A stretch of 64,000 nt of DNA from Mobula hypostoma. Taxonomy: Eukaryota. Position numbers and translations under genes: made by a program. Below the pieces are notes generated by a model that ran no database searches, was not told the origin of the DNA, and worked only from the letters and a program-made list of their open reading frames with translations. This document shows positions 1 to 64,000 of this stretch, in pieces. The DNA lies in assembly GCF_963921235.1 (NCBI RefSeq), contig NC_086097.1:103294001-103358000 (forward strand). The letters run 5' to 3'. Positions within the stretch are counted from its first letter, which is position 1. Each line of letters begins with the position of its first letter.

Positions 1-345
1 ATCCTGGTAGCCACCCATTTCAAATCTACTTCCCATTCCGACATCTCAGTCCACTGCCATGAGGCCACTCTCAGGTTGGAGCAGCAACACACTATATTCT
101 TTCTGGATGGCATGAACATTGACTTCTTGAACTTTTGGTAATTGTCCCCTATTCACCATTCCCCATTCATGTTGCCCTCTTTCACCTTATTTCCTCACCC
201 CCCCCCCGCCCACTTCCTTTATCTGACTTTTCTTGCTTTCCAATTCTGATTAAGGGGCTCGGCTTGAAACGTCGACTGTTTACTCTTTTCCATTGATGCT
301 GTCTGGCCTTCTGAATTCCTCCTGCATTTCGTGTGTGTTGTTTTT
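1..345 (+). mobile_element. Penelope-like element 3' end (decayed GIY-YIG C-terminus plus pLTR with degenerate hammerhead motif at 242-277)
   Basis: Decayed VATHF...EATLRLEQQH...GMNIDF coding signature, pyrimidine tract, then CTGATTA...GAAACGTCGACT and GCTG..TGGCC...GTGTGTTG tail shared with other copies. Confidence 0.7.
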
Positions 346-599
346 AATTCAAGAATAGATGGGTTATATTGGATGTAATTACATCGATAGAAATCTGGCT
401 CGGGATTCATACGATATAAAGAGAAAAACTGTTGTCGTTCACAGATGGGTCAAGACCTAGTGCACATAAAAAGACGAAAATTGGCAAAAGAACTAAACGT
501 GATATTAAAGAAACTGCTTTTGTTGGGGCCTGGAGTACAGAGGGAGAGGCGAGCTGACGGGTTGGAGAGGAGAGAAGAGGTGGAACTAGTTCGCTTGAG

Positions 600-850
600 A
601 GGGAGGGAGCCAGTACAACGACGTCACTCGGACGGGGGTGGGCGGAGGGAAAGACGGCGCGGTCACGTGCCAGCCGTCCGGCCGGCCGCGCGCTGCTTGC
701 GCGGGTGATGGCGGCGGTGTTGGAGCTGCTGTTGAGCGGCGAGCTGGCGGCGGCTGAGGCGCTGCTGTGGCTGCAAGTCCAGGTAAAGGAGGCAGGTGGC
801 CTCACGTAGAGACCGCCCTTTACCTTCCTGCCGTCCGGCTGAGTCTGAAA
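600..850 (+). promoter_or_regulatory. CpG-island promoter / 5' region of CDAN1
   Basis: Only strongly GC- and CpG-rich stretch of the window, spanning the ATG at 708; contains GACGTCA (CRE-like, 620-626), GGGCGG GC box (~640) and CACGTG E-box (664-669). Confidence 0.75.
708..782 (+). CDS. CDAN1: codanin-1 coding exon 1 (MAAVLELLLSGELAAAEALLWLQVQ)
   Basis: ATG at 708; peptide resembles codanin-1 N-terminus (human MAAVLESLL...); donor CAG|GTAAAG at 783, phase 0. Confidence 0.9.
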
Positions 851-914
851 GAGGAGCGGGAGAGAAAAGGGTAGCAGCTGGGCCCCACTTTCCCACTCTC
901 CTTTCCCTACCACC

Positions 915-1050
915 TAGACTTCACCATCTCCCCCCAGAGTCCCGCTGAGGGGTTTCAGTCCGAAACGTCAACTGTACTTTTATGCTGCCTGACCTGCTGA
1001 GTTCCAGCATTTTGTGTGTGTTTCCGGCATCTGCAGATTTTCTTTTGTTT
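915..1050 (+). mobile_element. Penelope-like pLTR fragment in intron 1 with mutated hammerhead core (938-973)
   Basis: AGTC-CCGCTGA-GGG...CC-GAAACGTC-AACT followed by TGCTGCCTGACCTGCTGAGTT..CAGCATTTTGTGTGT tail. Confidence 0.65.
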
Positions 1051-1308
1051 GTGGTTTGATTACCCTACTCTTCTACTGGTTTTATCTCTCGCCCCTAAGC
1101 TTCTCCTCCCCCGACCGTGGTCCCGCCACCCTAAGATACCCATCGACTCCCTCCCTCCTCATCCACCCTCCTTGTCAGATCTCTCCCTACCCCTCGAATA
1201 TACATGTACCTTAGGACATGATTGTGGAATGTGCTTTCAAAAAGGCGCCTTCTTCTTGCCTGTCAGCTTCGACATTTACTGAAACTTTTTTATCTTACAT
1301 TTTAACAG

Positions 1309-1976
1309 GATGGTGAATTGAGTGACAAGCTTTTGGCATATAATTCCCTGAGGAAAAACTTTGTACCCTTTCTTCTAAATTTTTTAAGAGAACAGACAAA
1401 CCAGCTGATACCAAATGGGCCACCTACTCCTGGAAAGACGTCCTCTGTCAAGGGGCAGAAACCGGCTCAGGACCGGGATGAGAGCATTCAGCCAGTAAGG
1501 ATTAGCAATTCGCAGACCTCAAGAGGGACTAAAACACAGTTATTCCCAGACACACCAAATAGTTCCTTTAATTCAAATGCTTCCTTCCAGTCTCCTTTGT
1601 CCAGTGGCTCCTCATTTTTCTCGAAGTCCAGTAGTGATGTGAACGGTGCAATTTCCCCCATTAGTCCTCCTGACCTCAGCAATAGTACCCCATTGCGCTA
1701 TGGAGAGCGACGATTAACTCAAAGAGCCAGCCTTGGGCAATTCATCGTTCAGAGTCCTGAAAACCAGTTTCAGCGACGTGCTAGGAAGAAGAATTTCATA
1801 GCTGCTGGTCGCCAAGGAGCCAAGGACTTGGGAAGAAGCCCAACTGACGAGGATGTTGTGCAGTGGAATGCTAACAAGACGCACGTGGAGACTGTCAGCA
1901 CCCCTTGTCCTGAAGCTCAGCTAAATATACACAACCTGGAAGAGTTTCCACCTGTGGGTGCAACTGCTCTTGGAAG
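1309..1976 (+). CDS. CDAN1: codanin-1 coding exon 2
   Basis: Acceptor ttttaacAG|GAT; encodes LRKNFVPFLLNFLREQ, GPPTP, QLFP and NLEEFPPVG, all codanin-1 motifs; donor AG|GTAAAT, phase 2. Confidence 0.95.
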
Positions 1977-3179
1977 GTAAATGTGCTTTAGTATGAATAA
2001 CTTAATTCACAGTTCAATTAATATTAGTAGGGCATCTTATTCTTTGAACATGCTTTTTCATTCATCAAAATCATAACTCTTCCACTTTAACATCATTTCC
2101 CTGCAAAATCCCTACATCTTTTGATTTCCCTCAAAGTCTAGAAATATCTGTTATGAACAAAGTCAGTGACTGAACCTCAACAGCCCTTCCAGGTTAGAGA
2201 ATTCACCACCACTTGCGTAAAGAAATTTCTCCTCATTTGAGTCATAGAGTGATTGAGTTATAGAGAGATGCAGTAGGGAAACAGGGACTTTGGCCCAACA
2301 AGTCTGTGCTGATCACCAAATAACAATGTACATTAATCCACTTTATTCTCACATCCTCCTCAACTCCCCTCAGATTATTCCACCCATTAAGTGGCAATTT
2401 ACAGTGGCCAGTTAACTGACCAACCTGTGTGACGTTAGGATATGGGAGAAAACAAGGTATCCACACAGACGGCACTGATCTGGATCAAATGTGGGTCACG
2501 AGCTGAGAGGTTGCAGCTCTATAACCTGCAACGCTACTGATGCATGTAGCTAAATGTCTTAAATGGGTCACCGCTTATTCTGAGACCCTCTACTCAGCCA
2601 GCTGGGATGCCCTTGTGTTCACCCTGTTAAGGCATGAAAGAATATTATGAGTTACTATGATCTCACTTGCTTCCAAACTCTGGAATGCAGTCCAAGTCTA
2701 CTCAGTGTCTCATGGTGAACCAGTCCAGTGAATCTTCACTGTGTTCCTTGTATGACAAAAGAGCAAAACTATGTATGATATTCTAGATGCAGCCTCATCA
2801 ATAATGTATATAATTGTAGTTAGTCTAAAGCACTCATCTTGTATTAAAGGCAGGCATACCATTCCTTCCTGATAATTTACTATGCATGCATTGTGTGCAT
2901 GGTCACCCAGGTTCCTATCAGCTTCAATGCATGTCAAAATTTTGAACAGCAACTCTGCTTTTCTGTTTTGTGTACTAAAGTGGATAACTTCATATTTATT
3001 CACCTGGTATTACATCTGTTGCGTCCTTCCCCATTTACCCAACTTTTCTATTTTCCCTCAAAACCTTTTTGCATTCACACTTGGTTTAGTATCACGAAAA
3101 AAACCTGGAAATGTGACATTTAGACTTGGCTAACTTGACAATGGAATCTCTTCACCCTTTTGCTTGAATTGTCAGCTGT

Positions 3180-3450
3180 GGTCCAGCAATAGCTGTCTTG
3201 CCTGTGGGTCAGGAGATTTGGTGCAAGTCCATCCCAGAAACTGGAACAGGAAGGCAAACTGACATTCTACTGCTGCACTGTTGTAGATTCAGTCTTGGAT
3301 ATGGAACCTTTAGAGAACATTGTCTTGCTACTTCATATATCAAGTTCTTCTATGATTTTAATTAAGGTGGTGGACTTCCCCTGATGCCCAAGGGAATACT
3401 TACCCATAACCTGATATAATTTAAAAAATCTGGCTCTTGTTTGAAAAATG
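3180..3450 (+). mobile_element. old DeuSINE-like SINE, 5' part (3' part apparently at ~6880-7020)
   Basis: TGCTGCACTGT..., CCCTGATGCCC..AATACTTACCC resemble the Deu domain; CCTGCATTACAGTG...ATTGGCTGTAAA at 6930-6980 resembles its 3' tail. Highly decayed. Confidence 0.45.
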
Positions 3451-3709
3451 CATGAGCTCTGACTCTGACATGTTTTGCTGGTGACAAAGTGAGGCAGTGG
3501 AGGACTGTAAATGTGGTTCCATTTTTGAAGAATGAGGCAAAGAAAAGCCTGGCATTTACAGACCTACGTTGAGTTTAGGGAAGCTCTTGGTATAAATTCC
3601 GAGGATCAGATGCGGTGCCTTGGAAAGGCAGAGACTGACCAGAAATAACCGGCGTGTCTTTGTCAAGGGCAGACTTTGTTTCATCAATTTGAAATTTTTT
3701 TACAAAGTA

Positions 3710-5052
3710 CGGTAGATTCTAGTTAATTTGAACATATCAGGACTAGTACATTTTGGCCCAATTAAGTGGCTGCCTCATTTAACTGAAGTTACATGGAAAT
3801 GGATAAAAAGGTATCAAAGAGACAAATTGCTGTTAAACTGAGTAACAGTTATCTATTTAAATGAACTAGAGCAAATAAGAACACTACCAATGTTAATACA
3901 GCACTATAAAACGGTATTAGTTCCATGAACATTGCCTCACTACATTTTTTCCCATATATACTCATATACATATACACACACACACACTGGACCTCTTTGG
4001 GGGCTTTTGCTATTGCTTGCCTGGTCGGAGGGGGTTGGTGCTTTTCCTGGAGCAAGTGGTGGGAGAGTTGGGTGGAGGAAGGGCTTTGGGGTTTTGATGT
4101 TTCTATCATTCTGTCATTAATTCTTTGGTGTTATGGATGTCTGTGAAGAGTAAGAATTTCAGGTTGTATACTATACACACTCTCTGATATTAAATTGAAT
4201 CATTTGAACCATTTTCTTACTGTAATTTACAGTTATGTATACAATGTACTGCTGCTGCATAATAACAAATTTCATCATATGCTCATGATGTTAAACTTGT
4301 TTCTGATTTTGATGGCTATTGACAGAGGAATTCACCCAGTGTATACTGTTGTGTTCTTTTGATTGAATGTAAGTGAACAAAGTCAGTGCAGACACCCAGT
4401 GCAGATAATGAATTGCATTCATACAATGCCTTCAATGGTTGCATTGTCGAGATCTTCATTCTCATTGTAACATTCATGATGATACTCAATACCTTCAAAT
4501 TCTTGCAACACACATAAAAGTTGCTGGTCATCAGCAACTTTTATGTGTGTTGCTTGAATTTCCAGCATCTGCAGAATTCCTGTTGTTTACCTTCAAATGC
4601 TTGAATTTCCAGCATCTGCAGAATTCCTGTTGTTTACCTTCAAATTCTTCGTAGGTTGAAGTAGTGAAAAAATTTCATTTTCACTCTCGACCATTTCTGG
4701 TATCACCAAGTCTGAAAACTTGAAACCACAGTGAGCAATCCAGTTCTGAGTTGTATTACTGCTTATTTCTCGTCAACTATCAGTGACAAAGATCACTGCT
4801 TTTTGAACACAAACACACACAACTGACACTTAAAAACTGTTCGCTCTAAGCTCAGTGTAGTGTCTAACAGTCACATAAGTGCACGTGACTGACGCTAGTT
4901 AGAAACTGTTCAGCAACAATCTCTTGTCCTAATTAAGCGGCATAGTGTCCCAAATAAATGAAGGGAGTCCTGGCTATTTTTTCGTTTGTTTTTGTTCTTT
5001 AAGAGTTGTCCAAAAATAAGTGGATGCACCGATTAACTAATGGAATCTACTG
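3710..5052. mobile_element. non-autonomous Tc1/mariner-superfamily (Tigger/pogo-like) DNA transposon
   Basis: TIRs CGGTAGATTCTAGTTAAT (3710) and ...TGGAATCTACTG (5052), flanked by TA on both sides. Confidence 0.65.
4505..4634. repeat. Penelope-tail hairpin micro-insertion with 15-bp TSD and 47-bp tandem duplication
   Basis: 22-bp perfect inverted repeat 4505-4526/4532-4553; TACCTTCAAATTCTT at 4490-4504 and 4635-4649; 4551-4597 repeated at 4598-4644. Confidence 0.85.
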
Positions 5053-5660
5053 TACAGATGTGGTTTACATGAATTCAGTCTCACATGATAGAATGGTTGA
5101 AAAGGTTAGAGGCCAATGGATCCAAGGCAATTTGGCAATTGGTTCCAAAAGTGCTTGGCAATAGGAGACAGATGGTGATGTTGGAGAGGAGTTTTTGTGA
5201 TTGAATGCCTACAACCACCAGGATTGCTACTGGGACCTTTACTATTTGCAGTACATTATACGTAAATGATTTGAATGTGGTTGTAGGTGATATAATCATT
5301 TAAGTTTTCAGCTGACATGAAGATTGGTGAATTATAAAGTCATAGTGCGCCACAGCACAGAAACACCTTTCAGCCCATTTAGTCCTTACTGAACTGTTAT
5401 TCTGCCTGGCCTCATTGACCAGCAACTGCACTGTAGCCCTACATATCCATCCTATCCAAGTGCTTATCCAACCTTTTCTGAAATGCTGCAGTCAAAACTG
5501 CATCTACCGCTTCCACTGGCAGTTTGTTCCACACTCTCACCACCCTCTGAGCGAAGAAGTTCCCCTTAAATATTTCACCTTTCACTCTTAACCTATAACT
5601 TCTAATCTCACCCAACTTCAGTGGAAAATGCCTATTGCATTTACCCTAACTCTACCCCTA

Positions 5661-5995
5661 TGGGGTGGCGAGCTGTAAGGCTCTCTTCCCTCTGCTAGAC
5701 TGCAGGTTACCCTTGGGCAAGGTGCTTAGACCACCCCGATCAGGGTCCATGGGAGCAGGTGGTGGATGGTCATATGAGCAGCTGGAGCATAATCACAAGT
5801 CCTGCATATGTGACTACTGACGCCAGGCAGGCAATCTCTGAAGAGTATTGATAATGGCTGGGGTCACATATCTTGTAAAGGTACAGCCCAGAAGGAGTCA
5901 ATGGCAATCCCGTTCTGTAGAAAAACTGCCAAGGACAATCATGGTCATGGAGACCATGATTGCCCCCGCCATACAACTGGGCACATGATGATGAT
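5661..5995 (+). mobile_element. RTE-related SINE-like element
   Basis: 3' ATGGCAATCCCGTTCTGTAGAAAAACTGCCAAG..CATGG resembles RTE/BovB-type tail; ends in (TGA)n. Confidence 0.45.
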
Positions 5996-7574
5996 ACTCA
6001 TTGTTTCATACACCTCTGTCAAATATGTCCTCAGTTTCTTGTTGGTAGTCTGGAGGGTAGTCTAGGCTTCACAGTAACATTAATATGTTGGTGAAATAGG
6101 CTGAGAAATGGCAGGTGTTTAATTCAGATAAAGGTGATGTTGGGGCATTTTGGAAGTATTAACAAGGCTAAGGTGTACACCATAAATGGTGAGGTCCTAG
6201 AGAGTATTGAGGAACAGAAAAACATTATTGTGCACGTCCAGAATACATGTCACAGAGCAGGTAGATAACATGGTCAAGAAGATATGAGATACTGCCCTTT
6301 ATTAGACTGAGCACTGAATAGAGGAGCAGGGAGGTTACTTCCAACTTTATAAAATATTGGTCAGGTCATTCAAAATGCTTACTACATGCAATTCTAGTTA
6401 TCACAGAATAGGAAAGATGCCATAGTGCTGGAGAGAATGCAGAGCAGATTTACCAGGGTGTTTTCTGGAATGTGGATTATTCAATTATGGGAAGGGACTA
6501 GAGAAGTCTGTTTTCACTGGAGTGGAAGAGGCTAAGAGGGGACAGGAGATGTATAAAATTAGTGTATTGATAGGTTCAATTGCATGAACCTTTTATCTTT
6601 ATCAGGGAAGAATACAACGAGAAGGAACAGACTTAGGATAAGAGATTTAGAGGAGATCTGAGGGAGGCCTTTTTCACTCAGCAAGTGGTGGATACCTTGA
6701 CTACGCTGCTGGAGAGAGTGGGGAAGGCAACGTCATTAATGGTGTTTAAGAAGTTTCTAGATGAGCACTTGAATCTCTTTGTCATAAGCTGTGGGCCAAG
6801 TGCTGAAAGATGGGATGGGGGGCTAAATGGACTGTTTCAATGCTGTATGTCTCTTGGGTTAGTACAAAGATAAGCTCTCTTGTCATTGCTATTTTTGCTA
6901 TTTCTTTGTAGAAATTAGGTGGTATATTCCCTGCATTACAGTGGTATTCAGATTTTTAAAAGCATTTTATTGGCTGTAAAAAAATACTGTGTGTGTTAAA
7001 TAAATGCAAGGTATAGTCGTAGAGTGGTGCAGCACAGAAACAGGCCCCTCATCCCAACATGTCCACGGTGGCCAAATGTCTATCCAGCTTTGTTCCACCT
7101 GCTTACATTTGGCTAATATATTTCTGAACCTTTCCTATCCATGCACATGTTTATTTCAACATTGTAATTGTACTCGCCTGTACCACTTCCTCTAGCAGCT
7201 TGTTCCATATACCCACCACCCTCTGGAGAAACTACCCCCTCAGCTCCCCTTTAAATCTTTCTCCTTAAGACCACCATAAAGTTGTACCTTTTGCTTTTAG
7301 ACTACCCTGGGAAAAGGACGGTGGCTGTCCAGATTATCTATGCCCCTCATGATTTCATAAGCCTCTATAAGGATAGCTGTCTATCTCCGTTACTCACAGG
7401 AAAACAGCCCAAGCCCATATAGTCTGTTCAAATTAAAGCCCTCTGAGGCTGGCAACATCATTGTAAATCTTATCTGGACCCTCTCTAGCTTATTAATATT
7501 CCTCCAGAACTGCTCCTAATTCTCCACTTGGGGTCTTACTAACATTTTGTACAGTTTTAACTTGACATTTGATT

Positions 7575-8680
7575 TAAAAAAAAAATTTTTTAAATATAAT
7601 TTTTATTGAGTTTTCAAAATGATTGCATAGAATGATAATATCTACCCTCCCCCCCCTTAACCTTTCCCCCCGATATACACCCCTACCTGAAAAAAAAAAG
7701 AAAAGAAAAAGAAAGAAGAAAGAAGAACTGCCTGGATATTGGAAAGTTTCCACATGCTCCATGGGATTCAAAATAAATTTAGTATATTTATTTATTACTT
7801 TCCCCGAGGGACCAACATCTTTATCATCGGAGCAACTAAATATGCCATCCTATCTTTTGTAAATATGGGTGCCAAATATTCAAAAATGTATCATATTTAT
7901 TTCTTAAATTTTTTTTTAAATTTTATTTTTATTTGGATAAGGAATTCACAATTATCATGTACTTTTTTCACACACATAATTTTAAGTAATTTTTTCGAGT
8001 GGAATACAACTAGAAATTTCAATATTCCAGCGATATTGCCAATGCAATTTTTATAAATTCTTTCTGATATTTATTCAGTTTAAGTTTTGGTTTTATCCCT
8101 TCAATATCACCTAATAGAAATAATACAGGGTTATATGGAAGTTGAGTTCCAGTAATTTGTTCCAATAAAACTCTTAAATTTATCCAAAAAGGTTGAATTT
8201 TAGAACAAGACCAAGTAGAATGTAAGAAAGTATCAATTTCTTGATTACACCGAAAGCATTGATCAGATAAATTTGAATTTAATCTATTTATTTTTTGCGG
8301 CGTAATATACAATTGGTGTAAAAAATTATATTGTACTAATCTACGTCGTATGTTTATTGTATTTGTCATACTGTCAAGACACAGTCTTGACCAATTTGTT
8401 TCATCAATTTTAATATTCAGATCTGTTTCCCATTTTTGTTTTGACTTGTGGATTCCTTGTTTAATTGTCTGTTTTTGAATCAAATTATACATAAAAGAAA
8501 TAAATTTTTAAATTTTTCCTTTTTGAATTAAAATTTCAATTTCATTAGATTTTGGCAAAAACATTGTTTGAGACAGTTTGTCTTTTAAATAAGCCCTTAA
8601 TTGAAGGTAACAAAAGAAAGTGTTATTTGATATTTTATATTTATTCATTAATTGTTCAAATGACATCAATGATTGTTCAG
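7575..8680 (-). mobile_element. 5'-truncated L1-clade LINE (ORF2 C-terminal cysteine-rich domain and 3' UTR)
   Basis: ORF 8019-8492 with QYNFLHQLYITP, C-x2-C (CFRC), HSTWSC..IQPFW; upstream frame FFCYLQLR; T-rich tail on + strand. Confidence 0.85.
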
Positions 8681-8830
8681 TGAAGGCAAGCATGCCACTT
8701 GCCTTCATCTTTCTGCCTACTTGTATCGCCACTTTCAATGAACAATGTTCCAATATTTTAGACATTTTTCTCTTCTTTAAAGAGAAAATTTGTTGGTCAA
8801 TAATCATTTGTATTGCATTCATTTCCGTAG

Positions 8831-9052
8831 AACAAAACCATCAAGAAGAATTAACCCTACTCCAGTCAGTGTAGAGCGGTTGCAATCCAGACCCAAGAAG
8901 TGTTTCACTTCCACTCCTTTGAGTCAACCATTGTCCACTACGTACTCCAAAAGAGCTACTTTCGAAGCATTCAGAGCTGGACCAGAGCGATTTGGCCCTC
9001 TCATACCTTCTAGTAACTTGCAGGAAGAACGGGAAATGTTGAAAATTGAAAG
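8831..9052 (+). CDS. CDAN1: codanin-1 coding exon 3 (ASF1-binding B-domain region)
   Basis: ttccgtAG|A; TKPSRRINPTPVS...KPK-like CFTS...LQEEREMLKIER; donor AG|GTATTA, phase 2. Confidence 0.95.
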
Positions 9053-9713
9053 GTATTAAACTTACTAAACCTCTGGGGCAAATGTCTTTCTTGTTTAACA
9101 CATTTGTATTTTCTATTTTCATCTTTCAGTTTTTTGACAGTCTTAATGGTGCATAGGTGGAAATCAAGTATTTCATACTGGACTCTGATTTACCATTGTT
9201 TTCCAAAAATCAACAATGACGGTATTTACTGTATTTGATGGACCCCATGACTAAATTTCAGTTTTGTGTGTCTGGATCCCTTAAAGGGTGCATGAAGTTT
9301 CTTGGTTTGTTATCTTTGTGAGAATTCCAAGTGGCTTTAAATATGCAGACCATATCATTATCTGAATATTGTAATCATGCTGCATACCGCAGACACTTGA
9401 TTTACAGGGTACAACTTGAGTGCAATGTTATCTAAATCTGGTTTGCTTGCTGTTAAGGATTGAGGTATCCAGTTGCCGGGACGAATATGGCTGCAGCAAC
9501 TCTCAAGAAGCTTGACATTGTTCAGGGCAAAATGAGCTTCCTGATTGGTGTCCCTACAGCCACCTTAAACATGTACTTCCTCTGTCACTGATCTGCTTTA
9601 GCTCCACTGTGTGTTCTCTGCAGAATGGATGGCAGCAACTTGCCAAAGCTTCAGTTGTAGCACCTCACAAATGTGAGCTTTCCTGTTAAAATGACAAGGC
9701 ACATTTGGCACAT

Positions 9714-10081
9714 GCACTCAGTAGCTATTTTATTCAGTACAGTGGTGGATTCAGGTGTGGTCTTCTGTTGCTGTAGCCCATCTGCTTCAAGGCTTGATGT
9801 GTTGTGCATTCAGAGATGTTCCTCTGCCCATTACTGTTGTAACATGTGATGTGTGAAAACCCAAGGAGATTAGCAGTTTCTCTGATACTGAGATACTCTG
9901 GCACTAACAATCATTCCATGGTCAAAGTCACTTAGATCACATTTCTTGCTCATTTATTGATTGGTCTGAACAACTGAATGTCTTGACCTTATCTGCATGT
10001 TTCTATGCATTGAGTTGCTGCCACATGATTGTTTGATTAGATATTTGTATTAATGTACCTGATAAAGTGGCCACTGGGTCT
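9714..10081. mobile_element. Tc1-derived MITE (relatives at ~32490-33010 and ~62880-63320)
   Basis: Ends CACTCAGTAGCTATTTTATT / ATAAAGTGGCCACTGGGT; family encodes decayed RMGKKCDLSDF..GMI Tc1 N-terminal HTH (seen in ORF 32562-32756). Confidence 0.65.
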
Positions 10082-11550
10082 GTAAGTTCTCTCCAAATCA
10101 GGTACCAGTGTACCTCACTTTTGCCATTGTGGGGTTAGGATTCCCTATTTGTTTTTAGAAATATCTTCACAGTGATTGCAGTGATTCAAAAGTTGACTCA
10201 AACTGTTTGCAGTAGTAGATGGTGAATGAATGGCCTTTTTACAACAATAACAATATCCCAGGAATTTTAAAAAATCACTTCCAGGGTTAAAAGAATTTGA
10301 AAGGTAGATAATTATTTCCTTGGGATCTTGAGGTGGGCAAATGGATTTGAGGTACAGGTCATCAGCAAACCCACTGAATGATAAAAAAGTTTTGAGGAGA
10401 GGAATGATCTACTGTTTCTAATTTTTGAAACAAGCATTGTTATTACATTCAGGATAGAGGGTGAATTGATAATTTTCCTGTTTTCCAAACTATTTACCTT
10501 GTGTATTTATATATAAATACTTAGAAATATATTAATATTTGCAGTGTTTATTTTGTACTTTATAGTAATTTTATGTCTTTGCACTGTACTGGTGCTACAA
10601 AACACCGAATTCCACATCATGTAAGACAGTGATAGATAATAAATCTGATTCTGATACTTAAGTATGACCCTGTAGAGATTTATTTTGCAATCAGTTTACT
10701 TTTGGCAAACAACTTTTTTAGATTATTTAGAAATACAGCATAATAACAGGCCCTTCCGGTCCAACGAGCCTGTGCCCCCAATTACATCTATGTGATCAAT
10801 TAACCTTCTAACCCTAATCTTTGGAGTATGGGAGAAAGCAGAGCACCCAGAGGAATCCCTGGTGGTGACAGGGAGAAAGTATGAGCTTATTACGGACATT
10901 GGTGGGAATTCAACCCAGGCCTCTGGAGTTCTAATAACATTATGCTAGCTGCTATGCATTTTACCCTCCAGATTATACTGGATTTCCATTATTATGTCTA
11001 CACAGTGGTATACTGAAATGTTTTTTTTACTTTGCTATGTTTTTGTAACAAACGTGCATGCAAATAGGAATTTTATCATAACACTTCAACGTGGAATAGT
11101 GACCTGTATATTTCTATTCAATAGATGCTTGTTGTGAAAGACCTTCATTTAGTTTATTATACAACTGAAATGTTAATATTACAAACTATTACCAGTTCAG
11201 GAGATAATTTGTCTTTGTCAGACTCTGAAAAGCTATCCTGTCCCTTGGGTCTTTACCTACGCATGACAGATAGTTTCCTTTCAGGTCCCTCTCCAATTCT
11301 TTCTTAAAGGTTACCAGTGAATCTCTCAATTTCCTTTTCAGGGGACCTATTGCAATTGACTCCAGATCACAGCAACTAGCTGCATTACAAAAATAATACT
11401 CATCTTGCCTTTTTTTCCTCCTACCCTTACCATTCTATTAAGTATTATCCTAAATATGTATTCACACCATAGTCTAGATTTTTTTTCTTAATTATTTTAG
11501 GAAGAACCCTTTGATTATTGTCATGGACAGCTGGTGTTCAGTTAATAATA

Positions 11551-12940
11551 CCATAAAACATAGGAGCAGGATTAGGCCTTTTGCTCATCGAGTCTGCTCC
11601 GCCATTCAATCATGACTGATCCTCTTTTTTCCTCTCCTCAGACCCACTGCCTGGCCTTTTCCCCATAACCTTTGATGCTGTGCCAATCAAGAACTTATTA
11701 AGCTCTGTCTTAAATACACCCAATGGCCTGGCCTTCACAGCTGCTTGTGGTAACGAATTCCACAAATTCACCACCTTTTGCTATAGAAATTTCTCCGCAT
11801 TTCTGTTTTAAGTGGACACCCCTCTATCCTGAGGCTGTGCTCTCTTTTCCCAGATTCTCCACCATGGGAAACATCCTTTCCATATCAACTCTGTCTAGGC
11901 CTTTCAACATGCGAAAGGTTTCAGTGAGATCCCCCTTATACTTCTAAATTCCAGCAAGTACTGACCCAGAGTCATCAAATGTTCCTTGCGTTTTTGTCCC
12001 CTTTATATTTGTCCCTTTCATTCCCAGAATTGTCTTTGTGAACCTCCTCTGAACCCTGTCCAATACCAGCTCATCTTTTCTTAGATGATGGGCCCAAAAC
12101 TGTTCACAATACTCTAGGTGAGGCCTCACCAGCCTTATAAAGCCTCAGCATCACATCCCTGCTCTTGTATTTTAGACCTCTTGAAATGAAAGCTAACATT
12201 ACATTTGGCTTCCGTACCACTGGTTCTACCTGCAAGTTAATCTTTAGGGTGTTCTGCTCAAGGTCTCCCAAGACCCTTTGCATCTGAGATTTTGGATTCT
12301 CTCCCATTTTAGAAAATTATATGCACATTTATTTCTACTACCGAAGTGCATGACGATGTATTTTTCACCATTGTATTTCATTTGCCACTTTCTTGCCCAT
12401 TCTGCTAATCTGTTTAAGTCTTTCTGCAGCCTTCCTGTTTCATCAACACTACCTGACACTCCACCAATCTTTGTATCATGTGCAAGCTTGGCGGCAAAGC
12501 CATCTATTCCATCATCTAAATCATTGAGACACAGCGTAAAAAGAAGCGACCCCAACACCGACCCCAACAGGACACCACTGGTCTCTGGCAGTCAACCAGA
12601 AAAGTATCCTTTTATTTCCACTCTCTGCCTCCTACCAATCAGCCAATGCTCTAACCATGTCAATAACTTTCCTGTCATACCATGGGCTCTTAACTTGGTT
12701 AGCAGCCTCATATGTGGCACCTTGTCAAAGGCCTTCTGAAAGTCCACATATACAATATGCATCCCCTTTATCTATCCTACTCGTAATTTCCTCAAAGAAT
12801 TTCAGTTGGTTTTTCAGGCAAGATTTTCCATTCAAGAAACCATGCTGACCTTGTCGTATCTTGTCCTTTGTCACCAAGTACTCCATAACCTCATTCCTTA
12901 ACAATTGACTCCAACATCTTCCCGACCACTGAGGTCAGGT
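11551..12940 (-). mobile_element. 5'-truncated CR1 LINE
   Basis: Minus-strand ORF pieces GSVLGSLLF..LNDLDDG, RPHLEYCEQFW; short tandem 3' tail at ~11551. Confidence 0.9.
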
Positions 12941-13836
12941 TAGCACAAGAACCTGAAAAGAAAATTTAATTTAATTCTGCAGGAATTAAGCTTGTATGAT
13001 CAATCAAATCTGTTTTCCAATTTCCTATTATCAAATGTTTTTTCCCCTTAAATACATTCACAGTATTCAGTGGCTTCAGTAGTTTTTTGGCAAATTAAGT
13101 GAAATCCAAATTGCAGGATTTTGACCCAAGCCATCAATAATTCATTTCCTCCTACTGAGTTCTTCCAACTGGATGGTGCTCCAAAAGCACTCTGCTTAAC
13201 TCAAATTGTTTAAATCAAAGTAGATTTAAAAGTCAGTTGCCTCAGAACCACCCACAAAGCCTGTACTTTTTAAATTCATATGATACCCAAGGTTTTTGTG
13301 TGTGGAATTATGGACCAGAAATAATTTATTTGCAGTGATGAGAATCTCTCACAAGCAACTTACTAGAGGCATTTACCTGTGTAACATCAGATTTTTTTGA
13401 TAATGTAACACTACCAGTAATCAACTATAAATAAACAAAGCTTTTTTTTTTGTGTTTGAGAGCCAGGTTGGATATCTTTGAAGCTTTTGGTCTCCTCTAC
13501 TACGATAACAAAATGCAAATATAATATTGAAATGAGAGGTTGAATGGTCAAGGAAAATAACGCACAATAACTCATTAAGTGCTGTATTTTGTTGGTAAGA
13601 AATGTCTAGATAACACTAAATGTTTGGTGTCCTTTGAGATACTGTCACACTTGCTATGTAACTCCAGTATTGCTGGTTCTGCTTATTTAGTTACATGTGG
13701 TTTTACGGTTCTATATGCTTTACAAATACTCTGAATTCCTGCATGCAAAATTGCAAGGAATCACTGATGTACATTTTGCAGTTGTACTTTTGGTGGTTGT
13801 AGTTCAACTATTTTTGCTTGTTTTCAAAATTTTCAG

Positions 13837-14012
13837 ATATAAATTGATTCAACAGTCACCAGTCTCAGACCCAGCCACACCAATTAAGTGTCAATATGGA
13901 AGATCCTTAAGCGTTTCCTCTGATAGTATTGCCGTATGTGCCGATGTAAACAAAGTTTCTCACAAAAAGCAGTTGGATGTGTTGGCTCAGTTGTACTCGG
14001 CCTGTATCTCTG
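13837..14012 (+). CDS. CDAN1: codanin-1 coding exon 4
   Basis: tttcAG|A; YKLIQQSP...KQLDVLAQLYSACIS; donor G|GTAAGT, phase 1. Confidence 0.93.
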
Positions 14013-15020
14013 GTAAGTGAACAGGTTTTTTACTGATTTGAAGATAAACAGAAGAAAGATGAGGATTTTTTTTACATTGGGAATGATGATTTGGGATGTA
14101 TTAACCAAATGTGAATTAGAAACAAATTCTTTATAACAGCCAAAGGGGATTGATGTACTTATCAAAATGAAAAACGTACAGAGATGTAGGAAAACAGGAT
14201 TTAGTGGCAAATCTCAAAAGTCAGTATGGACCAAATGGTCTCTCTCTGTTGTGAGTACACAAGTAAGTTCAGGTCTTAAGAAAAATTAACTTAAGATAAG
14301 ATAATGAAATGTAATGTGCAGACGTATGTTTGTCTGAATGTAATATATGTGGTGGGAGAATATTCTGATCCTGTCCAATAAAACCTTCAGGTATAAGACT
14401 TTGTCCTAGTATATTTAAAATGCCCTTTAGTTCTCCATGTAGGGAATTACTTATTTTGGATGTTTTCATAAGTTGTTAATGCTGGCTGTACATTTCCTCC
14501 AGTGCCATTGCTATGATCAGAAACTCACCATTTAGGGAATCTTGTGAAAGACCGTTGTGTTACCTTGATGAAATACATCAAATGTCTAAGGAGTTTCAGT
14601 TTGGTATTCTATTTTCTTTTGTCCGCCTTCAGACCAGATTCATTCTTTAACAGAGTTATTGCCAGAATCAGGTTTATTATCACTGATTTAGGTGATGTGA
14701 AATTTGATGTTTTGCAGCAGCAGTAGAGAACAAAGACATAAACATTACAAACTAAATAGTCCAAAACAGAAAGATAACAAGATGATGTTCATGGATTCAC
14801 TAATGGTATAGGGGAAGAAGCTGTCCTAAATCATTGAGTCTGAGTTTTTAGGCTCCTGTACCACCACCTCAATGCTAGTAGCAAGAAGAGGGCATGTCTT
14901 GGATAATGAGGGTCCTTGGTGATGAATACTGCTTTCCTGAGGCATCACCTCTCGAAGTTGTTCTCAATGGTGCGAGGATTATGCCCATGGTGGAGCAGAC
15001 TGAGACTCAACCCTCTACAG

Positions 15021-15104
15021 CAGGGTTTCCCAACCTTTTTTTTTTATCTCATGGAGCTTTACCATTGACCAAGGGGTCCATGGACCCCAGGTTGGGAACC
15101 CCTG
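15021..15104. mobile_element. 84-bp hAT (Charlie-like) MITE
   Basis: TIRs CAGGGTTTCCCAACC / GGTTGGGAACCCCTG with perfect 8-bp TSD CTCTACAG (15013-15020, 15105-15112). Confidence 0.9.
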
Positions 15105-15837
15105 CTCTACAGCCTTTTGCACTTCTGTGCATTGGTGCTTCCATACCAGTCTGTGATGCACTGTGCACATATAGAAGTTTGTAAGATGTTTGGTAACGTA
15201 AATCTTATCAAACACCTCAAAAAGTAGTACTGCTGTTACTGTCTTTTCCTCACATTCCTCAATTCTTTTGCCATTAAATAACATATCAATCTCATTCTTG
15301 AATATATTTAATGACTTGGCCTCCAGTGCCTTCTTTAGTAGAGAATTCTACAGCTTTACTATCCTCTGATGAAAAAATTTCTCATGGTCTTCATTCTAAA
15401 TGGCCTGCTCCAAGTTCTGAGACTGTGACCCCTGCTTCTACTTTCTGTTGGGAATTCTTTCCTTTTATCTTCTCTGTCTGTACTTTTAGAGTTTTGTATG
15501 TTTCTGTGAAATATCACCTTATTCCAATCTCTCCTCATACATCAGTCTTATCATCCTAGGAGTTGTTGAATTCTCTCCATGGCAATAACATTATTACTCA
15601 GGAAAGTATACTAATTCAATCAATAAAGCTGTCAGACAACACCAGCTGGAATCTCATCAAGGCTCTGTAGAGCAGTGGCAAGGCATCTTCACTCCTGTGC
15701 TCAAATCCTTTGCTTTGAAGGCCAACATGGGATTTCAAGGATCGACTTTATTCACCATGTACATTTACATGTATATGGGATTTGCTGTGGTATTTTGGTC
15801 AGGGCATGACATGCAACAAAAAACAATATTCAACAAT

Positions 15838-17158
15838 TTGGATAGCAGTGGCAGGATAGGTCCGAGTCAGCATGGATTTACGAAGGAGAAATCATGCTTG
15901 ACTAATCTTCTGGAATTTTTTGAGAACGTAACTATGAAAATGGACATGGGAAAGCTCGTGGATGTAGTGTACCTGGACTTTCAGAAAGCTTTTGATAAGG
16001 TCCCATATAGGAGGTTAGTGTGCAAAATTAGAGCAAATGGTATTGGGGGTAGGGTACTGACATGGATAGAAAATTGGTTGGCAGACAGGAAACAAAGAGT
16101 GGGGATTAATGGGTCCTTTTCAGAATGACAGGCAGTGACTAGTGGGGTACCACAAGGCTCCGTGCTGGGACCGCAGTTATTTACAATGTACATTAATGAT
16201 TTAGATGAAGGGATTAAAAGTAACATTAGCAAATTTGCAGATGACACAAAGCTGGGTGGCAGTGTGAAATGTGAGGAGGATGTTATGAGAATACAGGGTG
16301 ACTTGGACAGGTTGGGTGAGTGGGCAGATGCATGGCAGATGCAGTTTAATGTGGATAAATGTGAGGTTATCCACTTTGGTGGCAAGAACGGGAAGGCAGA
16401 TTAATATCTGAATGGTGTCAAGTTAGGAAAAGGGGAAGTACAACGAGATCTGGGTGTCCTTGTTCATCAGTCATTGAACGTAAGCATGTAGGTACAGCAG
16501 GCAGTGAAGAAAGCTGATGGCATGCTGGCCTTCATAACAATGGGAATTGAGTATAGGAGCAAAGAGGTCCTTCTGCAGTTGTACAGGGCCCTGGCGAGAC
16601 CACAGCTGGAATATTGTGCACAGTTTTGGTCTCCAAATTTGAGGAAGGACATTCTAGCTATTGAGGGAGTGCAGCGTAGGTTCACGAGGTTAATTCCCAG
16701 GATGGTGGGATTGTCATATGTTGAAAGGTTGGAGCGACTGGGGTTGTATACACTGGAATTTAGAAGGACATGAGGGGATCTGATTGAAACATATAAGATT
16801 ATTAAAGGATTGGACACGCTAGAGGCAGGAAACATATTCCCGATGTTGGGGGAGTCCAGAACCAGAGGCCACAGTTTAAGAATAAGGGGTAGACCAGTTA
16901 GAACGGAGTTGAGGAAAACTTTTTCACACAGAGGGTTGTGGTTCTGTGGAATGCTCTGCCTCAGAAGGCAGTGGAGGCTAATTCTCTGGATTCTTTCAAA
17001 AAAGAGTTAGAGAGAGCTCTTAAAGATAGCGGAGTGAAGGGATATGGGGAGAAGGCAGGAAAAGGGTGCTGATTGTGGATGATCAGCCATGATCACAGTG
17101 AATGGCGGTGCTGGCTTGAAGGGCTGAATAGCCTACTCCTGCACCTATTGCCTATTGT
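15838..17158 (+). mobile_element. 5'-truncated CR1 LINE (RT to 3' end)
   Basis: [48 protein letters not shown]; few stops; (CTATTG)n tail. Confidence 0.92.
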
Positions 17159-18197
17159 CAATTATAAAGAATTTTATAAAAAAAATAACATTAGAGGTTA
17201 AAGGATGGATGTGAAATAAAATGTTTATAAATACGTAAATAAGCTGGCTGGTGGTGTAGTGGCATCAGTGCCGGACTTTGAGGCAAGTGGTCCTGAGTTC
17301 GAACATGGCCAGCTCCTTGCATGCTTTCCATCCATGCTGGATTGAGCATCGAGCTAACGACTCAGCTTCATAAACAATGCTAAAGAAACAGCGAGTTTGA
17401 AGCCCGAGGCATGTAGAGGAACAACAAATGCATAATTACTTGCATGTGTTTACAATATAAACAGCATTATAATCAGTGGTTTAAAGTGTCTACAGTGCAG
17501 TGATGGAGGTAATAGTTAGAGGAGGGTGGGAAGACCAACGGGAGTGGTTGATTAGAATAATTGATAACTTTTAATATACTGTGAAGCTTTTTTTTAATAG
17601 CCCAATAGCACTTTCCAGAAGAGAACTTTTGGAAAATTCAGTTTGCAGTGTGGGTTGTGTTCGCAATAATTTTTCTTACCTTCTTTGTCCTGGACATATA
17701 CAAGGCCTGCAGTGATGGTAGACTCCAGCCAATAATTTTTTTTGCTAATGTGATAATTTGCTGTAGTTTTCAAATATAGTGAGAGGATGCTGCACCAAAC
17801 CAGAGAGGATGCTTTCTATGATGGCAGTGTAGAACTGCACCATTATGTTCTGGGGAAGATGGAATTTTACCAATTTGACGTCCTCTGCCAATCCTGAATG
17901 TTTGCTTTCAGTGATAGACATCCATTGCACCTTCCTTTTTGCTAGTTGATTGTCATTTGGATATATTTTTGTTTTTGGAACCAAAGTGTATGGCATCACC
18001 TTTATCTGCATTTATCCACACCCCTAACTTGTAATTACATTAGAGACTTTTTCATTCTTTTTATAGTTCATAATGTCTTGCTTGTTTTGTCTACTAGAAA
18101 ATGTTGCATTTAGTTCCCTCATCCAGATCATTGCTATACAGTATATGGTGAATCAATATGGACGAAGCTCTGATTCCTGTGACACCCCATAATCGTT

Positions 18198-20287
18198 TGT
18201 AACCCTCAGGCTTGGCCAGCACGTGTTCGTCTAGGGGAAAGCAACTTCTGGCCCCGCCAAACTGAGAGAACTCATTCGTGTGGATGCTGTGTGATGCCCG
18301 GTTACAAATCCGCACTGCAAAATATCAGACTGTACACCATATGCAATTAAATGATTGAACTTTATAAATCTTAATCTGGATAGAGGGTTAGTAAAGAAAA
18401 TAAAAAGTAAAGGGCCCCATTTTAAGGAAAAAGTCTATTGCACATCGTTGGAGCTCACTGTTCTTCCACTTGTTCCCGTTGACCTCCAAGCGTAGCTGGC
18501 CCTCAGACCCTCGCTCCTCAATCCACTCCGTCCGGTGGTCTTCTGACTCTCTCCATTTGCATCCTCTCTCCATCACTGCCTGACGAAAGACCGCGAAAAT
18601 CCCGGCTCCCAGACACACAAGAAAGAATAACATTTCTCCTATTGGATTACATACATTCCAAAGTCCCATCATCTCTAGGTCCCTAAACATTGCTGCTACA
18701 GAGAAACCATTACCTTAAAAGTGGAACATTACATAGAAGCCATTATATTAGCCTTAGCAGTGAAACCTTACAGTGTGTTACACTCTCGCCCCACCAAATT
18801 TAGTCATGTCCTCATGACGTTGAGATAGTTCGCCAACCCTTCCTGCAAAACACAAAGCCCAATCTGGATGTAAAAGGCAGTGACGTAGCTCCCCAACACA
18901 GTAGGGGTCACACTCCGTTCCCCTGGGGCTACGTAGGCCAGCCTATCTGGGGATCTCCTGATTCTCTGAGACCTCTGCACCCCCTCATCTAACCCAATGG
19001 GAGAAGGGCTGGGAGTCTTTTCCTCTGTCAATGGGGAATTAGTGAAAGGCAGCATATTCCACAGAACCCGAGGAACGAGCACAGAGCACTCACAGTTTGG
19101 GGTCTTGGCCAAGTGGTAACTACCCTATTTCCTATAGTTTCTCCCCGGCTTGTCTCACGGGGAACAGGTGCGCCAGGGGCATACCTCTGAGGTCTTTCAG
19201 AGCGTCTACTAAGAGGGCCTCACCCTCAGGCACTCTCGGAAATTAGGGGTCCCAATCACTCTTGCTACCCCACTGGGTTGGACCACCAGTGGCTTTGACT
19301 GGGTGAACCACACAGTGCCTCGTTTAAATTTGGTATTGGGCCCAATGCAGACATGCACTTCCACAAAAGCAGCTCGAAACACTGGGTGCACAGGCAATGT
19401 CCCTGGAAAGCTCTCCCAAGCTTTCTCCTTGCAGGACCCCATAGCCTCCTCAGAAACGATAGAACTCTGTCTTTGAAGTCTCCGCCCCCAGCTACGGGAA
19501 ACTCAACTTGTGACGCAGCCTGCTCGGCTACCTTCTCCTCCTCCTTTACAGTATGGACAGTCCATGGCCCTGCCTCACCTGGGGCACCGATAGACGCTGG
19601 CAGTCCCACTGCTGTTATGTCAGTGCTAGTATGAAGTAAAACAAGGTCTGAGCCCACCATTTTATCAAAACTCCACGCTACAATTTTGACTTTGCCAATA
19701 GCTGTAACCGTACTCAAAAATCGAATTAACAGTTCATCCGGGGTACGAATATCCACCCCACTCAACATGCACGCATTAGTTACCGGTAACTGTACGAAGG
19801 CTCACCACTGCTTCACCCCAGCAGCATCCATACCAGCACAAATTTAAACACACAACCCACTGGTTCAATGCTCAGGGCAATTACACAGCATCCCATGGAA
19901 TCAATCCCGGACGAGCCCCCACAATTGTAACCCTCAGGCTCGGCCAGCACATGTTCGTCTCGGGGGAAACAACTTCTGGCCTTGCCAAACCTAGAAATCT
20001 CGTTTGTGTGGATGCTGTGTGATGTGTTGCCCGGTTACAAATCTGCACTGCAAAATTACAGAAATTATCATATGCAATTAAATGATTGAATTTTATAAAT
20101 CTTAATCTGGATAGAGGGTTAGTAAAGAAAATAAAAAGTAAAAGAGCCCATTTTAAGGAAAATGTCTATTACGTATCATTGGAGTTCACTGTTCGTTCAT
20201 TTGTTCCCTTTGACCTCCAAGCGTAGCCTGCCCTCGGACTCTCGCTCCTCAATTTACTCCGTCCGGTGGTCTTCTGACTCTCTCCAT
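18198..20287 (-). mobile_element. internally deleted Ty3/Gypsy LTR retrotransposon (3' LTR 18198-18782; truncated 5' LTR 19926-20287)
   Basis: Direct repeats starting TGTAACCCTCAGGCT; complete LTR ends GTGTTACA; PBS TGGGGGCTCGTCCGGGAT (tRNA-Pro) at 19904-19921 on minus; purine tract at 18783-18798; PNMA-like gag N-terminus (ORF 19265-19768) and integrase tail RSQRIRRSPDRL (ORF 18804-19112). Confidence 0.88.
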
Positions 20288-21450
20288 GTTTTTAAATAAT
20301 TTTGGAAGATGGCTACAAATATATTCCTTATTTTCAGGGCTGCTTTCTTTAATTCTCTGGAATATAGCTAATCAGGCTTAGGATTTGTCAGTTTTTAGTC
20401 CCATTAATTTCTCTAGCACTATTTCTTCAGTAATGCTGGGCATCCTACAGATGGAGGATTTCCAGCACAGATGGAAAGCTTGCAAGGAGCCGGCCGTGTT
20501 CGAACTCAGGACCACTTGCCTCAAAGTCCAGTACTGATGCCACTACACCACCAGCCAGCTTATTTACGTATTTATACACATTTTATTTCACATCCATCCT
20601 TTAACCTCTAACATTATTTCTGGGCTTTGTTGAGGAAATTTACTGTGAGTGATGTCTTTCAGATCTGAAACTGGTGAGTCATTTTCACAGATGGTATATG
20701 GTACTGTGTAATGAGTATAGGGTTCCACGAGTTTGTTGTAACTGGGAGAGGTAGTGGGGATCAGTTCCCATTATTAAATGCTCCCAATGATGTGTGTCTC
20801 CAATAACCAAGTTTGGCTCCTGGCCTTCACCTGTGGCTTAGCTACTAAGCCTAGTGGAACAATTTCTATTGACAGGAAATAGGCCAATGGCAGATTACTG
20901 GTGCCTTAAAACCAGTTGCTTCAGACAGATGGGTCTCATCAGCTGTGGTTAGCAGCTCATCTAGGAGAAGGAAAACTGATATTAACTCTACGCTGCCGTG
21001 TGGCTACACCCACTCATGGGGAAGGCTTCAGGAGTAAATTCCTGAGGAAAAACCTGGAGCTGTAGTCCGTTGAGTTCAATGCTAACAGCCAACGCTGGTG
21101 CAGAACTGTATCAATCTTTGCTATTCCTTTGGATTCATCGGCTGCATGGAGAAGGGGAGCCTGCTGCATGGGCAACAGCATGCTCTCCATGTCGTACTGC
21201 CCTGGCTTGCATTTCATGGAGACAGCTAGGATGGAAGATCCATCATTGATCCCACTCAACGGAGGGCCCACAATGAGTATAGAATGGCATTTTAAGAATA
21301 GAAGATACTAGTTTTGTGGCTGGGCTTTAAGGTGATTATCAACCAAGTGAGGAGAGGTCCATCATAGTGAATGCCTGATTCCTGTAGAAAAGGCAATAAA
21401 GATGTGAGGCAACCACATGTCCACAACTAATATATCTTTTCTAATTCCAG

Positions 21451-21570
21451 AGAATTTAGTGCCAAACATTTTTTTGGAGCTGTTCTTTATACTGCAACTG
21501 TTGACGTCCAGGGGAACAATATCAACAAATGATTTGGAAGATGGCGGGAGCAATGCTATTGAGAGAAAGT
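21451..21570 (+). CDS. CDAN1: codanin-1 coding exon 5
   Basis: ttccAG|AG; ENLVPNIFLELFFILQLLT; donor T|GTAAGT at 21571, phase 1, matching the next exon. Confidence 0.93.
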
Positions 21571-24454
21571 GTAAGTATCATTTCAGTAGGAGACTGTAAT
21601 AACTATATTCCCAATATGTGTTTCAAGCCAATGCAAATTATGTTTAAGGAAATAGCAGACAGTTTGCTCTCTTGATTAGTTAATCAGTTTAGTTCTCTTG
21701 ATTAATAGATATTGTTGCACTGGAAGAAGTGCAATAGTCAATTTGCACACAAGTAGTTCATACAAACGGCAATGCGGGTACCAAAAAATTATTCTGGTGG
21801 TGTAGTAAGAATCCTAAAATATCGGCCAGAGAGCACAAGGAACAATTGCTGGGATCAAATGTATGATGTGTGGTGGAAGGGTGACCAGGGTGCTAGGTGA
21901 CCGAGGTATTGTCTCTGCCCATCTGAGCCTGTAGTGCTCAAGGCAATGGTCATGTGATGGGTCAAACTGGACAAAGGATCGACCCAGGTAGGGGTGGAGA
22001 GAAGTGACCAGGGTATAAAAGAACGAGCACACCGGTGATGAGATCTCTTGGATTTGGGCTCACCACAGGTTAGGTCGCAACTGACGCTGTGGACTGATTG
22101 GAACGGGGTGCTGCAGTTAAACGGCCTTCTGAGATCAGTACCACTTGTTGTAACTTAGCAATAAAGCATGTCGTTTGCAGCATTGCGTGTGCAAGGCTTG
22201 TGTCTATCAGATCTGCAAACAGTCCTTACCTTTTGGCACAACAATTGGCATCACGAACAGGATCCAGTGAAGTAAACTGCACTTGCAATGTTCAAGAAGA
22301 GTAGAAAAGTCAAGTTGACTCCTGAAGAGTTCTGTGTCCCAGGGTGGACCGACAACTCTGAGGGCTTGGGTAGTTTGGCCAATTTACTGACGGCACATGG
22401 TGCCCCAGTGGACTGGTCAGACAGGCAGAAACCTGCAGGCTAGCCAGAGAGGAGCATTCTGGTTTCTGGCTACAATAAAGGTTTCTGGTAATAAGGGATC
22501 AGCAGGAGGAGCTTAGGAAATTGAGGGAGGAGAATGAGAATTTAAAACAGGTGCACCATGATGGGTGAATCTGTGATATTCACTCAGCAGAGGGCTGAGG
22601 TTTTAGGGGAGAGAAATATGACTATGACCTGTAAGTTAATCAAAGCTAAGCAGGAGGAAGCGGCCTGGCGGTTCCACTGGACCCCAGACCTGGTAAAGGT
22701 GCAGGTCATAGTCTTAAAAGGTGACCGCCCAGGTAGCTGGGAAGGGGACATATGGTATTCTGATGAATCCCGGGGGGGAGCCAGTGAATACGTGTCATTC
22801 CCTTCACCCCTACCATATATGCCCCTCATCCCCAGTGCTGCACGCACTGCCCCCCAGTGTTGACCTGTGAGTCCAGGTGAGACTCATTGCTGTCACCTCT
22901 GAGATAGTGAGCACAGGTGCCAACCCCAGATGTCAGTTTTGCACAGGGAAGTCAGCAGTGAGGAGGATGACCAATGGAGCTACTCCGAACACGAGGCTGC
23001 TTCCCGCCCTGCGGAACACCATAACCATGACTGCCCAGCCCTACACATCTAGGGATCTCTACGATCTAGCAGACTGGCATTGCTGGAAGCCCGGGGAGCC
23101 GCTCGAGGCTTAGCTCCTCCGGTCCTGGGATTGTGGTGTGGATGCAATGTGTTTGATTGACGCTGAGGCAGGCACGCTGGGCACCCTCACCCACTACTAC
23201 AGAGTGGATAATCAAATGCAGAATGGTTGGGGCCAGGGCCACCAGACCTGTTGAGAGGGTATCCGGAGAGCAGTGCAGGAGCATTATGCCTCAATGGCTG
23301 ACTTCCTGTGGACCCTCTGCCAGTGGTTGCTGGTGAGCTCCATTTATGGGACCATCGTGCAGGAGCCCGTCTTGATGACACTTTGCTCAGCGCTGGAAGT
23401 CTCCAACGCTTGATTAAAACAGCGACCCTCTTCTCCCTCCCACCCCCTTTATCTGCACGGTATCCTCCTCCTTCCCCTGCCACTGGCTGTCTGATCAGTG
23501 ATGCCCTAAATTTGTTAGGGGGGCTGGAGGACGTACATCTTCAGGGAGCGCGGGTGGGGGAGGTTGAGCTGAGGAAGAAAGATGTGGGTCACGTGGCAAG
23601 GAAATGTTTTTAGCTTTTCTCTAAGCATGGGTGCCGAAGGAGGAGGTGGACGACATCCTGACTGTCAATGCAGTGCACGCATTATGGAAGGACAAGTGCG
23701 GTAGAGGGAAGGCGGGGGCAGAGGAGTGATCAGACCATTGGCTGGCCACACTGAGCCCCCCTCACTGGAAGGACATTGGGTTGATAGGGTCACGGGGCTT
23801 GAGGGATGGGTTTCACCAGTCTGTAGGAGTGTGGCCAGGTCTCCTGGCAAGTTTATGCGGCAGCCTTGTTCCGACCGGGAGACCTGAGGCAGTATGTACT
23901 GGTGGCAGTTCATTGGGGCAAGGGAAATGTGCAGCAATGGTTAGCGCTAGTTGGTACCGGCTGATGCCACCATTATCCCATGGGAAGCAGGAAAAATTGA
24001 GTCCCAGCAAGTAATGGTAGAGGGCCTGGGTGGTGCGATCACTCTTCCTCGGGAACACCACAGTACAGCTTTCTATTGACAATGGTCCTCATTTTCAGTA
24101 ACTGTTTTGGTGACCCCTCTCCAGAGTGTATCTTGGGGATGAATGTGTTAGGGGGCGATCGTTACATACTAGCAGGGGTCCCTTTACCTTTGGGGTTGGT
24201 AAATCTACATTTATGGTCAGGAGAAGTGTAGCCAGGGCCTGTGCCCATCGCACTATGGGTGTCACTGTTTTGAGGGGTGGTGCCGCCTGTTGCCCCTTCA
24301 CCCCAATGCCATGAGCATTTTAAGTAAAATAGCCCTGGCAGTACATAGATAGCAGCAAGCAGAGGCCACCTACTGTAATAATGAAGGGAAAGGGTCCTTC
24401 ATCGGTAATAGCTTGAGGGCTCACTACACCATTGCAGATCCGCCTGCTCCAGTC

Positions 24455-25089
24455 AATGGTACCTACTGGGTATGCGGACATAAAGCCTATCACTAACTTT
24501 CTGGAATAGGGGCGACCTGTGAGTCTCATGGCCAGTTCCTAAATCATGGAGAGGGTGCTTTTATTTGAAGTATGTAGTACCCCACATGTCGCACCTCATG
24601 GATCTGAAGGAGTACCCCCACCTGATGCGAGCTGAAAGAGCAATCACTGAGGCCGAGAGGTTTTGGTGATAGCCTTCCCTGCCTATGGACTATGAAGTGG
24701 TGACAGCAGCCAGAGAGCTGATTAATATGGCCTCGGCCATAGAAGCTCTTGCAATTAGGGCCTCTACTGTCTTTAGTAAGGTCAACAAAGCCCTCACTGA
24801 GTTCTCAGGAGAATTAGTAGCTGTCCAGACCGTAGCCCTGCAGAACTGGATGGCCATAGACCTCACCCTGGCTGAGAAATGGGGTACATGTGCATTAACT
24901 GGCCAAGAGTGCTGTACCTGTATACCTGACAGCTCTGATAATACTACAAACCTAGCTAGCCACATTCAAAGGACAGTGGAAAAGATTCACAAGGTTGGGG
25001 AACAATATCATGATTATTACACTCCTGGGGTTGATGACCCTTTGGAACAACAGGGCATTGGTGGTCCACTATCATACATTGAGGTCTGA
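24455..25089 (+). pseudogene. retroviral env remnant (SU C-terminus and gamma-type TM ectodomain)
   Basis: NGTYWVCGHKAY at 24455; RAER|AITE furin-like site ~24628; ISD-like ALQNWMAIDLTLAEKWGTC and CX6CC (CALTGQECC) in ORF 24685-25089; stops and frameshifts present. Confidence 0.88.
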
Positions 25090-25129
25090 CAATAGGGGTA
25101 ATAATATTGGCTTTCATGTTGTTTCACTA

Positions 25130-25213
25130 TACATACACACACACACACACACACACATATACATGTATGTATATACACATATGTATACACACATACATAT
25201 ACACATACATACA
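25130..25213. repeat. compound (CA)n/(TACA)n microsatellite inside the ERV
   Basis: Directly visible. Confidence 0.95.
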
Positions 25214-26235
25214 CTAACGAGTAAACTATGGGGGTTGTACTGACTTACGAAATTGTGTAATGTATAATGTAGAGATGTGCAGGGATGTCTTAGATTGTGA
25301 GTGCCCTGTGACTGAGGGGTGGAATGGAGTAAGAATCCTCCAATGTCAGTTAGAGAGCACTAGGAACAATTGCTGGGACCAAATGTGTGATGTGTTGGGG
25401 AAGGGTGACCTGGGTGCTGGGTGACCAAGGTATTGTCTCTGCAGACTTGAGCCTGTAGTGCCCAAGGCAATGGTCACGTGATGGGTTGAGCTGGACAAAG
25501 GATTGACCCAGGCAGGGTCAGAGAGAAGTGACCAAGGTATAAAAGAATGAGCACACCGGTAGTGAGGTCTCTTGCATTTGGGCTCACTACAGGTTAGGTC
25601 GCAAGTGACGCTGTGGGCAAATTGGAAACTGGTTCAGGTACACTTTGGAGATAAGAACCACTTTTTGTAACTTAGCAGTAAAGTGTTGTCTGCAGCATTG
25701 TATGTGCAAGGCTTATTTTTATCAGACCTGTGAAAGTCCTTAACTTCCGGCGCAACAGATTCTATCGCAGCATGATAGAATACATGTGAAAAGAGGGGGA
25801 GGGGGCAGCAGTGGAAGACTGGAAATCAAACATGACTTATTGTGATTCTGGAATTGCAATTTTGCAGCCAAAGGCACTGACCAGCATGAAGGTCATTAAA
25901 GGCTCACATGGAATTAAGCAAAGCTGATGGGTAAACCTTTGGTTTGTCAGTGATGCACAAGTACTGGGCACTGATGGGAGTCCAGCTCTTGGTATGTTGG
26001 TGAAGGGCATGGTCTCTCCTGGTGTAGACTCCGGTGACGAACAGTGTAAATAGCTATGAGGCCTCAGCTCACTGGCTGCAATGCTTACCAATAAAGTTGA
26101 ATGATTGTATAGACAAGGGAAAAATTTGGAATTTGTCACATCAAAAATAATAAATTACAAAAAAGGTTGGAAAAAGTAAAGATCACAGCCACTTAAAGCA
26201 AACATTTCATTTAAAAATTGATTTGCTAGTCAAAC

Positions 26236-26450
26236 TGCTGCCTCACAACTCCAGTGAGATGGGTTCCACAGTGACTTCTGATGCTCCCTTTGTGGAGTTT
26301 GCATGTTTTCCCTATGACTGCCTGTCTTTTTTCTTGGTGTTCTAGTTTCCTTCCACATCCCTGAAATGCATGGGTTAGCAGGTTCATTGGAAACAGTAAA
26401 TTGTCCTTAGTTGTCGATAAGTGATAGAATTTACTGAGGATGGGAGAATG
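26236..26450 (+). mobile_element. V-SINE/HE1-like SINE (relatives ~2250-2540 -, ~10720-10955 -, ~54955-55270 +, ~56610-56830 -)
   Basis: GCTGCCTCACA..., TGTGGAGTTTGCATGTT..CC, TTTCCTTCCACATCCC typical of the V-SINE central domain. Confidence 0.65.
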
Positions 26451-26759
26451 TGAGGTGTAGTCCATCTGGTCCGGTGATTTATCTACCTTCAGACCTTGCA
26501 GTTTCCCAAGCACCTTCTTCTTAGTAACAACAATCACACTCACTTCTGCCCACTGATATTCTTGAATTTCTGGCATGCTGCTAGTGTCTTTCACAGTAAA
26601 GACTGATGCAAAATACTTATGAAGTTCATCTGCCAAGTGGTCCGATATCCACTCTTGCCTCTATTTTACTCTTTGTATATCTGAAAAAAACCTTTGTTAT
26701 CCAGTTTTGTATTATTGGCTAGTTTACCTTCATATTTTATCTTTTCTAACCTTATGGCC

Positions 26760-28364
26760 TTTTGTCAGTAGCTGCTGTGCTTCCTCCATCTGGTCAGAGA
26801 GCAAGACTATGTCATCTGCAAAATCAAGATCTGTGGGTGTAACTGGTCTGACCCTTTTGGTTCGCCCTGGTTTTATGGTAAAACCAAGCTTGTCATGATC
26901 TTTAGTAGCTTGCCGCAGAGCGTAATCAAGGACCATTATAAAGATGTGGGGTGTCAGAGCGTCTCCTTGCAGCACACCAGCTAGGAGCTCGAACACTGCT
27001 GTTTCTCCGTCTGGTGATACAACTTTCGCCATGGTTTTGGTATAGCTGGACTCTATTGTTCTCAGTAGATGGTCTGGCACTCTGTAAGCTTTCAGGATCT
27101 TTAGCATTTTACCTCGGTGAATGGAGTCAAAAGCTTTGTGGAAATCGATGTAAGTAAGCACGGCTGGTAGGTTGTTCTTCTTGACTTTCTCGATGATCCT
27201 ACGGAGAGCAAGTATTTGCATTACTGTTGTGCGCTTCTGCCGAAAACCATTCTGATTGAATCCTAGCTTAGGATCAATGGCAGTGCGAATCCTGTTCAAA
27301 ATCATCAGATTGTATAGCTTTGCTAAGATGCAGGTGGAGCTGATACTGCGGTAGTTATCTGTCTTTGTGAGGGATCCAGACTTGGGGACTTGGAAAATGT
27401 TTGAGAGTGACCACTGTTCTGGTTTCTTGCCTTTCATCAATGCCGTATTACATATGTCCAGCAAGATGTCGTCCAGGCCGCAGTTCTTCAGGACGTCTGG
27501 CAGTATCCCATCTGGTCCAGCGCTCCTGCCCTGTTTGAGTGCATATTTGATCTTCTTCAGTTCCTCAATGGTGAATGGGCCGTCATCGATGTCGACTTGA
27601 GTTAGTCTCGTGGGTATGTCCTCTTCTTCTTCCTCTTCTGACAAAACTGGAAATAGAATGCAATAAAGTTGGACTTCACCTAAACACTGAAAAGACAGAG
27701 TACATGGCGTTTAACTGCGACGAAGGTACTCTCAAGACCATAGAGAATGATACCATTAAGAAAGTCTTTGACTACAAGTACCTCGGGTCAAGAATGATGA
27801 GTTCAGAGAAGGACATAAAGATACGGAAGGCGCTGGCGTGGAGGGCTATGAACGACATGAAGGAAATCTGGAAGTCAAACCTGACCAGAGGGCTTAAAAA
27901 GAGGATTTTCAGAGCAGTCATAGAGTCCATTCTCACGTACGGATGCGAGGCGTGGGCACTCACCAAGACGATGCTCAAGTCTCTAGATGGTTGCTATACA
28001 CGAAGGCTCCGGATGGCTCTTGATGTGAGTTGGCAACAGCACATGACGAACGTTGAGCTCTATAACAACCTACCGATGCTCTCCACTAAAATCGAGGCGA
28101 GAAGACTGCAACTAGCGGGGCACTGTCTACGCCACCCCGAGCTACCTGCCAGCCTAGTCATCATATGGGAGCCCAAGCACGGGAGGATGAACCCTGGGCG
28201 CCCTCCCAAGACTATGGTCAACATGCTCCTAGAAGACAGCGGCGCGGCTAATGTAGATGAACTGAACACACTGATGAGGGAGAGGGAGAAGTGGAGAGTC
28301 TGTCATCATGCCCAACACCAGCCCCCTAGGCCTGAGTCGACGTAGTAGTAGTAGCAGTAGTGAT
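26760..28364. mobile_element. RTE-clade LINE with inverted 5' half (26760-27637 minus, 27638-28364 plus)
   Basis: Minus ORF ends DLDFADDIVLL...QQLLTK and plus ORF resumes LTKLEIECNKVGL; (GTA)n tail; TSD-like CTTATGGCYTTTT at 26751-26763 and 28365-28377. Confidence 0.9.
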
Positions 28365-28382
28365 CTTATGGCTTTTTTTTTT

Positions 28383-30790
28383 ACATAGAAACATAGAAAA
28401 CCTAAAGCACAATACAGGCCCTTCGGCCCACAAAGCTGTGCCAAACATGTCCTTACCTTGGAAATTACCTAGGGTTACCCATATCCCTCTATTTTTCTGA
28501 GCACCATGTACCTGTCTAGAAGTCTCTAAAAAAGACCCTATCGTATCCATCTCCACTTCTGTTACTGGCAGCCCATTCAATGCACTCACCACTCTCCGTA
28601 AAAAAAAAACGACTAACCCCTGACATCTCCTCTGCACCTACTTCCAAGCACCTTAAAACTGTGTCCTCTTGTGCTAGCCGTTTCAGCCCTGAGAAAAAGC
28701 CTTTGTCTATCCACATGATCAGTGCCTCTCATCATCTTATACACCTCTATCAGGTCACCTCTCAATCCTCCGTCGCTCCAAAGGGAAAAGGCCGAGTTCA
28801 CTCAGCCTATTCTCGTAAGTCATGCTCCCCAATCCAGGCAACATCCTTGTAAATCTCCTCTGCACCCCTTTCTGTGGTTTCCACATTCTTCCTATAGTGA
28901 GGTGACCAGAACTGAGCACAGTACTCCAAGTGGGGTCTGACTAGGGTCCTATATAGCTGCAACATTACCTCTTGGCTCCTGAAGTCAATCCCATGATTGA
29001 TGAAGGCCAATGCACAGTATGCTTTCTTAACCACAGAGTCAACCTACGCAGCAGATTTGAGTGTCTTATGGACTCGGACCCCAAGATCCTCTCTGATCCT
29101 CCATACTGCCAAGAGTCTTATCATTTAATACTATATTCTATCATCATATTTGACCTACCAAAGTGAACCACCTCACAGTTATCTGGGTTGAACTCCATCT
29201 GCCACTTCTCAGCCCAGTTTTGCATCCAATCAGTGTCCTGCTATAACCTCTGAAAGCCCTCCACACTATCCATAACGCCTCCAACCTTTGTGTCACCAGC
29301 AAATTTACTAACCCATCCCTCCACTTTCTCATCCAGGTTATTTATAAAAATCACAAAGAGTAGGGGTCCCAGAACAGATCCCTGAGGCACACTACTGGTG
29401 ACCGACCTCCATGCAGAATATGACCCGTCTACAACCACTTCTTGCGTTCTGTGGGCAAGCCAGTTCTGGATCCACTAAGCAATATCCCCTTGGATCCCAT
29501 GCCTCCTTACTTTCTCAGTAAGCCTTGCATGGGGTACTTTGTCAAATGCTTTTCTGAAATCCATATACACTACATCTACTGCTCTACCTTCATCAACGTG
29601 TTTAGTCACATCCTCAAAAAATTCAATCAGGCTCGTAAGGCACGACCTGCCTTTCAGAAAGCCATGCTGACTATTCCTAATCTTATTATGCCTCTCCAAA
29701 TGTTCATAAATCCTGCCCCTCAACTTATCAACCACTGAAGTAAGAATCACTGGTCTATAATTTCCTGGGCTATCTCTACTCCCTGTCTTGAATAATGGAA
29801 CAACATTTGCAACTCTCCAATCCTCTGGAACCACTCCCGTTCCCATTGATGATGTAAAGATCATTGCCAGAGGCTCCACAATCTCCTCCCTCGCCTTCCA
29901 CAGTAGCCTGAGGTACATCATGTCCGGTCCTGGTGACTTATCCATCTTGATGCTTTCCAAAAGCTCCAGCACATCCTCTTTTTTAATATCTACATGCTTA
30001 AGCTTTTCAGTCTGCTCTAAGTCATCCCTACAATCGCCAAGAACCTTTTCTGTAGTGAATACTGAAGCAAAGTACTCATTAAGTACCTCTGCTATCTCCT
30101 GCTGTTCCATACACACTTTTCCACTGTCACACTTGATTGGTCCTATTCTCTCATATCTTATCCTCTTGCTCTTCACATACTTGTAGAATGCCTTGGGATT
30201 TTCCTTAATTCTGTCTGCCAAGGCCTTCTCATGGCCCCTTCTGGCTCTCCTAATTTCTTCCTTAAACTCCTTCCTGCTAGCCTTATAATCGTCCAGATCT
30301 CTGTCATTACCTAGTGTTTTGAACCTTTCGTAAGCTCTTCTTTTCTTATTGACTAGATTTACAACAGCCTTTGTACACCACGGTTCCTGTACCCTACCAT
30401 CCTTTCCCTGTTCATTGGAATGTACCTCTGCAGAACTCTACGCAAATTACCCCTGAACATTTGCCACATTTCTTGTGTATATTTCCCTGAGAACATCTGT
30501 TCCCAATTTATGCTTTCAAGTTCTTGCCTGATAGCCTCATATTTCCCCCTGAAACATCTAAAGCCTAGCACTCGAAGTAACCATTCTTGCCCCTGAGCCA
30601 TCCAAGTCTCTGTAATGGACACAACATCATAGCCCCAAGTACTGATCCACGCTCTAAGCTCATCCGCTTTGTTCATAATGCTCATTGCATTAAAATAGAC
30701 ACGTCTCAAACCATTGGTCTGAGCACGTCCTTTCTCTATCACTTCCCTCTCGTACTCCCTCCAAGCTTTCTCTATTTGTGAGCCAAATGT
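28383..30790 (-). mobile_element. CR1 LINE with internal deletions, nested in an older CR1 (26450-26750, 30790-31320)
   Basis: ORF 29475-30221 (KENPKAFYKY, SQHGFLKGRSCLT, YMDFRKAFDKVPH), endonuclease start YFNAMSIMNK; (CATAGAAA)n tail. Confidence 0.88.
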
Positions 30791-33284
30791 TGGTTTTTAG
30801 TTTTCTTCTGTTGGTTTTTAAAAGCTTCCTAATCCACAAATTTCCCACTAATGTGTGCTACTGTATGACCTCTCTTTTATTTTTATTCTGTATGTGACTT
30901 CACTTGCCAGCCACGGTTGCCTCATCCTCCCTATTGAATACTTCAACTTTGGGATTTATTTATTCTGCACCTTCTGAATTGTCCACAGAAACTCCAGTCA
31001 TTGCTGCTCTGTTATCACTCTTGATAAAGTCCTTCTTCCAATTAACTTTGGCTAGTTCCCCTCTCATGCCAGTGTAATTCTCTATACTCCACTGTAATAC
31101 TGATATACCTGACTTTGTCTTCTCCCTCTCAACTGCAGAGTGATTTATATTATGTTCACTGTCTCCTAAGGGTTCCTTTACCTTAGGATCCCGAATTAAG
31201 TCTGCTTCATTGCACAACACCCAATCCAGCATTGCTTTTCTCTTTGTGGCTGAACAACAAGCTGGTCTAAAAAGCCATGTCATGGGTAATCTATAAATTC
31301 CCTTTCTTGGGATCTAGCACCACCTTAGTAGGTCAGGCTGCATCTGCAGAGAGAGAAACAATTAACATTTCAGGGCGAAGATTCTTTGTCAGAACTAGGA
31401 AATAAGAAAAAGCAAGCTAATTTCACATTGCAGGGATGGTGCGGCATGGATGGTGAGACAATCTGAAAGCATGAGGCAAAGTTGCCCCAGTGATAAATTG
31501 GTAGATTAAGTCAACTGGTTGACAGATTATTGAAAACACCAAGAGAAAATATAAAAAGGAGTATAAGGTGTGAAATGTAGACTAGAGCTGCAGGAACTGC
31601 TCTGCAGATCAGGCACCTTCAGTGAAAAGAGTAAGAAGTGAGTTATTACAGGGATGGGTACACTACAGTAGAACTCAACAGTTCTGATACAAAGATTTTA
31701 ACCCTATGAACCACAACAGCTATTTTAGCTATACACATACACGTACTCTGCTTCTTGTATGGGCACTGTTCTTCCAGCCTCTTTGCTTCTTTGCTTCTGT
31801 TGTATTTGCTTCCAGGAATTTCCATACGAGTGCTCTGTGACAGTTATAGTTGACAGAGACCTTGAATATATTTCATTTATTTCTTATACTTATGCCCTCA
31901 TGCTGTCTCCTTGAAAGAGAAAAGATCCCTCTTCCACCCTACAAACCTCTACTTTAGTGAATCATTCTTAACAATTTATTTCCCCTTCATTGAGACTTCA
32001 CCAGCTGTCAGATCTTTCCTTCCTCTCCTTTTTGGCATTCTGAAAGGTCTGTGTGACTATGTTAAGATCTTCAATCTCCACTAATCATTCCTCTACTGAC
32101 TGCACTACACCAAGCAACCTATAGAAGTGCAACGCCTATACTTTCACTTTGTCCTTTCTCACTATCCAGGAACCAAATCAAATCGTTCAGATTCACTTGC
32201 ATTTACAACTTCCTGCACTACATTTAGTGTTTACATTGTTGTTTCCTCTATATTGGAGAAACAAAATATAGATTGGATGAGTGCTTTCGGAGGACATGTG
32301 CTCAGTGCACAGGTTCACCTGTGACCTTCCAGTCTGCTGTCACATTAATACTCAATCCGATTCGTGTTCTGTTTATGGCTTCTTGTTTGATTCCAGTGAG
32401 ACCCAATATATAAACCACACTCTATCTTTTATTTCTGCACATAGCAGTTTTCCAGTTTGAGTTCAACAATTTGAGATAACTGACTTTCTACATTCAGTGG
32501 CCACTTTATTAGGTGCACCTGTACACTTCTTGTTAATGCAAATATCAAAGCAGCCTATTCTGTGGTAGCAACTCAATACATAAAAGCATGCAGACTTGGT
32601 CAAGAGGTTCAGTTGTTGTTCAGACCGAACATCAGAATGAGAAAGAAATGTGATCTAAGTGACTTTGACTGTGGAATGATTATTGATGCCAGACAGGGTG
32701 ATCTGAGTATCTCAAAAAATGCTGGTCTTTTGGGATTTTTTGCACATATTCTCTAGAGTTTAGAAAGTGGTGCAAAAAACAAAAAGCATCCAGTGAGTGG
32801 CCGTCTGTGGGCAAAAATGTCTTGTTAATGAGAGGGTTTAGAGGAGAATGACCAGACTGGTTCGAGCTTACAGGAAGGCGATAATAACTCAAATAACCAA
32901 GTGTGTGCAGAAGAGCACCTCTGATTGCACATGTCGAACCTTGAAATGATGGGCTACGGCAGGAGAAGACCACTGACATACATTCATTGGCTACTTTAAT
33001 AGGTTCAGGATGTCCTGTTTTTTTTCAGACTGGCCAGTACTGCTATAGCATATTGTTGGAGCTCTATTTGTTTTCTGATTCTTTAAGATTTCTTCCGGGA
33101 GTTAGAAATGATGAGCAGTCTTAATTCCAAAGTAGTTTATTTTACTGTAAAAACAAACATGAATACTAAGCAAACCTTAGAAAGGAATAAACTAGTTTAT
33201 AGGCTACATAATTAAAGCAATCACATCACGTTGGGTAGTGTGTTAATACTTAGCCGATGAAAAATGAGAAAGGTGATAAACTTA

Positions 33285-34474
33285 GGCTATGTCCACACTA
33301 GACCGGATAATTTTGAAAACGCCGGTTTCACGTAGAAACGACAGGTGTCCGCACTAGGCGTTTTTAAAAATACCTCTGTTCTCATTAAAACGGATATTTG
33401 GGCGAATCCCCTCCTACTGGGCATGCGCAGGAAACACAGAAAACAAGTGAAGAGGAAACGGTATACTTGGTGCGCGTTTGTCCAGTTACAGACTAGAAAA
33501 ACTTAAAAGGAAATTGCCAAATGAAAGACTTGGTGTGTGTTTGTTCAGTTACAGACTAGAACAACTTAAAAGGAAGTTGCCAAATGAAAGACTTGGTGCG
33601 TGTTTGTCCAGTTACGGACTAGAAAAACTTAAAAGGAAATTGCCAAATGAAAGACTTGGTGTGCGTTTGTCCAGTTACGGACTAGAACAACTTAAAAGGA
33701 AGTTGCCAAATGAAAGACTTGGTGTGCGTTTGTCCAGTTACGGACTAGAAAAACTTTAAAGGAAATTGCCAAACGAAAGATATGGTGTGCGTTTGTCCAG
33801 TTACGGACTAGAAAAACTTTAAAGGAAATTGCCAAACGAAAGATATGGTGCGAGTTTGTCCAGAAACATTTCCTACAGCCATAGTGTCTTCACCGATGAA
33901 AGGGACGACAGCTACAACTAAATGCAATAAGGCTTGTTACTGGGCAAAAGTGAAATTTGTTGTTACCTCATTTGTTTGCCTTTACTTTTGCCATGTCTTT
34001 GTATATTACTTTGCTGTGTTTAACGTGCAATAAAATGAGTTACTGGGCAAAAGTGACAATTGCATCTATTGAATGTTTGCACAAGCAATACATTAATGAA
34101 GCATCTTGCTAAATGTATAAAACACGTCTGCATCAGTGTTATCTTGTATTTCCATACAATGTTACATTCGGCTGTTATACATCTATTGTCAGATATTGTT
34201 GTGGTGTTGGAGGTTGCATTCAAGAAAACAATGAAATGCAGTGCTGCTGCCACCATTTGTTCTGGCATGTCATGACAGCGGTTTTTAAAATAGCCGGTTA
34301 CACTGTACACACTACGCCGGATATTAGGCATTTTCAGATGTATTCACTCTGGAGAGCGTTTCTGAAAATCTCAGTTTTTGGGGGAGGAAAACGCCCTTTC
34401 AGTGTGGACAGAGGGTCAAAACGAAGAGAAAAAGCTTTGGTTACGGATTTATCCGGTCTAGTGTGGACGTAACC
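33285..34474. mobile_element. non-autonomous PIF/Harbinger DNA transposon
   Basis: 26-bp TIRs GGCTATGTCCACACTAGACCGGATAA / TTATCCGGTCTAGTGTGGACGTAACC with TTA target duplication (33282-33284, 34475-34477). Confidence 0.9.
33465..33863. repeat. 63-bp minisatellite, about 6.3 copies
   Basis: Unit ACTTGGTGYGYGTTTGTCCAGTTACRGACTAGAAMAACTTAAAAGGAARTTGCCAAATGAAAG repeated head to tail without spacers. Confidence 0.97.
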
Positions 34475-34576
34475 TTAGTTTAGCTGTTATACTGCTTTCT
34501 GCCAGTGAGTGGGGATGAACCATTACATACTGTGAAAAATAGCTGCGTTTGTTAAAACCACAAATCTTATAAAATG

Positions 34577-35085
34577 ACACAGGCCAGGCAGCATCTATAG
34601 GAAGAAGTACAGTCGACATTTCAGGCTGGGACTGTTTGTCAGGACTAACTGAAAGAAGAGATGGTAAGAGATTTGAAAGTGGGAGGGGGAGATCTGAAAT
34701 GATAGGAGAAGACAGGAGGGGGAGGGATGGAGCCAAGAACTGGACAGGTGATTGGCAAAAGGGATATGAGGCTGGAGAAGGGAGAGGATCATGGGACGGG
34801 AGGCCTAGGGAGAAAGAAAGGGGGAGGGGAGCACCAGAGAAAGATGAAGAGCAGGCAAGGAGTGATTGTGAGAGGGACAGAGAGAGAAGGAAAAAAAGGG
34901 GAAAATAAATAAGGGATGGGGTAAGAAGGGGAGGAGGGGCATTAACGGAAGCTAGAGAAATCAGTATTCATGCCATCAGGTTGGAGGCTACCCAGATGGA
35001 ATATAAGGTGTTGTTCCTCCAACCTGAGTGTGGCTTCATCTTGACAGTAGAGGAGGCCATGGATTGACATATCAGAATGGAATGG
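34577..35085 (-). mobile_element. Penelope-like element 3' end with degenerate hammerhead motif (34611-34646)
   Basis: Minus strand encodes EATLRLEEQHLIFHLGSLQPDGMNTDFS (GIY-YIG C-terminus), then pyrimidine tract and CTGACAA...GAAATGTCGACT. Confidence 0.82.
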
Positions 35086-35264
35086 ACCTCATTAGTTTCC
35101 AATAATATCAATCAATAATACTGTTAATTTGTACTCCTCTGATACTGCCTGTTTACTATATATTTCCTTTGTTTTTAGAAATGGGAAAAATGTTGAATTC
35201 CAATCATAAATGTGTTTCTCTGATTAAATATTTGGAAATTAATCTCTAACTCTAACTGGCGCAA

Positions 35265-36533
35265 AAATCTAGATTAACTATTACAGGGAAGATTCTAGCA
35301 TGGATAAAGCAGTCAACACACATCAAAGTTGCTGGTGAACGCAGCAGGCCAGGCAGCATCTCTAGGAAGAGGTGCTGCCTGGCCTGCTGCGTTCACCAGC
35401 AACTTTGATGTGTGTTGCTTGAATTTCCAGCATCTGCAGAATTCCTGTTGTTTGCATGGATAAAGCAGTGGCTGATTGGCAGGAGGCAGAGAGTGGGAGT
35501 GAAGGGAGCTTTTTCTGGTTGGCTGCCTAGTGGTGTTGCATAGGGTCTGTTTTGGGACCGATTCTTTTTACATTATATGTCAGTGATTTGGATGATGGAA
35601 TTAGTAGCTTTGTTGCAAAGTTTGCAGGCACTATGAAGATAGGTCGAGGGGCAGGTAGTTTGAGGAAATAGGCTACAGAAGGACTTAGACAAATTAGGAG
35701 AATAGGCAAAGAAATTTCTGATGGAATATATGTCAGTAAGTGTAGGATCATGCACTTTAGAAGAAGAAATGAAAGGGTTGACTATTTTCTAAATGGAGAG
35801 AAAGTACAAAAAACTGAGACTCAAGGGACTTGGGAGTCCTTGTGCAGGATTTCCTAAAGGTTAATTTGCAGGTTAAGTCTGTGGTGAGGAAGGCAAATGT
35901 GATGTTGGCATTTATTTTAAGAGGACTAGAATATAGAAGCAAGGATGTAATGTTGAGACTTTATAAAGCACTGGTGAGGCCTCACTTGGAGTATTGTGAG
36001 CAGCTTTAGGTCCCTTATCTTAGAAAGGATGTGCTGAAACTGGAGAAGGTTCAAAGGAGATTCATGAAAATGATTCCAGGATTGAATGGCCTGTCATATG
36101 AAGAGTGTTTGATGGCTGTGGGTCTGTATTGACTAAAATTCAGAAGATTGAGGGTGACGTCATTGAAACTTATCGAATGGTGAAAGGTATTGGTAGAGTG
36201 GATGTGGTGAGGATGTTTCCTAAGATAGGGAGAGTCTAAGACCAGAGGGACAGCTCTCAGAATAGAGGGGCATCCTTTTAGAATGGAGATGAGAAAGAAT
36301 TTCCTTTGCCAGAGAGTAGTGAATCTGTGGAATTCTTTGCCACAGGCAGCTGTAGCAGGCTAGGTTTTTATGTATATTTAAGGCAGAGTTTGAATGATTC
36401 TTGACTGGTGAGGGCATGAAGGGATACTGGAAGAAGGCAGGAGATTGAGACTGAGAGGGAAATTGGATCAGCCATGCTGAAATGGTGGAACAGACCTGAT
36501 GTGCCAAATAGCCTAACTTGCTCCTATATCTTA
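35265..36533 (+). mobile_element. 5'-truncated CR1 LINE
   Basis: GSVLGP, FVAKFA, RPHLEYCEQ, FFxQRVVNLWN motifs with frameshifts. Confidence 0.88.
35314..35453. repeat. 140-bp Penelope-tail hairpin insertion with 16-bp TSD
   Basis: 50-bp inverted repeat 35314-35363/35368-35417 with one mismatch; GCATGGATAAAGCAGT at 35298-35313 and 35454-35469. Confidence 0.93.
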
Positions 36534-37976
36534 TTTTAAAAACTTGTTTTGTGACAGCTGTACAGTGCCAGACACGAAAATCACTGTAATTTAAAAAATA
36601 GTCCAAAATACAAATAACGAGGTAGAGTTCATGGACTGTACAGTATTGCGAAGAGGGCCTTTAATGATGTCTACCACCTTCTTGACGCACCAACTTTTGA
36701 GAGCAAAATTTGATTAGCCATGATTGAAAGTCAGAGCAGGCTCGATGGGCCAAATGGCCTTGTTGTGCTCCTCTATCTTATAGTTTTATGGTATATTTTA
36801 GATGAGTCTCAAACAGAAGCCTAAACTGTCATTATCACAGAGTACCATCTATAGATGAAAGGAACTGCCTTTAGTTCCTGCCTTTGACCAAAGGGCCTTT
36901 GGGGATTCAAGATTCATTTATTATCAAAGAATGTATAAATTACACAATCTTGAGATTTGTTTGCTCACAGGTAGCCACAAAGCAAGAAACGCAAAAGAAC
37001 TCAATTTAAAGAAAAGAATAAAAAATAAAAATAAAAGACCAACATTCAGTGCGCAAGCGGAAAAAAATACAAGTCATGCAAACAATTGAAGTGAGCAACA
37101 GCCTTCCAAGTGTAAAATGAGTCCTCAGATCCGAAACCCGGAGTAGACCCAAAGCTTCGCTTTTCAGTTCATCATATTATCGGGCATGGAGCACGACAGC
37201 AGTGGCAGCATGGAAATGACCATCGTGGAGAACGAGTGAAATCAGCTCTGGTCCTGACCAGCACTTTGTCTTTTCAGTCGATCTGGGTCAGTGTTTTAAA
37301 TTGATTCAACGATGGAACAGTGAAAGGCTCTGACACCCTGGAGAGAATAGAGAACATCGCGAAGAGTGACCAAAATCTGCTCTCGCATTTGATCTGGGCC
37401 AGCAATTACATTGTCTGAACAGCCATTGTACCTCGCACTAGGACTCAGGCACCGCTGCTACGAAAGGCCCCGGGCCTAGACCACACCGCCCAGTGACTCA
37501 CTGTGGACCCAGATTTTGTCACCCAGCCCAAAGCCACCCTCAAGCTCATCAAATCACTTGGTGCCCAGAGTGATCCAACCTCGCACCCAGGCCAGTTGTA
37601 TGAGCATCAAAATCAAATCTCCTTTGCTCAGGCCCTGACATCCTACACTGCCCAGAGCAATCTAACCTCACTCCTGGCTCAGTCGTATAGGCATCAGAAC
37701 TCCATCTGCATCAATTCATCCCCCGAACTCACCTAGCCATCACTCGTTCCTTCACTGTTTGCGGTGATAATCTAACACAATTTCCCTCAGAGAAGGTATT
37801 TGTAATGATATTCTAAGTCTGATTTCTTCAATTGTTGACTACCAGGAAGCTGTCACACATGTTCAGCAGCACCATTTTAACCAGGATGTCTTGTTTGTGA
37901 ATGACAAACTTTATGTAGTTTTTTTTCCCCTTTATCTCTTATTGATCGAATGCCTACATTTTATCCTATTTTTCAG

Positions 37977-38052
37977 ATGTGGAAATGCAGTATTTCAGAA
38001 GTGTGCATAATTGCATTTATTTTGCTGTCAGAGTTCTGGAGAAACAAGTCAC
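37977..38052 (+). CDS. CDAN1: codanin-1 coding exon 6
   Basis: tttcAG|AT; VEMQYFRSVHNCIYFAVRVLEKQV (cf. human FQSIHDCVFFAVQVLE); donor AC|GTGAGT, phase 2. Not in the ORF track. Confidence 0.92.
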
Positions 38053-38439
38053 GTGAGTTACTTATGTGTTTTTCATTGAACTGCTGGCTACATCTTTCAT
38101 GATCAGCTTATTTTAAATTTTGCTCTGGAAAGGAATAGGACTGACTGCAGAAAATTTGGACTGACCTAAATTGGCATCATGGTCAGCATGGATTAGCTGT
38201 ACTGAGAGGGTCTGTTTTTATGCTGTATTATTTGATGCTTTATAGAACAAGGAGGCCATTTGGCCCATTGTATATATGATAAACACAAAAGAGCCACTTA
38301 GGTAATCAAACTCCCCATGTTTCTGTCCATGACCTTTAGGTCAAAAAACATCAAATTATTATCAAGGAACTTAGAATTTATTTAAGTGAAACGTAAAGTG
38401 TTAATTAATGTGGTGAGAGGAAGTTTGCAAATGCTCTAT

Positions 38440-40620
38440 GGATGTAGTCATGAAATTGTGGAGCATAGAAACAGGCCTTTTGGCCCACCACATCTCTGCC
38501 GACAATTATTCCATATCCCTTTGTTGCCAGCTCAGTTAAGAACCTGTCCAGATGCCTCTTAAATATTGTTGCTCTGTCTGCCTCCACCATTTTCTCTGGA
38601 GCTTGTTCCAGGTGCCGTCTCACTAGTGTAAAATATTTACCCCTCAAATCTGCTCCCTCTCACCTTAAACCTAGACACCCCTACTCTGGCTGTCCGAATA
38701 TGTATACTTCCAATCTCTGTCTTGTGACTTCTCAGTCTCCTTTGCTTTAGGTAAAATAGTCCCAGCCTATCCAATCTCTCTTAATAACTCAAGCCTCGAA
38801 TCCAGGCAATGTCTGTGTGAACCTTTCATCCATCTTCTCTTGTTTATTCGTATCTTTTGTATTGTTGTGAACAGAACTGAACACAGCACTCAAAGTGCGG
38901 CTTAACGAATGTGATGTCCCAACTCCTATACTCAAGACCAGTCTGAAGGCAAACGTGCTATAGACCTTCTTCATCACCCTCTCTACTTGTACTGCCATTT
39001 TCAGGGAGCTATCTATTTGTACCCCAAGGACACTGTTCAGCAACAATTCCTAGGGCTCTGTTAATCACTGTGTTTGTCCCTGCCTGGTTTAACTTCCCAG
39101 AATGCATCACCACATATGTCTGAGTTAAATTCCATTTGTTTCTTCCCTCTAGATCCTGTGGGAACCTTAGATAATCATCTTCATTGCCCACTACGTTACT
39201 TAAAGTGGTTTCATCGACAGCCTTACTCATCAAATGATCTACATTCTCATTCAAGTTGTTAATTAAATGTCAAACAACAAAGGACCCAGCACCAATTTGT
39301 GTAGCACACCATTGATCACAGGTCTCCACTTTTGAGGAAAAACACTCCTTTACTCCCTGTTGACTCCAAGGCAGTTTGAATCCAGTTAACTAGCTATCCC
39401 TGGATCTCATGCGCTTATCCTTCTGGACCAACCTTCCATACAGGACCTGTCAAAGGTCTATTGTCTTCTGTCCTACTCTCATGAGTTCTCTTGGCACATC
39501 TTCAAAAAAAAAATCAAATTCATGAGATGTGGCTTTCCAGGCAGAATCTGATCTGCCTTTAACGTTCATACATTGCAAAAAAATTCAATATCTCAAATCT
39601 CCCACATGTAATTTTCCCACCCTTGATTATCTTTGCTGTTCTCTTAAAAAAGGGTACAACATTGCCAAACATGGAACATAGACATCTACAGCACTTTACA
39701 GGCCTTTTGGCCGACAGTGTTGTGCTGACCATGAACCTACTCTAGAAACTGCTGAGAATTTCCCTACTGCATAGTCCTCTATTTTTCTAAGCTCCACATA
39801 CCTATCTAAATCTCTTACAAGACCCTATTGTATCGGCCTTTACCACCGTCACTGGCAGTGCATTCCACACACCCACCACTCTCAGTGTGAAAAACTTACC
39901 TCTGACAACCCCCTTGTATTACTTCCAAGCACCTTAAAACTATGTCCCCTCATGTTAGCCATTTCAGCCCTGGGAAAAAGCCTCTGGCTATCCAGTTGAT
40001 CAATGCCTCTCATCATCTGAAACACCCCTATCAGGTTACCTTTCATCCTCCGTTGTTACAAGGAGAAAAGGCCGAGTTCATTCAACCTATTCTCATTAGG
40101 GATACTCTCCAATCCAGGCAACGACCTTGTAAATCATCAAGTCTTCTGGTGCCTCACTTGTGGTTAATGAAGTTACAAAAGTCTCTGTTGGGCCTCCAGC
40201 AATTCCCTACTTGCTTCTCATAACATCCTAAGGAAAATGTGGTCATGCCCCTCGAATTTATCTATCTTTATGCATTTCATGACTTATAACACCCTCATCC
40301 TTTGTAATATCAATAAGTTCCAGGATATCACAGTTCCCTCTCCTGACTTCACAAGTTTCCCTGTCTTTTGCCAGGGTAAATTCAGATGAGAAGTACTCAT
40401 TGAAGCCCTCACCCATTTCTTGACACTCTGTACATAAGTTGCACAAAGATTAAGAAGCCCTACTCTCTTTCCCTTGCTACCTTTTACTGTTTATATGCTT
40501 ATACAATCTTCCAGCATTTTCTTTTATCTTACTTGTCTGGGATATTTTATAGCCTTTTATTTTGCCCTCCTGATTTCTTCAGGTATATTCCTATTTAAGA
40601 GACTTGTTTGATCCCAATTA
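38440..40620 (-). mobile_element. old CR1 LINE with younger CR1 3' fragment nested at ~39675-40135
   Basis: Decayed minus-strand CR1 ORF2 motifs (FNEYFSS, VMHSGKLN, FKRHLD). Confidence 0.7.
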
Positions 40621-43600
40621 TCTATACCTATTAGTAATGAACTATACTGAAATTTCAGGCGTTCTGAGTTTTTCAGATTATCTGAGTAATTTGCACTTCT
40701 AGCTTTGTATGTGTACAACTGCACTGGTCATGATAATGCTTAAATCCAAAGCCAAATTCAATTCCAAACGTACTGAAGGATGAAGTGCACAACAAAATTA
40801 ATGAGGGATGAGAAATGCTTGCTGGGAACAGTACTAGCCATATCTAAAATATAGATGCTAACCCCATGAAGCTTCAGCATACGAGTACGTATGTGCAAGG
40901 CATCAAAACCACCATGCAATGGACATAGCTACTTGATTCCACATTAAATAGATTCTGTCCATCTGTATCAAGCCAGTAATTGTATGACCAATGAAGCAAA
41001 CAACAGATGCTGAGGCATCCTTGACTTTGATGATGGTGCTCAACATGACAATACTAAAGATGGAGCTGAAGCATTGACAACCACGTTCAGCCAGAATATG
41101 GTGATCCAATGAAAAGCAAACAATGGTAGATGCTGGAAATCTGAAATTAAAACACAAAATTCTTAGTATGCTCGGCAGGTCATGTAGCATCCGTGGAGAG
41201 AGAAATAGTTAACTCTTCAGTTTGGTAACTTCATTGTGTATAATAGCAATCTCCCGAGATTCTCACCATTGCTGAAGCCAAGTTTAAGTCAATTTGAATC
41301 ACTTCACATTAAGAAAGAGCTGAGAGCACTGAATGTACAGCAGTGGCTAAGACATCAGACAACATCCTGAGAGTAGTACAAAAGACATGCTCCAGAATTA
41401 GCCACATCTCCAACCAAGCGACTCTAATACAGTTAAAACACTAACCTGTAACCATTTCACAATAAGCAGGACAAATCTAGTCTGTCTAATTACCACCCAA
41501 TTAATCCACCCTCAATAAGGCAGTGGTATCACAGGACACCTAACCTCCAATAACCTGTTCATTTCTCAGTTTGGGATTTGCCAAGACCACTGCATCTCAG
41601 ACCTTATCGCAGCCTAGATCTAATTGTGGACTGTAGGTCTGAATGCTAGAAGTGAGGTGAGAATGACTTCACATCATGGCAGAGAATTTGACAAAGTACA
41701 CTAAGGAGCCTTGGTAAAATCGAATCAATGGGTATTAAGATGAAGGTATTCCATTAGTAGGAGTTGTTCCTTTCACAAAGAAAGGTGCTTGTGGTTGTTG
41801 CAGGGTCAGTCATCTGAGCTGCTTGAGTTCCTCCTTCAGTGAGTCTTCATCTTGGCTGTCCCAGTTGATTGAAATTCAACTGGATTACTCATATTAATAA
41901 TGTGCCTAAAAGAGCAATTCAAAGAGAAAAATGGCAAGTTCCCTTTGGGACATAATCAGAGGACTGTGCAGGCCAGAGGGTGGCAAGCTCAGGGGAACTA
42001 TCAGTGCTTTCCCCTCCCCCCCCCCAATCAAAGTCCAGATAGTCTACAGTGTGTGGTTCACCTCCTGTCATTACCAAAGCCTCTGCACCATTCACAGAAA
42101 ACCCAAGTCAGGAGTGTGAGGGAACGCTTTCCATTTGCATGGATGAGTGTAGCTCTGCTTAAGACCCAAGAAGTTCAATGTCACTCAACAAAGCAACATG
42201 TCTGATGTCCCATCAGCCATAGGAAATATTCACTCAATCTACCACTATGGCATAGTGGGTGCAATAGGTGCTACTGACACAGCAGTTTATTACTGAAATT
42301 ACTTCCAGAGCACATGCCAGGTCTTGACCTCTGCTGCCCAGAAGGATGAAAACAGCAGGTGCATGAGAACACCAATCTGTCATCATCACTAGGTTTTTAA
42401 ATTGAAACTTTTCTTATGCAGCTGTTATGTTGTGTTGGCTTAAAGGCAACACACACAAAATGCTGCACAAACTCAGCAGGTCAGGCAGCATATATGAAGG
42501 GAAATGAACAGTTGACATTTTGGGCCAAGAGCTTTCATCAGGTCTGAAAAGAAGAAGGACAAAATCCAAAATAAAAGGGTGTGGGGTAGTGATCAGCATG
42601 AGCTGGCAGGTGATAGGTAAATCCAGGTGAGAGGGGGAAGGGAAAAGGACAGGAAAGGGGCAAAATTGGGAATGATGTTCAAAGTAAATTTATTATCAAA
42701 GTACAGGTATGTCACTATATGCAACCCTGAGATTCATTTTCTTGCGGTATTGCGGTAATGTAAAAAGAAAAAAAAAGCAATAAATATTGAGAGCATGATG
42801 TGAACAGTCTTTGAAAATGAGTCCATAGGTTGTGGGAACAATTCTGTGTTGTGTGAATGAAGTTTATCTTCCCTGGTTCAAGAGCCTGATGGTTGAGGGG
42901 CAATAGCTATTAGAACCTGGTGGTGTGGGTACTGAGGATCCTGTACTTCCTTCCTGATGGCAGCAGTGAGAAGAGAATGGTGGGGGTCCTTGATGGATGC
43001 TACTTTCTAGTGAGACCACTCCTTGTAGATGTGCTCAGTGGTGGGGAGGGCTTTACCCATGATGGAATGGACTAGACTGAACTGTACCCACTATATTTTG
43101 TAGGCTTTTCTGTTCAAGGGCATTGGTGTTTTCATACCAGGCTGCAATGCAACTAGATATGAGAAAGTGGGAGATGGTGGATGGAAGAAGCAAAGGGCTG
43201 AAGAAGATGGATAGCAGACCGAGGAGGAATAGAGTGTAGTTGGTTGTATCTAGTGCACGAGCAAGCCTTCCTCCACATTTGGCTAATGATGTGTTAGATG
43301 AAGCTTGGGAGTAAAGTAGGTTTTCATTTCCAGTTTTGGAAATTAATGTTTTTGGAATTTTCTGATAATATTTCTCCACAAGTTATCAGACACACCTTGC
43401 ATGAAATGAACCTGCCTAAAACTGAGAGTTCATTGTCTGTACCCTATTATCAAGTGGACTATACAAAGAGGGAGATTGGCATGCTTGGAGAGTTCTCTTG
43501 AAAGGTTATTGATGTGAAACATTAATTCTGTTTTCTTATCCATGAATACTGTTTGATCTGCTGAGTACTTCTGGCATAATCTGTTTTTATTTCTTAGATT

Positions 43601-43697
43601 GTTAGCTGATGTCATTTGTGAAGCTAGGGGGTGCAGATTTATAGCTAGAGGAAGTATAAACTGAGAACAGCTAGATTTCCTGGTCATATTGCTAACA

Positions 43698-44356
43698 TGA
43701 AACCCCTGGTTTCCTTGGCTGCGTAAATCTAGGGAAAGCACTCTCCGCTCCCACTAAACTTATGAGACTGAGATGGCGCTCCTGCTCTAAACCACCGTTT
43801 GTGTGGATCTGTGTAATTTGCTACCCTGTTACAAATTAGTGCCAGAAATAACAGACAGTACATTAACATATGATTAAAGGAATTATATTTATGAATCTTA
43901 ACTAAAGGGTTAGTAAAGAAAAACAAAAAGAAAAGGGCCCATGTTAATTGAACAGTCAAATGTGCACAAGTTGGACCTCATCTTGAACTTCTCTGTCACT
44001 CACGCGCTGGTCTCTCAGTCAATGTGAAAGCACACACCACCTTCCGATCGTCGCTCGCAATCCATCTCGAACAAACGGATCTCCCACCGGGTCATATCCT
44101 ATGACTGGTTCTCCCCAGCGTCTTCTCTCTTCATGTCCCACTGAACCAAAAAAAAACCCCAAGGCCAACCTTAGTGTTCCTCACCAGAGAAATCTCCCCT
44201 CAGCTCTCCCACCCTAATTGGATAGATCGCACTCATTCCTCCTCAGCCCTTATCATCAACAATAACCCAAACAAACTGAAAACAGAACAAACTGCTCTTA
44301 CAGAACTGCTAAATGAAATACAACATAACAGCAAAAATATGAACCAGGGCATTACA
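43698..44356 (-). mobile_element. probable solo LTR related to the Gypsy LTR at 18198
   Basis: Shares TCTAGGGAAAGCA, TGTGTGGAT, AGGGTTAGTAAAGAAAA...GGGCCC blocks; ends ATTACA; no clean TSD. Confidence 0.65.
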
Positions 44357-44599
44357 CATATAAACATGGTTACATGTGCTGATATTGATGAAGAGCAAGT
44401 TAGAGCTTGTGGTGATGGAATCCACAATTGGATAGTCTGCTTATTTAGCTGTTGAGAGTAATTTCATGCATAGTGAAGAATGATTGGTGGCTGTGATCTG
44501 TGGTATAAATATTAAGGATGTTTTAAGAAAAACCTGTAAAATGGATACAATAATAACTATGCACCTTGAACTAATTAATTATTATTTTACTTTTGGTAG

Positions 44600-44720
44600 G
44601 ATGATTTCCTACTTAGATAAAGGTACCATAAGGCTCCTTGGTGAGAATGACCGAATTGGCATGTTCTCTGCTACATTACGTGACCAGCTGAACTGTGCCC
44701 ATGAGGCTTGTACTGCCCAG
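44600..44720 (+). CDS. CDAN1: codanin-1 coding exon 7
   Basis: ttttggtAG|G; MISYLDKGTIRLLGENDRI...CTAQ; donor CAG|GTAAGA, phase 0. Confidence 0.93.
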
Positions 44721-44912
44721 GTAAGATAATTCAGCCAGATCTTTATCTTTGTCTTGTTATCTTATGGTAACCTGAATTCATTAATTTAACTGGCTGCTTG
44801 TTTAAATTTTCCCATGAGTAGATTTCATAGTGACTGGACATGTACCATACTATTACTTATTAATTCTTATTTCCTGCTTCCCAGTATTTGGATTAAGTGT
44901 TAACCTTGTACC

Positions 44913-45600
44913 TGTAGCCCCCCTGGCCAGCCTCAGGGTCACTCGGCTTGCTGTCGTCTAGGGAAACAGCCCTCGGCCCCGCCAAACTGGGTAATTAGTT
45001 TGTGTGGATGCTGTGTGATGTTCCCCACCCTGCCCAAATAACAGACAATACACCAGATATGATTAAATGATTTACAGTTTATAGATATTACTGGAACTAT
45101 ATAATTAATAGAGAATAAAATATTAAAGGAAAGTAAAAGGCGCCACACTTATCAAAGTTCAATCTCTTCGTGCACAAACAGTTGGAGCTCAGGACCCTTC
45201 TTCTTCACTCTGCGACCCCTCAGATCACCTCGACCGGCCGCCTGGGACCAACAACGGTGGTCGACCAGACGCTCCACACAAGTCCGTCTCTGTCTCCTCT
45301 CCTCGCTGAACTTACAGCACTTAGTTAGTGGACTCACAGCACCTGTTCCATCCTCTGTCTCTCTCTCCCGCCTTCTGCCCCAAAACCCCGCGCATACAAT
45401 ATCTTACAGACACACCAAAGCATAACAACTATCCCAATTGGTTCATTCGTCCTCTTATCAATAGATAATCCAAAGCAAACTGCTAGCGGAAGGGCTTTCT
45501 CAGCAGTTAATGTAACAAAGAAGCCCTTTCAGTTATAACATAACAAAGAAGCCATTTTAATTAGACTACGCAGTGACATAAAAAAAGAAACCCCCTTACA
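44913..45600 (-). mobile_element. Gypsy solo LTR
   Basis: TGTA...TACA ends, 4-bp TSD TACC (44909-44912, 45601-45604); shares CGTCTAGGG..GGCCCCGCCAAACTG and GTGTGGATGCTGTGTGATG with LTR at 18198. Confidence 0.88.
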
Positions 45601-46355
45601 TACCTTCCAAGTGAAACTTCAGTAGGAAGAAGTGAAGGTTGGAAAATGTAAGTTGCTGCCAATCGGCCATTGCTGAATGGCCATTCATACCAACTATAAA
45701 CTATCTGTACACCCTAAATAGAGTTTACTATTTTTTCCTGGCTAGGTTATATCTGTAGGACTTCATCTTCAGTTAGTTAAATATTAGAAGCAAGGTACCA
45801 GAGTTGTGAAGATATGGTAAAGCAAAGAGTAGAAACAAGGTCAGAGAGAAAGGTATCAATATGGGAAACATCAAATCCACTGTGACAGAAAGAAAGAGGT
45901 AGTAGCCTAAGAGTAAATTGCTGGACAAGGCTGAAGGTTACAAAAGTAATTAAAGGGTGAAACTAAATGTTCCTAACTTTACAAAACATTCAAAGCAAAA
46001 CAGATGAATTGGGAGCATCACTAGAAATAAATGTGATTTGACTGCAGAGTAGATTTCATAGTGACTGGGCAAGTCTTGTACAGTTACTTATTAGCACTGA
46101 ATATTGAAGGGTTCGTGACATTAAGGAAGGACACAAAGTTAAGATGGAGGAGTGGCTATATTAATAATGGTCAGAGCATTAGAAAAAGAAGACCCAAATA
46201 AATTAAGGTGTGGAAGTGTTTTGGATGTAGGCATTCAAGTCTAGAGATCGAGAACGTGACAAGAGATGCAGGTATGATCTCTGGAAAGCTATCTCACAGG
46301 TGAAGTGGAGATTCCAAATTAGGCTGGAATCGACGAGGGATGCTTGACAGCTGTG

Positions 46356-46513
46356 AACAACAGGAATTCTGCAGATGCTGGAAATTCAAGCAACATACAT
46401 CAAAGTTGCTGGTGAACGCAGCAGGCCAAGCAGCATCTATAGGAAGAGGTGCAGTCGACGTTTCAGGCCAAGACCCTTCGTCAGGACTAACTGAAGGAAG
46501 AGTGAGTAAGGGA
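46356..46513 (-). mobile_element. 158-bp Penelope pLTR insertion
   Basis: 12-bp TSD TTGACAGCTGTG (46344-46355, 46514-46525); same family as 34577 and 35314. Confidence 0.88.
46453..46488 (-). ncRNA. minimal type-I hammerhead ribozyme motif
   Basis: Minus: AGUC-CUGACGA-AGG(GUCUUGG)CCU-GAAA-C-GUC^GACU: intact core, stem II AGG/CCU, stem I AGUC/GACU, helix III reduced to palindromic ACGU. Confidence 0.75.
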
Positions 46514-47582
46514 TTGACAGCTGTGGCAGGGTTTAATTCATAATCCCTACAAATTTAAATCTTGCAATATAGGGGACAGCAGAGCTTTGCTTCCAGAAGA
46601 GCTCAATGCTTTTTATGTTCGCTTTGATCACCAGAACAGGGAGGCGATGTCTCCCGGTGATCCTTTGGTCTCAGTATTTGAAAATGACGTGCAGGCTGCC
46701 TTCAAGAGGGTGAATCTAAGGAAAGCAACCAGTCTGGATGGAGTACCTGGCTGATTACTGAGACCTGTGCTGACCAACTGGCTTGTGTATTCATGGATAT
46801 CTTCAATCTTTAGCTCTCGTAGTGTGTGGTACCCACCTGCTTCAAGTTAGTTTAATCATACTGGTGCCCAAGAAGAGTGTGGTAATCTGTCTCAATGACT
46901 ATCAGCCAGTGGCATATACATCCACAGTGATGAAGTGTTTTGAGAGGCTGGTATTGAAGCATATCAACTCCTGTCTGACGACTTGGATCCGTTCCAATTC
47001 ACCCAACGGAACAACAGGTCCACAGCAGATGCTATCTCATTAGCTCTTCACACAACTCTGGAACATCTGGATAGCAATGCTGCATACATCAGGCTGCTCC
47101 TTATTGATTACAGCTCAGCATTTAACACCAATATTCCCTCAAAGCTAATCAGTAAACTTTAAGACTTGGGCCTCAATACCCCCTGGTGCAATTGAATCCT
47201 GGATTTCCTCAGATGTAGACCCCAGTCAGTTTGGATTGGCAAAAACATCTCCACAATCACCATCAGCAAAGGAGCACCACAGGGATATATGCTTAGCCCC
47301 CTGCTCTACTCAGTTTACACCTATGTGTGGCTAAGTACAGTTCTAACACCACATACAAATTTGCTGATGACACCGGTGTTGTGGATTGTATCAAAGGTGG
47401 TGATGAATCAGCATACATGAGGGATATTGAAATATTGTCTGAGTGATGTAATAACCTTTCATTCAATGTTAGCAAGACCAAGAGCTGATTGTAGACTTAA
47501 GGAGAAGGAAACCAGAGGTCCATGAGCTAGTACTCATTGGAGGATCAGGAGTGGAGGGGGTAAGTAACTTTAAATTCCTGGG

Positions 47583-47697
47583 AACATACATCAAAGTTGC
47601 TGGTGAACGCAGCAGGCCAAGCAGCATCTATAGGAAGAGGCGCAGTCGACGTTTCAGGCCGAGACCCTTCGTCAGGACCAACTGAAGGAAGAGTGAG
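47583..47697 (-). mobile_element. 115-bp Penelope pLTR insertion inside the Rex1-like LINE
   Basis: 12-bp TSD TAAATTCCTGGG (47571-47582, 47698-47709). Confidence 0.88.
47644..47679 (-). ncRNA. minimal type-I hammerhead ribozyme motif
   Basis: Minus: GGUC-CUGACGA-AGG(GUCUCGG)CCU-GAAA-C-GUC^GACU; intact core. Confidence 0.75.
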
Positions 47698-48265
47698 TAA
47701 ATTCCTGGGTGTCACTATCTCAGGTGACCTATCCTGGACCCATCATATGAGTATAAATGCAAAGAAATCACGACAGCGCCTCTACTTCCTCAGGAGTACG
47801 CAGAGATTCGGCATGTCATCAAAATCCTTGGCAGACTTCTATAGAAGTGTGGCAGATACTGTGCTGACTGACTGTATTATGGCCTGGTATGGGTACACTA
47901 CTGCCTTTGGTGCAAAATTCTACAAAAGGTAGTGGATTTGGCCCAGAACATCACGAGTAAAACCCTCCCAATCACTGAGCACATCTACGTGAAACATTAC
48001 TGTAGAAAAGCAGCATATATCACCACAGATCCCCACCACCCAGGCCATGCTCTTTTCTCACTGCTGCCATTAGATAGAAGGTACAAGTGCCTCAGGATTC
48101 ACACCACCAGGTTCGAGAACAGTTACTCCTCCTCAACCATCAGGTTCTTGAACAAAAGGGGATACCTACACTCATTCTACTTCTGGCGTTCCCACAGATG
48201 ATGGTCTCACTTTAAGGACTCTTTATCTTGTTACTTCATGCTCATTATTTACTGCTGTTTATTTA

Positions 48266-49868
48266 TAGTTGCAAGAAAAAGCTAATGAACCTTTTGCAAT
48301 TACTTGATTTTCTGCTTTAATTACTCATAGAATATGGTCTGATCTTCATCTAAGTCACAATAATAGACAAACACAAATCTACCTAAACTAATAACACACA
48401 AATAATTGTACTTCTCATGTTGTTATTGAACACATTGTTTAATCATTCATAGTCCAGGCTGGAAAAAGTATGTGAACCCTTGTATTTAATGTTTAATAAC
48501 TGAAAAAACCTCCTTTAGCAGCAATTACCTCCACCAATTTCCTGTAGTTGCAGATCAGACTTGCCCAATGGCAAGGAGGAATTTTGGACCATTCCTCCAT
48601 ACAAAAATGTTTCAGTTCATCAATATTTCTGGGATACCTTGCATGGACAACCCTCTTCAGGTCATGCCACAGCAACTCTATTGGGTTAAGTTCTAGACTC
48701 TGACTTGGCCATTCGAAAACATGAATTTTCTTCTTTTTAAACCATTTTGTTGATTTACTCTTGTGTTTTGGATCATTGTCTTGTTGTATCATCAAACTTC
48801 TATTAAGCTTCAGGTGATGATACCCTAATATTCTCCTGTGAAATGTCTTGATAAAATTTTGAATTCGTTGTTCCCTCAGCAATTTTAGCTGTCCAAGCCC
48901 TGAGACAGCCAAACAGCCTGAAACCATGATGCTACTTCTGCCATTCTTCACAGTTGGGATGAAGTTTTGGTGCTGATGTGCAGTGCCCTTTTTCCTTCAA
49001 ACATAGCTGTGTGCATTTCTGCTGAAAAGCTCAACTTTTGTCTCATCTGTCTGTAGAAGTGTTTGTCCTGGATTGTCCCAGAAGTGTTATGAAACATTTA
49101 GGCAGTCTTCTGCAAGCTTCAGACATGCAGCAATGTTTTTTTCTTGGAAAGCAGTGATTTCCTCTGTGGTGTCCTTCCATGCACACCATTCTTGTTTAGT
49201 GTTTTTCTTGTAGTGGACGCATGAACAGAGACTTAAGGAGCTCAAGAGATTTCTGCAAGTCTTTTACCGTTACCCTTGGGTTCTTTTTCACCTTCAAAAT
49301 TGCATGTTGTGCTCTTGGTGTCATCTTTGCAGGGAGAATAGCAACAGTACTGAATTTTCTCTATTTGTAGATCATTTCTTTTACTGTGGATTGTTGAACA
49401 CTCAGGTCATTAGAAATGCTTTTGTAGCCTTTTCCAGCTTCATGAATATCTAGGAACCTCTGAAATTATTCTAAGGTCCTCTGCAAATTGTTTTGATTGA
49501 GGCATGGTGCTCATAAACAGATCTTTCTTGAGAAGAGCAGGCTCTGTCAGTAACATGACTTTTTTATAGTGCACCTCTACAACCCACACCTCCAATCTCA
49601 TCTCATTGATTGGAACACCTAACTCCAAATAGCTTTGTAGAAGGCGTTACCCCGAGGATCACCTACTTCTTTGAATCTAGACTGTGGTTGTTTAAATTAT
49701 ATACTCAGTATTGACGAGAAGAAATAGAATTGTTTGTGTGTTATTATTTTAGGCAGATTGTGTTTGTCTATTATTGTGACTTTGATGAACATGGTACCAC
49801 ATTTTATGAATAATTAATGCAGAAAACCATGTAATTGAAAAGGATTCACAAACTTTTTTTTGCAGCTG
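48266..49868 (-). mobile_element. full-length decayed Tc1 transposon (IR/DR type)
   Basis: ~200-bp imperfect TIRs beginning (C/T)AG(T/C)TGCAA..AAAAG, inner repeat GAAAAAGTATGTGAACCCTT ~48461, TA flanks; ORF 48493-48951 with QQDNDPKH and WPSQS.ELNPIE (DD34E). Confidence 0.9.
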
Positions 49869-50589
49869 TATATTTGCATTTGCACAGTTTGTTGCTCATT
49901 GCTCCTGCTTAGTTATTGTTCCATAGATTTGCTAAGTGTGCCCACAGAAAAAGAAACTCAGGGTTGTATGTTGTGACATGTATGTACTCTCATAATAAAT
50001 TTTACTTTGACTTTGTATCTGCCTGGTCCTATCCACCGCACCTGGAGTATAGTCCTCCGTAAGCCTGTCATCCATGTACCTATCCATATTTATGGAGATT
50101 TTAGAACACTGCAGCACAGAAACAGGCCACTTGTGTTGCTGCAGTCTATGAGAAATATACCTTGTTGCAAATGTACACAATTCTACATACCTCACGGTAT
50201 GAAAAGGACTGTCAAATGATTTTATATTGTTGCCCTTTTTATTTAAGAAATCTGGCTTGTTGCAAAAGTACATAATTCTACGTGCTGCCTGCCCCAGCTG
50301 GAAGGGAGAGAGAGGTATAATTAGGAATGTGGATAGAGAGCGAAATAGAAAGAAGCTGAAACTCGAACAATCTCCTTAACTATGACTTTTCAGCCTCCTT
50401 GTCTCTTCTAGTATTGCATATGACACAAAAATTGTGAGTTATGGATAGCGGAGAAGTTTGTTAAAGAATGCAGGCTTGTCAAAGCTTGCCTCACTATTCA
50501 TTGTGATCAGAGCTGTTCATTGCTGGTTGTAACTCCTCTTCTGACAGTTCTCCACAATTCTGAAATCCTCTGGTTATTTTTTTGGAAAC

Positions 50590-51995
50590 TAGAGTCAAAG
50601 AGTAATCCAGCCCTTTAGGGGAATTGGTCCATGACAACCACAGCATCCTCCATCCCAATTGCTGAATTTGGCAGATAACCCTCCAAACCCTTCCCTTCCA
50701 TGTACCTGTCCAAATGCCTCTTAAGTGTTATATTTGTACCCTCCACTGCTTCCTCTGGCAGTTCATTCCAGGTACTCTACTCTCGGTGAAGAAGTTATCT
50801 GTCAGATCTCTTTTAAATTTCTCCCCTCTTATCTTGCATTTGTGCAATCTAGTTTTGGAACCCCCCCCCCCAACTCTGAGGAGCAGGCTGACCTTATCCA
50901 CACCTCTGAGAATTCTGTAAACTTCTGAAGTCACCCTTCATTCTCCTATGCTCCAGGGATTAAAGATCCAATGTGGCCAGCCTCTCCCTATAACTCAGGC
51001 ACTCCAGTCTAGGCAACATCCACATAAATTTCTTCTGCACCCACTCTAGATTGACAATGTCTTTCCTATAACATGGTGACCAGAACTGTACACAGTACTG
51101 CAGGTGTGGCCTCATCAATGATTTGCGTTACAGCAACATAGTGTCTGTAATCCTAAACTTGATATACTGACTAATGAAGGCCAGCATGCTAAATGCCTTC
51201 TTCACCACCTTGTTTACTTGCACAGCAGCTTTCACTGAGCTGTGCACTTGGTCTCCCAGATCCCTTTGAGTCCTGCCAGTCACACTATCAGTCCTACTCT
51301 GGTTTGACTGTCCAAGTTACGTTGCCTCACACTTATCTAATTGAAATCCACCCATCTCCCTATCTAATCAAGATATCTGTAATTCATTGTAACCTGGTTC
51401 CTATCAACAAGAATCCCTAAATTAATATTGTCAGCAAACTTGGTAATTGATCTATCTACAAGGTGTACATTCATATTCAAATTATTTACATAAATAATGA
51501 ATAAGAAGTCCCAACATTGATTCCTGGGGCACACTGCCAGTCACAAGGTGAATCGACCTTCAAATTTATTATCAAGCCAATTCTGAATCCACTTCTCTAG
51601 GCCCCCCCCTGAATTCCATGTGATCTGACCTTTCATATCAGCCTGCCATGTGGAACCTTGTTTGTATACTAAAGTCTAGATAGTCAGCATCCACTGCCCT
51701 ACTTTCATCTATTGCCGTAGTTGCCTTTAGAAAAACTAAAAGATTTGTATTATATGACCTCTCATGCACAAATCAATGCTGATTATTCCTGATTAGGCTT
51801 TGACTGTAGATCTTGTCCCTCAGAAATCTGTCCAATAACTTCCCTACAACTAAAGTCATGCTAACTGGTCTGTAGGTCTCGCTTGTCCTTGCTACCTTTC
51901 TTGAACAATGGGACAACATTGGCCACCTTCCAGTCTTCTGGAACTTTGCCATTGTCCAAGAGTGCAGCAGATATCTTTACGAGGGCCTCTGCGAT
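50590..51995 (-). mobile_element. old CR1 LINE
   Basis: Decayed minus-strand motifs (PEDWKVANVVPLFKKG, RPHLQYCVQFWSP, EVYRILRGVDKV). Confidence 0.75.
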
Positions 51996-52219
51996 TTAAC
52001 ATAGAAACTTTTCTACATGGAAGTCACATAGAAACTTGTTAAAATGCCATGTGATAAATGTTTAAAAAAGCTAGCACGTTACTTCAGTGTCACTATATCT
52101 CACGCTACGGCCAATTAAACTGCCTAATGATTTGTGTCTATATTTCAGATGCCTGTATATGACAATGTTCAGTTGAGTATAATCATATCATTTTAATGTT
52201 AGCTACTTCTTGTTTTTAG

Positions 52220-52329
52220 GTTTCACTTGTGGTACCTTCAGTCATACCATCTGTTCCATTTGAGCCTGAAACTGACAATCGATCTAATTTTACCAGTGAC
52301 AGGGCCTTTCAAAATTTTAAGAAGCAAAG
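52220..52329 (+). CDS. CDAN1: codanin-1 coding exon 8
   Basis: tttttAG|GTT; VSLVVPS...[24 protein letters not shown]; donor AG|GTACAG, phase 2. Confidence 0.95.
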
Positions 52330-52699
52330 GTACAGAGATTGTTTTCTTGTATAAATATAATGTAAACATCGGATCATGATTTCAAAGCAGAAGATGCTGA
52401 TAACACTGAGAACATCAGGCAACGTTCGTGGAAGGAGAAACAATTAATGACTCCTGTCTGAGATTTGTCAGAACTGGCAAGTTAATTTTTAGTTGCAGAG
52501 AGATGGGGGAGGAATGGATGTGACAAAGGAATTATCACAGAGAAGGTCAGGACTTGGTTGTCTTGGGGATGATAAATGCAGAGATCATTCAATCGATAGA
52601 ATATTGGATATGGATAGAGCGTGAGAATATAAACAAAAGCATGTTGAAATTGTAGGACTGGGATATTGCACTAGGTCAGGGTTTTGGTTATGATGATAG

Positions 52700-54900
52700 A
52701 ATTCTGAACCAATCTCACAGATGCATGTATTATAGCAAAAATGGCCAGTTCTGATACAGAGAGCAAGTTTTCTAGTGATGTGGAGTTCAATTTGAGTCCA
52801 AAAGCTGTATGCCCAGTTGGAAGATGATGTCCTTTTCTTTAAGCTTGAGCCTCTCCGTTATATTGCAAAAGGTCAGAGAGAGAGGAATAGAGAATTAATG
52901 GAGGATTTCCAGCATCTGCAAATTTTCTCTCGTTTTTGTTGAAGAACTAGTATCAGGCAACAGCTGAAGCTTATGATTATTCCTGCAGACTGAACACAGG
53001 TCCTCCACAAAATGTTAAGACCAAATGAAATTCACTAGACGAAAGTTCAAGTGAATCATTTCTTCATCTGGAAAGGCTGTTTGGGTCCCTGCCTGGTAGG
53101 AAGGGAAGAGGTGAAAGGAAAGGTATTACTGTATCTGTACTTGCAAAGGGAAGAGTCATAGGTCAGGGAATGTTTGGTAAGGATAGAAGAGCAGACCAGG
53201 AAGTCACAAAGAAAAGATTCCCTTCAAAATATCAATGGAGGTAGAAAAAGGTGATGGAATCTGACAGACATTGTGAAGGATGATCTGTTGAAGGTGTACA
53301 CTGATGGGATGGAAGGTGAGAATCTTGTGAATTCTTCTTCCTGGTGACGGACGGTGCTAGGAGGTGAAGGGTGTGAGAACAGAAATGTAGGAAGTAGATG
53401 TGGTCGAAGGCTTTGTCCACTATGCTAAAAGAGAAACCTTGGTTTTTCAAGAAGAAAGCCATTTCAGAGACGCCTGGGTGTAAAGTTTCATCATTGGAGC
53501 AAATACTGAGGAAGAAAAGGAATTGGGAGAATGGAGTGTTGTCCTCACAGGAGACAGGGTGGACAATATATAGTCTAGATGTGGGAGTCTACAGGCTTAT
53601 AATGGATGCATGTTGCTATCCTATCTTCTGAGATAGACGGGGGAAGGGTCAGAGGTGAACCCAGTGAGGTTAGAGCAGGGAGGAAATTGATAGAAGAATG
53701 ATGTTTTTGAATTTTGTAGCAGCACTTAGACAACTGATGATGTGCTGCAAAAAGAGTTGAGGGAGTGGGCCTGAGTAGTGTACCACAAAATGACCTGAGT
53801 AGCTTTGGCCCATTTGATGTGGAGAAAGTGAAAGGAGTTGAGGTTAAGTTCAGCCAGGAGAATGAATGTATTCATGGAGAGGAACAAACAGAGTATGCTC
53901 AGATCCTTCACTGTGGGATGGAAGGGTAGATATTGTGCATCCAAGGTGAGAATGTGCTGGTTGGGGCCAGGGAATTGGAAACTGCCATTGTGAAGGACAT
54001 CCGAGTTGTAATGGAAGTAAGTGAGAAGGAACTGGATCAAGGTCAGGGTAGGAAAATAATAGTTTCAATGGGTAAGAATAAGATGAAACGATGGATCTGC
54101 CTTGACAGTCCTGCTTAGTAATGGGTTCTGCAGGACTAAGAGTTGATAAGGCTGGGAGCTACAGTGGAATGATGGTGTGAGGAAGAGAGGCCTGTGTTGG
54201 TCTGGGAGACAGTGGCCTGGAATTTTATGATGGGATTACAGTCCAGAAGAAAGTATGAAGACCTGTCTGAGAACTAATATATGGCCTCATTAAGATGGAG
54301 GTCACTTCAATAAACCACAGCAGTACAACTCTTGTCTGTTGATTTGATGATAATGTTAGGCTTGGTTCTTAGGGAGTAAAATGCTGTGAGTGGAAAAAGT
54401 CAAGACAATCATTGTCCTGTTGGAAGTTAACATTGAATGTATTTCAATATGCAAAGGGAGGGGTTGGTGCATTGGGAAATTTGGAAATGGGGTGGGGGAG
54501 GGCTTGGAGTCAGTTTTGAGGAATCCTGGTCAAAGAAGTGTTGGAAGATGTCAATGCCATGTTGAGCTCAATTTATTTAGACATGAAGGCCTCTGTTGGG
54601 GGCCAGTCATTTAGGATCAGAGAGTGATTAATCACAAGGGATGGTTGAAGCATGATAGGAGTTATGACAGAAGCTGGAGCTGGGAGAGACGAGGTGGGCG
54701 AAAATGAATGGGAAGGTAAGGCGCAGTATTGGAACTTGAGAGCTGTTGGAGCTTGCACATTTTGGCATCTGAAAATATCATTAGTGGACTATGTAAAGCA
54801 ATGGAAAGTAAAGTGTGCCTGTGGACTAGGCAATTTTGAGATGGTACGATGTTGCAGAGAGAGGTCAAAGCATGCATGTTCTGATGACTGGCTGTGAGGT
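52700..54900 (-). mobile_element. highly decayed Penelope-like element body
   Basis: Fragments such as MAFFLKNQGFSFSIVDKAF, LTLDAQ..., ILLAELNLNSF resemble Penelope RT/thumb; pLTR-like remnant at ~52380-52480. Confidence 0.5.
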
Positions 54901-56004
54901 GATCTCAGAATGTCAAGTGAAGGGTGCCTTGAAACAAGCTGTGCAGTGTGAACAGTGGCAGCGTGGTACAGCTTCCGGAGCTCCTCACAGCTCTAGTGAC
55001 CCAGATTCAATCCTGATTTTAGGTGGTGTCAGTGAGGAATTTTCGCATTTTCTATTTGACTGTGTGGTTTCTCCCTGCATTCTAAAATTGTTCAGGTCGG
55101 TGGCTTATTTGACTGCTATAAGTTGCTTGTGTATGTAGACGTTGGTGTAGTGGAGGTGATGGGAATGTGAGTAAATAAAATGTGCTAGAGTAGGATTGGT
55201 GTTATAAAAGGGGTGCTTGTTGGTTAGTGGGCTAAAGTACCCATTTCTTTGCTGTACCCATGTGACTCTGTACTTAATGAACCAGGGTGGGTCTGAATTC
55301 TGAAATGTGGAATCTTAGTTGAAATCTGTGTCCGATGAGTTGGAGCTGGAGACATTTGCTTGCCACATTTCTTTCCTTAGTAAATGATTAAAAGTATCGT
55401 TAAAAGATTTTTTAAAACAATTATGTATTTATTTATAATAAATTAATATTTAATAAAAATTACCACATTTTTAAAGTATGCATAAGGTTCTATAAGAATG
55501 CATTATAAAAATGCGGTGCCTGAATGTAGAGCATTACTAAACTTCAGTAGTATTACTTGGAATCTGAAAGATATCGAAATGGCCCGTTTGGAGTTCATAG
55601 CTTTTGTTGGTTGAAATGCACCATATGAACCTCTTTCCACTACTTTTTTTTTAACAGAACTTTCATTTATCTCTTTGTGTCCGTAATCAGATTCACACCA
55701 AATACATTTGTGCTGTTTGCTAATTTATGATTGTGAATTTAACATCTGTCCTGCTCTGCTTAGATTAAAGTAGGTTTTCTTGAATTCCATAATCAATTAC
55801 TATAATATATTTTTGAGTATTGTTTTAGTCTCCATCCTGCACTGTCAGTCCCCTTAGTCTTACAAAGTTAAATCTTTGTAATTATCTTGAAATGTGTTTC
55901 TTAATGTAAATCTATCTGTAGATGATCAAATTTACTCTCTGTCAAAGAATGTGCAAAAGGTACTTTTTAAGATTGAAGAACATCATTCATTGATTATCTT
56001 CCAG

Positions 56005-56094
56005 AGACATCTTTTATGAGCTGCTGCGTGAATGGGAAGATAAGCACTCAAATCCTGGTTGGGAGTTTGAGAGAGCAATGGGTCTTCGAATCAG
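56005..56094 (+). CDS. CDAN1: codanin-1 coding exon 9 (last exon found; gene continues beyond window)
   Basis: cttcc[32 protein letters not shown]; donor AG|GTATCA, phase 2. Confidence 0.95.
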
Positions 56095-58175
56095 GTATCA
56101 CCATCCCAGAATTAGAGAAAATGTATACTGCAGAAGTTTAATGGATTTAGCGTGCTCTTGCCAGTCTAAAGAGAGCCACTCAGTCTGATCCCTACTTCGA
56201 ACGCTGGTTTCTTGAACCCACAGGTCACAGCTCTTCAAGTTCACATCCAAGTTGTATTGATCTATGTTTCTGCTTCCACCACCCTCTCACACATATGTTT
56301 TAAACGTCTGCCATGCACTGGGGAAAATAATTTTCCTCACCTCAAATTCCAGTTGATTAGTTACTTTAAATCTAATGGTTTCTGACCTTTCTGTGAAAGG
56401 AAATCAGTCCTTCCTGTTTACTCCTTCTCAGTCTGTTATCATTTTGTACACCCCAATTGTGTCTGCCTGCACTCCTTTGTTCTATTGAAATTAATGCCAA
56501 CTTCTGCAATATTTCCTCTTAGATTCAATTTTCCAATCCTGGAACCATTCTCATAAGTTTCCCTTGTGCCCTCCCTTGTGAGGTCACATCTTTGTATCGT
56601 TAGTTGTATTTTAGAGATATATCATGGTAACAAGCCCTTCTGGCCCAACGAGTCCACGCTGCCTGATTATACAATGTGACCAACTAATCTACGAACTTTT
56701 ACTTTTTGGAATGTGGGAGGAAACAGGTGCACCTGGAGGAAACACAGTCACGGGGAGGATGTACAAACTCCTTAAAGACAGTGGCAGAATTGGTGCTATA
56801 ATACTGTTATGTTAACCTCTACACAACCGTTGTGACCTAGTACTAAACATGATACTCAATCTAAATCCTAACTGGGTTTACTTATGCTGGTAGAATATTC
56901 TTGATCTTTTATTCAGCCCCTCAGTTTATGAAGAAAGATTTTCTTTTTGATCCCAACTTTTAAGGATCCACGAATGTTTACTTAACTGACTGTTGATTGG
57001 TTCTTCTACACCACCTAATGTCCTTCAATTTATTGTGTATTCCCGTGTTTTGTTGATCCTTCTCAAATGTCTTATCCTAGTTCTCTGGAACGGATTCCAT
57101 TTTCTTTTTTTTGTCTAACTTATTAAGCAAACTATTTCTCCTGCAATCTAAGCTGAACTCCTCACTGCCAACCATACAGCCAAATTTTGTTTCATCATCA
57201 CTGTGCTTCCAATAATGTAATTATTAACATGTATAATTGCAACACAACAGTTTGGCAATGCTAATTCTCACTGATCTATGGGATTAAACTAAGGTGTTTG
57301 CTGTGGAATAAAACTGAAGGTTGTTAGGCTCCCTGTTTAAAATGTTCCAAATCTGTATCTGAAATAATTATTATGGTCTGGTCATGTGATTATCCCTTTC
57401 CAACACTCCCCTCCCCCACCCTCCCCTCAGATCAACAGTAGAATTTCCTGGTCCTTCCAGGCCAGGGAGAGGCAGGTTTAAACCCTCAGTCTGACTTTAC
57501 TCGAGTGGTGTGGAGATTGAATTTGACAGAAAATTAAAGACAAAGTGTGTCATGGAGAAAGCCTCTGTATATTGGTAAATTTTTGTACATGTTTTCATTT
57601 TTTTTTGTAAATACATATTTTCTTCACAACTTTTGGGCAGCTTTTGCATTTTTTCAGCTGGCACCATATAAAACCCTTTGTACTAAGGAGCTATTCTGGT
57701 TAACCATCTGTTTTTTTTCAACTGGTGACCCTCGTCGGGCATGCTTACCCACACCTGATAGCGAGGTGTGACAATAGTACTGTGTAAAAGTCTTACTATA
57801 TTTGTATAGCGAGTTTGTGGGAACAAATGATGTTGGGAATGGCGAAAATGGAGTACCGCTGGTGTGGTGTGGGACAGGTGGTGGAGAAGGACTGGAGGGG
57901 TTGTGGGGGGGGGGGGCGCGTATGCAGACACTAGGCAAGGTCATTTGATTCCAAACAACTGGTTTATTGATCATTACAGAATGTCTCTCTGGTGCTTCCT
58001 CACGCCCCCTCCCTTCCCTTTTTCCCAAGCATGATTCCCCTCTCACTGCCACCTTCCCACTCCTCAGTCCACAATGCAAACCCATATCAGAATCTGGTTT
58101 ATCGTCACTCACATACTGTATGTCAGGAAATTTGTTTTTTGCGGGAGCAGTACAATACAATACATAAAATTACTG

Positions 58176-58242
58176 CAGTACTGTGCAAAAGTCTTGGGCA
58201 CTCTAGCTCTACATTTGTGCCTAAGACTTTTGCACAGTACTG
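58176..58242. mobile_element. 67-bp Tc1-type palindromic MITE (additional TIR copy at ~57775)
   Basis: CAGTACTGTGCAAAAGTCTTGGGCAC / GTGCCTAAGACTTTTGCACAGTACTG, 15-nt spacer, followed by TA. Confidence 0.85.
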
Positions 58243-58869
58243 TATAACAAAAAGCAAGGAACTGACAGAGTCAGTTACAAAAGCATTCTTCAGATTCCAT
58301 CCCTTGCTGGCTGCCACTGAGACAATTTTGAATCTCATTTGCAAGTTTCTTTGAATAGTGTGTGACTTTACTTTCTTTTAGTCTGCCTGCCCTATACGAC
58401 TTTGTCAAAGGTCTTGGGGAAAAATCCAAGTGGATAATGTCGGCCGTTCTAGTTGACCCTCCTTGTTACTGGTTTGAAAAAAAAGTCAGTTGTTGGTCAG
58501 TAATTTCTGTATTGCAGCCTGTGCCATGTGCCAATGAGGGTAGAAACAGGATGATTTTACAGATTAATGTGTGGCTGTGAAGCTGGTGTAGAGGGTAGGG
58601 CTTCAGGTTCTTGGATCAATGGGATCTCTTCTGGAGAAGGTATGAACTGCACAAAGGTGATGGATTGCACCTGAACCCGAGGGGGACCAATGTTCTTGCG
58701 GGCAGGTTTGTTAGAGCTGTTGGGGAGAGTTTTCACTAATTTGCAGGGGTGTGGGAACTGGAGTGAAGGGACTTAGGATAGTATGAATGGTAAAAAAAAA
58801 AGCAAAGCATGCAGTTGGACTTCCAGGAAGGGCAGGCAGCTGATAGGACAAAATTGCATCCAACAGGGT

Positions 58870-61800
58870 CAGAAAACTGGGTCACTGTCAAGAGAGGGAA
58901 GGGAAATGCCCGGATAGTGGAGAGCACACCTGTGGCTGCCCCCCTCAGCAACAAATATCTTGTTTTGGATGCTATTGAGAGGACGCCCACGGTGACCGGG
59001 TCTCTGGCACTGAGCCTGGCGCTGTTGTGCAGGAGAGAAGGAGGGAGAAGAGGAATGCAGTAGTCATAGGGGATTCCATAATCAGGGGAATGGACAGGAG
59101 ATTCTGTGAGCCTGATAGAGATACCCACATGGTGTTTTGCCTCCCAGGTGCCAGGGTACGGGATGTCTCGGATCGGGTCCTGAATATTCTGAAGGGGGAG
59201 GGTGAGCAGCCAGTGGTCTTGGTACATGTTGGTACCAATGACATAGAAAGGACAAAGGAGGAGGTCCTGAAGAGAAATTTCTGGGAGTTAGGAAGAAAGC
59301 TGAAAAGCAGGACCTCCAGGGTAGTAATTTCGGGATTGCTACCTGTGCCACGTACTAGCGAAGGCAAGAATAGTAGGATCAGGCAGATGAATGAGTGGCT
59401 GAGAGACTGGTGCAGGGGGCAGGGTTTCAGATTCTTGGATAATTGGGCTCTCTTCTGGGGGAAGTATGACCTGTTCAAAAAGGACAGGTTACACCTGAAC
59501 CCGAAAGGGACCAATATCCTGGCGGGAAAGTTTAATAGAGCTGTTAGGGAGGGTTTAAACTAATTTGGCAGGGGGATGGGAACCGGAATGGCAGAGCATA
59601 GGAAGGGGAAAACAGAAGTAAATCTAAGATAGTGAATAGTAAAGATGTCAGGAAAGACAGGCAGGTGATGGGGCAAATTTGTAGCCATTGGGATGAGTTG
59701 CAGTGCAATAAAGTTGCAGTGAAATCAAAGCGAAAAGTACCAAATACTGGTCTTAAGGTGTTATACTTAAATGCACACAGCATAAGGAATAAGGTGGATG
59801 ATCTTGTCGTACAGCTACAGATTGGCAGGTATGATATTGTGGCCATCACTGAGACGTGGCTAAAGGATGCATGTCTCTGGGAGTTGAACGTCCAAGGGTA
59901 CTCGGTGTATCGGAAGGATAGGAAGGTAGGCAGAGGGGGAGGCGTGGCTTTATTGGTAAGAAATGATATTAAATCATTAGAAAGAGGTGATATAGGATCA
60001 GAAGGTGCAGAATCTTTATGGGTTGAGCTAAGAAATCGCAGGGGTAAAAGGACCCTGATGGCAGTTATTTATAGGCCTCCAAACAGTTGCAGGGATATGG
60101 ACTACAAATTACTACAGGAAATAGAAAAGGCTTGTCAGAAGGGCAGTGTTATGATAATTGTGGAGGATTTTAACGTGTGAGTGGATTGGGAAAATCAGGT
60201 CAGCACTGGATCTCAAGAGAGAGAATTTGTAGAATGTCCACGAGATGGCTTTTTAGAACAGCTTGTTGTTGAGCCCACTAGGGGATCGGCTGTACTAGAT
60301 TGGGTATTGTGTAACGAACCAGAGGTGATTAGAGAGATTGAGGTGAAGGAACCCTTAGGAGGCAGTGATCATAACATGATTGAGTTCACTCTAAAATTTG
60401 AAAAAGAGAAGCCGAAATCTGATGTGTCGGTATTTCAGTGGAGTAAAGGAAATTACAGTGGCATGAGAGAGGAACTGGCCAAAGTTGACTGGAAAGGGAC
60501 ACTGGCGGGAAAGACAGCACAGCAGCAGTGGCTGGAGTTTATGCGAGAAGTGAGGAAGGTGCAAGACAGGTACATTCCAAAAAAGAAGAAATTTTCGAAT
60601 GGAAAAAGGATGCAACCGTGGTTGACAAGAGAAGTCAAAGCCAAGGTTAAAGCAAAGGAGAGGGCATACAAGGAAGCAAAAATTAGTGGGAAGACAGAGG
60701 ATTGGGAAGTTTTTAAGTGTTTACAAAAGGAAACTAAGAAGGTCATTAAGAGGGAAAAGATTAACTATGAAAGGAAGCTAGCAAATAATATCAAAGTGGA
60801 TACGAAAAGTTTTTTCAAGTATATGAAGAGTAAAAGACAGGTGAGAGTAGATATAGGACCGATAGAAAATGATGCTGGAGAAATTGTAATGGGAGATAAG
60901 GAGATGGCGGAGGAACTGAACGAGTATTTTTCATCATCTTCACTGAGGAAGACATCAGCAGTATACCGGACACTCAAGGGTGGCAGGGAAGAGAAGTGTG
61001 CGCAGTCACAATTACGACAGAGAAAGTACTCAGGAAGCTGAATAGTCTAAAGGTAGATAAATCTCCCGGACCAGATGGAATGCACCCGCGTGTTCTGAAG
61101 GAAGTAGCTGTGGAGATTGCGGAGGCATTAGCGATGATCTTTCAAAAGTCAATAGATTCTGGCATGGTTCCGAAGGACTGGAAGATTGCAAATGTCACTC
61201 CGCTTTTTAAGAAGGGGGCAAGGAAGCAAAAAGGAAATTATAGACCTGTTAGCTTGACATTGGTGGTTGGGAAGTCATTGGAGTCGATTGTCAAGAGGTT
61301 ACAGAGTACCTGGAGGCATATGACAAGATAGGCAGAACTCAACATGGATTCCTTAAAGGAAATCATGCCTGACAAACCTATTACAATTTTTTGAGGAAAT
61401 TACCAGTAAGCTAGACAAGGGAGATGCAGTGGTATTGTATATTTGGATTTTCAGAAGGCCTTTGACAAGGTGCCACACATGAGGCTACTTAACAAGATAA
61501 GAGCGCATGGAATTACGGGAAAGTTACATACGTGGATAGAGTGTTGGCTGATTGGCAGGAAACAGAGAGTGGGAATAAAGGGATCCTATTCTGGTTGGCT
61601 CCCAGTGGTGTTCCACAGGGGTCCATGTTGGGGCCGCTTCTATTTACATTGTACATCAACGATTTGGATTATGGAATAGATGGCTTTGTGGCTAAGTTTG
61701 CTGACGATACGAAGATAGGTGGAGGGACCGGTAGTGCTGAGGAAACGGAGAGTCTGCAGAGAGACTTGGGTAGATTGGAAGAATGGGCAAAGAAGTGGCA

Positions 61801-62742
61801 AATGAAATACAATGTTGGAAAGTGTATGGTTATGCACTTTGGCAGAAGAAATAAACGGGCAGACTATTATTTAAATGAGGAAAGAATTCAAAGTTCTGAG
61901 ATGCAACAGGCCTTGGGAGTCCTCGTATAGGGTACCCTTAAGGTTAACTTCCAGGTTGAGTCGGTGGTGAAGAAGGCGAATGCAGTGTTGGCATTCATTT
62001 CTAGAGGAATAGAGTATAGCAGCCGGGATGTGATGTTGAGGCTCTATAAGGCACTGGTGAGACTTCACTTGGAGTACTGTGGGCAGTTTTGGTCTCCTTA
62101 TTAAAGAAAGGATGTGCTGACGTTGGAGAGGGTACAGAGAAGATTCAGTAGAATGATTCCGGGAATGAGAGGGTTAACATATGAGGAACGTTTGTCCGCT
62201 CTTGGACTGTATTCCTTGGAGTTTAGAAGAATGAGGGGAGACGTCATGGAAACATTTCGAATGTTGAAAGGCATGGACAGAGTGGATGTGGCAAAGTTGT
62301 TTCCCATGATGGGGGAGTCTAGTACGAGAGGGCATGACTTAAGGATTGAAGGGCGCCCATTCAGAACAGAAATGCAAAGAAATTTTTTTAGTCAGAGGGT
62401 GGTGAATCTATGGAATTTGTTGCCACGGGCAGCAGTGGAGGCCAAGTCATTGGGTGTCTTTAAGGCAGAGATTGATAGGTATCTGAGTGTCCGTTTAAAA
62501 CAGATATGGAAAAATTTCTATAGCCAGCGGGTGGTGAATTTGTGGAATTTACTACCACAGCCAGCTGTGGAGGCCAGGTCATTAGGTGTATTTAAGGCAG
62601 AGCTCAATAGGTTCTTTATTGGACACTGCTTCAAAGGTTCTGGGGAGAAGGCCATGGAGTGGGGCTGAGGAGGGTAAGAAATGACGGAGCAGACTTGATG
62701 GGGCCAAATGGCCTAATGCTTCTTCTATGTGTTATGGTCTTA
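58870..62742 (+). mobile_element. near full-length CR1 LINE: ORF1 SGNH-esterase domain, ORF2 APE endonuclease and RT, disrupted
   Basis: ORF 59027-59563 (VIGDSII, VHVGTND, DRLHLN); 59632-61041 (YLNAHSI, ITETWL, IYRPP, GSDHN) with one stop at 60178; RT motifs to 62668. Confidence 0.95.
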
Positions 62743-63319
62743 CAACTTCTGCTCAGCAAATCTATGATAATTTTTATAGCCTCCTTAACGAAACTTGTAC
62801 TTTATTCCTCAGAATCAATTCTAGCAATTAGCCAAGTACCATTGGCCTATAATTGATATATTCTCTCTTATCTTCGACAGCAGAGTGTTAATTGTCCTCC
62901 AACTGTCAGCTGCTGAGTGTGTGTTCATGGTCTTCTGCCATAAGGTTCAGTGTATTGTGCATTCAGAGATGCTCTTCTCCACACCATTATTACAATTCAT
63001 AGTTATTTGAGTTATTGTTGTCTTCCTGTCAGCTTGAACTAGTCTGGCCATTCTCCTCTGACCTCCTTCATTAGTAAGGGGCTTTCACCCACAAATGTCG
63101 CTCATTGTCTGTATTTTGTTTCTCACACAACTCTGTGTGTGAACTCTAGAGACTGTTGTGAGTGAAAATCCCTGAAGATCAGCAGTTTCTGAGATTCTCA
63201 ACCCAGCCCTTCTGACACCAAAAAAAACATTTCACAGTTGAAGTTACTTAGATCACATTTCTTCCCCATTCTGATGTTTGGTTTGAATGACAACTGAACC
63301 TCTTGACCATGTCGAATCA

Positions 63320-64000
63320 CAAACCAGAGAAAATCTGAAGATGCTAGAAATGTAAGCAACACACGCAAAATGCTGGAGTAACTCAGCAGGCCAGGCAGCA
63401 TCGATGGAAAAGAGTATGGTTGATGTTTCAGGCTGAGACCCTTCATCGGGACAGGAGAAAGACAGGGAATCAGAGTTAGAAGGTGGGTGTGAGGGGAGGA
63501 AGAAACACAAGGTGATAGGTGAAATCAGGAGGATGGGGGAGGGATGAAGTAAAGAGCTGGGAATGTGATTGGTGCAAGAGATACAGGGCTGCAGCAGGAG
63601 AATCTGATGGGGGAGTACATAAAGTCATGGAAGAAAGAAAAGAGGAAGGAGCGCCAGAGGGAGTTGATGGACAGGGAAGGAAATGAGAGAGGGAGAAGGG
63701 ATTGGGGAATGCTGAAGGGGGGTGAGGGTGGCATTACTAGAAGTTTGAGAAATTGATGCTCATGCTATCAGGTTGGAGACTACCCTCCCCCCATCCCTTG
63801 CTTTATGCTTTCCGCAGGGTTGCGCCCTATGCGACTCCCTTTTCCAGTCATCTTGCCCCAGTATTCTCCCTCGTGATGCTACACCTGCCTCTACATCTCC
63901 TTGCTCGTTACCATTCAGGGCTCCAAACAGGCCTTTCAGGTGAGGTGACACTTCACCTGTGAGTCTTTTGGGGTCATCTACTGTATCTGGTGCTCCTGGT
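63320..64000. mobile_element. Penelope-like element with inverted parts (pLTR minus 63320-63785; GIY-YIG region plus 63790-64000)
   Basis: Minus pLTR with degenerate hammerhead motif 63418-63453; plus strand FQVR.HFTCESFGVIYCIWCS is the GIY-YIG N-terminus. Confidence 0.75.

Follow-up and report, generated by a model that had tools for sequence, protein, structure and literature searches.

The element at positions 21801-25757 of the window (the whole 64-kb stretch of DNA that was analysed; all features below lie on the plus strand) raises the question of what kind of retrovirus left it, and whether that kind is new. Its retroviral signals are present (paired TG...CA LTRs, PBS, PPT), and the order along the provirus is LTR-PBS-gag-pro-(deletion)-env end-PPT-LTR. 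What remains is a fragmentary relic of an old retrovirus of hybrid type, with an ERV-L-like core and a gammaretrovirus-like envelope. More specifically, it is very probably the dead and internally deleted provirus of a class III retrovirus of simple type, one that belonged to the ERV-L/ERV-S/XtERV-S branch of clade Huo and carried a gamma-type envelope. The hybrid type has already been described in frogs and a whale shark relative has been published, so that the provirus is a new example and not a new kind.

The 5′ LTR (21801..22243; 443 nt, TG...CA) has a TATA box at 22014 and AATAAA at 22160, and the 3′ LTR (25325..25757; 433 nt, TG...CA) has a TATA box at 25538 and AGTAAA as its poly(A) signal (25677). 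Aligned, the pair differs by 66 substitutions at 433 sites (15.2%; K2P 0.173, bootstrap 0.13-0.23), in keeping with the 15-20% proposed in the initial annotation, whose view of the insertion as old is supported by this divergence. The substitutions are evenly spread: of 16 windows, each 50 columns wide, 13 show 82-90% identity, and there is one patch of 64-66%. Two nucleotides after the LTR lies an 18-nt Ser-like PBS (22246..22263), which by eye resembles that of XtERV-S, having the first four and last six bases of its Ser(AGA/TGA) PBS and a different middle; the candidate primer is tRNA-Ser(CGA), for whose anticodon searches gave one unrelated paper and one non-tRNA locus. The PPT (25314..25324) ends GGGTGGAA, as by eye it does in XtERV-S2. 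All strings quoted in the initial annotation were found where it had placed them, as were the PBS at 22246, the PPT at 25314 and, in env, the ISD at 24838 and the CX6CC motif at 24889.

No RT survives, and the class of the provirus therefore rests on gag and pro. These were compared with 38 genomes, namely L005 and 37 controls (grouped by length and RT motif as 12 gamma-like, 8 delta-like and 17 foamy-like), none of them an epsilon or snakehead-type genome. L005 is a mouse ERV-L-type locus standing in for MuERV-L/HERV-L and identified by its YIDD RT and a dUTPase after integrase, both of which distinguish ERV-L according to Table 2 of Yedavalli et al. 2021 (PMC8278194, cited throughout from the parts available), and by the MuERV-L row of Fig. 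S6 in the same source. It was the best of the 38 genomes for gag and pro (77 vs 50 for the next, 69 vs 51 and, for protease, 80 vs 36); as regards a class I (gamma), delta or foamy core, all 37 controls scored below it. The protease score of 80 is circular, since L005 was picked on that protease motif; the gag match is independent, since L005 was fetched by the protease pattern only.

The gag remnant (22288..23787) runs through several frames with stops; its N-terminus is basic and without Gly2, and it probably ends where two stops (23782-23787) lie in the frame of the protease. Its likeness to ERV-L, proposed earlier on the basis of SWEGDIW (22735) and YTSRDLYDL (23042), holds: 22558-22824 matches residues 121-218 of ERV-L Gag (L005) with a score of 77 and 23042-23215 matches residues 264-321 with a score of 69, and neither was reached in 500 shuffles. 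The latter piece (23042..23215, one stop) covers both capsid and the MHR (major homology region) and is of class III type, with a W-D-x-G ending; it was also compared by eye with Fig. S6 of PMC8278194 and with the whale shark element Rh_ty_ERV3. In a 20-residue MHR window it shares, by eye, 11 residues with HERV-S, 10 with Rh_ty_ERV3, 9 with MuERV-L and 8 with XtERV-S, against at most 5 with any of five gamma rows. Over 55 capsid residues, also by eye, 19-21 are identical to MuERV-L, XtERV-S, Rh_ty_ERV3 and P0003 alike. The term ‘HERV-S-like’ used in the initial annotation thus finds a basis in the one window (11/20 against 8-10 for the other class III rows), and is not established in particular, because the four class III references are about equally near over the 55 residues. 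P0003, a 157-aa class III-like capsid piece, was one of two weak matches in a HMMER search with the capsid piece over 1.84 billion proteins; the other, P0002, was rejected as a repeat artefact. Pfam named no family for any gag or pro piece, and an Atlas search with the gag N-terminal frame gave no usable match. No Gag myristoyl signal was found, and no CCHC box in any frame, although decay could hide such a box.

The protease remnant (23878..24150) is spread over three frames and has no D[TS]G motif left, with GDLRQY at 23878, a flap-like EGLGG at 24020 and SIDNGP at 24072. As a protease it had been recognized correctly: the 90-codon span 23881-24150 is colinear with residues 30-120 of ERV-L Pol (L005), the start VHWGKGN is identical to ERV-L, the score of the last piece against the whole Pol of L005 was reached by 1 of 500 shuffles (that of the first piece is circular), and by eye the remnant resembles frog class III proteases. 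The string SIDNGPHF (24072), previously taken for an integrase scrap, sits inside this span; its integrase-core score of 26 is reached by 20% of shuffles, and the integrase reading was rejected. Downstream, at approximately 24151..24350, comparison by eye with frog class III elements suggests a faint remnant of the first pol codons, with no significant score against ERV-L Pol (L005). No pol match to L005 was found past residue 120, no YxDD, LPQG or HHCC motif in any plus-strand frame, and no CXXC between 24300 and 24880. Lost through a large internal deletion, sited approximately at 24350..24400, are RT, RNase H, integrase, the signal peptide of env and, together with its CXXC, most of SU.

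What is left of env begins at 24400..24672 with, by eye against XtERV-S2 env, the C-terminal end of SU, a non-canonical cleavage site near 24628 and a broken fusion-peptide region; against the 38 genomes this piece scored without significance (45 at best, with a median of 34), and no canonical furin motif was found at the SU/TM junction. The TM that follows (24673..25089) is an open frame of 138 codons, the longest of the element, with a heptad repeat, the ISD and CX6CC (24889-24915). That it is of gamma type, as initially annotated, is borne out by a match to syncytin-1 in PDB (E 2.5e-7), by TLV_coat in Atlas (0.94) and by its best scores among the 38 genomes, which are of gammaretrovirus type (top 91, median 57); in Pfam, TLV_coat (E 0.049) falls short of the cut-off. 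A 15-residue hydrophobic stub (25083..25214), out of frame and interrupted by a (CA/TA)n microsatellite (25128-25214), is the probable membrane anchor, and no 17-residue window reached the hydropathy threshold of 1.9. The microsatellite had been missed in the initial annotation, as had the absence of a target-site duplication (TSD) discussed below.

Comparison of the surviving sequence thus supports a class III (ERV-L/ERV-S side) gag-pro joined to a gamma-type TM. ERV-L proper is Leu-primed and without env, whereas here there is an env, and the PBS looks like the Ser-type one of XtERV-S. Searches for protein homologues among longer targets only, with capsid, TM and a two-sequence capsid profile as queries, gave none from 16, 388 and 2214 candidates, which is weak evidence; one viral-contig scan for relatives gave 4 chance loci only and the others none, so that no member of the family with an RT was recovered. 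Every gene of the provirus is decayed and it encodes no working protein; any present effect would be exerted through its putative LTR promoter or poly(A) signals. Beyond a Codanin-1-like exon beside the site, no further Codanin-1 exons were found in the 143 of 314 plus-strand stop-free frames scanned against Pfam, and an intronic position of the provirus is therefore not established.

By analogy with XtERV-S, the parent virus would have been primed by a serine tRNA, with a Gag lacking myristoyl signal and zinc knuckle, a Pro-Pol that shares its frame with the gag stop and is expressed by read-through, and entry via disulphide-linked SU/TM. On this reading it infected the germ line, lost about 3.5 kb either during copying with a helper genome or after insertion, and has drifted since. 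Instead of a one-off post-insertion deletion, the locus may be a member of a non-autonomous family that was amplified with exactly this deletion, an intact helper providing mobility in trans. We give this reading somewhat less than even chances: the cis signals for helper-assisted copying are all retained with pol cleanly lost, and among the X. tropicalis copies of XtERV-S described in PMC8278194 there are 19 deleted ones, 11 of them structurally alike, but no second copy or solo LTR of the element was found within the 64-kb window. A further complication is the lack of a TSD, which the decayed-provirus reading does not account for on its own. The flanks (GGTGG vs GATTC) differ at 3 of 5 bases; for a 5-bp TSD, the length made by XtERV-S and ERV-L (PMC8278194), decayed at the LTR rate, P = 0.028 (4-bp P = 0.012; 6-bp P = 0.0004). 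A PBS-like sequence after the 3′ LTR and a PPT-like sequence before the 5′ LTR are both at chance level, matched by 1259 and 9112 of 20000 random places. The missing TSD concerns what happened to this copy and leaves its family membership untouched. It would fit a locus that is a recombinant of two non-allelic family copies, or that has lost one flank, which we consider possible at somewhat less than even chances and compatible with the decayed-provirus reading; the LTRs would then not have been identical at the start and their 17% distance would overstate the age, the class being unchanged. With the rate of 2.2e-10 per site per year that Han 2015 assumed for sharks, should it hold for this host, the LTRs would be ~390 My old, an age hard to reconcile with the 138-codon open TM frame. 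However, the even LTR divergence and the decay of every internal gene are as expected of an old insertion, and a small flank indel would likewise remove a TSD.

Other explanations concern the class itself or the fate of env. The ERVs of the elephant shark are of snakehead-like or epsilon-like kind (Han 2015), and both types are well known in sharks and lie outside the 37 controls; it is nevertheless very unlikely that the core is snakehead-type (the other branch of clade Huo) or class I epsilon-like with a superficial ERV-L likeness, given the match to ERV-L Gag at two colinear places and the lack of any recognizable CCHC box in the provirus, whereas Rh_ty_ERV2, a whale shark element listed beside snakehead retrovirus in the available part of PMC6001957, carries a CCHC box and differs in its protease lead-in. 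The length of the TM frame might suggest an env fragment co-opted and kept by the host, but this is highly improbable with the signal peptide gone, SU mostly deleted, the fusion-peptide region out of frame and the anchor both out of frame and cut by the microsatellite. Finally, the family could be an elasmobranch lineage of its own, of great age and placed close to the point from which ERV-L, ERV-S and XtERV-S all descend: in it the ERV-L protease start (VHWGKGN) goes together with a protease end like that of XtERV-S, a Ser primer and an envelope of XtERV-S type. This we regard as unlikely; if true, the ancestor of the env-less mammalian ERV-L would have been an enveloped, water-borne virus and, were the LTRs also a true pair evolving at shark rates, the provirus would be well over 100 million years old, an age directly datable by orthologs in other rays or sharks.

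In the preferred reading, that of a decayed class III provirus on the ERV-L/ERV-S/XtERV-S branch, one element combines a class III core known from the whale shark with a Ser-like primer and an envelope of XtERV-S type. XtERV-S was described from African frogs as unusual and perhaps transitional (PMC8278194), and is still called unusual in the part of a 2023 review consulted (PMC10536682); its architecture is thereby extended to a probable cartilaginous fish. On the side of the host, HE1 SINEs are linked with elasmobranchs in a published passage that offers no sequence for comparison. This inert copy cannot settle phylogeny; what the locus offers is a lead towards a family that deserves searching for a copy with RT, and an occasion to try out LTR dating where genomes evolve slowly.

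By eye, the provirus parallels frog XtERV-S from LTR end to PPT. As far as PMC8278194 was available, XtERV-S and the African bullfrog ERV have the same union of class III gag-pro and gamma-type TM, a basic Gag start without Gly2 and, as far as decay lets this be seen here, no CCHC box; XtERV-S also has TGT...ACA LTR ends, a PBS of Ser type at a distance of 2 nt from the LTR and the same PPT end, and 20 of 55 capsid residues are identical by eye. XtERV-S2 adds, again by eye, the TGTAGT start, protease flap and C-terminal motifs, a late-SU cysteine motif and the fusion-peptide region. On the other hand, the middle of the PBS differs (the primer is Ser AGA/TGA in XtERV-S and Leu in the bullfrog ERV), the LTR measures 443 against 705 nt, XtERV-S lacks the VHWGKGN protease start, and the heptad region of TM exceeds that of XtERV-S by 7 residues, with a length as in the bullfrog ERV, Syn-Car1 and Syn-Rum1. 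The TM of this copy has no stutter glycosylation site, and the provirus is old and without pol, hence not intact like them. With MuERV-L/HERV-L (L005) it shares two gag blocks and the protease in colinear order, and 19 of 58 capsid residues. HERV-S/ERV-S elements, of which only MHR and TM rows were compared (PMC8278194), are Ser-primed class III elements with env, give the best single MHR row and, as a group mark, lack dUTPase.

Clade III is the most frequent ERV class of chondrichthyans. Gamma-type env occurs in 6 cartilaginous fish genomes and ERV-SA.a-Ppe combines it with a class III Pol, according to the available part of Chen et al. (bioRxiv 10.1101/2021.11.23.469661); there the class III Pol is called snakehead-related, whereas the core of the present provirus is ERV-L-like. 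The whale shark element Rh_ty_ERV3 (Xu et al. 2018; PMC6001957, available in part) comes from a cartilaginous fish, stands directly before No_fu_ERV1, HERVL, MuERV-L and HERV-S at the head of clade Huo in the RT tree (label order only), and has GEPL and SWD in common with the provirus, with 21 of 55 capsid residues (22 of 64) identical without gaps. The two also share the flap run GGAIT, which occurs once in the S2 Data entries over their opening 400 letters. With an element bearing the same capsid and flap motifs next to HERV-L/HERV-S, and with an architecture that is that of XtERV-S, the ‘possibly undescribed lineage’ of the initial annotation is not upheld; Rh_ty_ERV3 has pol and, at only ~35% identity, belongs to a different family from the provirus.

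A decayed LTR provirus at 21801-25757 (+) is bounded by two direct repeats (443 and 433 nt), each opening with TG and closing with CA, and all motifs quoted for it in the initial annotation were located where they had been placed. A TATA box is common to both LTRs, AATAAA is present in the 5′ LTR only, and the interior measures just 3081 nt. The primer binding site (PBS; 18 nt, from 22246, +) lies 2 nt past the 5′ LTR, and the PPT (11 nt, from 25314, +) adjoins the 3′ LTR. The PBS is a putative Ser(CGA) site, an assignment in keeping with a vertebrate tRNA. Both of its ends are like those of the Ser(AGA/TGA) PBS of XtERV-S, a frog class III ERV with a gamma-type envelope. The flanks show no target-site duplication (TSD; GGTGG at 21796-21800, GATTC at 25758-25762), their PBS-like or PPT-like appearance is at chance level, and neither further copies nor solo LTRs of the element were found within the 64-kb window.

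Other features of the window include a Codanin-1-like exon (1306-1977, +; PDB match, E 2.4e-12), 20 kb upstream of the provirus on the same strand, and CR1-type LINEs, one of which (58979-61930, +) is fairly well preserved, with a GDSL/SGNH esterase frame followed by endonuclease and RT-like frames. The exon and the LINEs mark the window as vertebrate, and its repeats would suit a ray or shark. LINE RT-like frames on both strands, at 26730-27710 (-) and 27575-28345 (+), look like a single LINE with an inverted part. A direct-repeat pair (18197-18556 and 19925-20287; 87% over 365 nt) encloses about 1.4 kb, has a 178-codon minus-strand frame (19265-19801) inside it and may itself be another LTR element, a small one that keeps a remnant resembling gag; a 63-nt tandem array occupies 33465-33863, its copies 90-93% alike.

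The class of the core was assessed against five near-identical loci (L005-L009), retrieved from metagenome contigs with a protease pattern. These carry a YIDD RT and a dUTPase downstream of the integrase, both listed as ERV-L marks in Table 2 of PMC8278194, and their MHR is that of the MuERV-L row in Fig. S6 of the same paper. Such mouse ERV-L-type loci, with gag and pol frames open, in public metagenome contigs are presumably host DNA. Two gag pieces of the element, 22558-22824 and 23042-23215, align colinearly with L005 Gag 121-218 (score 77) and 264-321 (score 69), neither score being reached by any of 500 shuffles; the way L005 was chosen has no bearing on these two matches but does bear on the first protease match, which scored 80. 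Among 38 genomes, L005 and 37 retrovirus controls from a viral collection (12 gamma-like, 8 delta-like and 17 foamy-like, sorted by RT motif and length, with epsilon and snakehead viruses outside the set), L005 ranked top for the gag pieces (77 against 50 for the next, 69 against 51) and for the protease (80 against 36). For the N-terminus of Gag and for its C-terminal third, scores against L005 were not convincing.

By eye, the 20-residue MHR window has 11 residues in common with HERV-S, 10 with the whale-shark Rh_ty_ERV3, 9 with MuERV-L and 8 with XtERV-S in the published rows, against no more than 5 with any of five gammaretrovirus rows. Protein searches with the element pieces gave almost no matches, the sole real one among 1.84 billion proteins being P0003, a 157-aa class III-type capsid piece on a 675-nt public contig. 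Over 55 capsid residues, MuERV-L shares 19 with the element, XtERV-S and P0003 20 each and Rh_ty_ERV3 21; since the four references are equally near, these counts give the element no particular place inside the class III group. At the level of the ERV-L/ERV-S branch, gag and protease sequences support the proposed ERV-L/HERV-S-like assignment, the RT being deleted; the capsid counts do not single out HERV-S, and the element is not ERV-L proper.

The 90 codons at 23881-24150, in three frames, align with 91 residues of ERV-L Pol (30-120): 23881-23961 with 30-56, 23960-24040 with 57-83 (score reached by 17/500 shuffles) and 24115-24150 with 109-120 (1/500, against whole Pol). The motif SIDNGPHF, initially read as an integrase scrap, sits between the second and third of these colinear pieces, where an integrase fragment has no room, and its integrase-core score is attained by 20% of shuffles; it is protease. 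Look-alikes occur at the same place in the bullfrog ERV (6/9 residues) and XtERV-S2 (5/9), flanked in frog class III proteases by the EGLGG flap and ILGM that the element also has (all by eye). Beyond the protease, the opening codons of pol have left a faint trace, visible by eye against the frog elements but not recovered by score against L005. YxDD, LPQG and the integrase zinc-finger motif are absent from all forward frames; RT, RNase H and integrase are lost from the provirus.

The gamma-type envelope was borne out. The TM frame (24673-25089, +) has an ISD and CX6CC, matches syncytin-1 (E 2.5e-7) and TLV_coat clusters of the Atlas (0.94; just E 0.049 against Pfam TLV_coat) and has its highest control scores among gammaretrovirus-type genomes. 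Upstream of it are some 80 codons of the late SU along with a fusion-peptide region that is broken; by eye both resemble XtERV-S, though neither scores significantly against the control genomes. The provirus lacks the signal peptide as well as the part of SU that holds CXXC, and the membrane anchor is out of frame and interrupted by a microsatellite. By eye, the TM heptad region exceeds that of XtERV-S by 7 residues, as it does in the bullfrog ERV, Syn-Car1 and Syn-Rum1.

Aligning the LTRs, as had been suggested for dating, gives 66 differences at 433 sites (42 transitions, 24 transversions) and a K2P distance of 0.173 (bootstrap 0.13-0.23), that is, 39 My at 2.2e-9, 86 My at 1e-9 or 393 My at 2.2e-10 per year. 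The last rate is the one that Han 2015 adopted for elephant shark, and a measured shark rate of 7e-10 per generation (PMC10587355) indicates the slow end. Such dates require both LTRs to stem from one insertion, which is doubtful because the TSD is missing (P 0.028). One patch (22086-22145 against 25610-25662) has 64-66% identity and a 7-nt gap, compared with 80-90% elsewhere, and could reflect local conversion or replacement. In sequencing runs from a second organism (a single sample of one study), 43-46% of the 31-letter words are present; if this represents a full-length ortholog, it would be ~97.5% identical and the insertion about seven times older than the split from that species. The provirus is real, old and inert. 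It lost ~3.5 kb, an estimate from the 8.0-kb length of XtERV-S, and decay followed; the deletion may have arisen before insertion, in a helper-dependent sub-family.

A class III core with a gamma-type envelope and a Ser primer is the published XtERV-S design (PMC8278194) and, less fully, that of ERV-S. Clade III supplies the majority of ERV RT loci reported for six chondrichthyan genomes (2843 against 2018 for clade I; PMC11089739). In the label order and support values of Xu 2018 (PMC6001957), Rh_ty_ERV3 directly precedes No_fu_ERV1, HERV-L, MuERV-L and HERV-S; over the 400 residues compared, the element has both its flap run GGAIT and its capsid motifs. According to the Chen preprint (bioRxiv 10.1101/2021.11.23.469661), 6 cartilaginous fish have a gamma-type env, and a class III Pol occurs together with an env of this type. 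Literature listings gave no publication on an env-bearing family of the ERV-L/S branch from sharks or rays, but Chen S1-S3 Data, the remainder of the Xu entries or Dfam/Repbase may contain it. A bolder reading, with the element as an enveloped ancestor of ERV-L, near its root and of great age, seems improbable.

Modelled on XtERV-S as well as ERV-L, the parent virus of the element would have been primed by a serine tRNA, with a Gag that is basic at the N-terminus and lacks a zinc knuckle, and would have entered cells with a disulphide-linked envelope. Reading past the gag stop would have yielded its Pro-Pol: the protease frame has two stops at 23782-23787, ~30 codons ahead of the first protease motif, a placement that the stop of L005 shares. 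By analogy, the element would have worked like XtERV-S.

Follow-up and report, generated by a model that had tools for sequence, protein, structure and literature searches.

The anatomy of Penelope-like elements (PLEs), as set out by Craig et al. (10.1101/2021.04.23.441226), includes partial tandems, pseudo-LTRs, a tail and a CX2-5CXXC linker. In the account given in PMC4209133, solitary minimal hammerheads occur in truncated PLE copies, with thousands in animal genomes, and the G10.1-C11.1 pair is highly conserved in minimal PLE hammerheads. For the Anolis carolinensis element PAc, PMC11167929 reports that reverse transcription starts internally, on either side of the tail, that protein assists the hammerhead, that the main substrate is RNA left uncleaved and that, in the RNA-seq results as described, no ends fall at the cut, whilst Drosophila Penelope has been assigned an internal Inr/DPE promoter in its pseudo-LTR (PMC2377424). 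Here we describe two short inserts in the genome of Mobula hypostoma which, with a probability that we put at roughly 0.9, represent the 3' ends, truncated on their 5' side, of an abundant PLE that codes for protein and is, judged by its sequence, autonomous; each was inserted with its own target site duplication (TSD) into one old LINE, likely by two independent reverse transcription events on RNA that the hammerhead had left uncut. With solitary minimal hammerheads in its truncated copies, the element is a further member of this already known class, and it may already be catalogued in Repbase or Dfam.

Two inserts in an old LINE and their coding parent

Within the window (the whole 64,000-nucleotide stretch that was analysed), insert 1 occupies 46356..46513 on the minus strand (158 bp, spanning about -57 to +101 when counted from the predicted hammerhead cut) and is a pseudo-LTR stub with a tail; insert 2, at 47583..47697 on the same strand (115 bp, about -50 to +65), is without the tail. 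The two family 3' ends lie about 36 bp apart, near +65 and +101-107, and the 36-bp tail of insert 1 (46356..46391, minus strand) falls between them (+65 and about +101), in keeping with bimodal 3' ends. The inserts lie 1,191 bp apart, are 97% alike over their common part and contain no ORF themselves. A different 12-bp word flanks each, twice per insert, at 46344..46355 and 46514..46525 for insert 1 and at 47571..47582 and 47698..47709 for insert 2. The sequence between them (46514..47582, plus strand) is an old, decayed LINE with RVT_1 fragments, continuous with both outer flanks, which is 65-81% identical to its paralogues and colinear with them through both insert sites. Among the fetched loci the site-2 word is single in 11 paralogous LINE copies, so the insert 2 duplication is real; the site-1 word is likewise single in the one paralogue that spans site 1 (L165), so that of insert 1 is real too. 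The coordinates, the 12-bp TSDs and the empty paralogous sites thus agree with the initial annotation in its description of two TSD-flanked minus-strand inserts carrying a hammerhead motif.

The same alignments bear on the idea of one composite insertion, in which a 1.34-kb LINE piece was mobilised in trans between two direct pseudo-LTRs. The direct orientation of the pseudo-LTRs would fit, and a host-gene precedent is described in Adineta vaga (PMC3846280), but each insert has its own, different TSD with no common outer TSD and the LINE is colinear through both sites; the idea is largely refuted by the empty-site alignments and we give it almost no credence. A retrozyme tandem array was also considered and rejected, the inserts being two separate TSD-flanked units split by LINE sequence.

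Two variants common to the inserts define a subfamily with 10,952 exact 46-nt matches in the genome, while the alternative alleles have 27,842. The latter are carried by the copy at 35314..35453, a head-to-head inverted insertion of the sister subfamily, which holds no hammerhead because both of its truncated arms begin downstream of the cut, at +7 and +21. Over 93 nt, 42 of 90 other subfamily copies are identical to insert 2 and 67 of the 90 have 1-2 differences from insert 1, which bears out the earlier view that the inserts are young.

Exact matches to a 33-nt core number 47,717 in a genome of 3.48 Gb (reversed control, 0), and at many of the first 30 core loci the same sequence extends as much as 1.4 kb further upstream, reaching Penelope-type frames for RT and GIY-YIG. 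A 90-aa RT piece gave 38,449 candidates, and 4 of the 150 scored lie in 1,043-aa open frames. Four full-length copies (L056-L059) consist of 3,514-bp units in partial tandem, each unit comprising the RT, a CX4CXXC linker, a C-terminal GIY-YIG, a 3' UTR, the hammerhead motif and the tail. In the 1,043-aa frame, RVT_1 matches at 534-696 (E=3e-5) and GIY-YIG at 946-1022 (E=4e-4), both with scores under the Pfam cut-offs, and translations place CX4CXXC upstream of the GIY-YIG motif. Direct partial repeats of 89-1,189 bp surround the four copies; they are 93-99% identical to insert 1 and 92-99% identical to insert 2, mostly 98-99%, which upholds the proposed Penelope pseudo-LTR origin of the inserts. 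From domain order and linker, rather than from a tree, the parent element appears Neptune-like. Its protein has 1,572 relatives at E<=0.001 among 8,000 candidates, the closest named ones among these being from Chiloscyllium punctatum (69-72% identity), in line with the elasmobranch host named in the initial annotation; a PDB sequence search with the element ORF returned no matches, and literature searches on Penelope-like (Neptune) elements in sharks and on Penelope among the transposable elements of stingrays found no paper.

The four full-length copies, with their intact 1,043-aa frames, are 98-99% identical and differ mutually at 24-61 of 3,129 nt. With its near-identical young copies and four intact frames, the family has been recently active, as had been proposed, and may still be so.

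In the youngest subfamily the CATAC variant adds an in-frame ATG to the long ORF; it sits right where the shorter 3' end falls, and the following ATG of that ORF comes 26 codons later. This ATG lies on the minus strand at 46394-46396 and 47585-47587 and also occurs in L056-L059, L063 and L065; in full-length copies the one corresponding to 46394..46396 is codon 2 of the 1,043-aa frame (six of seven long-frame copies). The first in-frame ATG is 60 nt downstream of the predicted cut.

The initial annotation saw in the inserts a non-coding, retrozyme-like family. An element of this kind, arisen from the pseudo-LTR as a non-autonomous line of its own (retrozyme- or SINE-like) and multiplied through a separate short RNA, would account for the abundance of short copies, about half of the young copies being no longer than 170 bp (105 of 203) with clustered 5' ends, and retrozymes have been proposed to derive from PLE pseudo-LTRs (10.64898/2026.07.22.740005). 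Against this, the alleles at four variable sites do not differ between short and long copies in either subfamily, because of which we do not regard the stubs as a separate family; the 5' ends grade continuously into the ORF, i.e. form a strong 5'-truncation gradient; tandem hammerhead arrays are absent here; and the window's two stubs begin at different points upstream of the 5'-end peak considered below. An independent non-coding lineage was rejected on this shared allele spectrum and on the 92-99% identity to full-length repeats. The annotation's non-coding label therefore falls, the stubs being truncated copies of a coding element, and a separate short element seems to us improbable.

Other members of the family lie elsewhere in the window, including a very short inverted insertion at 4491-4640, followed by a tandem tail repeat with a repeated target word; an older copy that lacks its 3' part and whose hammerhead is damaged (34550-34645, minus strand); and further old relatives at 246-356, 938-1049, 42470-42545 and 63322-63452. 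The window also contains a tandem array with a 63-bp period (33393-33896) and, at 26733-27710 on the minus strand, a 326-aa open frame (RVT_1, E=1.7e-23) of another retroelement, which is absent from the fetched loci.

The hammerhead motif and the proposed dimer

The minimal type-I hammerhead motifs lie on the minus strand at 46452..46489 in insert 1 and 47643..47680 in insert 2, with cuts predicted from sequence at 46457/46456 and 47648/47647. In both inserts the minus-strand order is stem I, CUGACGA, A, stem II, GAAAC and GUC^GACU; the core (C3-A9, G12-A15.1 and U16.1-H17) and stems I and II are present, as is the ACGU palindrome at 15.2-16.2. A loose hammerhead descriptor has 3 matches in the window against 1.37 expected, a number reached in 14 of 100 shuffles, and an Rfam scan found no hammerhead family match at E<=1. 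Descriptor matches by themselves are not above chance in the window, and the case for a hammerhead rests on context and conservation.

Conservation was assessed in older copies picked by downstream sequence only. At nine non-CpG core positions the commonest letter fills 595 of 671 cells (0.89) in the 77 older copies kept of 102, a count biased upward by the dropping of 25 copies with <55% alignment over the motif; the adjoining stretches, which are pyrimidine runs with indels, give 425/625 (0.68) downstream and 418/589 (0.71) upstream. The core letters of both inserts are the commonest letters in these 77 copies. The free position N7 is the variable core site (commonest letter 0.55), and the extra A at 9a is found in 69 of the 77 old and 321 of 333 young copies. 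The excess conservation of core over flanks that had been anticipated for the family is thus observed, with the upward bias noted. Stems I and II show only one-sided G-C/G-U shifts, at 2.5-1.5 and 10.1-11.1, and no common two-sided compensatory change was found in either stem, the subfamilies compared being too close for covariation to tell. Conservation of the core indicates that the motif has been kept across subfamilies. Constraint acts on it in the source elements, in which the hammerhead likely takes part, aided by protein, in the processing of element RNA; the stubs likely just carry it along passively.

Both inserts have G10.1-U11.1 (position 11.1 is 46465 and 47656 in the window) rather than G10.1-C11.1, and among young copies stem II is closed by G-U in 254 of 333 and by G-C in 55. 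The better register of stem II is G-G-G-U/G-C-C-U with a bulged A, closed by this G-U pair, and for insert 1 has a predicted energy of -7.0 kcal/mol versus -5.6 for the register given in the initial annotation. In folding predictions, which leave out magnesium, tertiary contacts and protein and so are weak evidence, the hammerhead fold of the monomer has a share of <0.1% and the core pairs with itself. Because G-U replaces the conserved G-C and because of this low predicted share, in this lineage the motif may be weakly active or inactive. The U at 11.1 together with the C at N7, present in most young copies, lets the catalytic core pair with cut-site bases in the predicted folds, and the ribozyme of the young copies is possibly self-inhibited or weakened.

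The two motifs had also been proposed to act together, pairing through the ACGU palindrome on one antisense RNA as a dimeric hammerhead and releasing a 1.2-kb fragment. They do lie on the same strand, 1,191 bp apart and with intact cores, and minimal hammerheads are proposed to act as dimers, with low dimer activity in vitro (PMC4209133). However, random placement predicts about 390 same-strand pairs within that distance in the wider family and about 20 in the subfamily, and the inserts are no closer to one another (2 differences in 93 nt) than typical subfamily pairs, 83% of which differ by no more than 2 nt; the common variants, on which a special link had been based, simply mark the subfamily. 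What separates the two inserts is dead LINE sequence. Within the predicted fold of the 1.37-kb RNA the probability of helix III is <0.0001 and that of stem I at most 0.007, the helices needed for release of the fragment thus having <0.01 probability, and two insert-1 motifs in the proposed dimer fold have a predicted energy of -11.5 against -32.1 kcal/mol for the best dimer. In the Xenopus experiments described in 10.64898/2026.07.22.740005, 8 of 9 dimer elements showed no cleavage in vitro. A Pfam scan of 150 of the 237 non-repeat frames, for a host gene that might supply an antisense transcript, gave only retroelement-type matches; as short exons would escape it, such a gene may still exist. 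In the contigs of four sequencing runs, depth tracks the 3'-to-5' gradient of the genomic copies, which speaks neither for expression nor against it. Release of the fragment is unsupported, and we consider a functional pair very improbable. The closeness of the inserts is likely due to chance; since the per-copy chance of a neighbour within 1.2 kb is only 0.2% for the same subfamily (0.2-0.8% overall), some local clustering is conceivable.

Insertion ends and the RNA template

In this young family, which has intact ORFs, the ends of tens of thousands of near-identical members amount to a fossil record of the insertion reaction and bear on two points: whether Penelope RNA is cut by its hammerhead ahead of reverse transcription, and where its transcript starts. 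All target copies sampled lie within the first 33 Mb of a single contig, the fetched loci standing in for genome-wide counts. Copies were picked by a 46-nt word downstream of the cut, such that ends at the cut are visible; 5'-end counts (n=203) leave out 8 copies from loci picked on the core, expected counts are the rate further upstream, and the two arms of one inverted insertion are not independent. TSDs of at least 8 nt flank 47 of 108 non-inverted copies versus 4 of 300 shuffled flank pairs, and in 57 of 60 inverted insertions a long arm is joined to a short one, each with a different 3' end of the family. Two family stubs (in the L165:7418 region and in L161) have uncommonly long apparent TSDs, of 38 and 24 bp.

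The 5' ends pile up at the edge of the hammerhead, with 41 of 203 at -36..-28 against 2.2 expected, i.e. about 19-fold over the upstream rate, whereas the cut itself (-4..+4) has 4 of 203 against 2.5 expected (P=0.25). The pile-up is present in both subfamilies (20/103 and 24/108) and in non-inverted copies, where 18 of 110 ends lie in the peak and 1 at the cut. Because copies end far more often at the front edge of the motif than at the cut, the RNA templates were likely uncleaved. Whichever 3' end a copy has, the peak does not shift (medians -31 and -32), from which we infer that it is set by position, not length; length-limited reverse transcription was rejected as its cause on these grounds. 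There was likely a fixed RNA start or a reverse transcription stop at the 5' edge of the ribozyme. The inserts' own 5' ends (-57 and -50) fall on the shoulder of the family peak, with 2-3 nt of microhomology. In window coordinates, the -36..-28 interval corresponds to 46484-46492.

With respect to mechanism, by analogy with PAc the element protein would nick the target and reverse transcription would start inside the RNA at either tail end, at +65 or about +101 counted from the hammerhead cut; cDNA synthesis would then pass through the intact, uncut motif and stop early, leaving a stub. Stops would be clustered at helix I either by an RNA start at an initiator-like word or by a stall at a pyrimidine tract and AG.

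We give about even odds to a stall, rather than a true RNA start, as the origin of the pile-up, whether caused by proteins on the pyrimidine tract and AG or by GTC..GAC self-complementarity. Spread broadly from -19 to -54, the peak covers a pyrimidine tract (46490..46513, minus strand, directly upstream of the hammerhead) that includes a branch-point-like word and an AG, both kept in older subfamilies; in the first sample, inverted junctions showed the peak about twice as strongly; and in Drosophila Penelope an intron is described as ending at hammerhead helix I (PMC4209133). Against a stall, the peak persists in the non-inverted copies, and four of these abut their TSD without a gap precisely at -31. 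Nor was splicing to a common upstream exon seen in any of 13 rearranged copies, or a canonical GTRAG-type donor found in the 3' UTR.

A true start would fall at a word of the form YYANWYY, the initiator consensus, at -34..-28. More tentatively, and in our estimation rather unlikely in its full form, the element RNA could begin at the first base of the hammerhead, with tail-primed reverse transcription running off there. The tens of thousands of 95-135 bp stubs would then be integrated 'strong-stop' cDNAs made from uncleaved RNA, and a jump of the cDNA to the 3' repeat could build pseudo-LTRs without a circular template. Searches of the literature on Penelope, pLTRs, truncation and hammerheads found no 5'-end hot spot, and figure S2 of PMC11167929 and bioRxiv supplements may show one.

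Comparison with described systems

Like the animal non-LTR retrozymes, as described in 10.64898/2026.07.22.740005, the present stubs are short, hammerhead-bearing and related to pseudo-LTRs; retrozymes, however, are tandem hammerhead units without a coding region, whereas the stubs are single, dispersed and derived from a coding element. The resemblance to the metazoan PLE minimal hammerheads of PMC4209133 extends to the core boxes, the lack of helix III, the palindromic ACGU, the extra nucleotide after A9, a short helix I and the occurrence mostly as single, dispersed motifs from truncated elements. In contrast with the motifs described there, most young copies of the present family have G10.1-U11.1, and helix II has only 4 bp.

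As in the published account of PAc (PMC11167929), two 3' ends bracket the tail at the start of the open frame, and the hammerhead lies near the ORF start with no sign of ends at the cut. PAc differs from the present element in belonging to the Poseidon clade, in having its cut 26 nt inside the ORF and in its reverse transcription starts, which are near +111-118.

There is also a likeness in organisation with the Neptune-clade EN+ PLEs, as described in 10.1101/2021.04.23.441226, which share with the present element a single ORF with RT, Zn-finger-like linker and C-terminal GIY-YIG, partial-tandem pseudo-LTRs, heavy 5' truncation, inverted truncated copies (60 insertions here), a 30-40 bp tail on one end and a hammerhead in the pseudo-LTR. 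The present element differs from that description in its very high copy number, with at least 47,717 near-identical cores, and in the sharp pile-up of its 5' ends at the hammerhead edge.
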